Below are positions 1 to 64,000 of a stretch of DNA of 64,000 nucleotides, piece after piece. The number at the start of each line of letters is the position of its first letter. Positions within the stretch are counted from its first letter, which is position 1. The notes beneath the pieces are model-generated. The model ran no database searches, was not told where the DNA came from, and worked only from the letters and a program-made list of their open reading frames with translations. The stretch is from assembly GCA_964460075.1 (NCBI GenBank), contig CAYWPC010000010.1, positions 3,102 to 67,101 on the forward strand. Reading direction: 5' to 3'. Source of the DNA: an uncultured Acidimicrobiaceae bacterium (GTDB lineage: Bacteria; Actinomycetota; Acidimicrobiia; Spongiisociales; UBA5794). The position numbers and the translations under genes are program-made.

Positions 1-1222
1 TGCGGAGCATGCGCAGACTGTTGTCCCGGCTCTGCATCACAAGCAGGATGATGCCCCTCTCTGACCAGTGCCACACCGAGAGCGACCGCACGAAGGTGAC
101 CGGGTGCCGGAACGCTTCCATGAGGAAGCGGACTTGGCGGGGCATGCCAGGGCGACCGTCGACAAGGATCGTGGCGAGGAGCCCCAGGGCATTCGACCCT
201 CTGCCGTATCGCACAGGCTCGATGTGCGTCTCGACGTTCGGATGCATCGACGACGTAATGGCGATGCCCTCCGAGTAGTCAACATCTCTGCTCCGTGCCA
301 CAGCCCCGACCAATGCCTCGCTGTTGGTGCGCGTCTGGTACCCGACTCGATGTGACAGGCCTGGCAGGCGTCCTCGTTCGGCGAGTTCGAGGAGAAGACG
401 GGTAGTCCCCAGAGCCCCCGCACTGAAGACGACATGAGTCGCCTTGAAGACCCGCCGATGCTTACGAAGCCACGCGCCCGACCGCTGGGTTGTCACGACC
501 CAGCCGTCGCGGTCACTCTCTACATCCACGACCGTGTGCTCGGCGAACACCTGTGCACCGTTGTGCTCTGCGAGGTACAAATAGTTCTTGTCGAGGGTGT
601 TCTTTGCGTTGAAACGGCATCCGACCATGCAGTTTCCACATGCAACACATCCAGAACGCCGCGGCCCATCACCGCCGAAGAATGGATCGGATACTTCGAC
701 TCCCGGCTCGCCAAAGAACACACCCACGGGAGTCGGATGGAACGTGTCGGCCACCCCCATCGATGTCGCAACGCTTCGCAGGATATCGTCCGCTGGCGTG
801 TCGAGCGGGTTCTGCACCACACCAAGCATGCGCTTCGCTGTCACATAATGCGGCGCCAACTCACGCTCCCAATCGGCCATGTCGGCCCACTGAGGATCGG
901 AGTAGAACGGCGCCAGCGGCTCGTACAACGTGTTGGCGTACACCAACGATCCGCCTCCGACGCCTGCACCGGAGAGAACCATCACATCCCTCAGGAGCGA
1001 GATTCTCTGAATGCCCTTCAGGCCGAGCCTTGGGAACCACAGCGACTTGCGAACGTCCCAGTTCGTCCTTGGAAAATCGGAGGTCGCCCAGCGCTTTCCA
1101 GCTTCGAGTACGCCAACGGTGTACCCCTTCTCGGTGAGTCGGTGGGCCGTCACGCTCCCCCCGAAACCCGAACCGATCACGAGGACGTCGAAGGTTTCAC
1201 TGTCGTGTGCGAGTAGCGCCAT
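1..1222 (-). CDS. choD: GMC-family oxidoreductase, cholesterol oxidase (ChoD)-like; 3' end runs off the window
   Basis: Manual translation from ATG 1222: MALLAHDSETFDVLVIGSGFGGSVTAHRLTEKGYTVGVLEAGKRW...GAGVGGGSLVYANTLY...CVACGNCMVGC. It has the FAD-binding GxGxxG motif and closely resembles mycobacterial ChoD. Absent from the ORF track because it is truncated. Confidence 0.85.
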   Translation of the reverse strand, partial: MALLAHDSETFDVLVIGSGFGGSVTAHRLTEKGYTVGVLEAGKRWATSDFPRTNWDVRKSLWFPRLGLKGIQRISLLRDVMVLSGAGVGGGSLVYANTLYEPLAPFYSDPQWADMADWERELAPHYVTAKRMLGVVQNPLDTPADDILRSVATSMGVADTFHPTPVGVFFGEPGVEVSDPFFGGDGPRRSGCVACGNCMVGCRFNAKNTLDKNYLYLAEHNGAQVFAEHTVVDVESDRDGWVVTTQRSGAWLRKHRRVFKATHVVFSAGALGTTRLLLELAERGRLPGLSHRVGYQTRTNSEALVGAVARSRDVDYSEGIAITSSMHPNVETHIEPVRYGRGSNALGLLATILVDGRPGMPRQVRFLMEAFRHPVTFVRSLSVWHWSERGIILLVMQSRDNSLRMLR

Positions 1223-1225
1223 GGT

Positions 1226-1939
1226 CTAGATGAGCGAAGAACCCCACACAGGGAGGAAGGCACCGTTCACAACCTTCGAGCGCTCCGATGCGAGGAAGTC
1301 GATCACCTGAGCGATCTCGTCAGGCTGCGGCCAATTGACGTAGTCGGCATAGGGCAGAGCGGCACGGGTCGCGTCCGTGTTGATCACCGATGGCAGCAAG
1401 GCATTGCACGTCGTGTTCGTGTCGAGTAGCTCGACCGCCACCGATTTCGCAAGAGCCATAACGCCGGCCTTCGCCACGTTGTATGGGGCCTGACCTGCAG
1501 GTGAGTCGACTGCATGCTTTGATCCCATCAGGATGATGCGACCCCAGTCGTGTGACATGTGAGGGATCGCGGCGCGTGTCGTATTCCACGCGGTTCGGAG
1601 ATTGAGATCGAGGATACGATCAAGACGCATATCGGACGTCTCGACGACGTCGCGTCCACCAGCCCAACCGCCGACGAGGGATGCCATGACATTGATGGTT
1701 CCAAATGCCTCAACCGCCTCGGCGAAGAACGCCCCGACGGCTTCGCCATCGACCGCATCGACACGACGAAGGATCAGCCTGTCCTCTTCGAGGTCGAGGG
1801 CCTCTTCGAGTTTGTTGGCCTCCTCAGGGATGAGATACGAGACAGCGACGTTGAAGCCGCGTTCAATGAGGAGCGGGACCAGGCAGTAGCCAACCGAACC
1901 CGTTCCGCCGGGGATGACTGCAACGTTCGCTTCACTCAT
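1226..1939 (-). CDS. Short-chain dehydrogenase/reductase (SDR)
   Basis: PGGTGSVG Rossmann motif and YNVAK catalytic motif; leaderless TAGTGT-N6-ATG start. Confidence 0.9.
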   Translation of the reverse strand: MSEANVAVIPGGTGSVGYCLVPLLIERGFNVAVSYLIPEEANKLEEALDLEEDRLILRRVDAVDGEAVGAFFAEAVEAFGTINVMASLVGGWAGGRDVVETSDMRLDRILDLNLRTAWNTTRAAIPHMSHDWGRIILMGSKHAVDSPAGQAPYNVAKAGVMALAKSVAVELLDTNTTCNALLPSVINTDATRAALPYADYVNWPQPDEIAQVIDFLASERSKVVNGAFLPVWGSSLI

Positions 1940-2026
1940 ACCAACACACTAGCGACACTTTCGACACGGGCAGCAACGGTGGTACGCTCACCTGCACGCC
2001 ACGTAGCCCAGCCCACGGAGGAATCG

Positions 2027-3244
2027 ATGGCTTCCATAAACCTCGAAGACGTCGGAAAGATCTATCCAGATGGCACCCGTGCCGTAGGCCAGGTGAACCT
2101 GACGATCCGAGAGGGTGAGTTCCTGGTACTTGTCGGGCCGTCCGGATGTGGGAAGTCGACCTTGCTCCGCATGATCGCAGGTCTAGAGGAGATCACAGAG
2201 GGCAAGCTCAGCATCGGCGACAAGGTCGTCAACGACGTTCCGCCGAAAGACCGTGACATTGCCATGGTGTTCCAGAATTATGCCCTGTATCCGCATATGA
2301 CCGTCAGGGACAACATGGCGTTCGGTCTCAAGCTGCGAAAGATGCCGAAGAAGGAGATCGAGGAGCGAGTCAGGGAAGCTGCCGAGATCCTGGAGATCAC
2401 CGACTACCTCGAGCGTAAACCGAAGGCACTCTCTGGAGGGCAACGCCAGCGTGTTGCAATGGGGCGCGCCATTGTTCGGGAGCCGAAGGCCTTCCTCATG
2501 GATGAGCCGCTGTCGAACCTCGATGCCAAGCTTCGTGTCCAGATGCGTGCTTCGCTCGGCAGGCTCCATCAGCGACTCGGCACGACGACCGTGTATGTGA
2601 CCCACGACCAGGTCGAGGCGATGACGCTCGGCCACCGTGTGGCTGTGATGCGCCCGGTGTCAGGGAAGCGACCGTACAACTTGCAGCAGGTAGCTGCGCC
2701 GACAGAGTTGTTCAATCACCCGGTGAACCTGTTCGTTGCAGGCTTCATTGGGAGCCCCGCGATGAACATGATGTACGGAACGGTAAGAAAGGAAGGCGAG
2801 CGCTACAGCCTTACCTTCGCAGGGCACACCATCTCGGTTGATCAGGTGGCGGTCGATGCGCATCCCGGTATCGATGACTATCTCGGCAAGGAGATCGTTG
2901 TAGGAATTCGACCTGGAGCCTTCGAGGACGCCAGGGTCGATGGAGCCGCTCCCGGCCGTACGATCCAGGTGACGACGGATGTCAACGAGCTGCTCGGTTC
3001 CGAGTCGTACGTGCACTTCGAACTCGATGCAAAGCCTGTGATCACACCTGACATCGAGGAGCTGCTCGCGGATTCTGGAACCGATGCAGCGTCGCTCGGC
3101 GCCACGACGAGATGCACAGCACGCGTGAACCCGGATGTTCCTGTGCCGGATGGATCCGACGTCGATCTCGTCATCGACACCGCAAAGCTGCATTTCTTCG
3201 ACATTGACAGCGGCGACAAGATCGGTGTCGCGGCGAACCGCTAG
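2027..3244 (+). CDS. msiK: Sugar ABC transporter ATP-binding subunit (MsiK/UgpC family)
   Basis: Start MASINLEDVGK after a GGAGGA RBS; Walker A GPSGCGKS, signature LSGGQRQR, Walker B FLMDEP, C-terminal TOBE-like region. Confidence 0.9.
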   Translation: MASINLEDVGKIYPDGTRAVGQVNLTIREGEFLVLVGPSGCGKSTLLRMIAGLEEITEGKLSIGDKVVNDVPPKDRDIAMVFQNYALYPHMTVRDNMAFGLKLRKMPKKEIEERVREAAEILEITDYLERKPKALSGGQRQRVAMGRAIVREPKAFLMDEPLSNLDAKLRVQMRASLGRLHQRLGTTTVYVTHDQVEAMTLGHRVAVMRPVSGKRPYNLQQVAAPTELFNHPVNLFVAGFIGSPAMNMMYGTVRKEGERYSLTFAGHTISVDQVAVDAHPGIDDYLGKEIVVGIRPGAFEDARVDGAAPGRTIQVTTDVNELLGSESYVHFELDAKPVITPDIEELLADSGTDAASLGATTRCTARVNPDVPVPDGSDVDLVIDTAKLHFFDIDSGDKIGVAANR

Positions 3245-4350
3245 ACCGCCTCGACAACGATCCCGACGGTTTCGAGCTCTGGAAGCAGTTCGGATCCGAC
3301 AACGGCCTCACTCATGGTGCGTACGCCGGGCCTGTGCACCGCTCCATTCGCTATCAGGTCGGCGAGGGCTGTGGCTGGGAAGGCAGTCGTCCGAGCGAGA
3401 GCAGAGAAGTCGCCGCGTTGCGTGTCCTCGATTTGGACGGTGGTCGTGACACCGTTCTGGCGTCGCCACACACGGACGAGGACGAGGTCAGGCGCGCCAC
3501 TAGGAAGGCTTCGGCTCAGTGAGTCCAGGAGGACAGCGCGCGGGGCGACTTCGGTTGCACTTACTCCACGTGCCATCTCGTCGAACAGGCCGAGTTCCAG
3601 CATGGCTCTGAACGTCTGCCCATGGCCAGGGAACCGCAGCGTCTTGTACTCAAGATCTGTGACACGCCCCTGGTGGGTCGTGCACATGGTGGATGTGCCA
3701 CCAGCGGTCGAGAATGCCTCGAGCGGCCCCCAGCGATCCCAGGCAACGTCCTCAAGGCGTGTGAGTGGCTCGACTGTGGTGTACATACCGTTCTCGATGA
3801 CCTCACACGGCTCTGCGTACTCGTTGATGAGTCCCGCGGGGCTGAACGCGAGCTGATACCCCAGAGCGCCCACAGGTATCTGAGGGAGCGCTCCGACGCG
3901 GAGTTGGATGCTCTCGATCGGGCCCTCGTCGGCAGACCGTATGAGGTCCTCACCGAGCACGTTCGCAAGGCCAGGTGCAAGTCCACAATCTGGGACGATC
4001 ATTACCCCAGCAGCAAACGCATCGTCGTGAAGGCGCTTCTGTTCGGCTACAACGGTCGGGTTGCCACCAAAATCCAGGTAGTGCGTCTCGGTCGCTACGG
4101 CTGCCGAGGCGACGCCGACACCGTATCGGTATGGAACTGCGCTCACGACGACCTCGCACGTTTCGAGCAGGTGCCTCACTGCTTGCTCGTCTGCCACATC
4201 GATCGTTACGGGTCGTGCCCCGTAGGCGTGGGCAACGCGTCGGGATGCCTCGATGTCGGCATCTGCGACGATCACGTCGTGGCCCCGCCGCTCGAGGTCC
4301 CACACTGCCGCGGATCCGACGATCCCCGCGCCGAGTACCAGTGTTGTCAT
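3241..4350 (-). CDS. Saccharopine dehydrogenase / lysine 6-dehydrogenase family oxidoreductase
   Basis: LGAGIVG Rossmann motif; DCGLAPGLANV and EAFSTAGGTST-YKTLRFPGH family motifs. Confidence 0.85.
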   Translation of the reverse strand: MTTLVLGAGIVGSAAVWDLERRGHDVIVADADIEASRRVAHAYGARPVTIDVADEQAVRHLLETCEVVVSAVPYRYGVGVASAAVATETHYLDFGGNPTVVAEQKRLHDDAFAAGVMIVPDCGLAPGLANVLGEDLIRSADEGPIESIQLRVGALPQIPVGALGYQLAFSPAGLINEYAEPCEVIENGMYTTVEPLTRLEDVAWDRWGPLEAFSTAGGTSTMCTTHQGRVTDLEYKTLRFPGHGQTFRAMLELGLFDEMARGVSATEVAPRAVLLDSLSRSLPSGAPDLVLVRVWRRQNGVTTTVQIEDTQRGDFSALARTTAFPATALADLIANGAVHRPGVRTMSEAVVGSELLPELETVGIVVEAV

Positions 4351-4359
4351 CGTGTCTCC

Positions 4360-5112
4360 TCAGGGTGTCAATCTCTTGAATATTTCGGCTGGAGCGGTGC
4401 CTAGCCGCTCCCCACTCCTGGCGTGCCAAGTATGGATTCTCTCGATGAACGCCGCCCGCTTAGCGCGGCCGTGCTCGGGGTCTCCCATTGTGGTGAGGCC
4501 CTGAGACGAGTGGCACAACAGCGCCTCGATCTTGCGGTCGGCCCACGATGGTGTGACCGGTTCCGCGTGATCGGGAGCGTCGGCTGACCACAGAAGAATG
4601 GTTGACGGTCGATGTGCAGGGAGGTCGCTGTCTCGGTAGGCGAGCGGCTCGCGTGCCGAGACGACGCCGTCGATTGCGGCCATTCCGGTGGCCCGGTGAT
4701 CCGGATGGAGTTGATACCGCTGCCACGGATCGTGACTGAGCACGATATCTGGGCAATACCTGCGAATTGCGAGTGCTACCTCGCGCCGCAGCTCCATTGA
4801 ATACTCAAGCTCGCCGTCAACGTATCCGAGGTGCTCGCACGTGTCGGCTCCAAGGACCTCTGCTGCGGCGCTCTGCTCTCGCTTCCGCTGATCGATCAAG
4901 GCCTGTGTGTCCTGGCCGGGATCCCACGAGCCTTTTGACCCGTCTGTGACGATCAGCATCGTGATCTCAGCACCGATATCTGCCCACCTGGCGAGCGCTG
5001 CTCCCGCACCGAACTCTGCGTCGTCAGGGTGCGCACCGATCGTGAGCACGCGTGAAGGCTCAACGAGGGGTGAGGTGCGTTCGGAGAGGTCGCTGTAGAG
5101 ATTTGTTGTCAT
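4360..5112 (-). CDS. PIG-L/LmbE family Zn-dependent deacetylase
   Basis: AHPDDAE and HPDH metal motifs; leaderless TACGCT-N6-ATG. Confidence 0.88.
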   Translation of the reverse strand: MTTNLYSDLSERTSPLVEPSRVLTIGAHPDDAEFGAGAALARWADIGAEITMLIVTDGSKGSWDPGQDTQALIDQRKREQSAAAEVLGADTCEHLGYVDGELEYSMELRREVALAIRRYCPDIVLSHDPWQRYQLHPDHRATGMAAIDGVVSAREPLAYRDSDLPAHRPSTILLWSADAPDHAEPVTPSWADRKIEALLCHSSQGLTTMGDPEHGRAKRAAFIERIHTWHARSGERLGTAPAEIFKRLTP

Positions 5113-5152
5113 GGAGGAAGCGTACCTGTCGGACTGTGCTTGGAATGTTGGC

Positions 5153-5719
5153 CTATTGCACGAGGTCGGCGAACGCGGCGAGGTGCTCGGGTGTGTCGAT
5201 GTCGATGCTCAGGGAACGAGAAACCAGTACCCGTGCATGCGGCACCGCAGCGAGATGGCGGTGAAACGACCCGGCACCGTAGGAGAAAGGGAACCTGCCA
5301 TACCCAGAGATGACGTTCGTGCCGCCGTCCTGGCTTGGCACGATAACTGTTGACGTTCTCGCTTCAGATGCAACGGTGGCGATGCTCGATGGCTGCACAA
5401 GGGGGAGGTCGGCGTGGATGACCATCCAAGGCTTGTCGCCACCGCTGGCGACACCGGCCGCTGCAGCAGCTGACAGGCCGTCTCCCGGGTCGTTGCACGT
5501 GGCGACGGATCGTTGAACAGCCCAGCGCCAGACATCGGGTGAGTCCGTTACGACGATGGTTCTGAGACCAGCCTCCAACGTTGCGTCTACGACACGTCCA
5601 GCCAGCATCACGGCGAGCTGGCGGCGTTGGGAAGGGGAGAGGATCGGTGCGAGGCGGGTCATCCCTGAGAAGTCCCGGATCGGTACCACAGCAACGACGT
5701 CGCGGATGTGGTCAGTCAT
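5153..5719 (-). CDS. cofC: 2-phospho-L-lactate/PEP guanylyltransferase (F420 biosynthesis)
   Basis: VVPIRDFSGMTRLAPILS, HADLP, DGGTN and DIDTPEHL motifs typical of CofC. Start moved to ATG 5719 because the ORF-track extension overlaps the upstream gene. Confidence 0.8.
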   Translation of the reverse strand: MTDHIRDVVAVVPIRDFSGMTRLAPILSPSQRRQLAVMLAGRVVDATLEAGLRTIVVTDSPDVWRWAVQRSVATCNDPGDGLSAAAAAGVASGGDKPWMVIHADLPLVQPSSIATVASEARTSTVIVPSQDGGTNVISGYGRFPFSYGAGSFHRHLAAVPHARVLVSRSLSIDIDTPEHLAAFADLVQ

Positions 5720-6164
5720 CCTTGTCTGGAAACTCCGCAAGCTGAATGAGTACTCCGTGCGCTGACCTCGGATGGATGAAGGCTTCCTTCCAGTTCTCCA
5801 AGGTGTCGTCGAACCTGGTGACGAGGAAGCCGAGGGCAACCGCACGCTCGGTGGCTTCGATGATGTCGGTTACCTTGAACGTCAGGTGGTGGAGGCCTTC
5901 TCCACGTTCGTCGATGAACCGCGTGATGAAGTTCGCAGGGTCAGATTCGACCGCGGCGATCAGTTCGAGACGGCCCCAACCCGGCAGGGAGTATTGGATC
6001 CAGCGAAAGTTCTCACCTGGACCAAGTCCACTGTCGAGGTACTCGGCGCCGAGGAGAGAGATGAGCGGCGATACCGAATCGATGTCTCGTACGGCGATCG
6101 AAACGTGGTCGAAGCGCTCTACGACCTCTTCGAGACCCTCGATGGGTGAGGTTGTGTCTGTCAC
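5712..6164 (-). CDS. VOC-family protein (methylmalonyl-CoA epimerase-like)
   Basis: FDHVSIAV, GEGLHHLTFKV and AFIHPRSAHGVLIQLAE motifs. Confidence 0.8.
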   Translation of the reverse strand: MTDTTSPIEGLEEVVERFDHVSIAVRDIDSVSPLISLLGAEYLDSGLGPGENFRWIQYSLPGWGRLELIAAVESDPANFITRFIDERGEGLHHLTFKVTDIIEATERAVALGFLVTRFDDTLENWKEAFIHPRSAHGVLIQLAEFPDKDD

Positions 6165-6970
6165 GGTGTTGCAATCCTTCGCTCATACCATTGCAGGACC
6201 AGGCTGAGAGAGACCGTCAGTGCAAGGTACATGGCTGCGAGGATCATGAACCCTGCAAAGAATTGGAAGCTTCGGCCCGTCCACAGCTTCGTCATCTGCG
6301 TGAGCTCCCGGACGGCGAGAATGGACACCAAAGACGAGTCCTTGAGCAGGGCTATTAGGTCGTTGCCCAACGCAGGCATGACGTTCTTGATGGCCTGAGG
6401 CCACACGATAAGGCGAAACACCTGAACCGTGTTCAGTCCCATCGACATGCCAGCCTCTCGCTGGCCTATGTGCACAGACTCGATGCCTGCACGAAAGACC
6501 TCGGCAATGAACGCGGCGTAGATCAGCCCTACGGCGATCGTCGTTTTGAACGTGTTGGATGCAAAGAACGACTGGGGAGATACTCCGATGAGAGAGATGA
6601 ACCACGGGACGATGACGAGACCGAACATGAATATCGTGACGAGGACCGGAATGCCGCGTATCAGCTCGATGTAGAACGTAGCGAGATTGCGTAGGACGAC
6701 GTTCTCCGACATCCGGCCGAGAGCAACGGCGAGTCCGAGGATCATCGCGACAATGAATCCACCTGCTGTCACAGAGAGGGTGAGGGTGACGCCGTCCTTG
6801 ATGAAGTCGTATCCCTGGTTCCAGGTGTCGTCGGTGAGTAGCTTGAACACAGGGAACGCGATGACCGCGAGGATACCGAGGAACCACCACGGGAATCCAG
6901 ACCACTCGTATCTGACCTTGGCACCCGGTGGCGTGGGATCGGTTCCGATCGATGGTTCGAACGTTGTCAT
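6161..6970 (-). CDS. Polar amino acid ABC transporter permease
   Basis: ELIRGIPVLV and AEVFRAGIESV-GQREAGMSMG (EAA loop); multiple TM segments. Confidence 0.92.
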   Translation of the reverse strand: MTTFEPSIGTDPTPPGAKVRYEWSGFPWWFLGILAVIAFPVFKLLTDDTWNQGYDFIKDGVTLTLSVTAGGFIVAMILGLAVALGRMSENVVLRNLATFYIELIRGIPVLVTIFMFGLVIVPWFISLIGVSPQSFFASNTFKTTIAVGLIYAAFIAEVFRAGIESVHIGQREAGMSMGLNTVQVFRLIVWPQAIKNVMPALGNDLIALLKDSSLVSILAVRELTQMTKLWTGRSFQFFAGFMILAAMYLALTVSLSLVLQWYERRIATP

Positions 6971-7017
6971 CGTGTCCTCGCTATTGGTGAACTGAAGTTA
7001 GTTGATGGGAACGAGCG

Positions 7018-7044
7018 AAGGGGTCGGGTTGAACCCGACCCCTT
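7018..7044. terminator. Perfect 13-bp inverted repeat between the substrate-binding and permease genes (stabiliser or attenuating hairpin)
   Basis: AAGGGGTCGGGTT-G-AACCCGACCCCTT read directly. Its position matches the intercistronic hairpins typical of ABC operons. Confidence 0.7.
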
Positions 7045-7071
7045 GTCGCATTTAGATGGCGAACCGATCGC

Positions 7072-7839
7072 CTATTCCTCGAAGTTGACGAACCACTTCG
7101 TGATCAGTTTTTCCATCGTTCCGTCTGACTTCATGTCTGCAATGGCCGTGTTGACCGCTGCCGTGAGCTCTGAGCCCTTAGGGAAGATGAACCCGAGTGG
7201 GTCAGACTGGAGATCGTCAGCGAGCAGCTTGGTCTGGTCTGCGTTGACGCCGAGATATCCCTGTCCTGCTACATCGTCGATGATCACAGCATCCACGTCA
7301 CCGGCGATCAGTGCCTGCACGGCGACACCGAACTGGTCGAATGCATCGATGCGGGCCTCACCAACGAGCTCTGAGCCGAGCTCGTAGTTGGTTGTGCCCA
7401 CCTGCGTTCCGAGTCGGTAGTCGCCGGACTGGAAATCAGCCAGGTTGGAGAAACGGGTCTCATCAGTGCGAACCATCAGCTTCTGGATCGTGGTCATGTA
7501 CGGATCGGAGTAGTCAACGACTTTCTTGCGTTCATCCGTGATCGAGATGCCGTCGGCCGCGACGTCATACACGCCTTGCCCTGTCTCTTCGATGACCGCT
7601 GGCCAGCCAGCCTCGACGAACGTAGGTTCGCAGCCGATCCGGTTGCAGATCTCAGCGAAGATGTCGTAGTCGAAGCCCGCACCATTTCCGTTGGAGTCGA
7701 TGTAGTTGAACGGTGTGTACGCGTTCTCGACACCGACCTTGATCTCGCCGAAGTCACCGCCGCTGTCGCTGCTGGAGCAGGCCGAAGCGACCAATGCCAG
7801 TGCGAGGGCAACGACGAGGATGCGGATTGTCTTCTTCAT
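7072..7839 (-). CDS. Polar amino acid ABC transporter substrate-binding lipoprotein
   Basis: Start MKKTIRILVVALALALVASAC (lipobox); SBP family 3 motifs YTPFNY, GFDYDI and ISITDERKKVVDYSDPY. Confidence 0.92.
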   Translation of the reverse strand: MKKTIRILVVALALALVASACSSSDSGGDFGEIKVGVENAYTPFNYIDSNGNGAGFDYDIFAEICNRIGCEPTFVEAGWPAVIEETGQGVYDVAADGISITDERKKVVDYSDPYMTTIQKLMVRTDETRFSNLADFQSGDYRLGTQVGTTNYELGSELVGEARIDAFDQFGVAVQALIAGDVDAVIIDDVAGQGYLGVNADQTKLLADDLQSDPLGFIFPKGSELTAAVNTAIADMKSDGTMEKLITKWFVNFEE

Positions 7840-7957
7840 GAATGTGTCCTCCATTGATGTAGCAACCGTGCGCGGATCTACGGTACTCGCTTTTGGTGCG
7901 GTTCGGAAGTGGGTATGTGGGTATGCTCGGATCGCTGTCGGCTCTAATGTGGGTGTG

Positions 7958-9382
7958 ATGCAGCGCAAGACCAAGATCATCGCCACGCTCGGCCCGGCCA
8001 CCGACTCGCGTGACATGATCGAGAAACTCGCTGCACGTGGCATGAATGTCGCGAGGCTCAACTTCTCCCACGGTGAGCACGAAGAGCATGTGAGGCGTTG
8101 CGACCTCGTCCGCCAGGTCGCCTCGGATATGGACGTTTCGATCGCCGTGATGCAGGACATTCAGGGACCCAAAATCCGTGTAGGGACATTTCCCGGTGGA
8201 TCGGCGATTCTCGAATCGGGTTCGGTGGTGCGTCTGCATCCTGGAAGCGGGGATGGAGATCCAGAGAACGTGTACATAGCGTATCTCGAAGATGTCGAGA
8301 TGAGTGTTGAAGGCAAGATCATGCTCGCAGACGGCCTCATCGAACTCGAAGCGACGAAGGTGTCATCTGAGGGCATCACGGCGAAAGTACTCGGAGGAGG
8401 AGAGCTCAAGGATCACAAAGGGGCCTCATTCCCTGGAGCCAGGACACAGATACCGATCGTTACCGCAAAGGATGAGGTAGATCTCGCCCTCGGCGCGCAA
8501 CTCGGCGTCGATCTCGTCGCAGCATCTTTCGTCAACACCGGGCGCGACATTCGCACGGTGCGTGACGTTGTCGGCTCGACACCGATCATCGCGAAGATCG
8601 AGACGGCCCTTGGATACATGAACCTCGACGGGATCCTGGACGAAGCAGCTGGGGCGATGGTGGCCCGAGGCGATCTGGGCGTTGAGCTTTCACTCGAGTC
8701 GGTACCTCGAGCACAGAATGAGATCGTGCACAGAACCAATGCAGCCGCCCGCATATCGATTGTTGCAACGGAGATGCTCGAGTCGATGATCAGCAGCCCG
8801 CGTCCAACGCGTGCAGAGGTGACCGATGTGTATCGATCGGTGATCGACGGTGTCGACGCCGTGATGTTGTCGGCCGAGACCGCAGTCGGTGCGTTTCCGA
8901 CACGCGCTGTTCGACTCATGGCGAACATCTGTGTAGAGGCAGAGAGGTCCGCCGAGTATGGGAGATCGTCAGACATCTCCAATCTGTCACATGGCGCGGT
9001 CTTTGCGTCTGCAACGGCGGAAGCGGCTGTGGACACGGCAGACAGGCTCGGCATTGCGACCATCGTTGCGTTCACCGAGTCAGGTACGACGGCGCGCCTT
9101 CTCGCTAAATACCGTCCGCACGCCCACATTTTCGCGTTTACGCCGATTATCGGCGCGTATCGCCGCATGGCGATGTACGGCGGTGTGACACCGATGCTCG
9201 TCGACCGTGTCGAATCTACAGACGAGATGATCGCCACCGCTGAAGGCGAGCTGCTTCGACGCAGCCTCGTGGATCAGGGAGAAGGCGTCGTCATGGTCGC
9301 AGGTGTCCCACCGAATCAGTTGGCGTCTACGAACCTCATGAAACTGCACGTCGTGGGCTCAGGTGACACACTCGGCAGGTAG
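7958..9382 (+). CDS. pyk: Pyruvate kinase
   Basis: TKIIATLGPA, ARLNFSHG, IAKIET, MVARGDLGVE, ATEMLESM and DAVMLSAETA motifs; start MQRKTK after TAATGT-N7. Confidence 0.97.
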   Translation: MQRKTKIIATLGPATDSRDMIEKLAARGMNVARLNFSHGEHEEHVRRCDLVRQVASDMDVSIAVMQDIQGPKIRVGTFPGGSAILESGSVVRLHPGSGDGDPENVYIAYLEDVEMSVEGKIMLADGLIELEATKVSSEGITAKVLGGGELKDHKGASFPGARTQIPIVTAKDEVDLALGAQLGVDLVAASFVNTGRDIRTVRDVVGSTPIIAKIETALGYMNLDGILDEAAGAMVARGDLGVELSLESVPRAQNEIVHRTNAAARISIVATEMLESMISSPRPTRAEVTDVYRSVIDGVDAVMLSAETAVGAFPTRAVRLMANICVEAERSAEYGRSSDISNLSHGAVFASATAEAAVDTADRLGIATIVAFTESGTTARLLAKYRPHAHIFAFTPIIGAYRRMAMYGGVTPMLVDRVESTDEMIATAEGELLRRSLVDQGEGVVMVAGVPPNQLASTNLMKLHVVGSGDTLGR

Positions 9383-9439
9383 TCACCATGCGACCGGCAC
9401 GTCGGTGGGAACGATCCGATGCGTCTTGGCTATCGGCCG

Positions 9440-11428
9440 TCAGCCGGAGTACACGCCGACCGTGAGGGTGATCGTTGTTCCCGGCTGCACCCACTCATCT
9501 CTCGCGGGGTCCTGGGCAAGGACGATGTTGTCGTTGGAGTGAGCATTGACGCTCTTGAGCTGCTTGGCAGCGAGCATGCCCTGATTCTCGAGAGCGGTGA
9601 GTGCCTGTTCCCAGGTCTTCCCGACCACTGAGCTCAACTGCACAGGACAATCAACCGGTTCCCCTGTGACCTCGCATGGATGGACAGTCCATTTCTCGGA
9701 CAGAGGTCGATACCGCCAGTCGAGGTTCAGGTCCGTCTCGGTGCGCCCGTCTGGATAGGTGACGATGCGATCGACGTGGATCTTGAAGCCGTCGATGCCG
9801 TTGCGTTCCTTCCTCTGTTCTCCAGGAGCGAGCTCGCCTTCTTCATCGGCGACGAATTCGACGGTGAACGGGACGATGTCCTCCTTTTCGCCAGCCACCG
9901 ACTCGCACGTGCGACCACCGTTGTCGCCATACATCTTGACCGTGATCGACGTTGGTGTATATGCAGTCTTGATGATGACCGGAAAATCGGTGTTGTTGCG
10001 AAACTTCACATCGGGTTTGGGGAATCCGAGCGTTGCTTCTCGGCCGGCTGGGTATCGCGTGAAAGACAGGGAGTGGGGGCGATGTTCGATGTCTTCGAGG
10101 CATGAGAAGAATACAGCGTTGAACAGTGTCGTTCCGAATTGGCTCACGCCGCCACCGATATTCGCAGGATTGTCGCAGCAATAGGGTTGACCGTTGATGA
10201 TTGCGGGAGCAGCGACGTATCCGCCCTGCTCCGTTCGCTTGCCGACGTGATCGTTTATCGACCACTCGTCGCCTGGGAGCACGATCGCTCCGTCGACATC
10301 GTCTGCCATCTGCTGGATGTTGATGACCCGAGGCTGGTTGGCCGGGTGCTCAGTTGTGAATCCAGCGAGCGGCTTGAGCGTGGTGAACGCCTGAGCGTCT
10401 TGTGTCGTGAATGCCGGTTCTGCCCCTACGAGTACAGGAAATTCACCCATTCCCGATCCCATGGCTGCCTGTTTCATCTCGTCCAGAAGCGCTTCTGTGT
10501 CGAGCAACGTCCCGTTTCGGCTCGGGATGATCGCAAACTCATCCGTTTCGAGGTCGATATCGAAGCGAGCATCGACAGGCTCGACCTCGTATTCGGGTCG
10601 TCGCACGTCGAGAATCTCGAGCACCCGGTCTTCGTCGAACGTGACCTCGATTGCGTCTCCCTGCGGCGTGACTTCCGCTCGTACAGCAGTCGTTAGCTGG
10701 TCGACGCTGAAGGTCGTTCTGAATGAGATCTCCGTCGCTCTCAACGTGATGGGCTGGGAGATCATCTGCTCCATCTCAGCTCGGGCAGCGTCGATTTGTT
10801 CATTGGTGAGCCCTGGGCTCTCGGCAATGACAGGTATATCGGCATCTGCCTTGTCGAGCGTCGACATCACGTCCTTGATGGTCGTGAATGCCGAGGGGCG
10901 ATCGATCGCTTCTCCCTCCCTTGGATATTCGGCAACCACGCCATGGTCGACGATCGTGAGGGAACCGTTGAACGCCGGATCCTGAATAGCTGCCGCCTCC
11001 CACGCATCGACTGCGACACCGATGGCGACGTCATCGAATGCAACACGAAGCGGAACACTGTTCGACGACGAGAACGACCGAATCCACGACACGAAATCTC
11101 CGATAAGCCCGTCAGAGCGCCCAATAGCGAATGCGGCATCGACAGCGGAGCGGACATCGGCCTTGAGCCCTATCGAGATCGGGCTCAACTTGAACACGAC
11201 GCCGTTGACGGTGAATACGCCTGTGCTCGACCGCAACTCGTTCTCGTATGCCGAAACTGCGAGGGATGCGTCGCTCAGGTTGAGCCCACCGACGGGTACG
11301 CCGGCGATGGTCACGTTTCGTTCGATTGTCTCTGAGGACGCAACCCGGTCTGCGACGTAGATGGCGAGAGGGAGCAGCAGGATTGCCAGGGGAACGACAA
11401 TGAATAAGGTTCTGCGTGGCGGCTTCAT
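9440..11428 (-). CDS. Membrane-anchored VanW-family protein with PG-binding-4-like region and C-terminal PASTA domain (paralog 1)
   Basis: N-terminal TM helix; VanW core (INIQQMAD...FSINDHVG-like, GGGVSQFGTTLFNA, RPHS, GREAT, DVKFRN); PASTA-like VVGKTWEQA...VLAQDP. Confidence 0.8.
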   Translation of the reverse strand: MKPPRRTLFIVVPLAILLLPLAIYVADRVASSETIERNVTIAGVPVGGLNLSDASLAVSAYENELRSSTGVFTVNGVVFKLSPISIGLKADVRSAVDAAFAIGRSDGLIGDFVSWIRSFSSSNSVPLRVAFDDVAIGVAVDAWEAAAIQDPAFNGSLTIVDHGVVAEYPREGEAIDRPSAFTTIKDVMSTLDKADADIPVIAESPGLTNEQIDAARAEMEQMISQPITLRATEISFRTTFSVDQLTTAVRAEVTPQGDAIEVTFDEDRVLEILDVRRPEYEVEPVDARFDIDLETDEFAIIPSRNGTLLDTEALLDEMKQAAMGSGMGEFPVLVGAEPAFTTQDAQAFTTLKPLAGFTTEHPANQPRVINIQQMADDVDGAIVLPGDEWSINDHVGKRTEQGGYVAAPAIINGQPYCCDNPANIGGGVSQFGTTLFNAVFFSCLEDIEHRPHSLSFTRYPAGREATLGFPKPDVKFRNNTDFPVIIKTAYTPTSITVKMYGDNGGRTCESVAGEKEDIVPFTVEFVADEEGELAPGEQRKERNGIDGFKIHVDRIVTYPDGRTETDLNLDWRYRPLSEKWTVHPCEVTGEPVDCPVQLSSVVGKTWEQALTALENQGMLAAKQLKSVNAHSNDNIVLAQDPARDEWVQPGTTITLTVGVYSG

Positions 11429-11528
11429 GAACGTTTCACGGTGGAGGAGCTGTGGACAGCAAGTGTAGGAAGGCGTACCGAGAATTCTGGGCACCTGCCG
11501 GTCCCGCGGCGCCAGGGATCAGGGACGT

Positions 11529-13589
11529 TTAGCCTCCGCCCGTGTAGTTGCCTACGACAATCGTGACGGTCCCCCCGAGATCTTGAAACTCGGCAGGGGT
11601 CACGGAGAGAACGATGCCGTCCTCAGCGACCTCGGTCGTGTCCTGGGGACTCACCTCGACGATGAATCCTGCTGCCGTCAAGATACTCGACGCGTCTGCC
11701 GTGGTGAGACCTGACACTGCAGGGATTGCAACGGGGCAGACGCCGTCGCCACCGACCCGTTCATCACATGCGTTGAGCAATATGACGTTCTTTGCGCCTC
11801 TGTACCGCCAGAAGAACTTCTCACGCTTTATCTCGTTGCCGTCAGCGTCGTAGAAGATGCGCCAGTTCGTGATGCTCCAGCCACCGGAGCCCTTCGACTT
11901 TATCTCTTCTTCCCCTGGGGCGACGACACCGTCGGGATCGACCTTGTACATGACGACCGGTGGCGTGAGGTTCGACCGTGCGGAGCGTTCGGTGCCACAG
12001 GTTTTTCCCTCTTGGTTACCGAAGAACGTCATGGTGATCGAATGTTCGGTGTAGGAGCCCTTGATGATGACAGGAGCGTTCGAGTCGTTTTCGAACGCGA
12101 CGTCCGGTTTGGGGTACCCGAGCGTCGCCTCTCGGCCTTCTGGGTACTTCGAGAAGTAGATGCTGTGAGGCTGACTTACGACATCCTTGTAGCACCCGAA
12201 ATAGATGGCGTTGAAGATCGTCGTACCGAACTGGCTCACACCTCCGCCGATGTTGACCGTGTCCTGCCCACACGCCAGCTCGCCGCTGACGATCGCGCAG
12301 TCGTATTTGAAGCCCTTCTCCAAGGTGCGCTGTCCGATGAATTCGTTGACGGAGAACGTTTCGCCCGGCCACACGATCGCGCCGTCAACGAGGTCCGCCA
12401 TCAGGCGGATGTTATCTGCACGGTTCCTGCCAGGCATGTAGGTGGTGAATTCGGACACCTCGTACAGATCCCCGTAGGCCTGGGCGTCTGCGGTCGTGAA
12501 GTCAGCCTCCGGCGTGAGATCGAGCGGTAAGAATCCCGTACCATCGCCGAGCGCCGCCTTCTCGACTGCAGCGAACACGTCGTCGACGTTGACCGACGTT
12601 CCAGACAACGACGGCACGAGTTCGATCGTGTCGTTGAGCGGGAGACCGTCAACGCCCGGTGGCCGTGGCGGGTCTGGGATCTCGAAGTTCTCGTTCCACG
12701 GTTCTGTGTCGTCGACGAGGACGATGTCCCAGCGAGCATCCGTTGGTGGTACCTCGAGACTGCTCCTCGCCCGTTCGATGAGTGGTGCAATGACAGACCG
12801 ATCGATGGAGAACTCGAAGTCGGCGCTGCCGTTGGTTGCAACCTTCACGTTGAGCGAGCGGGCTGTGTTGAACGAGTTGACCGCGAAGGTGAATCCGTAG
12901 GTGTCATTGACGAGTTCGACACCCCTGGTGATGATCGACTCTGCTCGTTGGGCCGCAGCGTCGATGTCGGCACGCGTGTGCACAGGAGTCGTTATCGCAG
13001 TCGGAAGCACGATCGTCTTCGCTGACCCTGCCACGAGTGCCGCCTTGATCAGGTCTATCGACACCTTGCGGTCGAGAGCCTCACCGGTCGTGGGGTACTT
13101 CGTGACAGCTCGCTGATTGAGAATGTCGATGGCGCCTTCGAACGCGGGATTCGGTATGGCTGTCTGCTCCCACTGGGTGAATAGGTCGTCGAGAAGGTCC
13201 TCGTCGATGGATGCGGTCACCGGCACGTCGACCTCGTCGGAGAATGCCTTCAACCAATCGGTTACGCCGTTCTTGTATTGCTCCATTGCGAGGGAGACTG
13301 CCGCCTCGGTGTCGAAGGTGAGGTTGACCTCGTCTGGTCGCAGCATGAACGTGGTGCCGTTCACTTCGATGATCGCGGTGTTGGCAAGAAGATCCGCCGT
13401 GTATGCGTCGACTGCGGCGGTGGCCTCGGCCTCTGTGTATCTGGCGACGTCGATACCGGAAATCGAAACATTTCGAGCGACCTTATCTGAGGCGGACGCG
13501 CTGTCCATGAAATAGACGGTCAAGGGCAGGAGCAGTATCAACGCTGGAACCGCGATGAGGAGAAGTATTCTTGATTTCGGGGTTGCCAT
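11529..13589 (-). CDS. Membrane-anchored VanW-family protein with C-terminal PASTA domain (paralog 2)
   Basis: Same architecture: GGGVSQFGTTIFNA, PHS, GREATLG, DVAFEN; PASTA IPAVSGLTTADA. Alternative GTG start at 13601. Confidence 0.8.
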   Translation of the reverse strand: MATPKSRILLLIAVPALILLLPLTVYFMDSASASDKVARNVSISGIDVARYTEAEATAAVDAYTADLLANTAIIEVNGTTFMLRPDEVNLTFDTEAAVSLAMEQYKNGVTDWLKAFSDEVDVPVTASIDEDLLDDLFTQWEQTAIPNPAFEGAIDILNQRAVTKYPTTGEALDRKVSIDLIKAALVAGSAKTIVLPTAITTPVHTRADIDAAAQRAESIITRGVELVNDTYGFTFAVNSFNTARSLNVKVATNGSADFEFSIDRSVIAPLIERARSSLEVPPTDARWDIVLVDDTEPWNENFEIPDPPRPPGVDGLPLNDTIELVPSLSGTSVNVDDVFAAVEKAALGDGTGFLPLDLTPEADFTTADAQAYGDLYEVSEFTTYMPGRNRADNIRLMADLVDGAIVWPGETFSVNEFIGQRTLEKGFKYDCAIVSGELACGQDTVNIGGGVSQFGTTIFNAIYFGCYKDVVSQPHSIYFSKYPEGREATLGYPKPDVAFENDSNAPVIIKGSYTEHSITMTFFGNQEGKTCGTERSARSNLTPPVVMYKVDPDGVVAPGEEEIKSKGSGGWSITNWRIFYDADGNEIKREKFFWRYRGAKNVILLNACDERVGGDGVCPVAIPAVSGLTTADASSILTAAGFIVEVSPQDTTEVAEDGIVLSVTPAEFQDLGGTVTIVVGNYTGGG

Positions 13590-13691
13590 CTCGTGCTCCA
13601 CAGAGTTCGCTTTGGCGGCGTGGCGCGAGTATATGTGTCGGCTTCAGATAGGCGTTCCCTTTCCGAGCATGACGCACGATACGATGTCGAT

Positions 13692-14462
13692 GTGACGGCA
13701 TTCGACGAACTTGGCCCAGGCGAGGCGCTCCCCGTCTCCGCGACGCTGTATGTGACGTATCTCCGTTGTCCTCAACAGGCCCTTGCACGGCTTCAAGGCG
13801 TGTACGCCCGGACCACGAGAGCGTCTTTCAAAGGCATCCTCGCACATCGAATCTTTGCTCACCATCTCGAAGAAGGGCCAATCGATCAGCACGACTTCGA
13901 GCAGGTATGTCGGCGAGAGGCCGGTGCACATCTCGGTGAGATGATGGCTTCGCTTGGCATGAAACCGTCCGAGTTTCGGGTAATGGTTGGCGAGATCGCC
14001 GAGTTGTACGAGCGATTCAATGCCGTGCCGATGGATGGATTCGTCGAGGCGGAGAAGTCGATGGAAGCCGAGCCGGTGGCGGGTGTACGTTTGCGTGGGA
14101 GGGTGGACGCAGTGTTCAACGACGCAGGGTCTGTGCGCATCGTCGACTGGAAGACGGGTTCGAACATTGGAGGTGCAGAGCCCCAGCTCGACTTCTACGC
14201 GATGATGTGGAACGAGGCGTTTGGATCGCCGCCGCAGTCGCTCGAGGCCTTGTCGATCAGAACGGGCGAGAAGATCGTCACGAGGCCAAGCAATGACGAC
14301 ATCGAGCGCGTTCAGCGCGATGTCGCATTGATGATTGCCGAGCTTCGATCGGCAATCAAGGAACATCGTGAACTGCCTCGAAGGGCAGGGCCTCTCTGTT
14401 CGTGGTGCCCGCTGCTCGACGACTGCTCAGAGGGATCAGCTGCTGTGTCAATCTTGACATAG
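13692..14462 (+). CDS. PD-(D/E)XK (RecB/Cas4-like) nuclease
   Basis: RCP...GILAH...RGRVDAV...IVDWKTG...QLDFYA...CSWCPLLDDC. GTG start preceded by TACGAT-N6. Confidence 0.85.
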   Translation: MTAFDELGPGEALPVSATLYVTYLRCPQQALARLQGVYARTTRASFKGILAHRIFAHHLEEGPIDQHDFEQVCRREAGAHLGEMMASLGMKPSEFRVMVGEIAELYERFNAVPMDGFVEAEKSMEAEPVAGVRLRGRVDAVFNDAGSVRIVDWKTGSNIGGAEPQLDFYAMMWNEAFGSPPQSLEALSIRTGEKIVTRPSNDDIERVQRDVALMIAELRSAIKEHRELPRRAGPLCSWCPLLDDCSEGSAAVSILT

Positions 14463-14556
14463 ATCGCCACCTGAGGTTGCGTGGCACGACGCTCTTGGTG
14501 GTGTGCACCTTCAGCTGGCGCACAGTACGACCCGTACGTGCGCCATACTCGCCGTC

Positions 14557-15408
14557 ATGCCCCACACGATCCTCGCCCTCCACGCGCATCCAGACGATGA
14601 GTCCTCGAAGGGCGCAGGCACGGTCGCCCGCCTGGTCGACGAGGGTGTTCGGGCTGTGCTCGTCACGGCCACGGGTGGAGAAGCTGGTGACATCCTCAAC
14701 GCCGCAATGGATCATCCAAACATTGCGAGCAGGCTCCCTGAGATACGCACGCGCGAACTGATGGAGGCAGCCAAGACCATCGGATACGACGAGGTCGTCA
14801 TGCTGGGATACCGCGACTCTGGCATGCCCGATTCGGCAGACAACAGGCGACCGGACGCTTTCTGCAATCAAAGCCTCGAATCCGTTCTCGGCAAAGTGGT
14901 CGAAGTCATCCGCCGCGAGAAGCCGGCAGTGGTTCTGGGGTATGACTCCCACGAGTTCTACCCGCACCCCGATCATCTCCGCATCCATGAGCTCACGCTG
15001 GAATTGGTTGCAGCAGCGGCAAGTCCTGACCGCTATCGCGAGGCGGGGGATCCGTGGCAGATCGAAAAGCTGTATGCCCCTGTGTTCTCAGGCGAACGGA
15101 TTCGGGCACTGCACGAGGCGATGATTGAGAGGACAGGTGAGTCACCGTTCGGAGCGTGGCTCGAACGTGTTGCCGATTACAACGTCCCTGAGAGAAGGCT
15201 CATGCGATTCGACGTGACGGGATACACCGAGACGGCAAGAGACGCACTGCGTTCCCACCGCACGCAGGTCGACCCTGACGGGTTCTGGTTCGCGGTTCCG
15301 ACCGAGGTCGTAGAAGTCGTGTATCCATGGGAGGACTTCGAGGTGCTCTATACGAGAGGCGTATGGGATCCCCTTGAAACCCACCTGTTCTCCGGTCTAG
15401 AAGCGTGA
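14557..15408 (+). CDS. mca: Mycothiol S-conjugate amidase (PIG-L family)
   Basis: HAHPDDESSKGA, TGGEAGDILN, GYRDSG, YPHPDH and HRTQVDPDGFWF match Mca. Confidence 0.8.
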   Translation: MPHTILALHAHPDDESSKGAGTVARLVDEGVRAVLVTATGGEAGDILNAAMDHPNIASRLPEIRTRELMEAAKTIGYDEVVMLGYRDSGMPDSADNRRPDAFCNQSLESVLGKVVEVIRREKPAVVLGYDSHEFYPHPDHLRIHELTLELVAAAASPDRYREAGDPWQIEKLYAPVFSGERIRALHEAMIERTGESPFGAWLERVADYNVPERRLMRFDVTGYTETARDALRSHRTQVDPDGFWFAVPTEVVEVVYPWEDFEVLYTRGVWDPLETHLFSGLEA

Positions 15409-15448
15409 ATCAGACCCGCAACGACCAAGATCTGCTGGAATCTCTGTA

Positions 15449-16744
15449 GTGGATTCCGTACATGCCCTTCGTCACGCGTTTCATGAGGTGCCTGACGTTC
15501 TGCTGAACAGCGACTGTCAGGCGGTCCTGAGGGATGCGCTGGTATCGCTCGACGTGATCGATGACGGGATAAGTGGCGACGCACTCGTGGTGTTCGTCGG
15601 TCCGTCCGGTTCCGGGCGCTCCTTCGTGTTCAATAGGTTCGTCGGCATGGCCGCCTCAGCTGAGGGGCTCATCCGGCCCACGACGTTGCAGCCGGTTGTG
15701 TCTGGGTCCCGGCCGCACACCCTCAGAGACTTCGATGGCCGTTTCGTCGTTGCACCTGATGCGCCGTCTGGCCTCGTCTGCATTGACACGCCGAGTTGGG
15801 AACACCAGCCGGAAGGTGTCATGTCAGCCCTTGTACATGCTGACCGTGTGGTTGTTGTCGTGTCTCCCGGCCGGTACGCGGACGCGTCGGTTGCTTCCCT
15901 CTGGAGCGAAGTATCAGACCGCGACGCCCTCGTGGTCCTCAATCGCGCTCCCGTGGACTCGATGGATCTGGCGAACCTCGTCACCTCGGTGCGCGCAGTG
16001 TTCAACGTAGAGCCGCTCGTCGTCCCTGAGGGAGCCACCGACGGAGCGCATCTTCGAGACGAGCTGGCTGCTGGTGTAGCAGCCAATCCGGAGAGATCCT
16101 CAAAAGCGATCATGGCTCGGTCCGCAATATCAGCTGCGCGCTATATTGCCGGCGCTGTCACGAAGGGTGGAGGGGAGATCGGTGTGGTGCGCGACGCCGT
16201 TGGTCGCATGGTCGGCATTGACAGGGCAATGGCGGGTCTTTCGGTCCACGACACATGGGTTGCAACTCGCCAAGCCCTTCTTGACAAGGTGGCCAAGCAC
16301 ATTCGTGACAGCGACAACGATGTCGTAGCGACCTGCGCGTCGCCGTTTGCTCGACAGATCCTGGAGCGTCTCGGACCATGGGACGACTCGGCGTTGCGTC
16401 ACGACCTCGATGTGTGGCGGGATCGCTGCAGCGTCCACCATTGTGAGGCCGCATCGATCAGATGGCGTCGTGGGTCAGCGGAGCAACTCATCGACCACCT
16501 CAGCTGGAAGTCGGCGATCAACGGTGACGTGGTCCTTCCGAGGCGATACCTTCGGACAATGGGGAAGCACAGGCTTGGCGTAGTGACGTCTGCCCGCGAT
16601 GACCTCCTCGGCGTCGTCTCAGGGTTCGTCGAGGGGCGTCGTGTTGCATGGCTCGACACGTTGACAGAGATTGGTCAATATCAGCCGGGCGCCCTGCTCG
16701 CAGCCGCAGAGCTGCTGAATGTCGACTGGCAACTCGATGCCTGA
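15449..16744 (+). CDS. Dynamin-like/Era-type GTPase-domain protein with degenerate P-loop
   Basis: GPSGSGRS (K to R), IRPTT, IDTP, RYAD and VVLNR correspond to G1-G4-like motifs; helical C-terminus. Confidence 0.6.
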   Translation: MDSVHALRHAFHEVPDVLLNSDCQAVLRDALVSLDVIDDGISGDALVVFVGPSGSGRSFVFNRFVGMAASAEGLIRPTTLQPVVSGSRPHTLRDFDGRFVVAPDAPSGLVCIDTPSWEHQPEGVMSALVHADRVVVVVSPGRYADASVASLWSEVSDRDALVVLNRAPVDSMDLANLVTSVRAVFNVEPLVVPEGATDGAHLRDELAAGVAANPERSSKAIMARSAISAARYIAGAVTKGGGEIGVVRDAVGRMVGIDRAMAGLSVHDTWVATRQALLDKVAKHIRDSDNDVVATCASPFARQILERLGPWDDSALRHDLDVWRDRCSVHHCEAASIRWRRGSAEQLIDHLSWKSAINGDVVLPRRYLRTMGKHRLGVVTSARDDLLGVVSGFVEGRRVAWLDTLTEIGQYQPGALLAAAELLNVDWQLDA

Positions 16745-17642
16745 TCTGATCCAACTACTCGACCTGGCTGATGTAGCCGTTGCTCGCTCGGAGGGCGTGC
16801 TCGATGGGGAGGACCGCCGCTCGATCGCGCACATCGCGAGACGTGTGCGACGTAGGACAGGGTTTCTCGGGGAGTACCTCGTCGTGGCGCTCGCCGGTGG
16901 GACTGGGTCGGGGAAGTCGTCTCTCCTCAACGCGCTGGTGTCGGCACAGGTCGTGGACGTTGGCGTCGTACGACCGACAACGAGCGCTGCCGTTGCAGTC
17001 ATTCCTCAAGATGGCGACGTTGATCTCAGCGCGCTGATTGCAGATCTCTCCATCGAGAAGGTCGTGCGCTCCGAGCATGTCGCATCGACGGTGTTCGTGG
17101 ACCTGCCAGACTTCGACAGCATCGAGGCAGCACACCGCCACATCGTTGAACGGGTGCTGCCAAGAGTCGACGCCGTGGTGTGGGTGTTTCACCCAGAGAA
17201 ATACGCGGATCCCTCCGTGCATCGCGAGTTCCTGCAACAGCTCGTCGCGTACCGCGACCAGTTCATCTTCGTGTTGAACCACCGAGATCGTCTTGGCTCG
17301 CACGCTGCCACTGTTGCGACGAGCCTCAAAGTTCTCCTCGAGCGGGATGGGTACCTTGGAGCTGAGGTGGTGTGCACAGTCGCGTCCGGATCGCTCGATG
17401 TCGCCCATCTCGAGGATGCGCTCAGCGGCCGCTTCGATCTGAAGGCGACGGCGCTGACGAAAGCAGCCTTGGACCTTCGCTCTGTGGCGCAGGATGCATG
17501 GAAGGCCTGCAGAGAGGCTGTCCGATGCGCGGTCGATGACGAAGCGGCAGACCGTGCTGCGCTTACAGCCGCCACGTTCGTATCGTTGGGCGTCGAGGCG
17601 TACGCATTTCATCAGTCGATAGCGAGGGATCATCGTGGGTGA
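16737..17642 (+). CDS. Dynamin-like/MMR_HSR1 GTPase
   Basis: GGTGSGKSSLLNAL, VRPTT, DLPDFDS, PEKYAD and FVLNHRD motifs; overlaps the previous gene. Confidence 0.8.
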   Translation: MPDLIQLLDLADVAVARSEGVLDGEDRRSIAHIARRVRRRTGFLGEYLVVALAGGTGSGKSSLLNALVSAQVVDVGVVRPTTSAAVAVIPQDGDVDLSALIADLSIEKVVRSEHVASTVFVDLPDFDSIEAAHRHIVERVLPRVDAVVWVFHPEKYADPSVHREFLQQLVAYRDQFIFVLNHRDRLGSHAATVATSLKVLLERDGYLGAEVVCTVASGSLDVAHLEDALSGRFDLKATALTKAALDLRSVAQDAWKACREAVRCAVDDEAADRAALTAATFVSLGVEAYAFHQSIARDHRG

Positions 17643-18531
17643 AGCGATCAGTAACTTCCTATCTGAAATATGGAACGACAAGGGTTCCGAGATGGCCGTC
17701 ACGCTCGGCACGATCATTGGCGCCATCATTCTCCTTGCGATCGTTCGAAGGTTCCTCGACCGCTGGAACGCACGAATCGACGCCAAACTGACCTCATCGG
17801 AAGCTCAGGCTGACAGAGAGCGTGGGCAACGGCTCGCCACGCTCACCGACGTCGTCAAGATCATCGCCAGCATCATCGTGTGGTTTGTCGTGGTGCTCAC
17901 GATCATGGGCATCTGGGGGATGCCGATGTCACCCCTGATCGCCATAGGTACGACCGTCGGCCTCGCTGTTGGTTTCGGGGCCCAGGACCTCGTGCGAGAT
18001 GTGATCGCCGGGTTCTTGATACTGCTCGAGAACCAGTACTCGATCGGCGATGTGGTGACGATCGCCGAGGTCTCTGGAACGGTCGAATCGATCAAGCTGC
18101 GCACGACGGTGCTCCGAGATCTCGAAGGCAACGTCCACCATGTACCGAATGGGCAGATCCAGGTTGCTTCGAACAGGACGCCCGACTTCGCCAGATACGT
18201 GGCCGACATCCCCGTCTCGTACGATACGGATATTGATCACGCAATGGAAGTGATGCTCGACGAAGCCAAAACATTGGCGGAAGATCCGAAGTGGCGCAAG
18301 AAGTTCCTGAAGGAGCCAGAGATGTTCGGCGTCAACGAGCTCGCTGACTCGTCTGTGGTGATTCGTCTCGTGATGACGCTCGCACCTGAGGAGCGGTGGG
18401 CCGTCAAACGTGAGTTCCTCAAGCGTGTGAAGTCGAGACTCGACGACGAGGGCATCGAGATCCCGTTCGGGTATCTGAACGTGATTGTGCAGTCACCTGC
18501 AAGCGAAATCAGTCAGGCCAAGGCCGACTAG
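17635..18531 (+). CDS. mscS: Small-conductance mechanosensitive channel
   Basis: GLAVGFGAQDLVRDVIAGFLIL, YSIGDVV, GTVESIKLRTT and VPNGQI motifs. Confidence 0.9.
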   Translation: MGEAISNFLSEIWNDKGSEMAVTLGTIIGAIILLAIVRRFLDRWNARIDAKLTSSEAQADRERGQRLATLTDVVKIIASIIVWFVVVLTIMGIWGMPMSPLIAIGTTVGLAVGFGAQDLVRDVIAGFLILLENQYSIGDVVTIAEVSGTVESIKLRTTVLRDLEGNVHHVPNGQIQVASNRTPDFARYVADIPVSYDTDIDHAMEVMLDEAKTLAEDPKWRKKFLKEPEMFGVNELADSSVVIRLVMTLAPEERWAVKREFLKRVKSRLDDEGIEIPFGYLNVIVQSPASEISQAKAD

Positions 18532-18532
18532 G

Positions 18533-19456
18533 TCAGCTTCGCCCGGGTCTTAGCACCAAGATGGCGTCGTCATGTGGCACCACCTCGAGGTGGTACGCGT
18601 AGCCGAGGAGCTCCCCGTCAGCCTGGAACGGGGTCTTCGGCTCTGCGTCCACAACGAGATGTTCATAGTCGGTCCACAGATGGGTGCCCGTCGCTTCACG
18701 GTGCCTCCTACGAAGAACCGCTCGACCGAAGATCTCGGCTGCCTTCCTCACGCCAAGATTGTTGGCCGCAAGCGTCGCGATGCCGACCGGCGGATCCGGT
18801 GTGAGGTGCAGGGGTACTCGGCCGAAGTAGGTGTACGGGTTGTGTACCTGGGTCATCGCGACCACGGCATCGAAACGTTCTCCGTCACATTCGATGCGCA
18901 GATTCGGTATCTCGGTTCGCCAACTCGACACAAGGCGTGTCATCGCGGTAGTGGCGTAGTGCACGCCTCCGAAGCGCGACTTGGCGAATGGTCGTGCCTC
19001 GGCGATCTTGACGATGTCTGCGTCGAATCCCATGCCGAGGGAGAACGTTGCGTATCGCCTGATGAGCCCGTGGTCCGTCTCGGCCTCGACGCGGACCATC
19101 CTCGTCGGCGTCGGGACCAACGTTGCTGCTACATCCGCGGCGACTCGCGGCTTCATCGGAACGCCGAGTATTCGTGCGAGGACGTTCGTCGTCCCTGCAG
19201 GTATGAGACCGAGTGCGGTTCGCGACCCAACGAGTGCGTTCGCGACGTGGTGTGCAACGCCGTCGCCTCCCATGGCGAACACGATGTCAATCTCAGAGGC
19301 CGCAGCTTCCCGTGTGGTGACGCCTGTTTGAAGTGCAGAGACAGGCCACGCCGTGGTGAGGTCAAAATCCGACTTGAGGGAGGCAACAACCTGGCGATAG
19401 AGGCCGCCGGTGAACTGCGACGCGGAAGGATTCGCGATCAGAAGGGCCGTCGGCAT
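18533..19456 (-). CDS. Diacylglycerol kinase family lipid kinase
   Basis: IANPSA, MGGDGVAHHV, IPAGTTNVLAR and FQADGE motifs; leaderless TAGGCT-N6-ATG. Confidence 0.88.
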   Translation of the reverse strand: MPTALLIANPSASQFTGGLYRQVVASLKSDFDLTTAWPVSALQTGVTTREAAASEIDIVFAMGGDGVAHHVANALVGSRTALGLIPAGTTNVLARILGVPMKPRVAADVAATLVPTPTRMVRVEAETDHGLIRRYATFSLGMGFDADIVKIAEARPFAKSRFGGVHYATTAMTRLVSSWRTEIPNLRIECDGERFDAVVAMTQVHNPYTYFGRVPLHLTPDPPVGIATLAANNLGVRKAAEIFGRAVLRRRHREATGTHLWTDYEHLVVDAEPKTPFQADGELLGYAYHLEVVPHDDAILVLRPGRS

Positions 19457-19501
19457 GGTGTAAGCCTACGCACCAGATCGTCCCCAACCTGCGTCGGGAT
19501 G

Positions 19502-19870
19502 TCAGTTGGCGAGGAGTTTCTCCACCTGTACACGCAGGTCGAGCGGACGGAAGGGCTTCGTCATGAATGCATCGGCTCCACCCTTTGCCGCACGATCAGC
19601 CATTTCAGGCTGTGCGTGTGCCGTGAGAACCAGAACTTTGAGGTCTGCGGTGTCTGGTTCGGAGCGAAGTTGGCGCAGGACTTCCCAGCCGTCGAGGCCT
19701 GGGAGACCGATGTCGAGTACCACGGCATCAGGACGCTCTGCGCGTATCGCCTCAAGACCTGCCGTGCCGTCGACCGCCGAGGTCACGTCGATGCCGAGGA
19801 CACGAAGGCACACTTCAATCAGCCTTCTGACCGACGCCGAGTCTTCAATGACGAGTACTTGCTGTTGCAC
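19502..19870 (-). CDS. Single-domain response regulator (CheY-like receiver)
   Basis: VLVIEDS, VVLDIGLP (phospho-Asp), LTA and MTKPF motifs. Confidence 0.9.
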   Translation of the reverse strand: MQQQVLVIEDSASVRRLIEVCLRVLGIDVTSAVDGTAGLEAIRAERPDAVVLDIGLPGLDGWEVLRQLRSEPDTADLKVLVLTAHAQPEMADRAAKGGADAFMTKPFRPLDLRVQVEKLLAN

Positions 19871-19996
19871 CTATGGCTTATCGGCGCGTTTTTCGGTCGA
19901 CTTCAGGGTTTCGTCATGAGATTCCCTTGCACGTTTTCGGTCACGCTCGCTCACGGCGTAGCCTTAGAAGCCAAGACGTCCGACCCAGGAGACATC

Positions 19997-21544
19997 GTGT
20001 TGAGCCCGTACCGAACACAGCCCTACACCGATTTCACTCAATCAGTCAACGCAGATCGATATCGCGAAGCCATCGTCGATGTGGAGTCACAGCTGGGTGA
20101 GCGAGCGATGCTCGTGATCGCAGGCGAGCACATCGACACGGATGCATCCATCGAATCGCTGAACCCATCGGCACCGAGCCAGATCGTTGGCACGTCGGCA
20201 GCGGCGACGATCGAGCATGTGGGACGAGCGATCGATGCCGCCTGGGATGCTTTCGGTGACTGGTCGAGGCGGCCGGCGAGCGAGCGAGCCGCACTCATCC
20301 ACCGGGTTGGTGACGTGATCGCTGAGCGAACGCTGGAATTCGCGGCCTGGCAGACATTCGAGGCGGGGAAGAACTGGGCAGAGGCCGAGGCGGATGTTGC
20401 TGAAGCGATCGATTTCTGCAGGTACTACGCACACCAGGCTCTGCGACTCGACGAGCCTGTCGAGGTGTACACCTATCCAGGCGAATCGAACGAGTCATGG
20501 CTCCAACCGATCGGTGTAGGCATTGCCATTCCACCGTGGAACTTCCCGCTCGCGATATTGGTCGGTATGGCTGTCGGGCCTGTCGCAGCGGGAAACACGG
20601 TTGTACTCAAGCCGGCATCAAACACACCGCTCATCGGCTGGGAGTTCATGAAGGTCCTCGAAGAGGCCGGTCTACCTCCAGGAGTGGTGAACTATCTTCC
20701 CGGCTCCGGCGGGGTCATCGGAGATGCGTTGGTGGATCACCCGCGCACACGATTCGTCAACTTCACCGGCTCCAAGGAAGTAGGGCTCCGGATAGCTGAG
20801 CGCTCCGCAAAGGTCCACGATGGCCAGCGGTGGCTCAAGCGCGCATACATGGAGATGGGTGGCAAAGACGGCCTCATCGTCGACGACACGTGTGACCTCG
20901 ACGCCGCAGCTGTCGACGCCGTTCGCTCCGCATTTGGGTTCCAGGGGCAGAAGTGCTCGGCGTGCTCTCGGTTGATCGTGTTGGACTCGGTCCATGATGA
21001 GCTCCTCGACAAGGTCGTGAACATCACCTCAGAGCTGGTTGTCGGTCCAGCGGTCGAGAACCACCCGGTTGGTCCGGTTATCTCTGCCGCACAGCACGCC
21101 TCGATCCTTGCCGAGATCGCTGCAGGCATCGATGAGGCCTCCCTCGTCGTGGGTGGTCACGCGATTGATAGAGATGGCGGCTACTACATCGAACCGACAA
21201 TCTTCGACGGTGTCGATCCGAACGCTCGCCTCGCCCAGCACGAGATCTTCGGGCCCGTGCTGTCGGTCATCACGGTCAAGGACTTCGACGAAGCGATGGA
21301 CGTTGCCAACGGCACCGAGTTCGGCCTCACCGGTGGCCTGTACTCCAACGACGAGCAACGACTCGAGCGGGCAAAGCAAGATTTCCATGCCGGAAACCTA
21401 TATCTCAACCGAAAAATCACCGGAGCACTCGTCGGCATCCAGCCCTTTGGCGGATTCAACATGTCTGGGAGCAACGCCAAGGCAGGCGGTCCGGACTATC
21501 TGCGGTTGTTCATGGAGATGAAAAGCGTCAGTCGCCGATTGTGA
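19997..21544 (+). CDS. pruA: L-glutamate gamma-semialdehyde (P5C) dehydrogenase
   Basis: IPPWNFP, FTGSKEVG, EMGGK, FQGQKCSACS, EIFGPV and GSNAKAGGPDYL motifs. GTG start after a CAGGAG RBS; the ORF-track 5' extension is an antisense shadow. Confidence 0.92.
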   Translation: MLSPYRTQPYTDFTQSVNADRYREAIVDVESQLGERAMLVIAGEHIDTDASIESLNPSAPSQIVGTSAAATIEHVGRAIDAAWDAFGDWSRRPASERAALIHRVGDVIAERTLEFAAWQTFEAGKNWAEAEADVAEAIDFCRYYAHQALRLDEPVEVYTYPGESNESWLQPIGVGIAIPPWNFPLAILVGMAVGPVAAGNTVVLKPASNTPLIGWEFMKVLEEAGLPPGVVNYLPGSGGVIGDALVDHPRTRFVNFTGSKEVGLRIAERSAKVHDGQRWLKRAYMEMGGKDGLIVDDTCDLDAAAVDAVRSAFGFQGQKCSACSRLIVLDSVHDELLDKVVNITSELVVGPAVENHPVGPVISAAQHASILAEIAAGIDEASLVVGGHAIDRDGGYYIEPTIFDGVDPNARLAQHEIFGPVLSVITVKDFDEAMDVANGTEFGLTGGLYSNDEQRLERAKQDFHAGNLYLNRKITGALVGIQPFGGFNMSGSNAKAGGPDYLRLFMEMKSVSRRL

Positions 21545-21554
21545 ACGCCGGGGC

Positions 21555-22493
21555 CTACCCGTCGACACCTGTATAGGTGAACCAGATCACTGCGTTACCA
21601 AGCGTGTCAGACACGATGACCGTGTCACCCCCGTTCGACCACACCGGCGTGTCTGAGCACCAGTTGAGACTGTCGGGAGGTCCGCCGTCACAGCCTGTCA
21701 CCACGGTCACTGAATCACCAGGCGACAGCATCACCCCGCTCGGGAACGTGAAACGGTTCGACGAACTTTCGTCGCGAAGCGTCCAACCGGACAGGGAGAC
21801 ACGACCGTAACCCTCGTTCACAATCGTCACGTACTCCTGATCGAGCGCGTCCTCGTCTGGACCTGGCGGGTCAAACTGGATGTCGGACACTCGCACGACA
21901 GGACGGTCCGCCTTGAGTGCCTCTTCGTCGCCGCAGACCAAGGTTCCCCACATACCCTTACCTGACTGGAACGCTCTCGCCTCGAGGGCCTTGAGCATCG
22001 CCTCGTTCGGTCCACCGTTCTGGACAGCAACTGCGTTTCCCTCAGCCACCATCGTTGCGTTTATGAACTCGGGCCCATCTGCTGTCTCGAGGTACACATC
22101 GCGAAGCAGTCGCCCGAATTGGTCTGTGTCGTTCTCGCCGGAAACGAGGACGAGCTCCTTGCCGGAGAGGCGCGAGAGCATCAGTGCCGTGGCTTCAGAG
22201 CCCCAGCACTCCGTCCGCTCCGGGGCGTTGATACCCTCGAGCCGCACTTCGACAGTTGCTCCCTTGACGATCATCGAGAGCGTGTCACCGTCTGTGACGG
22301 ACACGACCGTGCCGACCTCCTGCTCTTCGGGTGGGGGGAGTGTCAGCGTTGTCGTGGAGACACCCGAGCCGTCAGGCAAGGTGGTTGCGGTGATCGTCGT
22401 CTCTGTGAACTCTGGCGGCAGCGGTCGCGTCGACGTACATGCTGCGGCCACGAGGGCTAAGGCCAATCCAACGAGTACAACCGATTTGGACAT
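21555..22493 (-). CDS. Lipoprotein: thermonuclease (SNase) fused to a lamin-tail domain
   Basis: Lipobox VAAAC; Thr-rich linker; SNase VTDGDT, VRLEGINAPE, DQFGRLLR; LTD EYVTIVN, LSGWTLRD, VWSNGGD. Confidence 0.85.
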   Translation of the reverse strand: MSKSVVLVGLALALVAAACTSTRPLPPEFTETTITATTLPDGSGVSTTTLTLPPPEEQEVGTVVSVTDGDTLSMIVKGATVEVRLEGINAPERTECWGSEATALMLSRLSGKELVLVSGENDTDQFGRLLRDVYLETADGPEFINATMVAEGNAVAVQNGGPNEAMLKALEARAFQSGKGMWGTLVCGDEEALKADRPVVRVSDIQFDPPGPDEDALDQEYVTIVNEGYGRVSLSGWTLRDESSSNRFTFPSGVMLSPGDSVTVVTGCDGGPPDSLNWCSDTPVWSNGGDTVIVSDTLGNAVIWFTYTGVDG

Positions 22494-22579
22494 GCCTGAA
22501 CGGTACAACGGGTTCTCAGAAACTCGTGGTTGTTCAGTCCTAGGATGCGTCACCTACGCGTATTCGGGAGGATCTAGTC

Positions 22580-23344
22580 ATGGGTAACCCGTTCGATCTC
22601 ACGGGAAAGGTGGCCCTTGTCACAGGGGGAAACAGCGGCATCGGGCTTGCAATGGCTGAGGGTCTTCAAGCCGCAGGCGCAAGGGTCGCGATCTGGGGCA
22701 GAAACGAGGACCGCAACGTCACCGCCCTTGAGCGTGTGCAGCGGCTGGGCGGAGACGCCGTTGCGATGGGGGTCGACGTTGCAGACGAACAGGCGGTCAT
22801 CGACGGTTTCGCGGCGGTGCTCGACGCATTCGGACAGGTCGACGCGGTGTTCGCAAACGCCGGCGCAGGAGCAGGAGCCACTCCGTTCCACGAGATGAGC
22901 ACACAAGAGTGGCGCGGACTATTCAAGGTGAACGTCGACGGTGTCTTCTGGACGTTCCGCGAAGCAATTAGGCACATGCAACCCCGCGGGTCGGGCTCGC
23001 TGGTCGCGACATCGTCGGTATCTGCAGACATGGGTTTCCCTAGGGGTGAACACTACGCAGCCACCAAGGCAGGAGTTCGAGCTGTGGTTCAGGGCATCGC
23101 GGTCGAATACGGCAAGTACGGGATCCGAGCCAATGCGATCTCTCCTGGATGGGTAGTCACCGGCATGACGGACGGCTTCATAGAGGGTGATCGTTTCGAA
23201 GCCACGGTCAAGCCGAGGATTCCGCTCGGCCGATGGGGGAGACCGGAGGACTTCGCTGGGATCGCCGTGTATCTCGCCTCTGACGCCTCGCGGTGGCACA
23301 CGGGGGATACGATCACGATCGACGGCGGCTATCTCTACAAATAG
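22580..23344 (+). CDS. SDR-family oxidoreductase
   Basis: TGGNSGIG, ANAG and YAATK motifs. Confidence 0.92.
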   Translation: MGNPFDLTGKVALVTGGNSGIGLAMAEGLQAAGARVAIWGRNEDRNVTALERVQRLGGDAVAMGVDVADEQAVIDGFAAVLDAFGQVDAVFANAGAGAGATPFHEMSTQEWRGLFKVNVDGVFWTFREAIRHMQPRGSGSLVATSSVSADMGFPRGEHYAATKAGVRAVVQGIAVEYGKYGIRANAISPGWVVTGMTDGFIEGDRFEATVKPRIPLGRWGRPEDFAGIAVYLASDASRWHTGDTITIDGGYLYK

Positions 23345-23396
23345 CAGCTTGAGGCACCCCTACAATAAGTGAACGGCGGATAACAATCGAGGAAAC

Positions 23397-24311
23397 ATGA
23401 TCACGTTCGATGAACAGGTTGCAATCGTTACCGGGGCAGGCCAAGGTCTCGGACGTTCACACGCATTGGCCCTTGGTGCGCGTGGCGCACGCGTTGTCGT
23501 TAACGACCTCGGTGGCGCACGCGACGGTACCGGCGCATCGCTCACAGCTGCCGAGACAGTCGTTGCAGAGATCGTTGCCGCCGGGGGCGAAGCCATGGCT
23601 AGCGGTGCAGACATCACCGATCCAGGGGCCGTGGAAGCCATGGTCGAGGAAGCCGTGGATCGCTGGGGTCGTGTGGATGTTCTGATCAACAACGCAGGGA
23701 TCTTGAGGGACAAGACGTTCGCCAACATGGAGCGGGCCGATTTCGATATGGTCGTCAACGTCCATCTGAGGGGCACAGCCATCTGCACAAAGGCGGTGTG
23801 GGGCCTGATGCGCGATCGTGGGTATGGCAGGATTCTCGTCACGACGTCGTCCTCCGGTTTGTACGGGAATTTCGGCCAAGCGAACTACGGCGCAGCGAAG
23901 CTCGGCATCGTCGGACTCATGAACACACTGCGGGCCGAGGGCGGTAAGTACGACATTCGAGTCAACGCACTTGCACCGGTAGCGCACACTCGCATGACAG
24001 ACGATCTCTTGCCGGAGGAGGCCAAGCAACTTCTACGCCCACAGGAGGTAACGCCGGCTGTGGTGTACCTCGTGTCGAAGGACGCGCCCAACGGCATCAT
24101 CCTTGCCGCGGGTGCGGGCGGTTTTGCTGCAGTGAGGATCTATGAGACCGACGGCATCTGGCTAGAGGAACAGGACCGAACCCCTGAGACGATTCAGGCC
24201 AGGATGGACGACATCCTCGACCCGGCGGGACAGCAGGAGTTCACCGCTGGAGGGGAACAGTCGATGAAGTTCCTCGGCAAAGCCATGGAAGGCGCACAGA
24301 TCTCGGACTGA
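23397..24311 (+). CDS. SDR, (3R)-hydroxyacyl-CoA dehydrogenase type (MFE-2-like)
   Basis: [22 protein letters not shown] and [12 protein letters not shown] motifs. Confidence 0.9.
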
Positions 24312-24321
24312 GGAGGGCAAT

Positions 24322-25503
24322 ATGAAGGAAGCGGTCATCGTATCGGCTGCGAGGACGCCCATCGGCAAGGCATATCGCGGCGCCTTCAACAACCTAGAAG
24401 CTCCGAGCCTTGCTGCGGTTCCGATCAGGGCCGCGGTTGAGCGCTGCGGCGTCGAACCGGGAGAAGTCGATGATGTGATCATGGGATGCGCCATGACCCA
24501 GGGCACACAGTTCCCGAACATCGGTCGTCTCAGCGCGCTCGCGGCGGACCTTCCTACGTCCGTGAGCGGCATGACGATCGATCGTCAATGTTCCTCAGGC
24601 ATGATGGCGATCGCAACAGCGGCCAAGCAAGTCATGTGCGACGGCATGGACATCGTGATTGCCGGTGGCGTCGAATCGATATCGCTCGCACAAAACGAGC
24701 ACACGAACACGTGGAGAATGATAGATCCAGCGCTCATCGAGAAGCATCCAGCTGCCTACATGCCGATGATCGCAACGGCGGACGTGGTCGCTGAGCGATT
24801 CGAGATTTCGAGAGAGGCGCAAGACGCATACGGCTATCAGTCCCAGATGCGTACCGCCGCAGCCCAGGAGGCAGGTGCGTTCGACGAGGAGATCGTGTCC
24901 GTCACAGCTACCAAGATGCTCGTGAACCGCGAGACTGGTGCGTCGACATACGAAGAAGTGACCCTGAGCAAGGACGAAGGCAACAGGCCGTCGACCACGG
25001 TTGAGGGCCTTGCAAGTCTCGGACCTGTAACCGTTGGTGGGACCATCACAGCGGGGAATGCGAGCCAACTCTCAGACGGTGCCGCTGCCACGGTCGTGAT
25101 GGATGCCGCGCTTGCAGAGCAGCGCGGTTTGGAGCCACTTGGCTACTACCGGGGCATGGCTGTCGCCGGCGTCGACCCAGACATCATGGGAATCGGCCCC
25201 GTGTACGCCGTACCCAAGTTGCTCGAGAACACTGGTCTCACGATGGACGACGTCGATCTGTGGGAACTGAATGAAGCGTTCGCCGTTCAGGTGATCTACT
25301 GCCGTGACCAGCTGGGGATTCCCAACGAGAAGCTCAATGTCCATGGCGGTGCCATCTCGATTGGCCATCCGTACGGGATGACCGGTGCGCGAATGGTTAT
25401 GCATGCCCTGATCGAAGGGAAGAAACGCGGGGCCCGATACGTCGTTGCGACCATGTGCGTCGGCGGAGGGATGGGAGCTGCCGGCCTGTTCGAGGTTGCG
25501 TGA
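24322..25503 (+). CDS. Acetyl-CoA C-acyltransferase (thiolase)
   Basis: [19 protein letters not shown] and CVGGG motifs. Confidence 0.95.
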
Positions 25504-26513
25504 TGCGGGCGGTTCGCTGTGTCGAGCTCGGTCCATTCACGAACCTTGAACTCGTAGACATACCAGACACGGAGGTCGGCAAGGGTCAGATACGTATCGC
25601 GATGCGTGCAGCCAGCCTCAACTTTCCCGATCTCCTCGTGGTTCAGGGCCTGTACCAGATCAAGGCTGATCCTCCGTTTACGCCTGGCGCCGAAGGTGCA
25701 GGTGTGGTCTCGGAGGTGGGCGAGGGCGTCCAACACCACCAGGTTGGCGATCGGGTAGCTGCCGTCGGGGCAACGGGTGCGTTTGCGGACCAATGGGTCA
25801 TCGATGCCGACGCAGCGACGCAGATCCCGGACGGTGTCGACTTCATTACCGCTGCGTCACTCATCTTGGCGTACGGAACGTCGTATCACGCTCTGGTGCA
25901 ACGAGCCAACCTTCGAGAAGGTGAGACCCTGCTCGTACTCGGCGCAGCCGGTGGCGTTGGAGCCGCGGCAGTTGAGCTTGGCAAAGCCATGGGCGCCACC
26001 GTGATTGCAGCGGCGAGCACTGCGGCCAAGCTCGACTTCTGTCGTTCCCTTGGTGCGGATTCGGTCATCAACTACTCGGAGGAGAATCTCAAAGATCAGG
26101 TGAAGACGCTCACGGGAGGCCGCGGCGTCGATGTGGTCTTTGATCCGGTGGGAGGGGACCTGTCCGAGCGGGCGCTTCGCTCCATTGCTTGGAAGGGACG
26201 GTATTTGGTGATCGGGTTTGCCGCGGGAGACATTCCCAAGATCTCACTCAACCTTCCGCTGCTCAAGGGTGCCTCGATCGTCGGAGTGTGGTGGGGGTCG
26301 TTCGTTCAGCACGAGCCGGAGGTCAATGATGCGAACCGTTCGGCGATCTTCGACATGTTGGCAAGCGGCTCGCTCAGCCCCCGCATCACCAACGTGTACC
26401 CTCTCGCCGAGTACAGGGAGGCGTTCGACATGCTCGCCTCGCGTCGTGCGATGGGCAAGGTCGTCCTGAGTATTAGCGACCCGTCAGGCGTCGGGCACCA
26501 CGAAGGCCTGTAG
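25503..26513 (+). CDS. NADPH:quinone oxidoreductase family (MDR)
   Basis: LNFPD, PGAEGAG, GAAGGVG and DVVFDPVGG motifs; ATG overlaps the thiolase stop. Confidence 0.9.
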   Translation: MRAVRCVELGPFTNLELVDIPDTEVGKGQIRIAMRAASLNFPDLLVVQGLYQIKADPPFTPGAEGAGVVSEVGEGVQHHQVGDRVAAVGATGAFADQWVIDADAATQIPDGVDFITAASLILAYGTSYHALVQRANLREGETLLVLGAAGGVGAAAVELGKAMGATVIAAASTAAKLDFCRSLGADSVINYSEENLKDQVKTLTGGRGVDVVFDPVGGDLSERALRSIAWKGRYLVIGFAAGDIPKISLNLPLLKGASIVGVWWGSFVQHEPEVNDANRSAIFDMLASGSLSPRITNVYPLAEYREAFDMLASRRAMGKVVLSISDPSGVGHHEGL

Positions 26514-27305
26514 CTTCCGCATCCCTACGAGCCACCGGTCGTAGTCGTTCGCTTTTCGCTGAAAGTACTCACCGACCACTGCGTGGGGGAGGATCAGGAA
26601 CCGCTCTTCTGCGATCCCCTGAACGACGGCTTCCGCCACATCCTCGGCGGTGATCGCGTTCTCCCTCACCCACGTCTGCATCTCGAGCGTGTGGCCACCA
26701 AAGGCCTCGAGCATCGGGGTATCGACAAACTGCGGGCAGAGGCAGGAGACCTTGATGCCCCGGTCACCGTAGGTGACGGCGATCCACTCGGCGAGAGCGA
26801 CCGCTGCATGCTTCGTAACGGAGTACGGTGCCGCTCCGATGTTGGTGAGCAGCCCCGCGGCGGATGCCGTCGTCAGTATGTAGCCGTCGCCGCGAGCGAG
26901 CATCCCAGGGAGCGCGTGGCGTGTCGCGTACACATGCGCCATGACGTTCACATCCCAGGTTCTCTGCCAGTCGGCGTTCGTTGCATCGACCGACCCGTCG
27001 GTTGGGATCCCAGCGTTCAAGCAGAGGAGGTCGATCCGCCCATACGTCGATTCCACGTGTTGGACGACGGAGCGCGTTTGGTCCTCGTTTGTCACGTCGA
27101 GTGCCATGGCTTCGCCGTGGACCGCACTGGCAACCGCGGCTGCTCCCTCTGCATCAACGTCGGTGACTATGACCGCTCCCGCGCCACCGTCTGCGAACCG
27201 TTTCGCCATTGCAGCGCCTATACCGCCGGCGCCGCCCGTGATGACGACGACTTTCTCTCTGATGTCCAAGGATGTCCTCTGATCGCTCAGGAGTGATACT
27301 GCCAT
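26484..27305 (-). CDS. SDR-family oxidoreductase
   Basis: TGGAGGIG, LNAG and YSVTK motifs; exact start uncertain. Confidence 0.88.
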   Translation of the reverse strand: MAVSLLSDQRTSLDIREKVVVITGGAGGIGAAMAKRFADGGAGAVIVTDVDAEGAAAVASAVHGEAMALDVTNEDQTRSVVQHVESTYGRIDLLCLNAGIPTDGSVDATNADWQRTWDVNVMAHVYATRHALPGMLARGDGYILTTASAAGLLTNIGAAPYSVTKHAAVALAEWIAVTYGDRGIKVSCLCPQFVDTPMLEAFGGHTLEMQTWVRENAITAEDVAEAVVQGIAEERFLILPHAVVGEYFQRKANDYDRWLVGMRKLQAFVVPDA

Positions 27306-27372
27306 CTTCGGTCGACCTACGGAGGAGTATGCCGAGTAAACTGCCGTTCACAAGTAGCGAGAGAAGGATGCC

Positions 27373-27840
27373 ATGACAACCGTTCCCATCGATCAACTCT
27401 CCTCGTACATCGGCACCGAGATAGGGCGGTCCGACTGGTTCACCGTGGACCAGGCTCGAATCGATGCTTTCGCCGACGCCACGCTGGACAATCAGTGGAT
27501 TCACGTCGAAGGCGACGCTGCCGCGTCCGGACCATTCGGCAGACCGATCGCTCACGGTTTCTTGACCTTGTCGATGCTGAGCCACCTCACGGGGAACGCC
27601 TCAATCGTTCCTGAGGGTGCAGCGATGCTTATCAATTACGGCAGCGACAAGGTGCGCTTTCTCGCTCCGGTACGAGTCGGCTCGAACATCAGGGCGGTCT
27701 CGACACTGAAGGAGGTCAGGGAGCGGTCCTCGGGCCAATACCTCATGACCTCCAACATCGTGGTCGAGATCGAGGGAGAACAGACTCCAGCGCTCGTGGC
27801 GGATATCTTGACCCTTGCGGTAATGGCACCAACTGCGTAG
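27373..27840 (+). CDS. MaoC-family dehydratase
   Basis: FADATLDNQWIH, IAHGFLTLS and NYGSDKVRFLAPV motifs. Confidence 0.92.
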   Translation: MTTVPIDQLSSYIGTEIGRSDWFTVDQARIDAFADATLDNQWIHVEGDAAASGPFGRPIAHGFLTLSMLSHLTGNASIVPEGAAMLINYGSDKVRFLAPVRVGSNIRAVSTLKEVRERSSGQYLMTSNIVVEIEGEQTPALVADILTLAVMAPTA

Positions 27841-27875
27841 TCGCAACAGCTACGCACACACCGGGAGATATCTAC

Positions 27876-29081
27876 GTGACAGACACAACACACGACGCAG
27901 GGGTCGTCGAGGAAGCCATCGACCGACTACTCGCCGACTTCCCACCCGATGCCACCGACACCAAGTTGTTCTGGGGCGCCCAGTTTGACGCAGGCCTAGC
28001 GTTCGTGGACTTTCCAGTCGGCCACGGTGGCCTCGGCGTGTCACCCAAGCACCGCGAGACTATTGCGAGAAGACTCACAGAAGCGGGTGCGCCGACTTGG
28101 AATCGTTTGGCGAACGTTCTCGGCATCGGCATGGGGTCTGGTGTACTCGCTGCACACGGAACGGAAGCACAGATGACTCGCTGGCTGCGCCCGATGTTCA
28201 CCATGGACGAGATCTGGTGCCAGATGTTCTCCGAGCCTGGCGCAGGCTCGGATCTTGCCGGTCTATCGACCCGTGCGGTCAAGGACGGTGACGAATGGGT
28301 CGTCAACGGCCAGAAGGTGTGGACCACACTCGCCCACCTCGCCAAGTGGGGGATGCTCGTGGCGCGAACGGACCCCGATCAGCCAAAGCACAAGGGACTC
28401 ACCTACTTCATCGTCGACATGGAGGCAGAGGGGATCGACATTCGGCCTCTGTACCAGATCACGGGTGAAGCGGAGTTCAACGAGGTGTTCTTCGACGACG
28501 CCAGGATCCCCGACACTTTCAGGATCGACGACGTTGGTGCCGGTTGGCGGGTGGCGATGACAACGCTGATGAACGAGCGGGTAGCCATTGGCGGCAACAC
28601 AGTACCGAGAAACCACGGTGCCATTGGTGTAGCAATACAGACGTGGAAGACGTCCGGCTCTCGCGATGAGGCGACGAGGCGTGAGTTGGTTCGGCTATGG
28701 GGAGAGGTCGAGGCACTCCGTCTCACGACGCTTCGAGCCACCGAGGCGATGGAGGCAGGTGTGCCTGGACCTGAAGGATCGACAGGGAAGCTCGCGTGGG
28801 CCGATCTGAACAAAGAGGTCACATCCTTCACTGTTTCGATGCTCGGACTCGAAGGCGCAACCATCCCAGAGAGCTACACACTCGAAGCGACCACCTACGA
28901 CACTCGGGAGGTTGAGCGGGTCATGAGCCCCCAGAGACAGTTCTTGCGGGCTCGTGCCAACAGCATCGAGGGTGGCACATCAGAGATCATGCGCAACATT
29001 CTTGGCGAACGAGTGTTGGGCCTCCCAGGAGAACCTCGGGTCGACAAGGAGATTCCATGGAAGGAGGTCCCACGTGGCTGA
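27876..29081 (+). CDS. Acyl-CoA dehydrogenase (heterotetramer alpha-type)
   Basis: WCQMFSEPGAGSDLA, VNGQKVWT, FNEVFF and IEGGTSEI motifs. Confidence 0.93.
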   Translation: MTDTTHDAGVVEEAIDRLLADFPPDATDTKLFWGAQFDAGLAFVDFPVGHGGLGVSPKHRETIARRLTEAGAPTWNRLANVLGIGMGSGVLAAHGTEAQMTRWLRPMFTMDEIWCQMFSEPGAGSDLAGLSTRAVKDGDEWVVNGQKVWTTLAHLAKWGMLVARTDPDQPKHKGLTYFIVDMEAEGIDIRPLYQITGEAEFNEVFFDDARIPDTFRIDDVGAGWRVAMTTLMNERVAIGGNTVPRNHGAIGVAIQTWKTSGSRDEATRRELVRLWGEVEALRLTTLRATEAMEAGVPGPEGSTGKLAWADLNKEVTSFTVSMLGLEGATIPESYTLEATTYDTREVERVMSPQRQFLRARANSIEGGTSEIMRNILGERVLGLPGEPRVDKEIPWKEVPRG

Positions 29082-30198
29082 TGCAATCACGTTTCAACGC
29101 AGCGAAGAACAGTCGATGCTCGCGAGCACACTTCGTGCATTCCTCGAAGAGCACACGAGTCTCGACAAGGTTCGTGATATGTCTCTCACGCTCGATGCGT
29201 TCGACAAGACGGCATGGGAGGGTCTTGCTGAGATGGGCGTCATCGGTCTCACCATCCCAGAGGTCTTTGGTGGTGCCGGCTGCGGGCTCGCCGAGATGGC
29301 GGTCGTGTTCGAGGAGCTCGGCCGGATGGTGACACCATCACCGCTCCTCTCCTCGTTGCTTGCGTCGACTGCGATCCTGGAGGCAGCATCGGAAGATCAG
29401 AAGGCAGCATTCCTCCCGTCCATAGCGTCTGGGGAGACGATCGCGACCCTTGCAGTCTTCGAGGATGCCCACAGCGTGGACCTCACCGATATTGGAACGG
29501 TTGCCCAGCCCGACAACGGTGGGTGGGTGATTGGTGGGACCAAGCGTTTCGTCACCGATGCTCCGAATGCAGACCTATTCATCGTCACCGCACGCGTCAG
29601 GGACGGCGTTGGACTGTTTGCCATTGACGCTGAAGCTGACGGTGTCACCGTGCTCGCAACACCGTCTCTGGACGCTACTCGCCCACTCGGAGAGGTCGTG
29701 TTGAGCGGCGTGCGTGTGGCAGCAGCCGCATATCTGGGTGAAGCCGCACATCCCGAAGCTGTTCGGCTGGCACTCGACGTTGGCGTCGTGGCGCTCGCGC
29801 AGGAGCAGGTTGGAGGCGCCCAGCGTTGCCTGGAGATCGCCGTCGACCATGCCAAGACGAGATATCAGTTCGGGAGAGCTATCGGTTCCTTCCAGGCTGT
29901 CAAGCACACCTGTGCGAACATGCTCGTAGCGGTCGAGCATGCGAAATCTGTTGCTTGGCACGCTGCGCGGTCGATTGAGGATCCATCTGAGGCGTCGATC
30001 GCTGTGCCACTCGCGAAGTCCGTTTGCTCTGATGCATACGTGAGGGTCGCAGGTGACACGATTCAGGTTCTCGGCGGCATAGGCTTCACTTGGGAGCACG
30101 ACGCACATCTCTATTTCAAGCGAGCGAAGTCGACGGCGCTCCTTCTCGGATCCGTCGGCAGTTATCGGGATCGTCTCGGTGCCTCGATAGGGGTGTGA
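29074..30198 (+). CDS. Acyl-CoA dehydrogenase (partner subunit)
   Basis: GTKRFV, RYQFGRAIGSFQAVKH and QVLGGIGFTWEH motifs; GTG start after a GGAGG RBS. Confidence 0.92.
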   Translation: MADAITFQRSEEQSMLASTLRAFLEEHTSLDKVRDMSLTLDAFDKTAWEGLAEMGVIGLTIPEVFGGAGCGLAEMAVVFEELGRMVTPSPLLSSLLASTAILEAASEDQKAAFLPSIASGETIATLAVFEDAHSVDLTDIGTVAQPDNGGWVIGGTKRFVTDAPNADLFIVTARVRDGVGLFAIDAEADGVTVLATPSLDATRPLGEVVLSGVRVAAAAYLGEAAHPEAVRLALDVGVVALAQEQVGGAQRCLEIAVDHAKTRYQFGRAIGSFQAVKHTCANMLVAVEHAKSVAWHAARSIEDPSEASIAVPLAKSVCSDAYVRVAGDTIQVLGGIGFTWEHDAHLYFKRAKSTALLLGSVGSYRDRLGASIGV

Positions 30199-30202
30199 CC
30201 TC

Positions 30203-30838
30203 GTGACACAGGCCTCGGACGGCATCCCTCAAGGTTCTGCGACGCGGCGCGGGCAAGTGCGCCGAGAGCAGATCGTCACTGCTGCAACGGCCCTGTTCCA
30301 TCGAAACGGATTCCACGCCACCGGCATCGACGACATTGGCGCAGCCGCAGGGATCACAGGACCAGGGATATACCGCCACTTTTCGAGTAAGGACGAGATC
30401 CTCATGGTGGTGTTCGACCGAATTTGGTTGATCTTGCGTGACAGCATCCAGGCCGCCGCCCTACTTCCACCCCGTGAGGCACTCGAACTGCTCGTGGAGA
30501 CACATGTCGGATTCGTCGTTGATCATCGTGCAGCGACCACGCTTCTGCTGCACGAGCTTCGTTCACTCCCTGAGGACTACCAAGTGAAAGCGAGGCGAAA
30601 CGATGTCACATATCAGGATGCTTGGGCGATGGCGATCGTCGCGTGCAACCCACACCTAGGACTCGACGATGCCCGAATCGTCGCGAGGTCGTGCTTCTGG
30701 CTGATCAACTCGTTCGATGACGACTCGGACGCCGGACGCGTGCCTCCGGATCGTGCCAAGGAGCTGCTCACGTCAATGACGAACGGCGTTCTCACATCGC
30801 TCAACGCAGTGAACGCCGACGTTGGGCGATCGCAGTAG
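30203..30838 (+). CDS. TetR/AcrR-family transcriptional regulator
   Basis: N-terminal HTH AATALFHRNGFHATGIDDIGAAAGITGPGIYRHFSSKDEI. Confidence 0.93.
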   Translation: MTQASDGIPQGSATRRGQVRREQIVTAATALFHRNGFHATGIDDIGAAAGITGPGIYRHFSSKDEILMVVFDRIWLILRDSIQAAALLPPREALELLVETHVGFVVDHRAATTLLLHELRSLPEDYQVKARRNDVTYQDAWAMAIVACNPHLGLDDARIVARSCFWLINSFDDDSDAGRVPPDRAKELLTSMTNGVLTSLNAVNADVGRSQ

Positions 30839-30839
30839 G

Positions 30840-30947
30840 GTAAAATTATGCAATTCGGAACATTTATCCCACAGGGTTCGGTACGTCGAATTCCGAGCAT
30901 TGAGCGATACGTAAAATGATGCAATTCGGAACATTTATCCCACAGGG
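30840..30947 (+). repeat. 37-bp direct repeat (1 mismatch) separated by 34 bp; duplicates the 5' end of the downstream LLM gene
   Basis: GTAAAATTATGCAATTCGGAACATTTATCCCACAGGG (30840-30876) versus GTAAAATGATGCAATTCGGAACATTTATCCCACAGGG (30911-30947). Confidence 0.95.
30848..30919 (+). CDS. Putative 23-aa leader ORF MQFGTFIPQGSVRRIPSIERYVK; its stop overlaps the LLM start
   Basis: TAGGGT(30836-41)-N6-ATG(30848) fits a leaderless start; TGA 30917-30919 overlaps ATG 30916/30919. Confidence 0.4.
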   Translation: MQFGTFIPQGSVRRIPSIERYVK

Positions 30948-31905
30948 CTGGCGACTCGACCTCGCAGGTATCGACACAGCCGAGCACTGGGACACGATGG
31001 TCGCAACGACGAGGAGCGCCGAGTCTCTCGGGTTTAGCTCGGCGTGGGTGTACGACCACTTCCACACCGTGCCCGTACAAACGCAGGAGGCGACCTACGA
31101 GGCATGGACGCTCATGGCTGCGCTCGCCGGGGTCACCAACACCATCCGCCTCGGGCAGATGTGTACCTGCAACGGGTATCGGCAACCCTCGTATCTCGCA
31201 AAAGTAGCAGCATCGATCGACGTGATTTCGAACGGACGTCTCGAGATGGGCATTGGCGGCGGGTGGTACGAAGAGGAGTATGTGGCCTACGGATACCCGT
31301 TCCCGAAGCCGTCCGTCCGCCTCGGCGAACTTGACGAAGCGATCCAGATCATGCGAGCGATGTGGACCGAGGAGGAGGCAACATTCGACGGGAAGCACTA
31401 CACCGTCCAAGGTGCCATCTGCCAGCCGAAGCCGGTCCAGGAGCCGATGATCCCACTCTGGATCGCCGGTGGAGGAGAGCAACTTACGCTTCGGACGGCC
31501 GCGAGGTACGCCGACTACACGAATTTTGGGGGAACACTCGACTCGTTCAGCCACAAGTCGTCGGTTCTTGAACAGCACTGCGATCGAATCGGACGGGATT
31601 TCACAACGATCACGAGGTCCACGAACCTCAACGTGGCCATCGGCACAGACGAGGCAGAGGTGACGGCGAGCATCGAACGGATGCGAACTCGATTCAGCAC
31701 CGTGCTCGACGACCCCGCACTGGCGATCGATCGGCTGTTCGGTGGGATAGGCGCAGCGGTCGGAACGCCTGATCAGATCGTTGAGATGCTGAAGGCCTAC
31801 GAAGTAGCTGGCATGGGGTATGCAATCATCTACTTCCCCGATGCGGCGTACACCACCGAATCTGTAGAACTCTTCGCTGCCGAAGTGATGCCTGCGTTCG
31901 ACTGA
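30916..31905 (+). CDS. LLM-class F420-dependent oxidoreductase
   Basis: FGTFIPQGW, VYDHFHT, EAWTLMAALA, IRLGQM, YRQPSYLAK, GGWYEEEY and IAGGGEQLTL motifs. Confidence 0.92.
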   Translation: MMQFGTFIPQGWRLDLAGIDTAEHWDTMVATTRSAESLGFSSAWVYDHFHTVPVQTQEATYEAWTLMAALAGVTNTIRLGQMCTCNGYRQPSYLAKVAASIDVISNGRLEMGIGGGWYEEEYVAYGYPFPKPSVRLGELDEAIQIMRAMWTEEEATFDGKHYTVQGAICQPKPVQEPMIPLWIAGGGEQLTLRTAARYADYTNFGGTLDSFSHKSSVLEQHCDRIGRDFTTITRSTNLNVAIGTDEAEVTASIERMRTRFSTVLDDPALAIDRLFGGIGAAVGTPDQIVEMLKAYEVAGMGYAIIYFPDAAYTTESVELFAAEVMPAFD

Positions 31906-33207
31906 TCATTCCTCGCCGTCGTAGAACTGGGCTTGCTCTGTTGAGCCCTCCAACGCCAGCGTGGCCGCAGTACCTCCCGAGATCGTCTGACTTACCTGGT
32001 CGAAATAGCCTGCCCCAACTTCGCGTTGGTGGCGCGTAGCTGTGTAGCCGGCCGCCTCCATCGCGAATTCGGACTCCTGCAACTCGACGTACGCTTCCAT
32101 GCCACGCTCCGCGTAACTGCTTGCGAGGTCGAACATCGTTGCGTTGAGCGCATGAAATCCCGCGAGTGTGATGAACTGGAACCGGTATCCCATCGTCCCG
32201 AGCTCCTTTTGGAACGTCGCGATCGTCGCGTCGTCAAGATGACGCTTCCAGTTGAACGAGGGTGAACAGTTGTATGCGAGCATCTTGCCCGGGTACTGGT
32301 CGTGGATTGCCTCGGCGAACGTGGCGGCCTCTTCGAGGTCGGGAGTCGATGTCTCGCACCAAATCAGATCGGCGTACGGTGCGTAGGCGAGACCTCTCGA
32401 GATGGCTGCTTCCATTCCGTTGACGATCGTGTAGAAACCCTCGGCCGTGCGCTCGCCTGTGGTGAACATGCGGTCACGCTCATCGACGTCCGCCGTCAGG
32501 AGCGTCGAACCGAGAGAGTCGGTCCTCGCAACGACAAGGGTCGGTGTGCCCATCACGTCTGCGGCGAGCCGAGCCGCTTTGAGGGTTCTCACATGCTGGC
32601 GCGTCGGGACGAGCACCTTGCCACCCATATGACCGCATTTCTTCTCGGACGAGAGCTGGTCTTCGAGGTGAACCGCTGCTGCACCGGCATCGATGAAGGC
32701 CTTCGTCAACTCGAACGCGTTGAGTGCACCACCAAAGCCTGACTCGGCATCTGCGACAATCGGCACCATCCATTCGCGGGTGCCGTCACCTTCGGACCAC
32801 TCGATCTCGTCGGCGCGTTTGAGAGCGTTGTTGATACGCCGTACAAGAGCAGGTGCTGAGTTCGCGGGGTAGAGAGACTGGTCCGGGTACACCGAGCCGG
32901 CGAGATTCGCGTCGGCAGCAACCTGCCAACCAGAGAGATAGATCGCCTGCAAACCGGCCCTGACCATCTGGACTGCTTGGCCACCTGTCATAGCGCCGAG
33001 GGCGCTGATGTAGTCCTCGGCGTTCAAGATGCGCCACAGCCTCTCGGCCATCGCAGAGGCAACGGTATGTTCTTCCACGAAGGATCCCTGAAGTCTGACG
33101 ACGTCGGAGGGGGAGTAGTCCCGGCGTATCCCCACCCAACGCTCGTTCGTGTCCCACTCGTGTTGGATCGTTGCCGCCCGTGATGCGATCGTGTGTTCGT
33201 TGGTCAT
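31906..33207 (-). CDS. aceA: Isocitrate lyase
   Basis: [17 protein letters not shown], catalytic [23 protein letters not shown] and HQREVG motifs. Confidence 0.97.
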
Positions 33208-33229
33208 CGTCACTCCTGGTGTCGTTGCG

Positions 33230-34819
33230 TCAGGCATCGAGGATCTCGTAGGCAGGAAGGGTCAGGAACTCGGGGAACTCGTCAGAGAGCGCGACCTGCT
33301 CGAAGAGTGCCCTTGCTTCGTCGAAGCGAGATGCGTCATAGACCGCGTGGCCAAGCTCGGCGCGAACACGGTCGGTCTCTTCGTCTGCGATCTTGCGGAT
33401 GAGCTCGGGGGTGATCCGTGTGCCGTTCTCGGTCGACGAGGCAGAGTGCACCCACTGCCAGATCTGGGACCGAGAGATCTCAGCGGTCGCTGCGTCCTCC
33501 ATGAGGTTGTAGATCCCCGCCGCTCCGACGCCAGAGAGCCACGATGCGATGTAGCGGATCGCGATGTCGACGTTCTGCCTGACTCCGCCTTCCGTGATCG
33601 ATCCCCCTTGCACCGTGAAGTCGGTCAGATCTTCGACGGTGACTGCCACGTCATCGCGTTGCTTGGACAGTTGATTCGGGGCATCACCGAGAACGTCGTC
33701 GAAGATGCGGGTCACGAGCGGCACGAGATCGGGGTGTGCGACCCACGTGCCATCGCAGCCGTCGCCTGCCTCTCTCTCCTTGTCTTGCGTGACCTTGGCG
33801 AACGCGACTCGGTTGACCTCGTCGTTGCTCCTCGAAGGAATGAAGGCTGCCATTCCGCCCATTGCATGTGCGCCTCGCTTGTGGCACGTCTTGACTAGGA
33901 GCTCCGTGTATGCCCGCATGAACGGAACGGTCATAGCAATCTGTGCCCTGTCTGGCAGCGCTGGCACCCCAGCGGACCGGAACTTCTTTATGACGGAGAA
34001 GATGTAATCCCATCGACCGGCGTTGAGGCCACCGCAATGGTCGCGCAGTTCGTAAAGGATCTCGTCCATCTCGAATGCCGCGGGAATCGTTTCGATGAGA
34101 ACCGTTGCCCTCACGGTGCCGACGTCGATGCCGAGCACGTCCTGAGCATGTAGGAATACGTCGTTCCAGAGCCTCGCCTCGCGATGGCTCTCAAGCTTTG
34201 GAAGGTAGAAATACGGCCCAGAGCCTCGATCGATGAGAGCCGAGGCGTTGTGGAAGAAGTAGAGCCCGAAATCGAACAACGACGCCGAAACGGGAATGTC
34301 ATCGATCGTCACGTGGTGTTCGTCGAGATGCCAGCCTCTGGGCCTGACCATCAGCGTCGCGGTATCCGTGTCGAGTGCGTATTGCTTGCCCTGATCGTTG
34401 GTGAAGTCGATGCGCCCGCGGATTGCGTCGAACAGGTTGATCTGACCCTCGACCATGTTCGACCACGTTGGCGAGTTCGAGTCTTCGAAATCGGCCATAA
34501 ACACCTTCGCTCCGCAGTTCAACGCGTTGATGATCATCTTGCGATCGGTCGGGCCCGTGATCTCGCAGCGACGGTCGACCAGGTCGAGGGGTGCGGGCCG
34601 AACGGACCACTCGGCGGATCGCACGTTCGCTGTTGAGGTGAGAAACCCCAGGGGTGCGCCATCGTCGAACTGGATCTGACGCTCCCGTCTGATATCGAGG
34701 AGATGGAGTCGCGTTTCGTTGAATCGTGTGTGGAGATCCGCGACGAACTCGAGCGCGTCGTCAGCCAGCATGTCCGAGAAGTGGAGGCCCATCGGTCCCT
34801 CTATCGTGATGTCGTGCAT
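33230..34819 (-). CDS. aceB: Malate synthase A
   Basis: [36 protein letters not shown] and [14 protein letters not shown] motifs. Confidence 0.97.
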
Positions 34820-34930
34820 GGCACTCCTTTCGATCTCTCAACAGGAAAGACGAAAATTGCTGATTATGCGACCAGCCTGCAATAAAAGAAACGCTATACT
34901 TTCGCATGTTGGCGACAGATGGGCATTTTC

Positions 34931-36379
34931 ATGACGACGATCGATCCTCTGATGTTCGGACAGCGTGTTCGGCACTACCGCAAGAAGTCCAACATGACCC
35001 TTGACGACCTCGGGGCGATCGTCGGCAAGCCTGCTCCGTACCTGTCGTTGCTCGAGAACGGCAAGAAGGAACCGAAACTCGGTGTGATCAACGACCTGTC
35101 GATTGCCTTCGGTGTGGACGCCACTGACCTTCTGGCCCAAGAGGCACCGACACGGCGGGCCGAACTCGAGGTCATGATCGAGCGAGCGCAGCGTGACCAG
35201 GCCTACCGCGATCTCGGTCTTCCGTACTTCAGACCCGGCTCTCGCGTACCGGACGCGGCGCTCGAACACCTCGTCAGGTTGTATGAGGAGCTTCGTGGTC
35301 GGGACGCGGCAGCGAACTTCACCAGGGACGAGGCACGGGCGGCGAATGCGCAGCTACGAGCAGAGATGACATCACGGGGTAACTACTTTGCGGAGATCGA
35401 GAAGATTGCAGCCGAGGCGGTCGCAGCGATCGACTTCACGGGTCAAGGAGCGATGTCGAAGGGGGACTTGAACGCGCTCGCAGCTCATTTCGGGTTCAGG
35501 GTCATCCGTACCCAGGACATTCCTGCGTCGGTCCGCTCTGTGACCGATACGAGGAACGGGAAGATTTTCGTGCATGGTCGTGACAGCTTCGACTCCAAAC
35601 AGGCTCGTTCTGTGATCCTTCAAACGCTTGGCCATTTCGCTCTCGAGCACCCGGATCCGCAAGACTTTGGAGACTTCCTGCGTCAGCGTGTCGAGGTCAA
35701 CTACTTTGCTGGTGCGGTCCTTGTGCCTGAGGCATCCGCCAGCCGTTTCCTGCTCGATGCCAAAGCAGACCGAAACCTGTCGGTCGAGGACCTCAAGGAC
35801 CGATTCTTCGTGTCCTATGAGATGGCAGGCCACCGGTTCACGAATCTCGCAACGGAGCACCTCGACCTCGGCACGCACTTCGTGCGCTCTGACGATCAGG
35901 GCATTATCTGGAAGGCATACTCGAACAACGGTGTGCCGTTCCCTAAGAACTCCGCCGGCGCCATCGAGGGGCAGAGACTGTGCCATGAGTGGGGTACGAG
36001 ACAGGCGTTCACCTCTGACGCTCGCTTTACCATTCATTACCAGTACACCGACACCTCAGCCGGAACCTTCTGGTGCGCTACCTTCGTCGAGACGGCCCAC
36101 GAGCCGGCACATGCGATCACTGTCGGCGTCAGATTCGAGGATGCACGCTGGTTCAGGGGATGGAATACCGAGCGCCACACTGCGTCGAAGTGTCCTGATG
36201 GCGAGTGCTGCCGATATGTGAGCGAAGACGCAGCAGAGCGATGGAACGGATACGCCTGGCCCTCTGTTCGGCCAAACTCGCATGTGCTTGCTGCAATGCC
36301 TGTTGAGACGATCCCCGGCGCTGACATGGTGGAGATCTACGACTTCCTGACACAACAGGAGAGAGAGGCGTTCCACTAG
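34931..36379 (+). CDS. ramB: XRE/ScfR-family regulator (RamB/PrpR-like), divergent from aceB-aceA
   Basis: N-terminal XRE HTH (YLSLLENGK), IrrE-like central region (QTLGH, NYFAGAVL) and C-terminal Cys motif KCPDGECC; classic RamB position. Confidence 0.8.
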   Translation: MTTIDPLMFGQRVRHYRKKSNMTLDDLGAIVGKPAPYLSLLENGKKEPKLGVINDLSIAFGVDATDLLAQEAPTRRAELEVMIERAQRDQAYRDLGLPYFRPGSRVPDAALEHLVRLYEELRGRDAAANFTRDEARAANAQLRAEMTSRGNYFAEIEKIAAEAVAAIDFTGQGAMSKGDLNALAAHFGFRVIRTQDIPASVRSVTDTRNGKIFVHGRDSFDSKQARSVILQTLGHFALEHPDPQDFGDFLRQRVEVNYFAGAVLVPEASASRFLLDAKADRNLSVEDLKDRFFVSYEMAGHRFTNLATEHLDLGTHFVRSDDQGIIWKAYSNNGVPFPKNSAGAIEGQRLCHEWGTRQAFTSDARFTIHYQYTDTSAGTFWCATFVETAHEPAHAITVGVRFEDARWFRGWNTERHTASKCPDGECCRYVSEDAAERWNGYAWPSVRPNSHVLAAMPVETIPGADMVEIYDFLTQQEREAFH

Positions 36380-36519
36380 CGTTCCGTCAACACACCAGCC
36401 ATGTATCACCTTCGGGTACCGTTGCTCGAAGCGATACGGTCACAACGATGCTGAGGCATGAGGAGACGACGCAACCGATGTGGGCAGAGACGCACGCGCA
36501 GAAACACGAGTGCTGAGAC

Positions 36520-37449
36520 GTGACTTCGAGGCAGATCATCATCGATACCGATCCTGGCCAGGATGACGCCATCGCGATCTTGCTCGCGTTGGCGTCGCCG
36601 GAGATCGAAGTGACGGCGGTGACGACCGTTGCGGGAAATGTGCCACAGCCCCTCGTCACGGACAACGCGCTCGGTGTGCTCTCGCTCGCCGAGCGCGAAG
36701 ACGTTCCAGTGTTCCAGGGGTGTGAGCGACCGCTACTGAGAGATCTCGTGACGGCTGAGTATGTACACGGACCAACCGGTGTCGACGGCACGGTCCTTCC
36801 ACGTTCGCTGGTCGGTGTCGCTCAGGGCCACGCAGTGGATCACATTGTCAAAACGTGTTCGAGGGCTACGGATCGTTCTGTCACGCTGTGCCCGATCGGG
36901 CCGCTCACGAACATCGGTATGGCAATTGCGAAGGAGCCGTCGATCACCTCGAAGATACGCGAGATCGTATGGATGGGGGGTGCGTTCGATGAGCCTGGGA
37001 ACACCACAGAGGTTGCCGAGTTCAACGCCTACGTCGATCCACACGCTGCTCATATCGTGTTCACGGCTGGTGTCCCACTCACCATCTTCCCTCTCGATGT
37101 CACCCACAAGGCTCTGATGCTGCCACGCCATGTCGAGGCATTGGCGGGCTATGCGTCGCCGGTCGCGGTGGCAGCGTCCGGAATGATCAGGTTCTACGAA
37201 GCATATGACATTGGCAAGTACGACATACCTGGTGCACCCCTCCACGACCCGTGTGTTATCGCCTACCTGGTTGACCCTGCGATGTTCACAGGATCGCAAC
37301 ACCATGTAGCGATCGATACGGTGCATGAGGCGACGATCGGGAACACCTTTGTCGACGATCACAGCGGTGAGCCGAATGCAACGGTGATGTTGGACATCGA
37401 CGCAGAACGATTCTTCGAACTCGTCGTTGGACGGATCGGCGAATTGTGA
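36520..37449 (+). CDS. Nucleoside hydrolase (IU-NH family)
   Basis: DTDPGQDDA, GPLTN, MGG, AEFNAYVDP and LHDP motifs. Confidence 0.93.
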   Translation: MTSRQIIIDTDPGQDDAIAILLALASPEIEVTAVTTVAGNVPQPLVTDNALGVLSLAEREDVPVFQGCERPLLRDLVTAEYVHGPTGVDGTVLPRSLVGVAQGHAVDHIVKTCSRATDRSVTLCPIGPLTNIGMAIAKEPSITSKIREIVWMGGAFDEPGNTTEVAEFNAYVDPHAAHIVFTAGVPLTIFPLDVTHKALMLPRHVEALAGYASPVAVAASGMIRFYEAYDIGKYDIPGAPLHDPCVIAYLVDPAMFTGSQHHVAIDTVHEATIGNTFVDDHSGEPNATVMLDIDAERFFELVVGRIGEL

Positions 37450-38588
37450 CACGCCGTCCTCTCACCGGTCTCAGCGTCGTCGAGTTCGCCGGCATAGGCC
37501 CTGGTCCCTTCGTTTGCAACTATCTGGAGGATCTCGGAGCCACGGTGGTGCGTGTCGAACGAGCGGGTGGGGCGAACGCCCTCCCTGCAGCCATGGCTGC
37601 GATTGGACGCAGGCCGAGACCGACGTTGAGCCTGAACCTCAAGGACGACGAAGATCGATCGATCGCAACCACACTGATCGCCCATGCCGATGTCCTCGTC
37701 GAAGGGTTTCGACCTGGTGTTGCGGAACGTCTCGGTATTGGGCCCGAGCCGATGTGCGACGCCAACCCAGCGCTCGTCTACGCCAGGATGACTGGCTGGG
37801 GTCAGGACGGGCCCTACGCGCCGATGGCAGGGCATGACATCAATTACGCAGGACTGAGCGGAGCGCTCGCAGCGATCGGGACACGCGAGATGCCGATCCC
37901 GCCACTGAACCTGGTTGCCGACTATGGCGGTGGAGCGATGTTCGCCATAGCTGGGATACTCGCCGTGCTGTTCGCTCGATCATCAACGGACACCGGCGGC
38001 GTCGTCGACGTTGCAATGGTCGACGGCGTCGGAACCCTCATGGGACCCATACGCGACCTTGCAAACGCTGGCCAGTGGTCCGATGAGCGCCAGTCCAACT
38101 TCCTCGATGGAGGAGCACCGTTCTACGCGTGCTATCAGACATTGGATGATCGCTTCGTGGCTGTCGGTGCGCTCGAACCCCAGTTCTACTCGGAGCTCCT
38201 TCGGGGGCTTGGCCTGAACGAAGCAGATCTGGGTAACCGCTTCGATCGCACACAGTGGTGGCGTCTTCGGGAGCAGTTCGCCGCAGCGTTTGCTCAACGT
38301 ACGAGAGACGAGTGGACAGATATCTTCGATGGAACCGATGCATGCGTCACCCCGGTGCTCGGCCTCGACGAGGTGGCCTCACATCCGCACAACCAAGCGC
38401 GTGGGGCGCTGCGCTCCTCGCCAAACGGTCTTGTCCCCGCATCTGCGCCTCGCTTCTCGGGCTCTGGACCAACACGTAAGGCGGCGAAGCTCGACGAAGG
38501 GGCCGTCGTGGACACACTTGTCGGGATGGGATTGGACGGATCGGTCATCGGGGCAATGATCGACCACGGGACGTTGGACTGGGTGTGA
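37446..38588 (+). CDS. CaiB/BaiF family III CoA-transferase, alpha-methylacyl-CoA racemase-like
   Basis: GIGPGP, EGFRPGVAERLG, GHDINY, NLVADYGGG and LDGGAPFY motifs. Confidence 0.9.
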   Translation: MTRRPLTGLSVVEFAGIGPGPFVCNYLEDLGATVVRVERAGGANALPAAMAAIGRRPRPTLSLNLKDDEDRSIATTLIAHADVLVEGFRPGVAERLGIGPEPMCDANPALVYARMTGWGQDGPYAPMAGHDINYAGLSGALAAIGTREMPIPPLNLVADYGGGAMFAIAGILAVLFARSSTDTGGVVDVAMVDGVGTLMGPIRDLANAGQWSDERQSNFLDGGAPFYACYQTLDDRFVAVGALEPQFYSELLRGLGLNEADLGNRFDRTQWWRLREQFAAAFAQRTRDEWTDIFDGTDACVTPVLGLDEVASHPHNQARGALRSSPNGLVPASAPRFSGSGPTRKAAKLDEGAVVDTLVGMGLDGSVIGAMIDHGTLDWV

Positions 38589-38706
38589 AGTACAGGCGCA
38601 ACTTGGCCGATACAGGGCCGAAGCCACCGCGAATATGTGCAGTGAGGTGCATGAAGCGGCGAGCCGGGCATAATGCACAATATTCACGTGTCAGCGGGGA
38701 GGAACG

Positions 38707-40149
38707 GTGAGAGCTGTCGTGGTAGGTGCGGGTGCAAGTGCCCGCGAGCTGATCAGGCGTCTCGGCGATAGTTGGAGCGTCGTCGTTGTGGATACCGATC
38801 AGGATCGTCTCGATGCTGTGCGAGCGATCCGTGACGTCGAGACAGTCCTTGGCGACGGGTCAAGCGCCGTGGTGTTGCGAGAGGCCGGCGTGGCGAGTTC
38901 GGTGGCGGTCGTTGCGTCGGCAGGCTCCGATGACGTCAACCTCGAAGTTGCACGCTTGGCGCGGGACGCCGGCGTCGACCAGGTGATTGGACTGGTTCGG
39001 GATCTCGACCGCGTTGACGAATACCGTGCCCTTGATGTTGACGTCATCACACCGCCCCGACTTGCGGCGAGGGGTATGGAGATTGCAATGGAGCCGCGAA
39101 AGCTCGCGTCGACGACATTTGCCGAGGGTCGTGCCGAAGCAATCGAATTCGAGATCACTCCCGATTCCCCTGTGCAGGGAAGAGCGTTGAAAGAGATCCA
39201 TTCAGAGCTGTGGGTCGTCGCAGCGATCCTTCGAGATGGCAGCCTCATCGTGCCGCACGGCAACACGCGACTGCTGACTGGCGACAAGGTGACGGTTGTT
39301 GGATCGGCTGCCGACTTTGCCTACATGGTTCGCACGTTCTCGGGAGGTGTGTCGAGGTTCCCACTCAACTTTGGCAACAAGGTCGTCGTACCGCTCGCAA
39401 CCAAGGCTGACAGGGCTTCCGCGGTCAACGAGGCTGCGTACTTCGTGCGCAACTCGAACGCTGTTGCCTTGCTCGTTCTCCACCGCGACCCCGCAGCGAT
39501 ACGGAACCAGGAAGAAGCCGATGAGTTTGCGCGGCTCATAGACACGGTCAGTTCCGAGGAACTCGGTGTCGAGGTCGACCGACGCGTTGTTGCAGGTGAT
39601 CTGCTGCGTGCCTGTGTTGCTGTGGCTTCAGAAGAGAGCGTCGGCACGATCGTCACGTCGCTTCCCAGGCAGAACAGGTCTAGACCGTTTGCGAAGATCC
39701 CTTCGATTCTCAACGTTCTTGCTCAGGCGAGGGTTCCGATCCTCCTCACGAGGGGGGATGCCAAGTTCAACACGATCATTGCGCCGTCGCGCCGAACGGT
39801 TTCAGGTGACGTCGCGGGACGCGCCGCGATCGACATAGCGAAGCGATCGGGCGCGAAGGTCGTCGGCGTCGCTGCTGCCAACCCCGTCTTCATGGGGTCG
39901 GACGACCTCAAAGAGAAGCGGGGTGCAACCGCTTGGCTCCGTAGGGAGGCAGCAGTCCAAGAGGTTGATGTTGAGCGTCACGTCGTTCGAGGTAATCCGA
40001 TCAAGGTACTCGCAGAAGTCACCGCTCGTGACACGCTGCTCGTCGTCTCGATGCCCAAGACACCGATCAGAAGGTTCCGGCCTGGGACAGCGGTGTGGGC
40101 CGCCGCGCGGGGAGAGGGATCAGTGATCTTCGTACCGGTATCGGAGTGA
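38707..40149 (+). CDS. TrkA-type RCK_N/RCK_C protein fused to two USP-like domains
   Basis: VVVGAG, LGDGSS and DDVNL (RCK_N); VAAILRDG-VPHG-LLTGDKV (RCK_C); then two USP-like repeats ending in VVRGNPIKVL and AVWAAARGEGSVIFVP. Confidence 0.75.
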   Translation: MRAVVVGAGASARELIRRLGDSWSVVVVDTDQDRLDAVRAIRDVETVLGDGSSAVVLREAGVASSVAVVASAGSDDVNLEVARLARDAGVDQVIGLVRDLDRVDEYRALDVDVITPPRLAARGMEIAMEPRKLASTTFAEGRAEAIEFEITPDSPVQGRALKEIHSELWVVAAILRDGSLIVPHGNTRLLTGDKVTVVGSAADFAYMVRTFSGGVSRFPLNFGNKVVVPLATKADRASAVNEAAYFVRNSNAVALLVLHRDPAAIRNQEEADEFARLIDTVSSEELGVEVDRRVVAGDLLRACVAVASEESVGTIVTSLPRQNRSRPFAKIPSILNVLAQARVPILLTRGDAKFNTIIAPSRRTVSGDVAGRAAIDIAKRSGAKVVGVAAANPVFMGSDDLKEKRGATAWLRREAAVQEVDVERHVVRGNPIKVLAEVTARDTLLVVSMPKTPIRRFRPGTAVWAAARGEGSVIFVPVSE

Positions 40150-40150
40150 C

Positions 40151-41380
40151 ATGTTCCCTGTGATCGCTGCGGTAGAAGGTGTGCTGCCGAACGCTACGAC
40201 GTTCGTGACGATCGGATTCGCCGCGTTTCTTCTGCCGCTGTTGGCACGAAAGGTCGGCATTCCATCGGTGGTGCTTGAGATCCTGTTCGGACTCCTGATC
40301 GGGCCTCAAGTACTGGGGCTGATCGCTGCAGAATCGACGTCTGAGGGATTCATTCTCGTCCTCGCAGAACTCGGCCTCTTCCTGCTCATGTTCCTTGCCG
40401 GGTTCGAGATCGACTTCACTTCGCTGGAGCGAGAAGGGAGAGGTCCAATCGTCGTCGGTCTCGGCGGGTACGCGATCGTCGTGCTTCTCGCTTGGCTCGG
40501 ATTCGGGTTCCTCGACCTCGCAACGACGAACCAGAGGATATTTCTCACTTTGCTCGTGTCGGCGGCATCGGTCGGAATTATTGTGCCCGCTCTGCGAGGG
40601 ACCAACAGGACGAGCACGCGCCAGGGACAGATCGCGATCGTCATAGGCATTCTCGCGGAGTTCATCGCGGCGACAGGGATCATCGTCTTCTCGGTCTGGG
40701 TCGAGAACGGCTGGGGAGTCCAGCTACTTGCTGTTCCGTTGTTTGCGGTGATCCTTCTCGTATCGCTGTGGCTGATGCGTGTCCTCGCTTGGTGGTACCC
40801 AGAACGTGCAGCGCGACTCTTCGATGCCGACGACCCTGACGAGCTCGGTATCCGATTCTCCCTTGCTCTGTTGTTCGTGTTCGTGGGCGTGTCGATAGCA
40901 CTCGGCATCGATTCGATCCTTGGGGCGTTCATGGCTGGAGCCATATTCGCGTTCGTGTTCCGGAACGCTGGGAACGTAGAAGAGCGCCTTTCGGGTTTCT
41001 CGTACGGGTTTCTCATCCCCATCTTCTTCATCTCGGTCGGTGTCGGATTCCCACTCGATGCGTTTGGGGAAAGGAGCGTCCTCATTGCAGCGATCGGCAC
41101 TATCACGGTGGCGATTGCAGCAAAGGTGCTTCCAGCCCCCTTGTTGATGTTGCGCGGATTGTCGCTGCGCGACAGCCTTGGTGCAGGCGTCCTCGTAGCG
41201 GGCCAGCTGACTGTGATCATCGCCCTCGCAGAGGTCGGTGTCGCGATCGGCGTCATCGACGAGGGACTCGCAGCGGGTGCGGTGCTACTCGTCGGTGTGA
41301 CAGCGATTCTGTCACCTGTGCTGTTCAAGGTGCTCTCGCCGAGTCTGGAAGACCGTCAGGGCGATCGAACTGCGGGTTGA
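40151..41380 (+). CDS. CPA2-family cation:proton antiporter
   Basis: About 12 TM segments; LMFLAGFEID, AEF, LGAFMAG, PIFFISVG and AAKVL motifs. Confidence 0.88.
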   Translation: MFPVIAAVEGVLPNATTFVTIGFAAFLLPLLARKVGIPSVVLEILFGLLIGPQVLGLIAAESTSEGFILVLAELGLFLLMFLAGFEIDFTSLEREGRGPIVVGLGGYAIVVLLAWLGFGFLDLATTNQRIFLTLLVSAASVGIIVPALRGTNRTSTRQGQIAIVIGILAEFIAATGIIVFSVWVENGWGVQLLAVPLFAVILLVSLWLMRVLAWWYPERAARLFDADDPDELGIRFSLALLFVFVGVSIALGIDSILGAFMAGAIFAFVFRNAGNVEERLSGFSYGFLIPIFFISVGVGFPLDAFGERSVLIAAIGTITVAIAAKVLPAPLLMLRGLSLRDSLGAGVLVAGQLTVIIALAEVGVAIGVIDEGLAAGAVLLVGVTAILSPVLFKVLSPSLEDRQGDRTAG

Positions 41381-41382
41381 CC

Positions 41383-42303
41383 TCAAGGTCTTTCGGTGCG
41401 CGCTGTGTCTGAGAGCTCGAGCTTCTGGGCGACTCGAGCGATAACGACGACAACGATGAACGCTGCCACAGCTATGACGAGGGATCCGATGACCTGGCCG
41501 TTGGGAGCCCCAATCGCTGTCGAGTCGACACCGAGCGGCCACGGCCACAGCACTCGCATCGAGGCTGCCATGAGTCCGATCAGTGACGCGAGGACGGCGT
41601 CGTGATACTCGCTGAGTGCCTTGTGTAGGGCCTGAGAGAACAGGGCCAGACCGATGACAGCTCCCGATGTGAACACGACAAGTGATACGAGGTCACGATC
41701 GGTTACCGCACCGAGCACCGGCCCAAACATCCCCATGAGCAGCAGGAGGAATGATCCGGAAATCCCCGGCAGGATCATGGCAGAGATCGCGATTGCCCCT
41801 GCCCCGAAGAATGCCCAAAGGCGGGGGTCCGCGATTTGAGACACCGTGTCCTCGGTTGTGCCCCCACGAAGCCCGAGGAGGACGAAAACGACAACGGTGA
41901 CACTTACGAGTATGAGCACATATGCGCCAGTAACACGCGAGAGCATCTGCCAAGTAACAACGATCGATCCAGCGACGAGCCCAACGAACAGGGCGGCCAT
42001 GAGCACCTGCTGCTGATCAAGCAACCTTGTGATGAGGCCCGCGAGTGATCCGATCGCCAGCAGGATCCCGCCACCGAGTGACAGGATGAAGGTCCACTCG
42101 ACCTCGCCGAGCCAGCGTCTCATTCCCACGATGTCGCCGCGTACGAGATAGCCGAGGGCGGATGAGCCGGCTCGCACGGAGGCGATGAGACGTTCGTAAA
42201 TGCCGAAGATCAGGGCAATCGTGCCACCGGAGACACCAGGGACGACGTCGGCTGCGCCCATGGCGAAGCCGCGGGAGACCGAGAGAACAACAGAGCGAAG
42301 CAT
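41383..42303 (-). CDS. DUF368 membrane protein (undecaprenyl-phosphate translocase family)
   Basis: MGAADVVPGVSGGTIA and AMILPGISGSF repeat motifs; leaderless TACACT-N7-ATG. Confidence 0.88.
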   Translation of the reverse strand: MLRSVVLSVSRGFAMGAADVVPGVSGGTIALIFGIYERLIASVRAGSSALGYLVRGDIVGMRRWLGEVEWTFILSLGGGILLAIGSLAGLITRLLDQQQVLMAALFVGLVAGSIVVTWQMLSRVTGAYVLILVSVTVVVFVLLGLRGGTTEDTVSQIADPRLWAFFGAGAIAISAMILPGISGSFLLLLMGMFGPVLGAVTDRDLVSLVVFTSGAVIGLALFSQALHKALSEYHDAVLASLIGLMAASMRVLWPWPLGVDSTAIGAPNGQVIGSLVIAVAAFIVVVVIARVAQKLELSDTARTERP

Positions 42304-42348
42304 GCACTCGAGTGTAGGTTGACGCGCTACAACAACGAGGTAGCAGCT

Positions 42349-42804
42349 ATGCGAGCGGTCGTTCAGCGAGTACACGACGCGTCGGTGTCGGTCGAAGGTG
42401 ATGTCGTAGCGTCCATCGATCATGGCCTTCTCGTCCTCGTCGGCGTCGTCCCCACCGACACCGTGGCAGACGCCGCGGCGCTTGCGTCGAAGCTCACGTC
42501 AATGCGCATCTTCCCCGACCGTGGAGGGAAGATGAACAGGTCGGTTGGTGAAGTCGAGGGCGCGGTCCTCCTGGTCTCGCAGTTCACGCTCGTCGGTGAC
42601 GTGAGGAGGGGGAGAAGGCCATCGTTCAGCGGAGCCGCTCACCCCGATCATGCCCGCCCAATCATCGACCACATCGCTGCCGAGATGCGCGGCAGCGACG
42701 TTCCCGTGGCGTCGGGTCGATTCGGCGCACACATGAACGTGTCACTCACGAACTGGGGACCGGTGACGTTTGTCGTGGACGTACTCAATGGGAGGATCGC
42801 ATAG
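42349..42804 (+). CDS. dtd: D-aminoacyl-tRNA deacylase
   Basis: MRAVVQRV, SQFTL, GRRPSF, FGAHM and NWGPVT motifs. Confidence 0.95.
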   Translation: MRAVVQRVHDASVSVEGDVVASIDHGLLVLVGVVPTDTVADAAALASKLTSMRIFPDRGGKMNRSVGEVEGAVLLVSQFTLVGDVRRGRRPSFSGAAHPDHARPIIDHIAAEMRGSDVPVASGRFGAHMNVSLTNWGPVTFVVDVLNGRIA

Positions 42805-42819
42805 GGCGACCAAGGTAGG

Positions 42820-42972
42820 ATGTCGTTGTGCCTGATTGAAGGCAACGAGGACGAGGTCGAGGCAGGCATCGACGCCGCTGCCGATTTCGTAGACGACAAG
42901 ACCGGCGGCGAGTACAGCGAGAAGATCGATACCGCCGCAGATCAGGCCAAGAGGCTCCTCGGCGACGAGTAG
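42820..42972 (+). CDS. Small MT0933/Rv0909-like antitoxin-family protein (50 aa, possibly 5'-truncated)
   Basis: Manual translation MSLCLIEGNEDEVEAGIDAAADFVDDKTGGEYSEKIDTAADQAKRLLGDE; the DxKTGGxYSxKID motif is characteristic. Not in the ORF track. Confidence 0.65.
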   Translation: MSLCLIEGNEDEVEAGIDAAADFVDDKTGGEYSEKIDTAADQAKRLLGDE

Positions 42973-43026
42973 GTCTCACTGTCCTGGCAGCAGGGGACTG
43001 CCGTGGAGGTCTACGGATCTGACGCC

Positions 43027-46000
43027 TCAGGTCACGACGGACTTGCCGGCCTCGCAATGGTGGAGGAAGTCGCAGAACCGACATGCGGGTGACGGCGAGG
43101 GGTCGAACGGCCCGGACGTCGCTGCCGCAACAAGGTCTGTGATGTTTGACTGTGCAGCTTGGAGCCAGTCATCGCTGACGACTCTCGTCACTTCCTCACA
43201 CGTCCCGTCACCGAAATAAGCGAACGTGACCTCGACGTTCTGCGGGATGGTGCCGGCTACGGTGCCGTTTGCGACTGCGAGAGCGTACGCCTCAAGCTGA
43301 ACGTTCTTCGCCGCGTCGTCACGCCGTTTGCCTGACTTGTAATCGACAATCTCCCATGTGCCGTCGTCACCGTCGTAGATGGCGTCGATCTTGCCCCTAA
43401 TGGTTCCTGGTTCGAGTCCGAGGACGAACGGTATTTCCACGAAGCGGGCCTGCATGCGGTGGAAGCGAGACCGAGCAAAGGCCTCCCAAGGGTCGCTTCG
43501 TGTCGGGCGCACAGTGGTGGCACCTTTGATGTGTACGGTGTCGAAGGCTCCGGTAGACGGATCGTCGAGGGCCACCACGCCGAGGTTGTGGAGCTCGACT
43601 TGTCGATGGAATCGGGTGCCGAGCGCAGCGGAGACCTGTGGGCGTCTGGGCAATCGGTCGTGCTGGATCCACTTGAACTTGAGGGGACACTCTGCGAGTG
43701 CGACCAGGTTCGTCACCGAAGTCGAGAACACGGTTCTGGTCGCTTCAGCCTTTGGAAGTTGGAGGTTGCCGATCTCCATGATGAGCTGTTCTGTTCGGTT
43801 GTGCACAGTGTCGACCATATCCGGGAAGTGATCCGTGATCCAGTGTGGATCACGGATTCGCTCACGCAGGGCACTCGTCCAGCCTCCTGGAAACAAAGGA
43901 TCAGGAGGGTCTGCAGGCTCCTCATGGGATCTCGGTGCCGGTTTGGGCCCGGCATCGTCCGTCCAGACGAGTGCGGTCGCCCCCGGCGTGTCGTTGGCTA
44001 TCTCAAGGAGCGGTGAAGGCGTACGAGGCCTCGTCACATCTCGGTCCCAAGCGTGGCCCGTCATGATGAGGTCGTGTTTTGCTCTTGTCACCGCGACATA
44101 CGCCAACCGCCACTCTGCAACGTTGTGGCGGGCACTGAGAATCTCTCTGCACTCTTGTGGCGACGCCGCACCTTGCACCGCTGCAAACGACGACCTGTCG
44201 AGACGGAGTTCGTACGGCAAGACAAGGGCCGATCTGCCCGGGTCGTCATAGGTTCGCACACCCGCTGGGAACGTGCCCTTGGCTAGGGACGGCAGGAACA
44301 CGATCGGCCACTCGAGGCCCTTCGCGGCATGAGCCGTGATCAGATGAACGACGTTTGACGACGTGTCCGCGGCCGCATCCAGTTCCTCGCCGGGTGATGC
44401 ATCATCGAGAGCGTCGACGTAGCGCAGAAACGCAGTGAGTGTCGGGGTGCCGTCGAGTGGTCTCCAGCGGCGGGTGAGCGAGGCGAACCGGCCGATATTG
44501 GCCCGTGCCGTTGCTGCGTCCGATGGCGACTGGGCTGCAACCTCGTCCCAGAATCCGAGGTTGGTGATCGTCATCTCGAGGATGCGGGGAACAGGGAGCA
44601 TCTGCGAGCGGGTGTACATATCTATGTGCAGCACTCCGAAGCGTTCGAGCCTGGCTCTCCCTTCGCTCGAGAGGCCTTCGATGTCGTCGAGATGCTCGAG
44701 CGCCACAGCCAAGTTGCGCGTTTCGACGTGTCCACACCATCTCCTCAGTCTCGAGATGTCGCGCATGCCGACCCGGAACATGCCTCCCAGGAGTATCCGT
44801 AGGAGTGACGGCTCGTCCGCTGGGTTTGCGAGGATTCGTAGCCAGGCGAGGAGATCTGCAACCTCAGGAACCGTGAGCAGGCCACCCATGGAACTGACGG
44901 CGTAGGGAATGTCTGCGTTTCTGAGGGCGTCCGCGATGGCGGGGATCGCTGATCTCTTGCGGCACAGGATCGCAACGTCGCACCATGACGAGCCGGATTC
45001 GCGACGGCGGTGTATCTGGTCGGCAATCCATTCGGCCTCATCATCATCTGTGGCGAACCACCCGACGCTGAGGCTTCCGTCTGCGGCGCCCTCACACGGA
45101 GTCAAAGGTTTGGAGGCTTCGATACGGGGGAGGTGACCCTGGATCTTGTTCGCCAACGCAAGGATGACCGTGTCAGAACGCCGGTTGATGCTCAGGGGGA
45201 GCGTCTCGGTCGGTAGACCATCTCTTCGAGGGAAGTGCACAGGGAAGTTGGCGAAGTTGTCAAGCGATGCGCCCCGCCAGTCGTAGATCGTCTGATCGGC
45301 ATCTCCGACGGCGGTCACAGGCTTGCCATCCCCGAATACGGAGGTGAGCAGCCGGCGCTGAGCCGGATCGGTGTCCTGGTATTCGTCGAGGAGAACCGTG
45401 TCGTATCGATCCGAGATCCCTGAGGCGACGTCTGGGAAGCCCTCGACGATCTCCACAGCGAGCCTGATGAGGTCGCCGTACTCGAGAAAGTGCAGGTCAC
45501 GTTTCGCCGAGGCGTAGCGGTCGGCAGCATGTGTCAGGGAGATGCGTGCCTTCCACACGTCATCCAAGGTAGCGGGTGCTGCATCTAGCACATCTTGCGC
45601 GGTGAGCAGGTTCGCGGTCATCGAGTCGGCAACGGTGAGTAACTCCTCCCTCCGTCTTGACAGGGATGAGAGATCGAGGTCCGTCGAGTCGAGATCTCGA
45701 AGGACTCGGTATGCAAGTTCCGATCGGTGACCTTGGTCCATCAGGGCCGATGCGGGCTCGTAACCAACGAAGGCTCCGAACTCGTCGAGGATCGACGACG
45801 CGAAACCGTGATACGTCGTCACCTCGACTTCTCTGTCATCGTCCCTATCACCGATAGCTTCCCGTAGCCGGGTCCGTAACTCGTCTGCGGCCTTGTTGGT
45901 GAAGGTGATCCCCAGAGCTCTCGTAGGGTCTCCCCCGCTATGTACCACTGCAGCGAAGCGCTCAACGATCGTTGTGGTCTTTCCGGTGCCTGCGCCCGCG

Positions 46001-46071
46001 ACGACTCGCAGCGGCACGGGCGGGTAGTCGATGATTGCCTGTTGTTCTGCGGTAGGTACGAACTTGGTCAT
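43027..46071 (-). CDS. adnB: UvrD-like helicase-nuclease, AdnB subunit
   Basis: AGAGTGKT, DEYQD, VGDADQTIYDWRG, TAHAAKGLEWP and LAYVAVTRAK motifs; C-terminal nuclease GKIDA-IVDYKSG-QLEAYA with C...CRFCDFLHHC. Confidence 0.88.
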   Translation of the reverse strand: MTKFVPTAEQQAIIDYPPVPLRVVAGAGTGKTTTIVERFAAVVHSGGDPTRALGITFTNKAADELRTRLREAIGDRDDDREVEVTTYHGFASSILDEFGAFVGYEPASALMDQGHRSELAYRVLRDLDSTDLDLSSLSRRREELLTVADSMTANLLTAQDVLDAAPATLDDVWKARISLTHAADRYASAKRDLHFLEYGDLIRLAVEIVEGFPDVASGISDRYDTVLLDEYQDTDPAQRRLLTSVFGDGKPVTAVGDADQTIYDWRGASLDNFANFPVHFPRRDGLPTETLPLSINRRSDTVILALANKIQGHLPRIEASKPLTPCEGAADGSLSVGWFATDDDEAEWIADQIHRRRESGSSWCDVAILCRKRSAIPAIADALRNADIPYAVSSMGGLLTVPEVADLLAWLRILANPADEPSLLRILLGGMFRVGMRDISRLRRWCGHVETRNLAVALEHLDDIEGLSSEGRARLERFGVLHIDMYTRSQMLPVPRILEMTITNLGFWDEVAAQSPSDAATARANIGRFASLTRRWRPLDGTPTLTAFLRYVDALDDASPGEELDAAADTSSNVVHLITAHAAKGLEWPIVFLPSLAKGTFPAGVRTYDDPGRSALVLPYELRLDRSSFAAVQGAASPQECREILSARHNVAEWRLAYVAVTRAKHDLIMTGHAWDRDVTRPRTPSPLLEIANDTPGATALVWTDDAGPKPAPRSHEEPADPPDPLFPGGWTSALRERIRDPHWITDHFPDMVDTVHNRTEQLIMEIGNLQLPKAEATRTVFSTSVTNLVALAECPLKFKWIQHDRLPRRPQVSAALGTRFHRQVELHNLGVVALDDPSTGAFDTVHIKGATTVRPTRSDPWEAFARSRFHRMQARFVEIPFVLGLEPGTIRGKIDAIYDGDDGTWEIVDYKSGKRRDDAAKNVQLEAYALAVANGTVAGTIPQNVEVTFAYFGDGTCEEVTRVVSDDWLQAAQSNITDLVAAATSGPFDPSPSPACRFCDFLHHCEAGKSVVT

Positions 46072-49055
46072 TGGGCGAAGGCCTCTCTTCCTTGAGGCTG
46101 GGCCGGGCAGACGAGGGCGACATCGCATCGGTCGCAATGTTTGCCGACGACCGGATCGAACCGCTCAGCGGCGATGGCCTTGGTGATGGCCTCGAGTTCC
46201 GCGGTCACTCCATCGAGTTGCGAGGGCTCAAGTGACCGGGTGACGATGCTGGTCTTGTTCGGGTCGATTCGCGGATACCAGAACTCGGCTCCGACGATCG
46301 ATCCCTTGGAGACAAGGGACGCATCATCTCTGGCGGCCAGAACGTAGTAGCCGAGCTGGAGTGACACCGCGGCGTCCGCAACTCTCACCGCTGATCCCGA
46401 CGTCTTGTAGTCGACGACGAAGAGCTCCTCGCCTCTTTGCTCGATACGGTCGGCCCGGCCCGTCCAGGGAACTCCTGCAACCGTATACGGCAGCTCTCTC
46501 TCGAAGGCCACGGGAACCCCAGAGGTTGGCCAGCGCTCGTAGAGGTTGTCCAGCGTAGTTTCGGCCCTCTCCCTCCACGATCTTCCCACAGCGTCGTCGT
46601 CGAAGCCCGCATCAGCCCACAGATCGTCGAGACACGCCTGGGCCTCTCTCCGTGTGGAACGCTGTCTGTCGTCCTCGACGGCTTGACGCTCGGCAACCTC
46701 GATGACCTTGTGGATGAGCGTGCCGAACTTCATGTGGTCACTGGTTTCGCTCCGCGAAAGCAGGTGCCTGCCTATGGCGTACTGCCGTGGGCAGGTGGCA
46801 TACGCTGTCGCCTGGCTCGGTGATAGCCGAAGCTGGTCAGGGACGATGTGGCGATGCGGACCTGATTCGAGTGCACCGTACCGGGTCATCGGATCCGATA
46901 AGCCGACGTGCGTGCCTCCAGCGAGCACGTCGATCGCCGCTAGCCGTTGGATGGCTGGTGCCTCAGGATCCTTGGCGGTCAGACGAAGCGCGGCTTCGAA
47001 CGAGCGAGGAGTCAGCGGCTCTGTGTTTCGATGTGGTGGTGTGATGGATGCCACGAGGGGAAGGAATCGGCTGGGCTGAGGTCCGTTTGGGACGGCGTCG
47101 TTGCTGGTCGCGGTCCATACGACGCGAGACGTTGCTCTGGTCATAGCGGTGTAGGCAAGCCGGCGTTCCTCGTCGAGCCGGAATGCAACGTAGTCGCTGG
47201 TCCTCGCGGGAAGGTGCGGGTTGAGGAGCCGCACGCCGAGGAGCGAGTCGCGCGATCGAAGATCCGGCAGGTCGCCCTCGACGGCGTTCGCGATGTAGAC
47301 GACATCGAAATCGGTGCCCTTGGCTCTGTGCAGTGTTGCGATCGTGACGCCGCCATCGTCAGCGGATCGGAAGGAGAACAGCGGATCCGCTTCGAAATCG
47401 GTTCCTGCCACGAGTGTTCCGTGGTCGGTAAGGGTCGCCCCAGGCGATCGTTCGACGAGCCGCGTGAGTACCTGGTCGAATGCAGCCCACGCACGCCGAT
47501 CGGCCAGGTGATCCGCGTCGAGCGCTACGGGAACGAGTTGCGGGAGCGTGGACCACACATGCCAGAGCCCGACGGGAGCCGGCACATCGCAGGCCCACGA
47601 AGCGTCATCGATGAGCGTCGCGAGGCGTTGGCCCTGAGGAACCCTCGATGCGATGAGTGCGGACCACGTAGCTCCATCTGCGGCCAAGCGGGCGAGGTGA
47701 TTAACGGTTCCATACGGCACGGCGAAGAACGGGCTCAGGAGAACTCGTTCGATCGCGAGGCCGGCACCTTCGTCCGTTCCGGTGGCGAGCACGAGGTCGT
47801 GGACGAGGCGGACGACGGGCTCGTCTGTAAGCCTGCTCTCTGTGAAGGAGTGGGGGAGAGAGCGACGCTCGAGCGCCGTTGCCAGCTCGCTGCCAAAGTC
47901 AGACTTCGTTCTTGTGAAAACGGCGACGCGCTCGAGCGGCACACCGTCGAGGAGGTGGACACGCTCGATGTCGGATGCGATCCAGTCGGCTTCGTCGTGG
48001 ATCGTCGTAAACGTGTGGGCGGCAACGCTTCCACCCGTCCGTGTGCTGTGCACCCTCCCCGCTCCTCCTGGCAGTTCACGCGCTGTGACACGGACGGCCG
48101 CATCGAGAATCTCGGAAGGAACCCGGAAGGATGTGGTGAGCACGATGCGCTCGGCCTCGGTTCCGAGGCGTTCCTCTGTGTCTTGGGGGAACGTGAACAC
48201 GTTGTTGATGTTCGTGCCGCGGAATGAATATATCGACTGATAGGGGTCCGCTGCGACCGTGAGGCTCGATCCCGGTGCGGCGAGCCGGAAGAGCATCTCT
48301 GCGTGAGCGTGAGACGAGTCCTGGTACTCATCAGCCACGATGAGGTCGTAAGGATCTGCGATCTCGGGTATCGCGCCGAGCGCGGCGACGGCCTCGGTGA
48401 GAATCCTTCCGTAGTCGGTTCGGTGTTGTGCAGTGAGGTATGCGTTGTACCGGTCGAAGAATCCGGCCATCGCGATGAGCCTCGGGTCGCTCATCGTCGT
48501 GAGATCTTCTGGGGTGATGAGCTGCTCGTGGCATCGCAGGATGAAGTCGGTGACCTCACTGGCCATCATGGGCGAGTCGAGGAGCGTTCGGTGGCCCGGG
48601 GGCCATGCAGACGGTGTCTCGGATGCGAGGAGGTCTGCCACGACCTTCTCTTGCTCCGCTGCGGTGAGCACGCTCGGCGTCCTCTCCCAGCCGAGGCTTG
48701 CAGCGTTCGCTTCGACGATGCGCATCGCGAGACTGTGATATGTGGCGACGTGGATGCGTTGTGCGAAGGGACCGATCATGTCGACGAGGCGTCGTCGAAG
48801 ATCGTTTACACCTGATCGCGAGAAGCCGAGAGCGAGGATCGCCTCTGGTGCGATGTGAGCATCGGCGATGGCAGCGTTCACGCGTGCAACGAGGAAGTGT
48901 GTCTTGCCCGTTCCCGGACCGCCAACAACGATCTGTGGCCGATCTGGTGGTGCGACAGAGCCACTCCAGTCTTGCGGTCCGAGTCTCGTCTCGATCAGCG
49001 GCATCGCACGAGCCTCTACGGTGACGGGGTCGAGTGGCGGGTCATCATCCGGCAT
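46068..49055 (-). CDS. adnA: UvrD-like helicase-nuclease, AdnA subunit
   Basis: GGPGTGKT, ADEYQD, TLHRAKG and EERRLAYTAMTRA motifs; C-terminal GRADRI-VVDYKTSG-QLGYY with C...CDRCDVALVC. Confidence 0.85.
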   Translation of the reverse strand: MPDDDPPLDPVTVEARAMPLIETRLGPQDWSGSVAPPDRPQIVVGGPGTGKTHFLVARVNAAIADAHIAPEAILALGFSRSGVNDLRRRLVDMIGPFAQRIHVATYHSLAMRIVEANAASLGWERTPSVLTAAEQEKVVADLLASETPSAWPPGHRTLLDSPMMASEVTDFILRCHEQLITPEDLTTMSDPRLIAMAGFFDRYNAYLTAQHRTDYGRILTEAVAALGAIPEIADPYDLIVADEYQDSSHAHAEMLFRLAAPGSSLTVAADPYQSIYSFRGTNINNVFTFPQDTEERLGTEAERIVLTTSFRVPSEILDAAVRVTARELPGGAGRVHSTRTGGSVAAHTFTTIHDEADWIASDIERVHLLDGVPLERVAVFTRTKSDFGSELATALERRSLPHSFTESRLTDEPVVRLVHDLVLATGTDEGAGLAIERVLLSPFFAVPYGTVNHLARLAADGATWSALIASRVPQGQRLATLIDDASWACDVPAPVGLWHVWSTLPQLVPVALDADHLADRRAWAAFDQVLTRLVERSPGATLTDHGTLVAGTDFEADPLFSFRSADDGGVTIATLHRAKGTDFDVVYIANAVEGDLPDLRSRDSLLGVRLLNPHLPARTSDYVAFRLDEERRLAYTAMTRATSRVVWTATSNDAVPNGPQPSRFLPLVASITPPHRNTEPLTPRSFEAALRLTAKDPEAPAIQRLAAIDVLAGGTHVGLSDPMTRYGALESGPHRHIVPDQLRLSPSQATAYATCPRQYAIGRHLLSRSETSDHMKFGTLIHKVIEVAERQAVEDDRQRSTRREAQACLDDLWADAGFDDDAVGRSWRERAETTLDNLYERWPTSGVPVAFERELPYTVAGVPWTGRADRIEQRGEELFVVDYKTSGSAVRVADAAVSLQLGYYVLAARDDASLVSKGSIVGAEFWYPRIDPNKTSIVTRSLEPSQLDGVTAELEAITKAIAAERFDPVVGKHCDRCDVALVCPAQPQGREAFAQ

Positions 49056-49875
49056 CGGCGGTCTGCCATGCAGGACACAGCGTTGCCTTGAAGTCGCACC
49101 AGTCGCACAACGCAGACGTGGTAGGTGGCCACGTATCGGTCTCAATCGCATGCTCGATTGCCGTCCACAGCGCCTCGAGTTGACGTTCCATGGCATCGAG
49201 CTGTGCGTCGGTGATATCCATGGTGTACTCGGTTGGCCCGTTGAGATACAGGAGTCGAACGCGGTCGGGCGTGACGCCCTTGGTGATTCGGATCAGCAAC
49301 GCGTAGATTTTCAGGGCGAAGAAGGCCTTGTGTGCGAATCGTTGCGGCGGGGCTCTCCCCGTCTTGTAGTCGGTGATCACCAGCACTTCTCGCACGGAGC
49401 CGTCGGTATCGACCTCGGTGATGTGCTCCATTCGGTCGAGGATTCCCCTGATCGTCATGTCGTTCACCGGAACCGTGAGGTCCATCTCGAGCTCGAGCGG
49501 TTCGAATGACGACGGATCCTCCACCGTGAAGTATGAGGCGAGAAGCTCAAGAGACTCAATTCCCCATTGGCGTTCGTCGTCGAGAGACGTGAACAGATCC
49601 GGGTATTCATCAGTTTTGAGCTCGGTCCATGCGGATCGAAAGAGGTCGTAGAGCTGCTCGGGTGTTCGCTGCGCAGCGGGGAGTTGGAACAGACGTTCGA
49701 GGGCGAGATGTGCCGTTGTGCCTCGAGCCTGGTGTACGGTCGGCTCGGTTGGGATCTTGTCGATGGATTTGAACTTGTACAGCTGAGGGCACGTCTTGAA
49801 ATCGCTGGCCCTGCTCGGAGACAGACTCGTCAGCGTGTGCCCTGTCGTGGGGGTGTCGGTGGGTTCGGTAGCCAT
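49045..49875 (-). CDS. RecB-family/Cas4-like exonuclease (Rv2119-like)
   Basis: LSPSRASDFKTCP, RGTTAHLALE, RGILDRM, TDYKTG and CDWCDFKATLC motifs; overlaps the adnA start. Confidence 0.88.
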   Translation of the reverse strand: MATEPTDTPTTGHTLTSLSPSRASDFKTCPQLYKFKSIDKIPTEPTVHQARGTTAHLALERLFQLPAAQRTPEQLYDLFRSAWTELKTDEYPDLFTSLDDERQWGIESLELLASYFTVEDPSSFEPLELEMDLTVPVNDMTIRGILDRMEHITEVDTDGSVREVLVITDYKTGRAPPQRFAHKAFFALKIYALLIRITKGVTPDRVRLLYLNGPTEYTMDITDAQLDAMERQLEALWTAIEHAIETDTWPPTTSALCDWCDFKATLCPAWQTADAG

Positions 49876-49881
49876 GCTCGC

Positions 49882-49903
49882 AGCGTACTTGCCTGCTGTG
49901 ACA
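49882..49903 (-). promoter_or_regulatory. PafBC/RecA-NDp-type DNA-damage promoter (TGTCAC-N10-TACGCT), leaderless
   Basis: Minus strand reads TGTCAC agcaggcaag TACGCT gcgagc ATG, matching the spacing of the TGTCRG-N10-TANNNT consensus (5/6 in the upstream element). Confidence 0.65.
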
Positions 49904-49977
49904 GAAATGGGTTCAGCGAGTCGTCTCGTGGGCGTGTTGCTCGAAGGGATGCAGACCGCACGAGTGAGGCTGCTGTT

Positions 49978-50051
49978 CGCGAAAAACGTGTGTGGGTCGC
50001 GAAAAGCACATGACGTTGTGAGCTACACAGGTGACGGCAGTTCCGTAGTTT
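49978..50051 (+). promoter_or_regulatory. Candidate ncRNA-A promoter: tandem CGCGAAAA boxes plus -10 TAGTTT
   Basis: Boxes at 49978-49985 and 49998-50005; -10 at 50046-50051, the same offset as in unit B. Confidence 0.6.
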
Positions 50052-50058
50052 CCCAAAT

Positions 50059-50470
50059 ATCCAGAGACGTAAGTCGATGGAGTGGCACAGGGCAAGCTCC
50101 TCACCCGAGCAGGCCTAACCGGGCGACCGGGTGCCTTTGCAGCGAAGGGCGACCGGAGCTGCAGCCTGCCGCTTCGGCGGTAGGCACAAGGTCTCGAGCA
50201 GGAGCCCAGCCTTCGAGAGGCCACCGGAGGTCCGCCGTGAGGTTGGGTCTCCACCCGGAGGCGACCTCGGTCGCCGCCGTAGCGTTTCTGCGAACCTCGG
50301 TTCGTATGAGCGGTTCCGTCCAGTGATGGAGACCTCGGTCCTCGTCGAGGACGGAGCACCCCGGGAGGAGTCGGGAGACTGGCGAGACCCGGATTGGAGT
50401 GACTGTGTCACTTCGCTTGAGAACCCCGAGAGGGCGAGGCCTCGGCCGAGCTTCCTCGGGGTTTCTCTTA
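50059..50470 (+). ncRNA. Putative novel structured ncRNA A (about 410 nt)
   Basis: Dense hairpins with UUCG, GNRA and four c(CUCG)g loops; a GAA/GGA-GNRA module; terminal hairpin homologous to ncRNA B; no credible CDS; convergent with the downstream gene. Confidence 0.65.
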
Positions 50471-50476
50471 TGTTGG
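50419..50476 (+). terminator. Intrinsic terminator-like hairpin ending ncRNA A
   Basis: GAGAACCCCGAG...CTCGGGGTTTCTC followed by TTATGTT. Confidence 0.7.
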
Positions 50477-50532
50477 CGGTGCTTGCCTCAGCGCTCCTCT
50501 GCTCCCCAATCTTGTCCACTTCCGGCGCGGCG

Positions 50533-51165
50533 TCAGCACGTCGGCTCGATTGCGATGAAGTCGACGACCCCCGAGTCACCCGGCGCGTCGAGTTTGCCGA
50601 CCATGTGGGGATCAGAGGAGCCGTCGACGACGAACGTCGCGGAGGCGATGTCGTAGGCATCCGTGACGCTGACCCGAGCGCCGTAGGAGTCGACGAGGTC
50701 ACGCCTTGTAGATCCGAGGCCTACGCCTTCTCGAGTGCGAAGGTTGGAATTCCTGAGGTCCACGGAGTTGGCGGTCACCGGATCGAAACCGTAGGACCAG
50801 CTCGCAAGGCGCTCACCGTCGACGTCCGCAATGAAGACGAGAGCGAGGGAGCCCCAAGACACGACACGGGCAGCACCGCTTGGGCATTCGGGGGCAGCAA
50901 CGGTGCTTGCGTCCTCACGTGAGTCGGCGTCCCACCCGCCGATTGCTGCAGCTATGCCAGCGATCACGGTCTCGGCATCGTCGCCGATGGCGAACGGCCC
51001 GATAGCGTCGCTTGTCAGCGTCAGATCGGTGGAAGGGGTCGGTCCGGAGGGGAGACTCGTCGTTGTCGACGGCTCGGCTGTGACGACCGGTTGTGAGATC
51101 GAACAGGCGCCTGCGAGCAGTGCAAGAGCCGTTGCGAGACGAAAAATAGGCGGAATCGAACGCAT
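50533..51165 (-). CDS. Hypothetical lipoprotein
   Basis: Lipobox LAGAC, Thr/Pro linker, one Cys pair; leaderless TACCGT-N6-ATG promoter. Confidence 0.75.
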   Translation of the reverse strand: MRSIPPIFRLATALALLAGACSISQPVVTAEPSTTTSLPSGPTPSTDLTLTSDAIGPFAIGDDAETVIAGIAAAIGGWDADSREDASTVAAPECPSGAARVVSWGSLALVFIADVDGERLASWSYGFDPVTANSVDLRNSNLRTREGVGLGSTRRDLVDSYGARVSVTDAYDIASATFVVDGSSDPHMVGKLDAPGDSGVVDFIAIEPTC

Positions 51166-51186
51166 TTCGCAACGGTAGTCGGGAGA

Positions 51187-51260
51187 CGCGAAAACTCGTC
51201 GTGGCTCGCGAAAAGCAATCAGCGTTCCAGGTTGCGAAGCCTCTCTGCATGTGCCAAATT
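51187..51260 (+). promoter_or_regulatory. Candidate ncRNA-B promoter: tandem CGCGAAAA boxes, -35 TTGCGA, N17, extended -10 TGn-CAAATT
   Basis: Boxes at 51187-51194 and 51207-51214; TTGCGA at 51232-51237; CAAATT at 51255-51260. Confidence 0.62.
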
Positions 51261-51267
51261 AATGCTT

Positions 51268-51580
51268 ACCGCAAAGGGGCAACCCGGAGCGGACCGCAAT
51301 CGGGGAGACCCGGGAGCGGGTGCCGAAGGGAAACCGGAGGCATCCGGTGTAAAAACCGGTGACCGGTCTGGAAACGGGCCGGGTCCTTGAGAGGGCACCC
51401 TCGGGTGTTCGGGGCGTCCGCCCCAGTCCTCGGCTTCGGTCGACGACAATCACAAGGAGGGTGCGAGTCTCGATTCGCATCTGGCTCCGCTTGCGGAGCA
51501 GCGAAACCGAAGGCCGCAAGGTCGGAGGCGACGTAGAGAACACCCCAAGGGGGCTTCGGCTTCCTTGGGGTTTCTCGTTG
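51268..51580 (+). ncRNA. Putative novel structured ncRNA B (about 310 nt)
   Basis: About 13 consecutive hairpins, mostly capped by GNRA/UUCG/CUUG/CUCG loops; four RAW/GGA-GNRA modules; terminal hairpin; the downstream gene has its own leaderless promoter. Confidence 0.75.
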
Positions 51581-51585
51581 TTGGC
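51536..51585 (+). terminator. Intrinsic terminator-like hairpin ending ncRNA B
   Basis: GAGAACACCCCAAGG-GGGC-TTCG-GCTT-CCTTGGGGTTTCTC followed by GTTGTT. Confidence 0.72.
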
Positions 51586-51661
51586 TCACCAACGACGAGG
51601 CGTCGTCGAGTCCACAGATGCCGGACGTCCACCGAGGTTCAAGGTGAACTATGCTGGCTGC

Positions 51662-52279
51662 ATGTCCTGGCCAGATGACGCCCTCAGCGATGACGAAACG
51701 ATCATCACCTCGTTTAGGCCTCATTGGAAGTTGCTGTTCATCCCGTTCGTGTGGTTCGTCGCGATCGTCGTGGTGTTCTCCTTTGCACTTGCGTTGCTCA
51801 CGGACCTGTGGATCGTCTGGTTGGGCATCCTTGTCGCTGCAGACGCATACTTCGTCATTCGGCCTGTCGTCAACTGGTGGTTCACTCGCTACGTGCTCAC
51901 GACGGAGCGGTTGATCACCCGAGTCGGCCTCATCGCACAGTCGGGTGTCGAGATCCCGCTCGAACGGATCACGAACGTCAACTTCTCGCAATCTGTGTTT
52001 GAGCGGTTACTCGGAGCTGGTGATCTACTGATCGAATCTGCCGGAACATCCGGGCAGAGCAAGTTTTCGAACATCCCTCACCCCGATGACTTCCAGACCC
52101 TCTTGTACAAGGTGCGCGAGAAGCGGACCATCGAGCTGAGCGGCATGCAAGACGCGCTCGACACACCCAAGGCAGACGCCGTCGACTCCATTCGCAGGCT
52201 CGCAGAGCTCCTTGAGGAAGGTCTCGTCTCACCAGAGGAGTACGAGATGAAGCGCAAAGAACTGCTCGACGAGATGTAG
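51662..52279 (+). CDS. Membrane protein with bacterial PH (bPH_2) and SHOCT domains
   Basis: RPHW, two TM segments, YVLTTERLITRVG-IPLERITNV, ERLLGAGDLLIESAG, and SHOCT LAELLEEGLVSPEEYEMKRKELL. TATGCT-N6-ATG leaderless start. Confidence 0.88.
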   Translation: MSWPDDALSDDETIITSFRPHWKLLFIPFVWFVAIVVVFSFALALLTDLWIVWLGILVAADAYFVIRPVVNWWFTRYVLTTERLITRVGLIAQSGVEIPLERITNVNFSQSVFERLLGAGDLLIESAGTSGQSKFSNIPHPDDFQTLLYKVREKRTIELSGMQDALDTPKADAVDSIRRLAELLEEGLVSPEEYEMKRKELLDEM

Positions 52280-52311
52280 AGCGGCGCATCTCGTCGCTCT
52301 GGGAAGCCTGC

Positions 52312-53124
52312 TCAGTCGGCCTGTTTCGGCGGTTCCCGTTCAGCAGGATCCTGCCGGTAGAACTCCCCCAGGACACCGTACAACTCAGGCGTGGCTGCGG
52401 CCATGTCGATGGGACGATCGAAAAAGAACTCGGTGGCGACCGCAAAGAACTCGGCGCGGTTGACCCCGGCGTAGGCGTCGAGGAACGGGTGGCCGCTCAC
52501 GCCCTCCTGCAGCGCCTCGTACTCGCGAGCACAAACTTGTTCCCATCGGCCCCGCAGCACCGTGTCCATTGGAGGCATGCCATCGGCTGCCCCATCAGCC
52601 ATGTCGATCTTGTGAGCAAACTCGTGATATACGACGTTGTGTCCGGTGTCGGGATGTGCCGCGGATCGTTTCGCCGAGTCCCACGCGATCACGACTGGGC
52701 CGTGGAGGGCAGCCTCACCGAGGATCGGGACGATCGTGTCGGTCTCCAAGATGCCGATCTCCGGCACCGAGCGTCTGCCCCTCAACACGACACTGCTCGG
52801 ATACATGATGATCGACGAGACATCTCGGTAGTAGGCATTCTCGAGTCCGAGGATCAGCAGACAGGCAGACGCCGCGACGAGGACCTTGATCTCGACGGAC
52901 TCAGCCAGCTCACTGGCCCACTCGAAGCGCTTCTCGAAGAGGAACACCTTGATGAGGCGCTCGAGGCGGGCCCTGTCATCATCGTCAAGCCATCGCCAGT
53001 GCACCATCTCAGACTCAAGCAGTACCTGCCACTCGGTGGGGAAAGGGGCTTCCATGGCCCTGCGTCGACGTCGCTGCCTTGGTGTTTCGATACGCATGGG
53101 GTCCGTTCGTCGAGCATCGATCAT
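52312..53124 (-). CDS. M90-family (MtfA-like) zinc peptidase
   Basis: GEAALHGPVVIAW, NVVYHEFAHKID and EFFAVATEFFF motifs; start may be 53097. Confidence 0.85.
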   Translation of the reverse strand: MIDARRTDPMRIETPRQRRRRRAMEAPFPTEWQVLLESEMVHWRWLDDDDRARLERLIKVFLFEKRFEWASELAESVEIKVLVAASACLLILGLENAYYRDVSSIIMYPSSVVLRGRRSVPEIGILETDTIVPILGEAALHGPVVIAWDSAKRSAAHPDTGHNVVYHEFAHKIDMADGAADGMPPMDTVLRGRWEQVCAREYEALQEGVSGHPFLDAYAGVNRAEFFAVATEFFFDRPIDMAAATPELYGVLGEFYRQDPAEREPPKQAD

Positions 53125-53146
53125 AGATTGCCGCAAGCGGTCACTG

Positions 53147-54370
53147 TCACGCTTCGTCTTGAACCCGTGCTCTATCGAAACGGGCGACGACCTCGATGTG
53201 GTATGTCTGGGGGAACAGGTCGACCGGCGTTGCCTCGACGAACTCGTAGCCGTGGGACGCGAGCATGCGAGCGTCGCGGGCGAGCGAAGCCGGGTCGCAC
53301 GAGACGTAGGCGATACGCCGAGGCATGGCAGCCGTGACGGCTTCGACGCCCCGCTCACCGAGCCCCTTGCGAGGTGGATCGACGACCGCAACGTCCCAGT
53401 ACTCGTTGAGTTGCTCGATGTCCTTCGTGAAGGAGCCGGTGATGATGTGATGGTCGATACCTGCGCCTGAGAGGTTTTGTCGTGCGAAGTCGACGGCTCT
53501 GCCCGACGCTTCGATGCCGATGACCCGTGCGGCTTTGGCGCCGACGGTTGCACCGAACAACGCAACGCCGCAGTACCCGTCGAGCAGGGTCTCGTGCGGC
53601 TCGATCATCAGCAGATCCCCTACGAGCCCGACGAGTGCCTCAGCCCCATCGGTGTTGTTCTGAAAGAATCCATCTGCTGGTATCGCAAAGTCGACACCGT
53701 CGACGATTTCGGTCAATGTGTCGGTGCCGACGATGGCCTTCGTCGAGCGCCCGTTGCGGTGTGCCACCGACGTTCCCCATTCGGCAACCTGCTCGGGTAT
53801 CTCGCCGTCGACTATCGCGAGGAGGACGCCGGTGCGTGTGCCGGAGCGAAGCGTGAGACGCTCGACGCCTGAGAGGTCGCCCAAGGCAGCGAAGACGGCT
53901 TGGAGCTCTGGCACCATCAGTAGACATTGGCTCAAAGGGACGAGATCATTCGACCGTTCCCGCGAGAGTGCAGGTGTGCCTTCGGCAACCCGAAAGTCCA
54001 TGCGGTTGCGATAGCGGAGGTTCGGACCGACGACGACGGTTTCGTGAACGACAGGGGAGCGGATCTTACCGAGATGTTCGAGTTGGCCAACGACGGTCGA
54101 ACGTTTCCATCGGCGCTGCTCCGACTCATTGGCGAACTGCCACTGGCATCCGCCGCACGCCGAGGCGTGGGGGCACGGTTGGTCTCTGCGCTCTGGTGAC
54201 GGCGCAACGATGTCGACGAGTGCCGTTCTGGCCCACGAGCCCTTGTCCTCGACCACGGTCGCTCTCACAACTTCCCCTGGCATTGCACCTGGGATGAAGT
54301 ACGCCTTTCCGTCGTGACGCGCGACGGCTTCGCCGCCGTGGGCCATGTCGTGTGGGTGGAGTTCCATCAT
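53147..54370 (-). CDS. TRAM-domain RNA m5U methyltransferase (RlmD/TrmA family)
   Basis: TRAM N-terminus, CPHASACGGCQWQ Fe-S motif, FFQNN, DGYCGV, VDPPRKG, YVSCDP and DLFPQTYHIE motifs. Confidence 0.92.
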   Translation of the reverse strand: MMELHPHDMAHGGEAVARHDGKAYFIPGAMPGEVVRATVVEDKGSWARTALVDIVAPSPERRDQPCPHASACGGCQWQFANESEQRRWKRSTVVGQLEHLGKIRSPVVHETVVVGPNLRYRNRMDFRVAEGTPALSRERSNDLVPLSQCLLMVPELQAVFAALGDLSGVERLTLRSGTRTGVLLAIVDGEIPEQVAEWGTSVAHRNGRSTKAIVGTDTLTEIVDGVDFAIPADGFFQNNTDGAEALVGLVGDLLMIEPHETLLDGYCGVALFGATVGAKAARVIGIEASGRAVDFARQNLSGAGIDHHIITGSFTKDIEQLNEYWDVAVVDPPRKGLGERGVEAVTAAMPRRIAYVSCDPASLARDARMLASHGYEFVEATPVDLFPQTYHIEVVARFDRARVQDEA

Positions 54371-54443
54371 GGCGATAACCTACCCGAGTACGGCGAACTC
54401 ATGGGAGCCGGATCGATGTGCGTGCGCGACGTTGGAGGATGCG

Positions 54444-54815
54444 TTGGATCTCAACACGGTAATGCAGTTCCACAGGGAATGGTTCTACGTAGCGGTCGGA
54501 TCTTTGGGGTTCGTGGGCGTGTGGGGACTCATCTTGGCGATCGTCAAGCGGCGGCCATCTCGTGCCTTCATCTGGGCACGAGGATTGGCGATCGGTGCGA
54601 TTCTGTTGCAGGTGGCCGCAGGCGTGTATCTCTACAGCAACGGTGAGAGGCCTGGGAACTCGTTCCACGTGTTCTACGGGGTGGTGATTGTCGCGACCCT
54701 GACGTTCGCGTACCTGTACCGGTCGACGATGGCCCAGAAGCCAGCGCTCACCTACGGTCTTCTTCTGCTGTTTGTCATGGGACTGGGATTGCGAGCTTGG
54801 GCCAACGTCGCGTAG
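54444..54815 (+). CDS. Small hypothetical membrane protein (about 4 TM)
   Basis: Hydrophobic helices, FHVFYG motif; TTG start after GGAGG (alternative ATG 54462). Confidence 0.7.
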   Translation: MDLNTVMQFHREWFYVAVGSLGFVGVWGLILAIVKRRPSRAFIWARGLAIGAILLQVAAGVYLYSNGERPGNSFHVFYGVVIVATLTFAYLYRSTMAQKPALTYGLLLLFVMGLGLRAWANVA

Positions 54816-54885
54816 CGAGTTGGCCTATTGTCATGGTCGTCATTGTCGTGGCATCGCGCCATGACCCAACAATGAAGGGGCGCGG

Positions 54886-55671
54886 ATGCTCACTGGCAAG
54901 CGGTTGCTGATAACCGGAGTGCTCACAGATGACTCGATTGCGTGGCACACGGCGCGAGTCGCGCAAGAGCAGGGCGCTGACGTTGTGCTCACCGGATTCG
55001 GTCGAGGGTTGTCGTTGACGCGACGATCAGCGAAGCGACTCCCGTCCGAAGCTGACGTATTCGAGCTCGACATCAATGACACGTCGCACATGGATGCCCT
55101 CGTCGCCCGCCTGGATGACCGGTGGGGAGGCATCGACGGTGTCCTTCATGCAATCGCCTACGCCCCAGACGATGCGCTCGGCGGGTCGTTCCTTGAAACG
55201 CCACCTGAGTCTGCGAGCACAGCCTTCCTGACCTCTGCGTTCTCGTTCAAGACCCTCGCTGTCGGCCTCAGACCACTCTTGATCAAGGCAGGGGGCGGCT
55301 CGCTCGTCGGCTTCGACTTTGACAATTCATTGGCATGGCCTGCCTACGACTGGATGGGAGTGTCGAAGTCCGCGCTGCAGTCGATCAACCGATATCTCGC
55401 ACGGTATCTCGGCAAGGACGCGATCCGGGTCAATCTGGTTTCGGCAGGGCCGATCGGCACGATCGCCGCAAAGTCGATTCCCGGCTTTGTCCAATTCGAG
55501 AATCTATGGCAGGTGAGGGCGCCCCTTGGTTGGAATCCGCGGGATCCTGAGCCCGTAGCGAGAATGGCTTGTGTGCTGTTCTCCGACTTTGCGACCGCAA
55601 CTTCCGGCGAGGTCATTCATGTCGATGGTGGTTTCCACGCCGTGGCGGCTGGCGAGACCGAGGGTTATTGA
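54886..55671 (+). CDS. fabI: Enoyl-ACP reductase (FabI/InhA)
   Basis: ITGVLTDDSIAW, HAIAYAP, YDWMGVSK, VSAGPIGT and TSGEVIHVDGG motifs. Confidence 0.95.
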   Translation: MLTGKRLLITGVLTDDSIAWHTARVAQEQGADVVLTGFGRGLSLTRRSAKRLPSEADVFELDINDTSHMDALVARLDDRWGGIDGVLHAIAYAPDDALGGSFLETPPESASTAFLTSAFSFKTLAVGLRPLLIKAGGGSLVGFDFDNSLAWPAYDWMGVSKSALQSINRYLARYLGKDAIRVNLVSAGPIGTIAAKSIPGFVQFENLWQVRAPLGWNPRDPEPVARMACVLFSDFATATSGEVIHVDGGFHAVAAGETEGY

Positions 55672-57453
55672 TCAGGCTGTACCTGACGGCGCGCTTGGAA
55701 TGGCGACCGTGAAGGTGGCCCCGCCCCCGAGCGTAGGTTCGTACCACACCCGACCACCCATGGCCTCGACGAGGCCTTTGACGATCGACAATCCAAGCCC
55801 AGCACCGCCTTTCGATCTGGTCGCGTGAGGCTGCAGCTGGGTGAATCGCTCGAAGATGTGGTCGTGCTGCCCATAGGGGATGCCTGGCCCGTGATCGACG
55901 ACAGACAGGTGCACTTCTCCTCTCCCTACGGTCGTGAAGAGCTCAATCGCGCCGTCACCCCCGTATTTGACGGCGTTGTCCACCAAATTCGTGATGACAC
56001 GCGCGAGGTGGTCCGGATCCGAGCGGACGATCTCGATCTCGTCTCGGCGCACGAAAGTGACTCGGTCACCATGGGGCAGTGACGCCAAGAGATCGTTGAG
56101 GAATGATTGGAGATCGATCTCTGCTGTTCGAATCGGAAGGGAATCTGCTCCGATCTGTGACATCACGAGGAGGTCTTCAATCAGCGTTCTGAGCCGCTGT
56201 GATTGTTTCTCTGCCATGTCGATCAATTGACGTGCCCTCGGATCGACCGGTGCGAGCTCAGGGCGGCGCAGGGTGCCGAGTGCCCCGATGATTGACGTGA
56301 GAGGGGTGCGGAGCTCGTGAGAGACGACAGACACGAAATCGGTCTTCATCTGAGCGACCTCGGCCATCCGTTCGCTCGTCGAACGTGCCTGCTCGTACCG
56401 TGTCATCTGGTTGAGCACCAGTGCAGCCGGCGCCGCCACTGAGTCGAGAGTCTCAAGGTCGTCTTCGGTGAACGTGCCAGGCTTGTCTCCGACGAGGAGC
56501 ACGCCGATCGTGTGGCTCTCGACTCGGAGCGCAACAGCGGCTATGCGGTCTAGCCCGAGCTGAGCGACAAGGCGATCTCGTTCGCCTCTCTCGGTGATAG
56601 CGTTCATCACCTCGGCCTCCCCGCTCATGAAGACGCGTTGGCCGATGCCGTACTGGTCGAGGCTGAGATGGAATTCGTCTGCGTGCACCGTACGACCTGC
56701 AACGGCGATCGGTGACATCAGATCGAGTTGCTCAGTCTCGGGGTTGTACAGCAAGACGAGCCCGATTCTCGCGTGTACCGACATTGCGACCCGTGAGACG
56801 AGTTCCGGCAACACCTCGTTCAGTTTCGATCCAGCCCCGATCGTTCGTGATATGTCGTACAACTGGGACAGTTCGCGCTCTTGCTGTGTCAGAGCCGTCT
56901 CGCGGTCGGAGAGTCGGCGGTAGGCCTCGTTCGTCTGCTCAAGTTGGCTCCTGATGCCCATCGAGAGGAGCAGCACGAAGACTATGGCGCCGATCAGCGG
57001 TAGAAGATGGCCGATGAGCACAACGGTGTCGAATCCACTCGGACCGACCACGGCGACGGCGTACGCAGCGCCGGTGATCGCGCCGATCGTGATCAATGTG
57101 CGGTTCGGGACGAGCGTTGCGGCCCCGAAGAAGGTGATGAGGAGGAATCCGACACCGCTCGGTTCGCCTGATCGCTTGACTTCGAACATCAAGACGGCGA
57201 TGTTCACCGCGACCGTCCAGGAGATAAGGAGCCACTCACCAAGGGCAGTGGGGAGCAGCCTGCGCCAGGGTGCGAACGTCAGCATTGCCAACACGGCGAG
57301 GAGACCACCTGCTGAGGCGATGATCTCCATCGCGTTGAAGTCTGGGAGCGTGATCGTCCACAAGGCGAAAACGACCAGACCCGACCACGACAGGATGAGA
57401 CCGGTTGCGATCACCTTGACTCTGTAGTCGATGGTCAGGTCTTGTGTTTGCAC
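55672..57453 (-). CDS. Membrane sensor histidine kinase with GAF domain
   Basis: About 6 TM segments, GAF, H-box SHELRTPL, N-box NLVDNAVKY, and DHGPGI and GAGLGL motifs; GTG start after GAGGA. Confidence 0.9.
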   Translation of the reverse strand: MQTQDLTIDYRVKVIATGLILSWSGLVVFALWTITLPDFNAMEIIASAGGLLAVLAMLTFAPWRRLLPTALGEWLLISWTVAVNIAVLMFEVKRSGEPSGVGFLLITFFGAATLVPNRTLITIGAITGAAYAVAVVGPSGFDTVVLIGHLLPLIGAIVFVLLLSMGIRSQLEQTNEAYRRLSDRETALTQQERELSQLYDISRTIGAGSKLNEVLPELVSRVAMSVHARIGLVLLYNPETEQLDLMSPIAVAGRTVHADEFHLSLDQYGIGQRVFMSGEAEVMNAITERGERDRLVAQLGLDRIAAVALRVESHTIGVLLVGDKPGTFTEDDLETLDSVAAPAALVLNQMTRYEQARSTSERMAEVAQMKTDFVSVVSHELRTPLTSIIGALGTLRRPELAPVDPRARQLIDMAEKQSQRLRTLIEDLLVMSQIGADSLPIRTAEIDLQSFLNDLLASLPHGDRVTFVRRDEIEIVRSDPDHLARVITNLVDNAVKYGGDGAIELFTTVGRGEVHLSVVDHGPGIPYGQHDHIFERFTQLQPHATRSKGGAGLGLSIVKGLVEAMGGRVWYEPTLGGGATFTVAIPSAPSGTA

Positions 57454-57498
57454 GTTGGAGTCCTCAGAGGAGTGTGCACGACACGGTACCCTTCCCTG

Positions 57499-58542
57499 AT
57501 GACGCGAGTGCTTCTTCTCTTTGGCGGTAGGTCGTCGGAACATGAGGTCTCCTGCTCGTCGGCGGTGTCTGTGTACGACGCGCTCGTCGAATCCGGCCAT
57601 CGTGTGATCCCCGTCGGGATTGACCGTGGTGGATCCTGGTTCGTTTCAGATACGACCTCCCGACCGTTCCGAGCGGAAGGAAGATCAGCCGAGTTGCTCG
57701 TACCGAAAGGATCGCTGCGGGTAGGAGACGACGAACTCGATTTCGATGTCGCATTTCCGGTCCTTCATGGACCACACGGCGAGGACGGGACCGTCCAGGG
57801 CGCCTTCGAGACTTGCAACACTCCGTATGTTGGCTGCGGTGTCCTGGGAAGTGCACTCTCGATGGATAAAGACCTCACCAAGCAGGTCATCGCAGCAGCC
57901 GGAATCGCAACATCCCCGTGGCTGGCGGTGCGGCGCAAGAATTGGGATGACGATCCAGCGGTCTCGATGGGTGAGATGACTCGAACGCTCGGTTTTCCTG
58001 TGTTCGTGAAACCCTCGGCACAAGGTTCATCCGTGGGAATCTCTCGAGCAAGTACAGAGGGCGAGCTGAAGGATGCGATCACGAAGGCGTTCCGATACGA
58101 CACGAAGGTCGTCGTCGAGCAAGCGGTGTCCGGTCGTGAGATCGAAGTCGGGGTCCTCGATGGGCCGGTGAGCTCGGTTCCTGGCGAGGTGCACGTTGCC
58201 GACGGTTGGTACACCTACGACGCGAAGTACCAGGATGCGTCGAGTTCGTTCGAGGCTCCGGCGAGCCTCTCGGAGGACGCATCGAGGCAGGTCCGCGACC
58301 TCGCAGAGCAAGTATTCGAGATACTCGGGCTGGCGGGTCTGGCTCGCATCGACTTCTTCTACGAAGACGCGACCCACCGGTTCGTCTTCAATGAGGCGAA
58401 CACGCTGCCAGGGTTCACTTCGATCTCGGGGTTTCCCAAGGCGTGGATGGCGTCGGGTCTGACGTATCCCGAGATCTGCGACAGGTTGCTTGATGCCGCA
58501 ATGCGTCGTCACGACGAGCGTTCACGACTCGCCGTCCGCTAG
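57499..58542 (+). CDS. ddl: D-alanine--D-alanine ligase
   Basis: GGRSSEHEVS, HGPHGEDG, MDK, GSSVGIS, YDAKY and EANTLPGFT motifs; TACCCT-N6-ATG. Confidence 0.96.
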   Translation: MTRVLLLFGGRSSEHEVSCSSAVSVYDALVESGHRVIPVGIDRGGSWFVSDTTSRPFRAEGRSAELLVPKGSLRVGDDELDFDVAFPVLHGPHGEDGTVQGAFETCNTPYVGCGVLGSALSMDKDLTKQVIAAAGIATSPWLAVRRKNWDDDPAVSMGEMTRTLGFPVFVKPSAQGSSVGISRASTEGELKDAITKAFRYDTKVVVEQAVSGREIEVGVLDGPVSSVPGEVHVADGWYTYDAKYQDASSSFEAPASLSEDASRQVRDLAEQVFEILGLAGLARIDFFYEDATHRFVFNEANTLPGFTSISGFPKAWMASGLTYPEICDRLLDAAMRRHDERSRLAVR

Positions 58543-58578
58543 ACATCTGCCTCGGTTCCAACCCCGCTGGGCAGACGA

Positions 58579-58812
58579 CTAGATCCGAATCACGGGACAC
58601 GTGAGTGTTCTCACGATGCCTGGCACGGGTTGAATCTCGGTGACGACGAGATGACCGAGTGCGTCGACGTCGGAGGCTTTCGCCGCCACTATCACGTCAT
58701 AGGGTCCTGTGACAGCCTCAGATGAGTCGACGCCGTCGATCGCAGCGATAGCTCGAGCAACTTCGGAAGCTCGGCCGCTGTCTGTTTGAATGAGCACGTA
58801 AGCCTGAACCAT
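58579..58812 (-). CDS. Lrp/AsnC ligand-binding-domain-only protein
   Basis: MVQAYVLIQT...VTGPYDVIV...IVRTLTCPV; TACGGT-N6-ATG. Confidence 0.85.
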   Translation of the reverse strand: MVQAYVLIQTDSGRASEVARAIAAIDGVDSSEAVTGPYDVIVAAKASDVDALGHLVVTEIQPVPGIVRTLTCPVIRI

Positions 58813-58904
58813 GGCGTAACCGTACCAGCTCGTGCAGTTGAGCGTCCAGGGAGGGCAGGGTCCTGATTGAGCGAACAGGCAAGTCGGCGTGTTGGCCTGA
58901 GGAC

Positions 58905-59117
58905 TCAGTATCCGTCAGATCCGAAGCGAAGGTTTGTCGCCACAGGCTCCTCGGTGTCAGCGACATCGAAACGGAGCCGCTGGCCTTGACGGAGGAAGCG
59001 GAACATTGAACCGTCCAGGCTCTCCGGTTTCACAAGGACCTCGGAGCGGTCGTCATCGCGAACGATGACGCCGATCCCCGTCGCAGGGTCGTACGCCTTG
59101 ACGACGCCCTGCATCAT
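58905..59117 (-). CDS. Divergent cold-shock-domain (OB-fold) protein
   Basis: MQGVVKAYDPATGIGVIV...FLRQGQRLRFDV has CSD topology but non-canonical RNP motifs; ATG overlaps the rpmB stop. Confidence 0.7.
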   Translation of the reverse strand: MMQGVVKAYDPATGIGVIVRDDDRSEVLVKPESLDGSMFRFLRQGQRLRFDVADTEEPVATNLRFGSDGY

Positions 59118-59302
59118 GCCTTTTCGACTTTTCCAGCCTTGATGCAGGATGTGCACACCCTGGCGCGGCGAGTGTTGCTGCCGTGCTTGACACGGATCTT
59201 CTGGATGTTCGGTCTCCAGGTCTTCGATGACCGCTTGTGGGAGAACGAGACCTGCTTGCCTGTCCAGGGCTCCTTGCCGCAGACTTCACATCTGTATGCC
59301 AT
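59114..59302 (-). CDS. rpmB: 50S ribosomal protein L28 (Zn-ribbon form)
   Basis: MAYRCEVCGK...VSFSHKRSSKTWRPNIQ...VCTSCIKAGKV. Confidence 0.96.
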   Translation of the reverse strand: MAYRCEVCGKEPWTGKQVSFSHKRSSKTWRPNIQKIRVKHGSNTRRARVCTSCIKAGKVEKA

Positions 59303-59362
59303 GTGGGGGTAAACCTCCTGAGGTGCGGTTGCAGGGTAGCAGCGGGGCACGGTATTCGACTC

Positions 59363-59384
59363 TGTCGAATCGGGACCGCAAGCT
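59363..59384 (+). promoter_or_regulatory. Possible second RecA-NDp-like promoter upstream of recG (TGTCGA-N10-CAAGCT)
   Basis: Spacing is exact, but the -10 is a CANNNT variant. Confidence 0.35.
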
Positions 59385-59418
59385 GGCATTGCGTCTCGGA
59401 CTCGACCAACATCGAAGC

Positions 59419-61608
59419 ATGGCAGTCGAGGCTCCAGAGAATGAACGCACGCTTGCATACCTTGCCGAGATCGGCGTAGACCTCGTCAAAGGGATCGGGG
59501 CGTCGTCTGCGAGGAAGCTGAACGATCAAGGTATTCGCTCTGTCGCGGATCTCCTGCTCACCGTACCAATCCGGTACCTCGATCGTAGTCAGATGTTCGA
59601 CATCGGTTCTGCCCCTCTCGGGGAGGAAGTGACCATCGGGGGTACGGTGACGTCGTTCTCGAAACGCCGCATCTCGCGTGGTCGAACGATGGTCGAAGCC
59701 CGGATATCAGACGGTACGAGCAGCGTGCGGGTCGTGTGGTTCAATCCATACATTTCACTCGAACGGGGCGAAGAAGTCGCCCTGAGTGGAAAGCTCGACG
59801 ATTTCAGGGGATCGTTACAGATGAAAGGGCCGGACGTCGACCGACTCTCGGGCCAGGAGTCCCTTCTCACCGGCCGTGTCGTGCCTGTGTACGGCAGCCT
59901 CGGTGGCATCCGTCCCGTTCGGGTTCGTGGGGCGATCAGCAACGCCGTTGCGCGGTCGCTTCCGATCGTTGACATCGTTCCCGATTCCATCACACGGCGT
60001 GTGGACCTTGTCGATCGCTCGACATCGATCCACGACATTCATTTCCCTGATGCTTACGCAGCGATAGCACCAGCTCGGCGCCGTCTGATTTTCGACGAGT
60101 TCCTCAGGATCCAGATGGCCCTGCGTGTCCGGGCCCATGATGCCTACGAGTCACGAGTCGGCATGCGCAACGCCGTGTGCGGGGACCTGTTCGATCGCTT
60201 CATAGCCTCCCTGCCGTACTCGTTGACCGCGGCGCAATCAAGGGTTCTCGATGAGATGATCCACGACATGGCTGCCGTCACACCCATGCATCGTCTACTC
60301 CAAGGCGAAGTTGGGTCGGGCAAGACGGTCGTGGTCGTAGCAGCGCTGCTCGCATCGGTCGAGAGCGGGCATCAGGGCGCCGTCATGGCACCGACCGAGG
60401 TCTTGGCAACCCAGCACTATCTCGGAACCGAGATGGCGCTCTTGGATGCCGATATGGCGCCGGCGCTGCGTGACGTCGGTGCGGCAGGCACCGCATCGCT
60501 GTTCCCAGCCGTGCCTTCGGCAGAGCGACCGGTTCGCATCGGGCTGTTCACCTCGAGCAGGGTGCGTGTGAACTTCGTGTCTGGTGACGTCGGCCGCGAC
60601 CAGGGTCTTGCATGGTTGAGGGACGGCACCATCGACATCGCCTTTGGAACCCAGGCCCTGATTCAAGAGGGCGTGTCGTTCGCATGTCTCGGTCTGACAG
60701 TCGTCGACGAACAGCACCGCTTCGGTGTGGAGCAGCGAGTCGTACTCCGTGACACGGTTCCAGGGGACAACGTTCCTGATCTACTTCTCATGACGGCCAC
60801 CCCGATTCCGAGAACACTTGCTATGACGCTCTATGGGGACCTCGACGTGTCGGTGATCGATGAGTTGCCGCCGGGACGTTCCGAGATCGAGACGAGCTCG
60901 TTCGAAGAGTCAGCGGATGACGAGATTGACCTAGCGATCGAGCGTGCAGTCGATGACGGTCATCAAGTGTTTGTTGTATGTCCGCTGGTGGATGTCTCAG
61001 ACAAGGTCCATGCGCGTTCAGCAATAGAAGAGTTTGCAAGAGTGTCCGAAGCTCTTCCTGACGTTCGGGTCGAGCTGTTGCATGGCCAGATGCGCTCACA
61101 AGACAAAGCTGAGGTGATGGCACGATTCGCCAGGGGTGACGTCGACGTACTTGTCTCGACAACCGTCATCGAGGTGGGCATCGACGTCCCGAATGCAACG
61201 TTGATGATCATTCGGAATGCTGACCGCTTCGGGTTGAGCCAGTTGCACCAGCTTCGTGGTCGCGTCGGCCGAGGGATCCACGCAGGGCACTGCATCCTCG
61301 CGGCGGATGTCGACAGCGATGACGGGCGGCGGCGCATCGAAGCGATGCTGTCGACGAACGATGGCTTCACGCTCGCGGTCGTCGATCTGGAGATTCGAGG
61401 ACAGGGCACCATCTTCGCTGGTTCGCAGTCCGGTGCTGCGGATCTCAAACTGGGCGATATCCTCATCGATCACGAGCTACTCGAAGCTGCGAGGGGCGTG
61501 GCAGCAGAAGCAGTGACAACCAATAGGGAAGGGCCGTTCGTTGCTGCTGTGATGCAGGAGTTCGACGTGTTCTTCGGACGAGACACCGAGTGGCTTTCGA
61601 GGAGTTGA
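59419..61608 (+). CDS. recG: ATP-dependent DNA helicase RecG
   Basis: LLQGEVGSGKT, APTEVLA, DEQHRFG, TATPIPRT, HGQM and QLHQLRGRVGR motifs. Confidence 0.96.
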   Translation: MAVEAPENERTLAYLAEIGVDLVKGIGASSARKLNDQGIRSVADLLLTVPIRYLDRSQMFDIGSAPLGEEVTIGGTVTSFSKRRISRGRTMVEARISDGTSSVRVVWFNPYISLERGEEVALSGKLDDFRGSLQMKGPDVDRLSGQESLLTGRVVPVYGSLGGIRPVRVRGAISNAVARSLPIVDIVPDSITRRVDLVDRSTSIHDIHFPDAYAAIAPARRRLIFDEFLRIQMALRVRAHDAYESRVGMRNAVCGDLFDRFIASLPYSLTAAQSRVLDEMIHDMAAVTPMHRLLQGEVGSGKTVVVVAALLASVESGHQGAVMAPTEVLATQHYLGTEMALLDADMAPALRDVGAAGTASLFPAVPSAERPVRIGLFTSSRVRVNFVSGDVGRDQGLAWLRDGTIDIAFGTQALIQEGVSFACLGLTVVDEQHRFGVEQRVVLRDTVPGDNVPDLLLMTATPIPRTLAMTLYGDLDVSVIDELPPGRSEIETSSFEESADDEIDLAIERAVDDGHQVFVVCPLVDVSDKVHARSAIEEFARVSEALPDVRVELLHGQMRSQDKAEVMARFARGDVDVLVSTTVIEVGIDVPNATLMIIRNADRFGLSQLHQLRGRVGRGIHAGHCILAADVDSDDGRRRIEAMLSTNDGFTLAVVDLEIRGQGTIFAGSQSGAADLKLGDILIDHELLEAARGVAAEAVTTNREGPFVAAVMQEFDVFFGRDTEWLSRS

Positions 61609-61611
61609 GAG

Positions 61612-62148
61612 ATGCGGATCATTGCGGGACAGGCCAAGGGCAGGAAGCTCGCAGTCCCTACCTTCGGTACTCGGCCCATGACGGGTCGAGTGCGAGAGTC
61701 GATCTTCTCGATCTTGTCGGCACGGATTCCTGACGCACACGTGCTCGACCTGTATGCGGGTTCGGGATCGCTGGGTCTTGAGGCACTCAGCCGGGGTGCT
61801 CGCACGGCAACCTTCGTCGAGCGTGATCGCTCGGCTGCGCACATAATCGAAGACAACATCGTCCTGGTCGGGCTCGGGGGCGACGTCGTCCGTGCATCGG
61901 TCACCCATGCAATCGATCGACTGGTCGGACCATATGACGTCGTATTTGTCGATCCTCCGTACGCGAAGGGTGACGCATCCGTTGATGCAGTGATCGATGC
62001 GCTCGCCCCGATTCTGGGAGGGTGCGGTGTCGTGATCGTCCATCGGCAGGCTGCGAGCAGGATCTCGACTCCCGATTTCCTCACTTCTACCCTTGAGCGA
62101 CATTACGGTGATGCCATAGTGACAATGATGGAGAGAGCAACGCTGTGA
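61612..62148 (+). CDS. rsmD: 16S rRNA m2G966 methyltransferase
   Basis: MRIIAG, TRPMTGRVRE, DLYAGSG and DPPY motifs. Confidence 0.94.
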   Translation: MRIIAGQAKGRKLAVPTFGTRPMTGRVRESIFSILSARIPDAHVLDLYAGSGSLGLEALSRGARTATFVERDRSAAHIIEDNIVLVGLGGDVVRASVTHAIDRLVGPYDVVFVDPPYAKGDASVDAVIDALAPILGGCGVVIVHRQAASRISTPDFLTSTLERHYGDAIVTMMERATL

Positions 62149-62621
62149 TAACCGTGCTCGTGCCAGGAAGTTTTGATCCCCCAACGAAGGGACACCTTGA
62201 TGTGGTCGAACGGTGCGCGTCACTGTTCGATGACGTCGTGGTCTCCGTGGTCCACAATCCATCCAAGACACCCTTGTTTACGGCGAGTGAGCGTGTCGAC
62301 CTGCTTGAGCAGTGTTGCGTTGCATGGCCGAATGTTCGTGTGGCGTCGTTTCAGGGGCTCCTTGTCGACTTCGCAAAGGAGGTTGGCGCTGCGACGATTG
62401 TCAAGGGACTGCGGGCCGTCACGGATTTCGAATTCGAGATTCAGATGTCACAAATGAACAGGCATCTCTCCGGTGACGTAGTGTCGCTGTTCGTTGCGAC
62501 GAAGCCGGAGTACGGTTATCTGTCATCGTCACTTGTCAAAGAGGTTGCAAGGCTCGGCGGCTCCGTCGATGCCCTTGTCCCTGAACCCGTCGCAGCAGCA
62601 TTGAAGGAGCGTCTTGCATGA
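62145..62621 (+). CDS. coaD: Phosphopantetheine adenylyltransferase
   Basis: PGSFDPPTKGH, KGLR, DFEFE and SSSLVKE motifs. Confidence 0.96.
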   Translation: MITVLVPGSFDPPTKGHLDVVERCASLFDDVVVSVVHNPSKTPLFTASERVDLLEQCCVAWPNVRVASFQGLLVDFAKEVGAATIVKGLRAVTDFEFEIQMSQMNRHLSGDVVSLFVATKPEYGYLSSSLVKEVARLGGSVDALVPEPVAAALKERLA

Positions 62622-63139
62622 TCGACCGTCCCCAAGAGGCGCATCAATCGCCTCCGGTCCCTGGAAGGATCGCAGACCTTCTCGAAGACCTCATCTCAGA
62701 GATCGAGCATGCGAGGACTGTTCCGCTCTCTAACAACGTCATGATCAATCAGGAGGATCTCCTCGATCGGCTCCACCATGCCTCCGAGGAGCTTCCAGAG
62801 GAGCTCCGTGCAGCGCGGTGGATGGTTCGTGAACGCGAGTCCTACATTGCTCGAACGAATGAGAAGGCCCGTGAGGTAATCGCAAGCGCACGGGCCGAGT
62901 CTGTGCGGCTCGTGTCGGAGAACTATGTTGTTCAGGAAGCCGTCGAAGAGGCGAATACGCTGGTCCGCAACGCCGAGAATGAGGCACGGCGAATCCGTCT
63001 TGAGGCTGAAGATTACGCAGAACGGCATCTGAGCGAGGCCGAGACGGTTCTTGGGGAACTCTACCGATATGTGACAGAGGCACGAGCTGAGCTGCACAAG
63101 GCGCTCCCTCCCAAGCCCGAGCCTCCCGTGTCGCAGTAG
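62618..63139 (+). CDS. DivIVA/SepIVA-like coiled-coil protein (Rv2927c-like)
   Basis: IEHARTVPLS...LPEELRAARW followed by a coiled coil; conserved position between coaD and DUF177. Confidence 0.75.
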   Translation: MIDRPQEAHQSPPVPGRIADLLEDLISEIEHARTVPLSNNVMINQEDLLDRLHHASEELPEELRAARWMVRERESYIARTNEKAREVIASARAESVRLVSENYVVQEAVEEANTLVRNAENEARRIRLEAEDYAERHLSEAETVLGELYRYVTEARAELHKALPPKPEPPVSQ

Positions 63140-63177
63140 CGGCGCGTGTTTCCGGATCACAGGGGTACGCTCGAGGT

Positions 63178-63684
63178 ATGACGCGTAGCCTCTTCTCACT
63201 CGATGTCGCTGATCTGATCGGCAGCGATGCTTCACCGCGGCCCGTGAGTATCGAGGTGCACGTCGATTGGGGTATCGACATGAGTCGAGTGACTCCCGAC
63301 GAGATGCTGATCGCCGATCTGATGTTGCACTCGGTTTCGGGCGGTGTCGCTGTTACAGGATCGGTTTCCTACACCACGATCGATACCTGTTTTCGGTGTC
63401 TCGACGAGTTCCAGACACAGCGTCGCGCCGCGGTTGGGGCGCTGTTCGACAAGAATGAGGACGATGACGGGAGCTACCCGCTCTTGGGGAACAAAATCGA
63501 TGTAGAGCAGCTCCTGCGCGATGAGGTGCTTCTGCTGCTTCCTGTTGCACAGGATTGCGGGAAGGACCGCTGTACAATGGCGAGTAGCGCAGAATCAGAC
63601 TTGAATACAGACATCCCGGATGACAATGGCGAATTTGGGTCGCCTTTTGCCGTCCTCAAGGACTTCCTGGAATCCGGGGAATGA
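63178..63684 (+). CDS. YceD/DUF177 protein
   Basis: CFRCL and SPFAVL motifs; upstream of rpmF. Confidence 0.85.
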   Translation: MTRSLFSLDVADLIGSDASPRPVSIEVHVDWGIDMSRVTPDEMLIADLMLHSVSGGVAVTGSVSYTTIDTCFRCLDEFQTQRRAAVGALFDKNEDDDGSYPLLGNKIDVEQLLRDEVLLLLPVAQDCGKDRCTMASSAESDLNTDIPDDNGEFGSPFAVLKDFLESGE

Positions 63685-63702
63685 ACGGGAGAAGTTTTTA
63701 CC

Positions 63703-63879
63703 ATGGCAGTGCCAAAGAAGAAGATGTCTCGATCTCGCACAAGACGCCGTAAGGCTCAGTGGAAGGTGGCAATGCCCACGATCGCGCGTTGCTCGACCTG
63801 TAACGCCCCGCATGCGCCGCATCGCGCGTGCACGAATTGTGGTACCTACAACGGGCGCGAAGTCATCGAAACGTCGTAG
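63703..63879 (+). CDS. rpmF: 50S ribosomal protein L32
   Basis: Manual translation MAVPKKKMSRSRTRRRKAQW...CSTC...PHRACTNCGTYNGREV; below the ORF-track cutoff. Confidence 0.96.
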   Translation: MAVPKKKMSRSRTRRRKAQWKVAMPTIARCSTCNAPHAPHRACTNCGTYNGREVIETS

Positions 63880-63884
63880 CAGTC

Positions 63885-64000
63885 ATGCCCCTGATCGCCG
63901 TTGATGCCATGGGGGGCGACAGCGCTCCGCGCGAGACTGTCGAAGGAGCAATAATCGCCGCAGAGAGCGGTGTAGAGGTTGTTCTTGTAGGCGATGAACA
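63885..64000 (+). CDS. plsX: Phosphate acyltransferase PlsX (5' partial)
   Basis: MPLIAVDAMGGDSAP...VVLVGDE, following rpmF. Confidence 0.92.
   Translation, partial: MPLIAVDAMGGDSAPRETVEGAIIAAESGVEVVLVGDE

Follow-up and report, generated by a model that had tools for sequence, protein, structure and literature searches.

Comparative sequence analysis indicates that five copies of a structured RNA module in the 64-kb window (the whole stretch of 64,000 nucleotides analysed here) lie in two tandem, paralogous and independently transcribed small RNA (sRNA) genes, which we call RNA A and RNA B (Table 1). As judged from these comparisons, the two genes belong to an undescribed, putative sRNA family that is specific to Acidimicrobiia, a class of abundant and mostly uncultured Actinomycetota found in oceans, soils, sponges and hydrothermal sites; our literature searches returned no sRNA biology described for this class. 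The bodies of both RNAs are predicted to be arrays of 9-11 short hairpins, a structure that covariation supports. We tentatively propose that they act in trans as decoys or scaffolds.

The first-pass annotation listed five copies of a module in which an outer stem, a 3x3 internal loop with GGA as its 3' strand, a short inner stem and a GNRA tetraloop follow one another, and all five sequences were confirmed exactly, each on the + strand. A strict descriptor (outer stem of at least 2 bp, RAW, inner stem of 2-5 bp, GNRA, GGA, outer stem) matched these five copies and no more on either strand of the window, while 0.14 matches are expected by chance in the whole window and 0.002 in the two RNA regions (dinucleotide shuffles). 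The notion that GC-rich DNA might carry the motif at a similar density is not borne out, with 0.20 matches per 100 kb in 1.48 Mb of unrelated bacterial loci and 0.29 where GC content is at least 0.58, against 134 per 100 kb in 116 unique RNAs of the family and 0 on their antisense strands. This amounts to an enrichment of about 500-fold in family RNAs over control DNA.

The five copies do not represent five independent origins, since M1 and M2 form a tandem duplication (26-nt period, 81% match) and, in the alignment of the two paralogous RNAs, the A module corresponds in position to M3. RNA A and RNA B fold far more stably than shuffled sequences do (z = -6.5 and -6.7). Minimum free energy (MFE) folds of the RNAs contain all five modules, and ensemble pair probabilities are high for the A module (0.98), M2 (0.97) and M3 (0.99), lower for M1 (0.71) and merely ~0.07 for M5 in the full-length RNA. 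Despite this low ensemble probability, compensatory changes in orthologues maintain the pairing of the M5 inner helix (97.5% paired, 3 compensatory pairs); the local M5 fold has a second 3x3 loop (AAA/CGA) beneath the module. Two further, relaxed copies are found in RNA A. One is its 5'-terminal hairpin (pair probability 0.97; GNRA in 11/11 orthologues), which in many orthologues reads CUC-GAA-GGGY-GNRA-RCCC-GGA-GAG. The other, at 50360-50392, combines a 4x4 purine loop (AGGA/GAGA) containing tandem G·A with a GNRA cap (GAGA), and among the module-like elements of RNA A it shows the strongest conservation, with near-invariant alignment columns 322-353, a compensatory change at columns 326/349, a pair probability of 0.8 and GNRA in 11/11 orthologues.

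Independent transcription of RNA A and RNA B is argued from the fact that each has its own conserved box, promoter and terminator. A simple sigma-70 consensus scan found no promoter, and the promoters were deduced from conserved alignment columns. For RNA B both hexamers coincide with such columns and transcription probably starts at ~51267; for RNA A the aligned -35 element is degenerate in the window (CTACAC versus TTGCNN in orthologues), and spacing places the likely start at ~50058. The double CGCGAAAA box of RNA A, which sits between RNA A and the divergent nuclease gene, is invariant in 14/14 RNA A orthologues, and a double box precedes nearly all family RNAs. Each gene has a near-invariant terminator hairpin. 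Compensatory changes were seen in 44 of the 89 consensus pairs of RNA A and in 30 of the 80 of RNA B. Searches of the 64-kb window with the nhmmer profile, the box and the terminator gave no third family copy, and a tRNA/tmRNA scan detected neither kind of RNA.

Table 1. Features of the RNA A/RNA B locus, in coordinates of the window; promoters and transcript ends are predicted.
Feature	Position	Strand	Sequence or remark
Stand-alone PD-(D/E)XK nuclease gene	49045..49875	-	Pfam PF12705; divergent from RNA A
Double box upstream of RNA A	49978..50005	+	CGCGAAAA-N12-CGCGAAAA; exact matches
RNA A putative -10 hexamer	50046..50051	+	TAGTTT; columns T72 A73 T76 T77 invariant
RNA A, ~415-nt structured sRNA	~50058..50472	+	Array of about 11 hairpins; MFE z-score -6.5
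RNA A 5'-terminal hairpin	50061..50080	+	CCA-GA-GAC-GUAA-GUC-GA-UGG; relaxed module, tandem G·A loop, GNRA
Module copy 1 (A module), RNA A	50139..50162	+	GCAGC-GAA-GG-GCGA-CC-GGA-GCUGC
RNA A hairpin with AGCCCAG loop	50190..50222	+	Tandem G·A in stem, 7-nt loop; stems covary
RNA A hairpin	50360..50392	+	CCGGG-AGGA-GUCGG-GAGA-CUGGC-GAGA-CCCGG
RNA A terminator	50422..50469	+	AACCCCGAGAGGGC...GAGCUUCCUCGGGGUUU; stem sequence-invariant; two invariant G·U pairs
Double box upstream of RNA B	51187..51214	+	CGCGAAAA-N12-CGCGAAAA; exact matches
RNA B putative promoter	51232..51260	+	-35 TTGCGA (51232-37), 17-nt spacer, -10 CAAATT (51255-60)
RNA B, ~315-nt structured sRNA, RNA A paralogue	~51267..51582	+	Array of about 11 hairpins; MFE z-score -6.7
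Module copy 2 (M1), RNA B 5'-terminal hairpin	51269..51292	+	CCGC-AAA-GGG-GCAA-CCC-GGA-GCGG
Module copy 3 (M2), RNA B	51294..51319	+	CCGC-AAU-CGGG-GAGA-CCCG-GGA-GCGG
Module copy 4 (M3), RNA B	51321..51342	+	UGCC-GAA-GG-GAAA-CC-GGA-GGCA
Module copy 5 (M5), RNA B	51507..51528	+	CC-GAA-GGCC-GCAA-GGUC-GGA-GG
RNA B terminator	51540..51579	+	ACACCCCAAGGGGGCUUCGGCUUCCUUGGGGUUUCUCG; stem invariant across orthologues
bPH_2 + SHOCT membrane protein gene	51662..52279	+	Pfam PF03703, PF09851; conserved synteny

Orthologues of RNA A and of RNA B were found by nhmmer at 13 syntenic loci each, and more than 100 Acidimicrobiia metagenome-assembled genomes (MAGs) carry orthologues of the pair in the same gene order. 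The terminator pattern matched 107 stretches, nearly all of which bear an Acidimicrobiia or Actinomycetota label; it had 0 matches in viral contigs, and a viral origin was rejected. Across the family the order runs from an AdnAB/PD-(D/E)XK nuclease through the RNAs to a bPH_2/SHOCT gene, which in the window follows the RNA B terminator at a distance of ~85 nt. The PD-(D/E)XK nuclease is the first gene of an AdnA/AdnB-like operon (43027-49196; Pfam UvrD-helicase, PDDEXK_1), and almost every family locus maintains the synteny with this operon. RNA A and RNA B are neighbours in every case and have a promoter type in common; in some genomes the distance between them is merely 40-170 nt, with no intervening gene. 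Family members range from ~125 to >450 nt and all have the promoter and terminator. The short ones (type C) contain no clear module and lie in the RecB-like to bPH_2 locus according to tblastn, which overturned a first impression that their context was variable (MFS transporter, GDH, HNH). Separate tandem duplications have added hairpin units in the lineage of the window (M1/M2) and at loci L148 and L013. The locus offers three handles, namely a dedicated promoter signature, a fixed address beside AdnAB end-resection genes and a hairpin-duplicating body.

Orthologue alignments separate the two halves of the module. The first-pass annotation had read the differing yet paired stems as covariation, and the copies do behave as RNA-level hairpins: they are confined to one strand, include G·U pairs and have undergone compensatory changes in orthologues. 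In the module helices, 94% of alignment cells are paired and 10/27 pairs changed on both sides, a degree of covariation reached by 0/500 shuffles; in the outer stem of the A module, all four pairs (4/4) show compensatory change. The GNRA loop, also claimed to be kept, is present in 10/10 or 11/11 orthologues at module positions while its sequence drifts (GAAA, GCAA, GAGA, GCGA, GUAA). Tetraloop class is set by position, module hairpins always having GNRA and neighbouring hairpins always YNCG. The sequences thus support class-specific selection on the GNRA loop at module positions, and the persistence of class despite sequence drift argues for a role beyond stability.

The internal loop behaves differently from what had been claimed, as the supposedly invariant 3' GGA is invariant only in the window genome and its closest relatives. 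Among more distant orthologues, these positions can show a GA/GA loop, one A·G or A·A mismatch, or an uninterrupted Watson-Crick helix. The internal loop has given way to Watson-Crick pairs or a lone mismatch at three module positions, where the G·A loop itself cannot, therefore, be essential for recognition. The A module is one such position in distant orthologues, and the M3 loop can be GAA/GGA, GA/GA, one A·G mismatch or completely paired. All orthologues retain a 3x3 or 4x4 purine-rich loop at M2 and a G·A-type loop in the 5'-terminal hairpins of RNA A and RNA B; M1 itself is restricted to the subclade of the window. With the internal loop and the tetraloop anywhere from 2 to 4 bp apart, the module is not a single rigid unit of recognition. 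We suggest that the GAA/GGA loop represents the form taken in this lineage by a tandem or triple sheared G·A motif rather than a fixed code, and that it is probably a stable non-Watson-Crick segment of the helix. The orthologue series is in effect a natural experiment, in which G·A loops and Watson-Crick pairs interchange at fixed positions while the GNRA class stays constant.

The strand sequences agree with the sheared G·A interpretation. Three of the five copies (the A module, M3 and M5) have exactly the GAA/GGA strand pair with C-G closing pairs, C preceding GGA in each, and so have the Y-R pair expected 5' of GGA in a 3x3 loop of three consecutive sheared GA pairs; M1 (AAA/GGA) and M2 (AAU/GGA) are variants, and other copies or orthologues carry a 2x2 GA/GA core or purine-purine variants. 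We take this strand pair to be the published motif of 'three consecutive sheared GA pairs'. Tandem and triple sheared G·A loops of the 5'GGA3'/3'AAG5' kind were reportedly characterised by Chen et al. in 2005 and by Chen and Turner in 2006, and the 5'GGA/3'AAG loop is said by Chen and Turner to be unusually stable for a 3x3 loop.

Comparison with described RNAs yielded no identity. Rfam 15 gave 0 matches at the gathering threshold in the window and 12 other family loci, and at E <= 10 gave three weak matches in 49850-51680 (E 0.57 to 9.6), far below gathering scores; literature searches found no match to RNA A or RNA B. Like raiA, ROOL, GOLLD and OLE, which are large structured ncRNAs of bacteria, the two RNAs combine class-wide conservation with many tetraloop hairpins and stable synteny, but they match none of these Rfam models at E <= 10, show no pseudoknots or long-range helices and are plastic in hairpin number. 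The raiA motif is also present in Acidimicrobiia; identity with it was rejected for want of a covariance-model match. The RNA-polymerase-binding 6S and Ms1 RNAs of Actinomycetota are likewise ~300-400 nt, highly structured and encoded by stand-alone genes, but RNA A and RNA B have neither the rod with a central bubble nor an Rfam 6S match, and identity with Ms1 was rejected on synteny (HAD-IB hydrolase/oxidoreductase), which differs from that of this locus. A closer parallel in organisation is offered by the Csr/Rsm sponge sRNAs (CsrB, RsmX/Y/Z), which also form paralogues of varying length with a shared upstream activating sequence and terminator, and in which the number of repeated hairpins varies and is altered by duplication. 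The two groups are not homologous in sequence or structure, Rfam gave no match, and their apical loops differ (ANGGA in Csr/Rsm, GNRA or YNCG here). The range of lengths and the amplification of hairpins would nevertheless fit the pattern of sponge RNAs rather than that of compact, ribozyme-like folds.

Based on these findings, we lean, with less than even confidence, towards RNA A and RNA B being stable, trans-acting, multi-hairpin decoy or scaffold sRNAs whose GNRA/G·A hairpins serve as repeated docking units. Each gene would be transcribed from a sigma-70-type promoter with two phased CGCGAAAA boxes ahead of it, transcription beginning right at the 5'-terminal GNRA/G·A hairpin and stopping at the sequence-invariant terminator, and the body of the RNA would be a string of tetraloop hairpins arranged like beads. 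The GNRA hairpins, with grooves distorted by G·A pairs, would dock one partner, most likely a protein, with an avidity that scales with hairpin number. We infer the action in trans, the multivalent binding and the nature of the partner from this arrangement; the independent multiplication of hairpins in several lineages fits a multivalent role. Counting against this reading are the variable spacing, the replacement of the internal loop at three module positions, the want of a clear module in type C RNAs and the low ensemble probability of M5. To our knowledge the phylum Actinomycetota lacks Hfq, ProQ and CsrA, and if the hairpins do dock, the locus would encode a sponge or scaffold RNA system that points to a new RNA-binding partner.

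A possible though doubtful alternative is that the G·A loops and tetraloops are stabilisers or near-neutral variants and that function lies elsewhere, for example in base-pairing by AGCCCAG or in recognition of the terminator. The interchange of loop and Watson-Crick pairs or single mismatches at three module positions speaks for this explanation, as does the stability attributed to the 5'GGA/3'AAG loop. The strongest sequence conservation indeed falls on the terminator stem and the AGCCCAG loop (identical in 11/11 RNA A orthologues), so the key functional site may lie outside the module. Stability alone, however, would not lead one to expect position-specific retention of GNRA versus YNCG or a G·A-type loop kept in the 5'-terminal hairpins of both RNAs in all orthologues, and a search for targets found no enrichment of the AGCCCAG complement in the 64-kb window.

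We regard as rather unlikely an architecture made of RNA only, in which GNRA loops would find their receptors, helices or G·A loops, in the same RNA, across the RNA A/RNA B pair or in another copy, so that a folded or multimeric particle results, reminiscent of the recently described ornate bacterial RNAs. Five to six position-conserved GNRA loops per RNA are many for 300-400 nt, G·A loops are roughly equal to them in number, and the constant adjacency and common promoter type of the two genes would suit a joint particle. Covariation, however, reveals no long-range helices or pseudoknots, and hairpin number and inner-stem length differ among close relatives, which a fixed three-dimensional architecture tolerates poorly. 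Moreover, GNRA subtype switches freely at a given position, and no conserved 11-nt tetraloop receptor (CCUAAG...UAUGG) was found in the orthologue alignment, the CCUAAC of the window's RNA A being absent from its orthologues.

It is very unlikely that RNA B and its type D equivalents are a cis-acting leader or attenuator of the bPH_2/SHOCT gene, even though they always lie upstream of it, co-oriented and with 50-90 nt between them and its start. A riboswitch would join a conserved aptamer to a variable expression platform directly coupled to the gene that follows, whereas here it is the terminator that does not vary and the body that does. The promoter and terminator that frame RNA B also frame RNA A and type C RNAs, which precede other genes or another RNA, and a TAnnnT hexamer (TATGCT) 6 nt before the bPH_2 ATG suggests that this gene probably has its own promoter and is leaderless.

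We give almost no credence to the modules being kink-turn-like sites for L7Ae-family proteins or GGA sites for a CsrA-type protein: tandem G·A is the core of the non-canonical stem of kink-turns (L7Ae/15.5K/YbxF sites) and GGA is the core motif of CsrA, and GGAG is mildly enriched in both RNAs (11 versus 7.0 and 7 versus 3.3 expected), but the loops are symmetric and GGA is neither apical nor conserved. The first-pass annotation had likened the loops to the non-canonical helix of a kink-turn lacking its 3-nt bulge. The GAA/GGA copies, the 5' hairpin of RNA A and many orthologues do have a 5'-GA/3'-AG core beside a regular helix, but the asymmetric loop with its 3-nt bulge is absent, orthologue loops being 2x2, 3x3, 4x4 or none, so that no kink is expected and the L7Ae reading was rejected. 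The CsrA reading was likewise rejected, as GGA faces purines from the 3' side of an internal loop and varies among orthologues, whereas Csr/Rsm RNAs present multiple GGA in apical loops or single-stranded linkers. We know of no CsrA partner in the class Acidimicrobiia and, more generally, of no CsrA or bacterial L7Ae homologues (YbxF/YlxQ) as a rule in Actinomycetota.

Returning to the favoured decoy reading, a more specific version of it, which we consider improbable, would make the twin RNAs the RNA arm of a hitherto unrecognised Acidimicrobiia replication/repair regulon marked by phased CGCGAAAA boxes; as multivalent decoys, they would draw off a nucleic-acid-binding factor belonging to that pathway. 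A scan of all genomes for the double box gave, among the matches listed, mostly chance matches in unrelated phyla and so cannot define a regulon. The same double box that separates the RNAs from the divergent AdnAB/PD-(D/E)XK operon also precedes dnaA in Ca. Actinomarina and, in another MAG (L140), nrdJ.

The five copies of the module, which consists of a stem, a RAW-GGA 3x3 internal loop, a short inner stem and a GNRA tetraloop, occupy two intergenic regions either side of a minus-strand ORF. Each region holds a conserved, strand-specific gene for a structured RNA (RNA A and RNA B), and each gene carries a promoter signature and a terminator of its own. Folding of both regions beats that of shuffled sequences (z = -6.5 and -6.7); in both, TTGC resembles a -35 element and TAnnTT or CAnnTT a -10 element, and both end in a GC-rich terminator hairpin with a U tract. 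With start sites placed from promoter spacing, the predicted 5' ends of both RNAs would lie 0-3 nt ahead of a GNRA hairpin with a G·A-type internal loop. No further family copies were found in the 64-kb window. The intervening ORF, which has no Pfam match, is restricted to some lineages; in four compared loci (L001, L012, L054, L105) only a gene-free gap of 40-170 nt separates the two RNA genes.

Features of the RNA A/RNA B locus (window positions)
Feature	Position	Strand	Remarks
AdnA/AdnB-like + PD-(D/E)XK apparent operon	43027-49875	-	two UvrD-helicase + PD-(D/E)XK proteins (1036 and 1042 aa), one stand-alone nuclease (276 aa); ORFs as listed overlap at 46068-46137 and 49045-49196
Double box, RNA A	49978-50005	+	CGCGAAAA at 49978 and 49998; exact, 20 bp apart
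RNA A	~50058-50472	+	inferred start, terminator
RNA A module	50139-50162	+	
RNA A 4x4 hairpin	50360-50392	+	
RNA A terminator stem	50422-50469	+	
Intervening ORF	50533-51165	-	210 aa, lipoprotein-like N-terminus
Double box, RNA B	51187-51214	+	CGCGAAAA at 51187 and 51207; exact, 20 bp apart
RNA B	~51267-51582	+	inferred start, terminator
RNA B M1	51269-51292	+	
RNA B M2	51294-51319	+	
RNA B M3	51321-51342	+	
RNA B M5	51507-51528	+	
RNA B terminator stem	51540-51579	+	
RNA B 3' tail	51572-51582	+	TTTCTCGCG
bPH_2/SHOCT start region	51647-51664		apparent start ATG 51662

All five module sequences reported by the first-pass annotation are present on the plus strand, at the positions given there. 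A descriptor of the module (outer stem of at least 2 bp, RAW, inner stem of 2-5 bp, GNRA, inner stem, GGA, outer stem; G·U allowed) matched exactly these five and no sixth site on either strand of the window, while dinucleotide-preserving shuffles averaged 0.14 matches (maximum 1) over the whole window and 0.002 across both RNA regions. Its density was 0.20 per 100 kb in unrelated bacterial loci (1.48 Mb, both strands) and 0.29 in those with a GC content of at least 0.58, versus 134 per 100 kb in the 116 unique RNAs of the family, whose antisense strands gave zero matches. The concern that random GC-rich DNA would be hit at similar density is thus not borne out. The copies had also been read as covariation within one genome. 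Pairing is indeed maintained, but part of the difference between stems is divergence after duplication: M1 and M2, found together only in the window's subclade, arose by tandem duplication (two copies with a 26-nt period and 81% match), and the RNA A module aligns with M3 between the paralogues. Therefore, about three origins, not five, are represented.

Using the neighbouring PD-(D/E)XK nuclease as a query we recovered 30 loci, of which 16 (L001-L016; 53-83% protein identity) come from MAGs labelled mostly Acidimicrobiia or Actinomycetes, with one Acidobacteria. Orthologues of RNA A and of RNA B were each detected by nhmmer in 13 of these, at the same position and orientation. At the equivalent locus, other Actinomycetes (L017-L030) have neither box nor RNA. 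RNAalifold consensus folds of 10 RNA B and 11 RNA A orthologues are arrays of short hairpins, with compensatory double changes at 30 of 80 and 44 of 89 pairs, respectively. In the RNA B module helices 94% of cells are paired and 10/27 pairs changed on both sides, values reached by 0/500 shuffles, and sliding the register lowers pairing to 30-50%; for RNA A, the figures are 80% and 8/12. Each hairpin position keeps its own tetraloop class: those of the module have GNRA in 10/10 or 11/11 orthologues, even as the letters drift (GAAA, GCAA, GAGA, GCGA, GUAA), and the remaining hairpins are YNCG in 9-11 of 10-11, which is beyond what stability alone would preserve. Ensemble pair probabilities are 0.98 for the RNA A module, 0.97 for the RNA A 5' hairpin, 0.8 for the 4x4 hairpin, and 0.71, 0.97 and 0.99 for M1, M2 and M3. 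M5, at only ~0.07 in full-length RNA B, is on these predictions the least secure copy; it is present in MFE and local folds, the latter with a second 3x3 loop (AAA/CGA) stacked beneath.

The proposed invariance of the 3' GGA is limited to the window genome and its near relatives. In the same alignment columns of the RNA A module, L001 and L002 share the GAA/GGA loop of the window, L004 has GAA/GAA, L012 and L008 show one A·G mismatch, and L006, L011 and L007 are fully Watson-Crick. M3 ranges from GAA/GGA through GAA/GAC, GA/GA and single A·G or A·A to full pairing, and the M5 position is a plain helix in 5/10 orthologues. A symmetric, purine-rich loop persists in all orthologues only at the 5'-terminal hairpins of RNA A and RNA B (AGA/GAA, AGAA/GGAA, GGAA/GGAA, GAA/GGA or GA/GA). 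Beneath GNRA or UNCG hairpins of the 116 RNAs, the commonest loops are GA/GA (52) and single purine mismatches, followed by GAA/GGA (14), AAA/GGA (8) and AGA/GAA (7). Together, these variants and counts point to a tandem sheared G·A core as the common denominator. The 5'GGA/3'AAG 3x3 loop reportedly forms three consecutive sheared GA pairs, and we take the GAA/GGA loop to be this known form. As 2-4 bp separate it from the tetraloop, the two do not form a rigid unit. The reading as kink-turn (L7Ae) or CsrA sites was rejected, the modules lacking the defining features.

Terminator stems of the RNA A and RNA B orthologues show no variation, two G·U pairs included, and are therefore conserved as sequence, not merely as structure. 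The stem (CCCCGAGAGGGC / GCUUYCUCGGGG) is invariant across >100 species and between paralogues. Intrinsic terminators are not usually so constant, which suggests that the stem is itself recognised. In a search of 185,579 species genomes, a terminator-only pattern (CCCCRAGRGGGC-N3-22-GCTTYCTYGGGGTT) matched 107 stretches; nearly all of them carry the label Acidimicrobiia, Acidimicrobiaceae or Actinomycetota. It matched zero viral contigs. Family RNAs in a few MFD bins labelled Acidobacteriota (L042, L055, L069, L074, L077, L107) are near-identical to those of L045, L078 and L099, whose labels are Acidimicrobiia or Actinomycetota; these conflicting labels probably reflect inconsistent records. 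Loci picked up by the terminator pattern alone almost always also hold PD-(D/E)XK/AdnB-like and/or bPH_2/SHOCT genes (tblastn), which argues for a class-wide conserved address: AdnA/AdnB-like and PD-(D/E)XK genes pointing leftward, next one or two RNAs and lastly bPH_2/SHOCT, these pointing rightward. Ca. Spongiisocius, at 53% protein identity, shares this address. Lengths are ~410 nt (form A), 260-400 nt (form B), ~125 nt (the short form C) and ~365 nt (form D), with longer forms in Ca. Spongiisocius and L148.

The double box (CGCGAAAA-N12-CGCGAAAA) precedes nearly every family RNA. It lies 180-610 nt upstream of nearly all terminator matches that no contig end truncates, and 182 of 200 boxes in these loci have a terminator downstream; most of the others are truncated copies or belong to additional RNAs whose terminator differs slightly. 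In the window it separates RNA A from the divergent AdnAB/PD-(D/E)XK operon. Five Ca. Actinomarina species (L160, L165, L184, L204, L214) also carry it ~200 nt ahead of dnaA; L193 has it close to dnaA, and L140 ~290 nt ahead of nrdJ. From these cases among the matches listed, replication and repair genes may share a regulator. At 50023-50028 of the window, the -35 position of RNA A is degenerate (CTACAC versus TTGCNN in orthologues), with boxes and -10 intact. The 3' tail of RNA B, also found in its orthologues, and its L148 counterpart TTTTTCGCG resemble the reverse complement of the box, so that box-like sequences in inverted orientation flank each RNA gene.

Rfam 15 gave no match for the window or 12 other family loci, and the literature searched held nothing on sRNAs of Acidimicrobiia. 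Ms1 and raiA were ruled out by synteny and by absent covariance-model matches. The loop motif is already known; there is a solid case that its host RNAs are a new ncRNA family with no described match, restricted to one class; they offer a clear experimental path, with no mechanistic surprise yet. Hairpin number is plastic within the array. Tandem amplification took place independently in L148 (3776-3935; 56-nt unit x 2.9) and L013 (178-352; 43-nt unit x 4.1), both inside family RNAs, and L005 and L001 carry further insertions.

We infer that the RNAs would be stable and trans-acting, their GNRA/G·A hairpins serving as repeated docking units. We favour a protein partner, for which they would act as decoy or scaffold much as Csr/Rsm RNAs do, because copy number varies, units amplify independently, and paralogues of very unequal length share one promoter/terminator frame. 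Such features are the usual pattern in sponge RNAs but not in compact RNA folds; the organisation is alike, whereas the hairpin type differs. To our knowledge, the usual sRNA chaperones are not known in the host phylum. An RNA-only tertiary or quaternary assembly is a live alternative, with the same length and copy-number plasticity weighing against a compact fold. Also live is a reading in which other conserved elements, such as the AGCCCAG loop or the invariant terminator, carry the function and the G·A loops are near-neutral; the loop variation accords with this, and the position-fixed GNRA class sits less easily with it. A cis leader for the adjacent bPH_2 gene is less likely: RNA B is its upstream neighbour, but a TAnnnT hexamer (TATGCT) 6 nt upstream of its apparent start suggests that this gene has a promoter of its own and a leaderless mRNA. 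Another ATG, at 51651, is in a different frame from this gene.

Follow-up and report, generated by a model that had tools for sequence, protein, structure and literature searches.

A tandem pair of predicted small RNA genes with a multi-hairpin structure conserved across Acidimicrobiia

What does a dense row of hairpins between two protein genes encode? The question was raised by a 64,000-nt stretch of DNA from an uncultured Acidimicrobiaceae bacterium (the window), in which the interval 51268–51576, designated RNA B, is flanked by a PD-(D/E)XK nuclease gene, a lipoprotein-like ORF and a bPH_2-SHOCT gene. A preliminary description had read its plus strand as a non-coding RNA of 13 listed back-to-back hairpins under selection at the RNA level, and had named two tests: folding energy against shuffled controls, and the retention of stems and loop identities in homologues. 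All 13 hairpins were present in the sequence and correctly placed.

In the first test, the plus strand folded at −166.7 kcal/mol, clearly better than its dinucleotide shuffles (−136.9 ± 5.2 kcal/mol; z = −5.74; 0 of 100 shuffles as good), whereas the minus strand gave a z of only −2.84. For the comparison with homologues, structural alignments were built with two covariance models that cover the span 51293–51532. In these alignments, which were fitted to the model structure and favour it, the 77 modelled base pairs were 86–88% paired and 55 of them showed compensatory changes, more than in any shuffled or slid control; these controls suggest that the bias of the fit accounts for only part of the effect. 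The 3′ domain had 86.1% of its cells paired (75.2% when shuffled), compensatory changes at 38 of 48 pairs (21.9 ± 2.0) and a covariation score of 0.400 (0.215 shuffled, 0.05–0.095 slid). The 5′ domain, in which H2 was included, gave 88.2% against 79.3% in the controls, 17 of 29 pairs against 10.4, and a score of 0.359 against 0.202. None of 500 shuffles matched the observed covariation values. Stable tetraloops were 5- to 12-fold enriched in the family: among 172 distinct members, CUUCGG occurred 316 times (30.7 expected), CGCAAG 179 times (14.7) and GGAAAC 165 times (33). The loop class was fixed at each position. Homologues thus kept both stems and loop classes, and the structure of RNA B is maintained by compensatory changes across Acidimicrobiia.

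The same data bear on whether the hairpins are features of the DNA, either repeats of the REP or MITE type or clustered terminators. Hairpins are also palindromic in DNA, and CGCGAAAAC ... GTTTCTCGCG borders the unit in many loci. However, G.U/U.G cells exceeded A.C/C.A cells by 224 to 50 (4.5 to 1) in the structural alignments, which bore out the earlier argument from plus-strand polarity and G-U pairs; the stable tetraloops were on the plus strand only, and the minus strand folded much worse. In every locus fetched, the copies lay together between the PD-(D/E)XK and bPH_2 genes, and DNA repeats are not expected to show compensatory changes. For practical purposes, the DNA-level explanation is refuted.

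The features of the locus are collected in the table. RNA B consists of 5′-terminal hairpin modules, a four-way junction, three more hairpins and a long terminal hairpin, and nearly all of its hairpins end in GNRA or UNCG/CUUG tetraloops. H1 and H2 form a tandem duplication (TRF unit of 26 nt, 2.0 copies, 81% identity), and both copies were found only in the six closest relatives. The 3×3 purine loop of H3 is replaced by Watson–Crick pairs in some lineages, as is the internal loop of H9. The view of a plain back-to-back row had to be modified: a chain of hairpins it is, with a four-way junction in the middle. The segment 51444–51460 had been regarded as the only long single-stranded stretch, but its CAAGGA pairs with UCCUUG to close this junction. 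The closing stem appeared in the minimum free energy (MFE) structures of about 27 of 30 relatives, whose sequences differed. The sixth listed hairpin, GUCCU-UGAG-AGGGC, exists in the sequence; rather than a separate hairpin it is a competing local alternative, because its 5′ strand is shared with the closing stem. As for a possible role as a conserved switch, its register varied between sequences, and when folding was constrained most relatives favoured the distal closing stem. Two other pairings were dropped. From a plain MAFFT alignment, RNAalifold proposed that the first GGGGA forms a long-range helix with the 3′ tail, but the columns concerned were all invariant and a local GNRA hairpin explained them better; an H8–H9 pairing in the window MFE was not conserved.

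Table. Positions of the predicted RNA genes, their control elements and the structural parts of RNA B in the window
Feature	Position	Strand	Remarks
RNA A upstream repeat pair, CGCGAAAAA-N11-CGCGAAAAG	49978–50006	+	Repeat-pair match
RNA A, about 409 nt, paralogue of RNA B	50059–50467	+	−10 TAGTTT at 50046–51; terminal hairpin 50419–50467; folding z = −6.84
RNA B upstream repeat 1, CGCGAAAAC	51187–51195	+	About −81 to −73 from the predicted RNA B start
RNA B upstream repeat 2, CGCGAAAAG	51207–51215	+	20 nt past repeat 1
RNA B −35-like hexamer, TTGCGA	51232–51237	+	17 nt before the −10
RNA B −10-like hexamer, CAAATT	51255–51260	+	RNA B promoter; TG at 51252–53
RNA B, inferred transcript of about 310 nt	51268–51576	+	Folding z = −5.74; conserved in relatives
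Tetraloops with closing pairs			GGCAAC 51278; GGAGAC 51304; GGAAAC 51329, 51370; CCUCGG 51399; CUUCGG 51434, 51554; UCUCGA 51468; GCUUGC 51489; CGCAAG 51515
H1 (51269–92) and H2 (51294–319)	51269–51319	+	Module ×2: outer stem, purine-rich internal loop, GGG/CCC stem, GNRA loop
H3, GUGCC-GAA-GG-GAAA-CC-GGA-GGCAU	51320–51343	+	GNRA loop 23/23
H4, CCGGU-GUAAAA-ACCGG	51344–51359	+	93.8% paired; 5/6 pairs compensatory
H5, CCGGUCUG-GAAA-CGGGCCGG	51363–51382	+	98.5% paired; 4/6 pairs compensatory; GNRA 22/23
Central four-way junction	51384–51458	+	Closing stem UCCUUG 51384–89 / CAAGGA 51453–58; covariation
Junction arms P6a (CACC-CUCG-GGUG), P6b, P6c	51396–407, 51411–24, 51426–47	+	Covariation
H7, GGUGCGAGU-CUCG-AUUCGCAUC	51460–51481	+	95.2% paired; 8/9 pairs compensatory; YNCG 28/30
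H8, GCUCCG-CUUG-CGGAGC	51484–51499	+	96.5% paired; 5/6 pairs compensatory
H9, CC-GAA-GGCC-GCAA-GGUC-GGA-GG	51507–51528	+	GNRA loop 30/30; inner stem covaries
Terminal hairpin and terminator, GAGAA(C)ACCCCAAGGGGGC-UUCG-GCUUCCUUGGGGU-UUCUC	51536–51576	+	Tandem G.U; flagged terminator-like site
bPH_2-SHOCT gene, start region	51650–51664	+	Own −10 TATGCT 51650–55, ATG 51662; bounds the RNA unit

The ends of RNA B were placed from its promoter and terminator hairpin. The predicted promoter comprises two CGCGAAAA repeats at about −75 and −55, followed by the −35 and −10 elements, and the inferred start is A51268, 7 nt 3′ of the −10. A consensus promoter scan left this promoter unflagged because the first base of its −10 is C. 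In relatives, the −35 aligned as TTGCnn, TTGACG or TGGACA in all family promoters and the −10 as CAnnnT or TAnnTT; the first repeat was kept in all aligned loci, and the elements stayed in register in every one of them. The paired pattern CGCGAAA-N10–14-CGCGAAA occurred exactly twice in the window (0.01 expected), in the promoters of RNA B and of RNA A. At the other end, a G+C-rich hairpin with a stem of 13 bp, extended by 5 bp (13+5), and a UUCG loop is followed by TTTCTCGTTGT, the arrangement expected of a terminator. Across about 45 loci it was near-invariant: one pair covaried, and the loop alternated among UUCG, GAAA, GCAA and GCGA. Its termination efficiency is uncertain because the short U-tract (UUUCU) can in part pair with GAGAA, and transcription may read through into the bPH_2 gene. 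Folding, covariation, strand polarity, promoter and terminator-like hairpin all support a plus-strand non-coding RNA under RNA-level selection.

RNA B always lies directly upstream of bPH_2, on the same strand and 40–100 nt from its ATG, and ends in a terminator-like hairpin, as would a cis-acting 5′ leader (riboswitch or attenuator) whose terminal hairpin is a regulated terminator. We consider this very unlikely. A TANNNT motif ended 6–9 nt before the bPH_2 ATG, the placement for a leaderless mRNA, in 46 of 46 loci, compared with 1% at random positions. From this spacing, the bPH_2 gene is predicted to be leaderless, with its own −10; therefore, RNA B would not be its 5′ leader. Moreover, RNA A has the same kind of promoter and terminal hairpin and is followed by no same-strand gene, and a body of about 110–600 nt is unlike a ligand pocket. 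No conserved anti-terminator pairing with the 5′ strand of the terminator was noticed when the alignments were inspected by eye.

RNA A lies 0.8 kb upstream of RNA B and is followed by a convergent gene or by the RNA B promoter. The tail GCTTCCTCGGGGTTTCTC is common to both RNAs and occurred exactly twice in the window (0.14 expected). RNA A gave a weak covariance-model match at 50216–50359 (E = 2e-4), and 19 loci entered the A-type alignment. By these sequence comparisons, RNA B is the second of two tandem paralogues.

RNA B was conserved in 30 close relatives and in many distant ones. The family comprised at least 120 stretches with the same synteny, and its members occupied this place in well over 100 Acidimicrobiia genomes; the genome records found were all metagenome or single-cell assemblies. 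Nearly all stretches were labelled Acidimicrobiia or Actinomycetota, and the few under other phyla are probably misbinned. The gene order, PD-(D/E)XK nuclease, one or more RNAs and bPH_2 gene, was fixed across the class. In the loci examined, copies occurred only there, with no sign of dispersal; three complete chromosomes had one entry each among the matches listed, and no member was found in viral contigs or plasmids. The distance from promoter to terminator ranged from 188 to 681 nt, with extra hairpins inserted in several lineages and invariant RNA ends. Arrays of variable length with invariant ends suggest a stable, protein-binding small RNA pair under a class-wide regulator.

The repeat pair that would be the target of this regulator also precedes dnaA in streamlined Actinomarinales, a position that hints at growth-linked control. 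At one locus (L241), a promoter with the repeat pair stands before a 265-aa ORF that belongs to no Pfam family. The pair was rejected as a regulon marker by itself: an all-genome scan also gave many unrelated matches in other phyla, which were tandem repeats and coding sequence.

Comparison with catalogued RNAs yielded no relative. Rfam 15 covariance models at the gathering threshold had no match in the whole window or in 15 related loci (103 kb), and at E values up to 10 the interval 51100–51700 gave chance-level matches only (13–18 bits). ARAGORN found no tRNA or tmRNA gene in 49800–51800. Literature searches on the RNA, on 6S RNA in Acidimicrobiia and on the repeat motif returned nothing relevant. 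RNA A and RNA B are a family absent from Rfam and from the literature as searched. The raiA motif RNAs, of about 200 nt, are similar in size. They are widespread structured RNAs of unknown function that also occur in Acidimicrobiia (RF03072; PMC10861870); however, their Rfam model was unmatched in the window and the 15 related loci, and their genomic context differs.

Membership of the Ms1 or 6S families, our first idea, was rejected on fold, synteny and sequence. That RNA B is nevertheless their Acidimicrobiia counterpart, present in abundance, bound to the core or holoenzyme of RNA polymerase and adjusting global transcription to growth phase, seems improbable to us. RNA B (about 310 nt) resembles Ms1 of Mycobacterium and Streptomyces in length, high G+C content, strong structure and actinobacterial host (PMC4191392, PMC9130861). 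The likeness of RNA B to Ms1 and 6S, at about 300 nt, includes hairpins at both ends, and 6S-1/6S-2 are a precedent for paralogue pairs. Missing similarity is no exclusion, since Ms1 homologues of different genera are mutually unalignable; the Ms1 survey does not mention Acidimicrobiia, and the repeats before dnaA hint at growth-linked control. However, the covariation-supported helices of RNA B were all local, the widest (P6) spanning about 75 nt, and they form neither a long rod of 5′ and 3′ halves nor a central bubble. Its MFE structure contained 1 pair with a span above 100, compared with 9 in S. coelicolor Ms1. Ms1 genes have a conserved neighbourhood of a HAD-IB hydrolase/phosphoserine phosphatase and an oxidoreductase (PMC9130861), but this synteny was absent within ±10 kb of RNA B, where no HAD hydrolase was found. 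A blastn comparison with the RACE-verified S. coelicolor Ms1 gave a best E of 0.44, which is weak evidence given that Ms1 genes of different genera cannot be aligned, and the Rfam 6S model had no match.

An independent small RNA gene with a terminator and purine-rich segments such as AAGGAGG could also encode a classical base-pairing RNA, acting on mRNAs through a short seed; this we judge about as improbable as a polymerase-binding role. No unpaired stretch was conserved, the linkers varied, and the invariant columns lay in stems and loops. AAGGAGG is paired and its sequence is not conserved, and a tetraloop offers too few bases for a seed. AAGGAGG was likewise rejected as the ribosome-binding site of a small ORF, having no start codon at a usable distance, and the numerous indels and inserted hairpins make plus-strand ORFs across RNA B implausible.

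In their organization, RNA A and B resemble CsrB/CsrC and RsmX/Y/Z of Gammaproteobacteria: these are stand-alone small RNA genes, present as one or more paralogues, with a conserved activating sequence upstream at which a dedicated regulator acts (putative in the case of RNA A/B), a variable number of hairpin modules, a wide length range, a terminator at the end and little other sequence conservation. They differ in that the loops of RNA B lack GGA and the upstream motif is another; there is no homology. The loop content did not support a CsrA-type GGA sponge: the loops are GNRA, YNCG or CUUG, and CCGGA, only about 2-fold enriched, lies on the 3′ side of stems. Unlike GGA in CsrB, no short motif was common to every hairpin. 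A type III toxin–antitoxin of the ToxI kind, which has near-identical tandem direct repeats ahead of a terminator and an endoribonuclease toxin gene, was also rejected: the only repeat is the duplicated H1/H2 unit, and the gene that follows encodes a bPH_2-SHOCT membrane protein.

UNCG loops were fixed at P6a, P6c and H7 and GNRA loops at H3, H5 and H9. Together with the four-way junction and the class-wide order with both neighbour genes, they could point to an architectural RNA, either a defined particle that folds or self-assembles by GNRA contacts or a ribonucleoprotein with a neighbour's product (the PD-(D/E)XK nuclease or the bPH_2 membrane protein). Comparable known pairs are OLE RNA–OapA and Y RNA–Ro. 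Like RNA B, OLE RNA next to oapA and Y RNAs next to rsr (Ro) are structured RNAs long kept beside the same protein genes, and Y RNAs also occur in tandem; near RNA B, however, there are no Ro or Oap genes, and it has no tRNA-like module and no Rfam match. The number of hairpins and the length vary widely, which hardly suits a single exact tertiary structure. Neither receptor motifs nor pseudoknots were found, and neither neighbour protein has a known RNA-binding domain. An architectural role is thus unlikely in our estimation, if slightly less so than base pairing.

The reading towards which we lean, with a little better than even confidence, is that RNA B is a predicted stand-alone gene on the plus strand for a stable structured small RNA, a trans-acting, protein-binding platform that shares a regulator with RNA A. 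A class-wide DNA-binding regulator would bind the two repeats and turn on both RNA genes together. The end hairpins would shield RNA B from nucleases and let it accumulate. It would act in trans as a multivalent sponge or scaffold for protein, neither pairing with mRNAs nor serving as a leader. Specific recognition would lie in the 5′ module and in the invariant hairpin at the 3′ end, and the number of hairpins between the ends would grow and shrink by duplication. Two features speak against this reading: the hairpins share no common short motif, and the purine-rich internal loops of H3 and H9 give way to ordinary pairs in some lineages. The strict adjacency to the bPH_2 and PD-(D/E)XK genes could instead mean a local function.

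A bolder proposal, which we rate as rather unlikely, is that RNA A and B are the output of a new class-wide circuit, in which the regulator of the TTCGCGAAAAC pair would couple growth or replication to abundant RNAs that hold or organize a core protein, with the tandem-G.U hairpin as the recognition element. Candidates for such a protein are RNA polymerase (which would make a third type beside 6S and Ms1), a ribonuclease, the PD-(D/E)XK nuclease and the bPH membrane protein.

Acidimicrobiia abound in soils and sediments, in sponges, in fresh water and in the sea, and we found no regulatory RNAs reported for them in the literature. The RNA A/B family provides the first well-supported class-wide small RNA genes for this group. 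With its two covariance models and the patterns of promoter and terminator, members can be annotated in genomes and metatranscriptomes; the conserved repeat pair offers a handle on its regulation, and the sharply defined, invariant tandem-G.U terminal hairpin is a usable bait. Should the RNAs assemble by way of their fixed GNRA loops, the few large structured bacterial RNAs of unknown function would gain new members. Should they instead sequester a global protein, the logic of CsrB, 6S or Ms1 would have a new example, built on a different architecture.

The plus strand of 51268–51580 folded at −166.7 kcal/mol versus −136.9 ± 5.2 kcal/mol for dinucleotide shuffles (z = −5.74), while the minus strand gave z = −2.84. 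All hairpins listed in a preliminary description, made by a model without database searches, were found in this interval. RNAalifold analysis of 21 sequences of the B1 type, the sequence cluster into which RNA B falls, predicted 67 pairs, with compensatory changes in 24. Because plain MAFFT put some hairpins off by one column, we built from curated structures two covariance models, R1 and R2, and used them to realign the relatives. In the R1 and R2 alignments, which are biased toward the model structure, 86.1% and 88.2% of cells were paired versus 75.2% and 79.3% after shuffling; pairs changed on both sides numbered 38/48 (shuffled, 21.9 ± 2.0) and 17/29 (10.4). Covariation scores were 0.400 versus 0.215 and 0.359 versus 0.202, and 0.05–0.095 and 0.036–0.092 when partners were slid. 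The observed values were matched by 0/500 shuffles for each model. Both controls fall so far short, and each position shows so many pair types, that a real structure is the only reasonable reading. G.U/U.G cells exceeded A.C/C.A cells 224 to 50 in the structural alignments, indicating that the RNA strand is the plus strand and that selection acts on the hairpin chain at the RNA level, as the preliminary description had proposed. The alternative that the hairpins are DNA-level repeats is excluded by this asymmetry of cells, by the strand asymmetry of the fold and by the single locus found among the matches listed.

Coordinates of the RNA genes, their signals and related elements (window positions unless a locus is named)
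Feature	Position	Strand	Remarks
RNA A	~50059–50467	+	~409 nt; repeat pair, tail and hairpin-array style as RNA B
RNA A repeat pair	49978–50006	+
RNA A −10 hexamer	50046–51	+	TAGTTT
RNA A terminal hairpin and tail	50419–50467	+
RNA B	51268–51576	+	in 496-bp gap between lipoprotein-like ORF 50533–51165 (−) and bPH_2-SHOCT membrane-protein gene, ATG 51662 (+)
RNA B upstream repeats 1 and 2	51187–95, 51207–15	+	conserved in register
RNA B −35-like and −10-like hexamers	51232–37, 51255–60	+	conserved in register
H1, H2	51269–92, 51294–319	+	tandem duplicate of one 5' module
Model R2	51293–51380		H2–H5; 23 RNAs matched
Model R1	51381–51532		four-way junction, H7, H8, H9; 30 B1 RNAs, E 5e-46 to 2e-10
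Central four-way junction	51384–51458	+	UCCUUG/CAAGGA closing stem around three hairpins
Terminator-like site	51542–51571	+	followed by TTTCTCGTTGT
bPH_2 gene −10 hexamer	51650–55	+	TATGCT, by TANNNT test; ATG 51662
Actinomarinales/Candidatus Actinomarina repeat-pair loci	e.g. L217 2117–2145		L192, L194, L197, L217, L224, L240, L283, L286

Along RNA B, hairpins H1 to H5 are followed by the four-way junction, H7, H8, H9 and the terminal hairpin. H1 and H2 each consist of an outer stem, a purine-rich internal loop, a GGG/CCC stem and a GNRA loop; Tandem Repeats Finder (TRF) gave a 26-nt unit × 2 with 81% identity, and both are present only in the six closest relatives. The 51268–51319 segment is a recent tandem duplication. 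The junction contains P6a to P6c, CACC-CUCG-GGUG, GGGGC-GUCC-GCCCC and (GUC)C-UCGGC-UUCG-GUCGA-C(GAC). What had been taken for the only long single-stranded stretch proved to be paired, CAAGGA with UCCUUG: the closing stem formed in the minimum-energy folds of about 27/30 relatives, despite differing sequence (UCUCC/GGAGA, CUCCUUG/CAGGGGG, UCCCAGCG/CGCUGGGA, ACCG/CGGU). The sixth hairpin of the preliminary description can pair locally, but it is an alternative competing for the 5' strand of this stem. In all, the feature is real and that description's interpretation of RNA B is supported. AAGGAGG, considered as a conserved ribosome-binding-like site, was rejected, as the stretch is paired and the closing-stem sequence differs among relatives. 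The UCCUU strand (51383–51397 region) can form two pairings, with adjacent AGGG(C) or with distal CAAGGA (51384–89/51453–58); the two partners are near-identical in many relatives, and UGACGGAGA occurs twice in locus L012. Such dual pairing might act as a switch or reflect a folding intermediate. The 3 × 3 purine loops of H3 and H9 (GAA opposite GGA) are not obligatory motifs, since Watson–Crick pairs replace them in some lineages.

In 172 distinct family members, the hexamers in greatest excess were without exception stable tetraloops plus their closing pairs: CUUCGG (observed 316, expected 30.7), CGCAAG (179, 14.7), GGAAAC (165, 33), GGCAAC (108, 17) and CGAAAG (109, 27). In the relatives of RNA B each position has its own fixed loop class: GNRA at H3 (23/23), H5 (22/23) and H9 (30/30), YNCG at H7 (28/30), P6c (23/30) and P6a (21/30), and CUUG at H8 (15/30). 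Stems and loop classes were both kept in homologues. Together with the fixed synteny, the fixed loop classes are consistent with an architectural or ribonucleoprotein RNA tied to a neighbouring gene, which is possible; the variable length of the family speaks against a single precise fold.

Upstream of the RNA, every locus carried two (T)CGCGAAA(A/C) copies 20–21 nt apart, a −35-like hexamer (TTGCnn, TTGACG or TGGACA), a 17-nt spacer and a −10-like hexamer (CAnnnT or TAnnTT). In RNA B this layout places the start at about A51268, equal to the coordinate first proposed. Its promoter was not called by a consensus scan because the −10 hexamer begins with C, and the assignment is based on conservation in register among loci. 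RNA B ends in a 13-bp hairpin, ACCCCAAGGGGGC-UUCG-GCUUCCUUGGGGU, lengthened by GAGAA/UUCUC with a single bulged C. Over ~45 loci its sequence was almost invariant: the fifth pair covaried (A-U, G-C, C-G), the loop swapped among UUCG, GAAA, GCAA and GCGA, and the tandem G.U was always retained. Tandem repeats were present within 130 nt past the terminal hairpin in 67/195 stretches versus 93/585 random stretches, with a period of 7, 14 or 21 nt in 37 of the 67 (L011 1058–1099, L059 6578–6616, L143, L075); units varied by locus (for example TTTCAGC, CTGACGT, GGTACTC × 13.7), and the window had no 7-nt-type repeat in these 130 nt.

In 46/46 loci a TANNNT hexamer ended 6–7 nt (in two of them, 9 nt) ahead of the start codon, ATG, of the downstream bPH_2 gene, versus 1% at random positions. 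Leaderless genes are common in Actinobacteria, and from its sequence layout the bPH_2 gene appears to yield a leaderless mRNA from its own promoter, so that RNA B is a separate transcription unit. That promoter contradicts the reading of RNA B as a cis-leader of the bPH_2 gene, against which RNA A, the upstream paralogue, also argues. RNA B is very probably an independent structured small RNA gene.

The repeat pair CGCGAAA-N10–14-CGCGAAA was confined to two sites in the window, 49978 and 51187 (0.01 expected). Exact copies of the tail GCTTCCTNGGGGTTTCTC also numbered two (50450 and 51559), with three matches when up to three mismatches were allowed (0.14 expected). The first pair and the first tail bracket RNA A, whose folding z was −6.84. 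A near match to the family tail at 34640–34657 (−), GCACCCCTGGGGTTTCTC, with 3 mismatches, is probably an ordinary terminator. Most related loci had two RNA units, which formed three sequence clusters: A-type (~405 nt), B1-type and B2-type (~310 nt). Alignment of 19 A-type loci revealed many compensatory changes and a common invariant GGAGCCCAGCC block, and R1 in a search of all loci matched B2 and A types weakly, including window 50216–50359 (E = 2e-4). More distant genomes had a short form, whose repeat-to-terminator distance of ~225 nt (188 to 681 nt in the whole family) implies an RNA of ~145 nt. Short-form RNAs (L099, L100, L111, L116 and ~45 other loci) contain a highly conserved internal CCGGGGGCCCGCUUUCCCGG element, which echoes the terminal hairpin in its GGGG/CUUC tandem-G.U theme. 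RNAs A and B are two co-designed paralogues, and the RNA body, modular and variable in length, lies between ends that are invariant.

A genome search with the downstream bPH_2 protein retrieved 49 syntenic loci, all from metagenome-assembled Acidimicrobiia, a few misbinned; blastn and MAFFT indicated that the RNA region upstream of the bPH_2 gene was kept. An independent terminal-hairpin search found 30 stretches, almost all from Acidimicrobiia (one labelled Armatimonadetes, probably misbinned), and a looser pattern found at least 120, nearly all labelled Acidimicrobiia or Actinomycetota, the few under other phyla probably being misbinned. Viral contigs contained no family members, and plasmids showed no similarity. 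Every locus with enough flank had a PD-(D/E)XK nuclease gene (−), one or two RNA units (+) and the bPH_2 gene (+) in this order, with a lipoprotein gene (−) sometimes between two units. The family is at this one locus, the PD-(D/E)XK/bPH_2 interval, in every Acidimicrobiia genome examined. Window 43027–49875 (−) encodes two large AdnA/AdnB-like UvrD-helicase/PD-(D/E)XK proteins (1036 and 1042 aa), followed by a 276-aa stand-alone PD-(D/E)XK (Cas4-like) gene; some start codons probably lie downstream of those listed, given ORF overlaps of 70 and 152 nt.

A strict repeat-pair scan of genomes recovered the RNA loci again and also found TTCGCGAAAAC-N10-TTCGCGAAAAC in the rnpA/rpmH–dnaA gap, 130–200 nt before dnaA, in all eight Actinomarinales loci fetched. 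In L192, L194, L240 and L286, all from Actinomarina, TATAAT comes after the pair, then a short stretch that closes with a hairpin and U run; L217, also from Actinomarina, has a variant of this, and the other Actinomarinales group (L197, L224, L283) differs downstream. This element may represent either a dnaA leader or a minimal RNA, controlled by the regulator of the RNA genes. At L241 2142–3034 (−), in the metagenome-assembled genome that also contains RNA locus L085, a 265-aa ORF that matched no Pfam family lies downstream of a repeat pair accompanied by −35 GTTGCG and −10 TACCTT, and is possibly a further regulon member. Control by this regulator may thus extend beyond the RNA genes. Repeat-pair matches in other phyla look unrelated.

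The two upstream repeats, at about −55 and −75, are putative sites of a regulator that would activate both RNA genes; TTCGCGAA forms an 8-bp palindrome. With stable hairpins at its 3' terminus as well as at its extreme 5' end, the RNA would be long-lived. Conserved single strand, which a base-pairing small RNA would expose, is absent from the relatives of RNA B. This absence of a conserved unpaired seed and the freely variable hairpin number suggest that the RNA is probably a multivalent protein-binding platform, a mechanism we advance only tentatively; its specific contacts would lie in the 5' module and in the invariant tandem-G.U hairpin. The logic is that of CsrB/RsmY/Z, but their hallmark, GGA in loops, is absent. 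Size and host agree with a counterpart of Ms1 or 6S RNA, and polymerase binding may be a functional likeness; however, RNA B has no long rod and no central bubble, its locus lacks the HAD-IB/oxidoreductase synteny of Ms1, similarity to the S. coelicolor Ms1 sequence was absent (best E = 0.44), and the Rfam 6S model was unmatched.

At gathering thresholds Rfam 15 matched nothing in the whole window, and with E up to 10 its matches in the RNA B region were no better than chance; the literature searched described neither the repeat motif nor the RNA. RNAs A and B belong to a new family of bacterial small RNAs of unusual build, in which hyperstable tetraloop hairpins form arrays, the terminator hairpin with its tandem G.U is invariant and an activator-like repeat pair is conserved.
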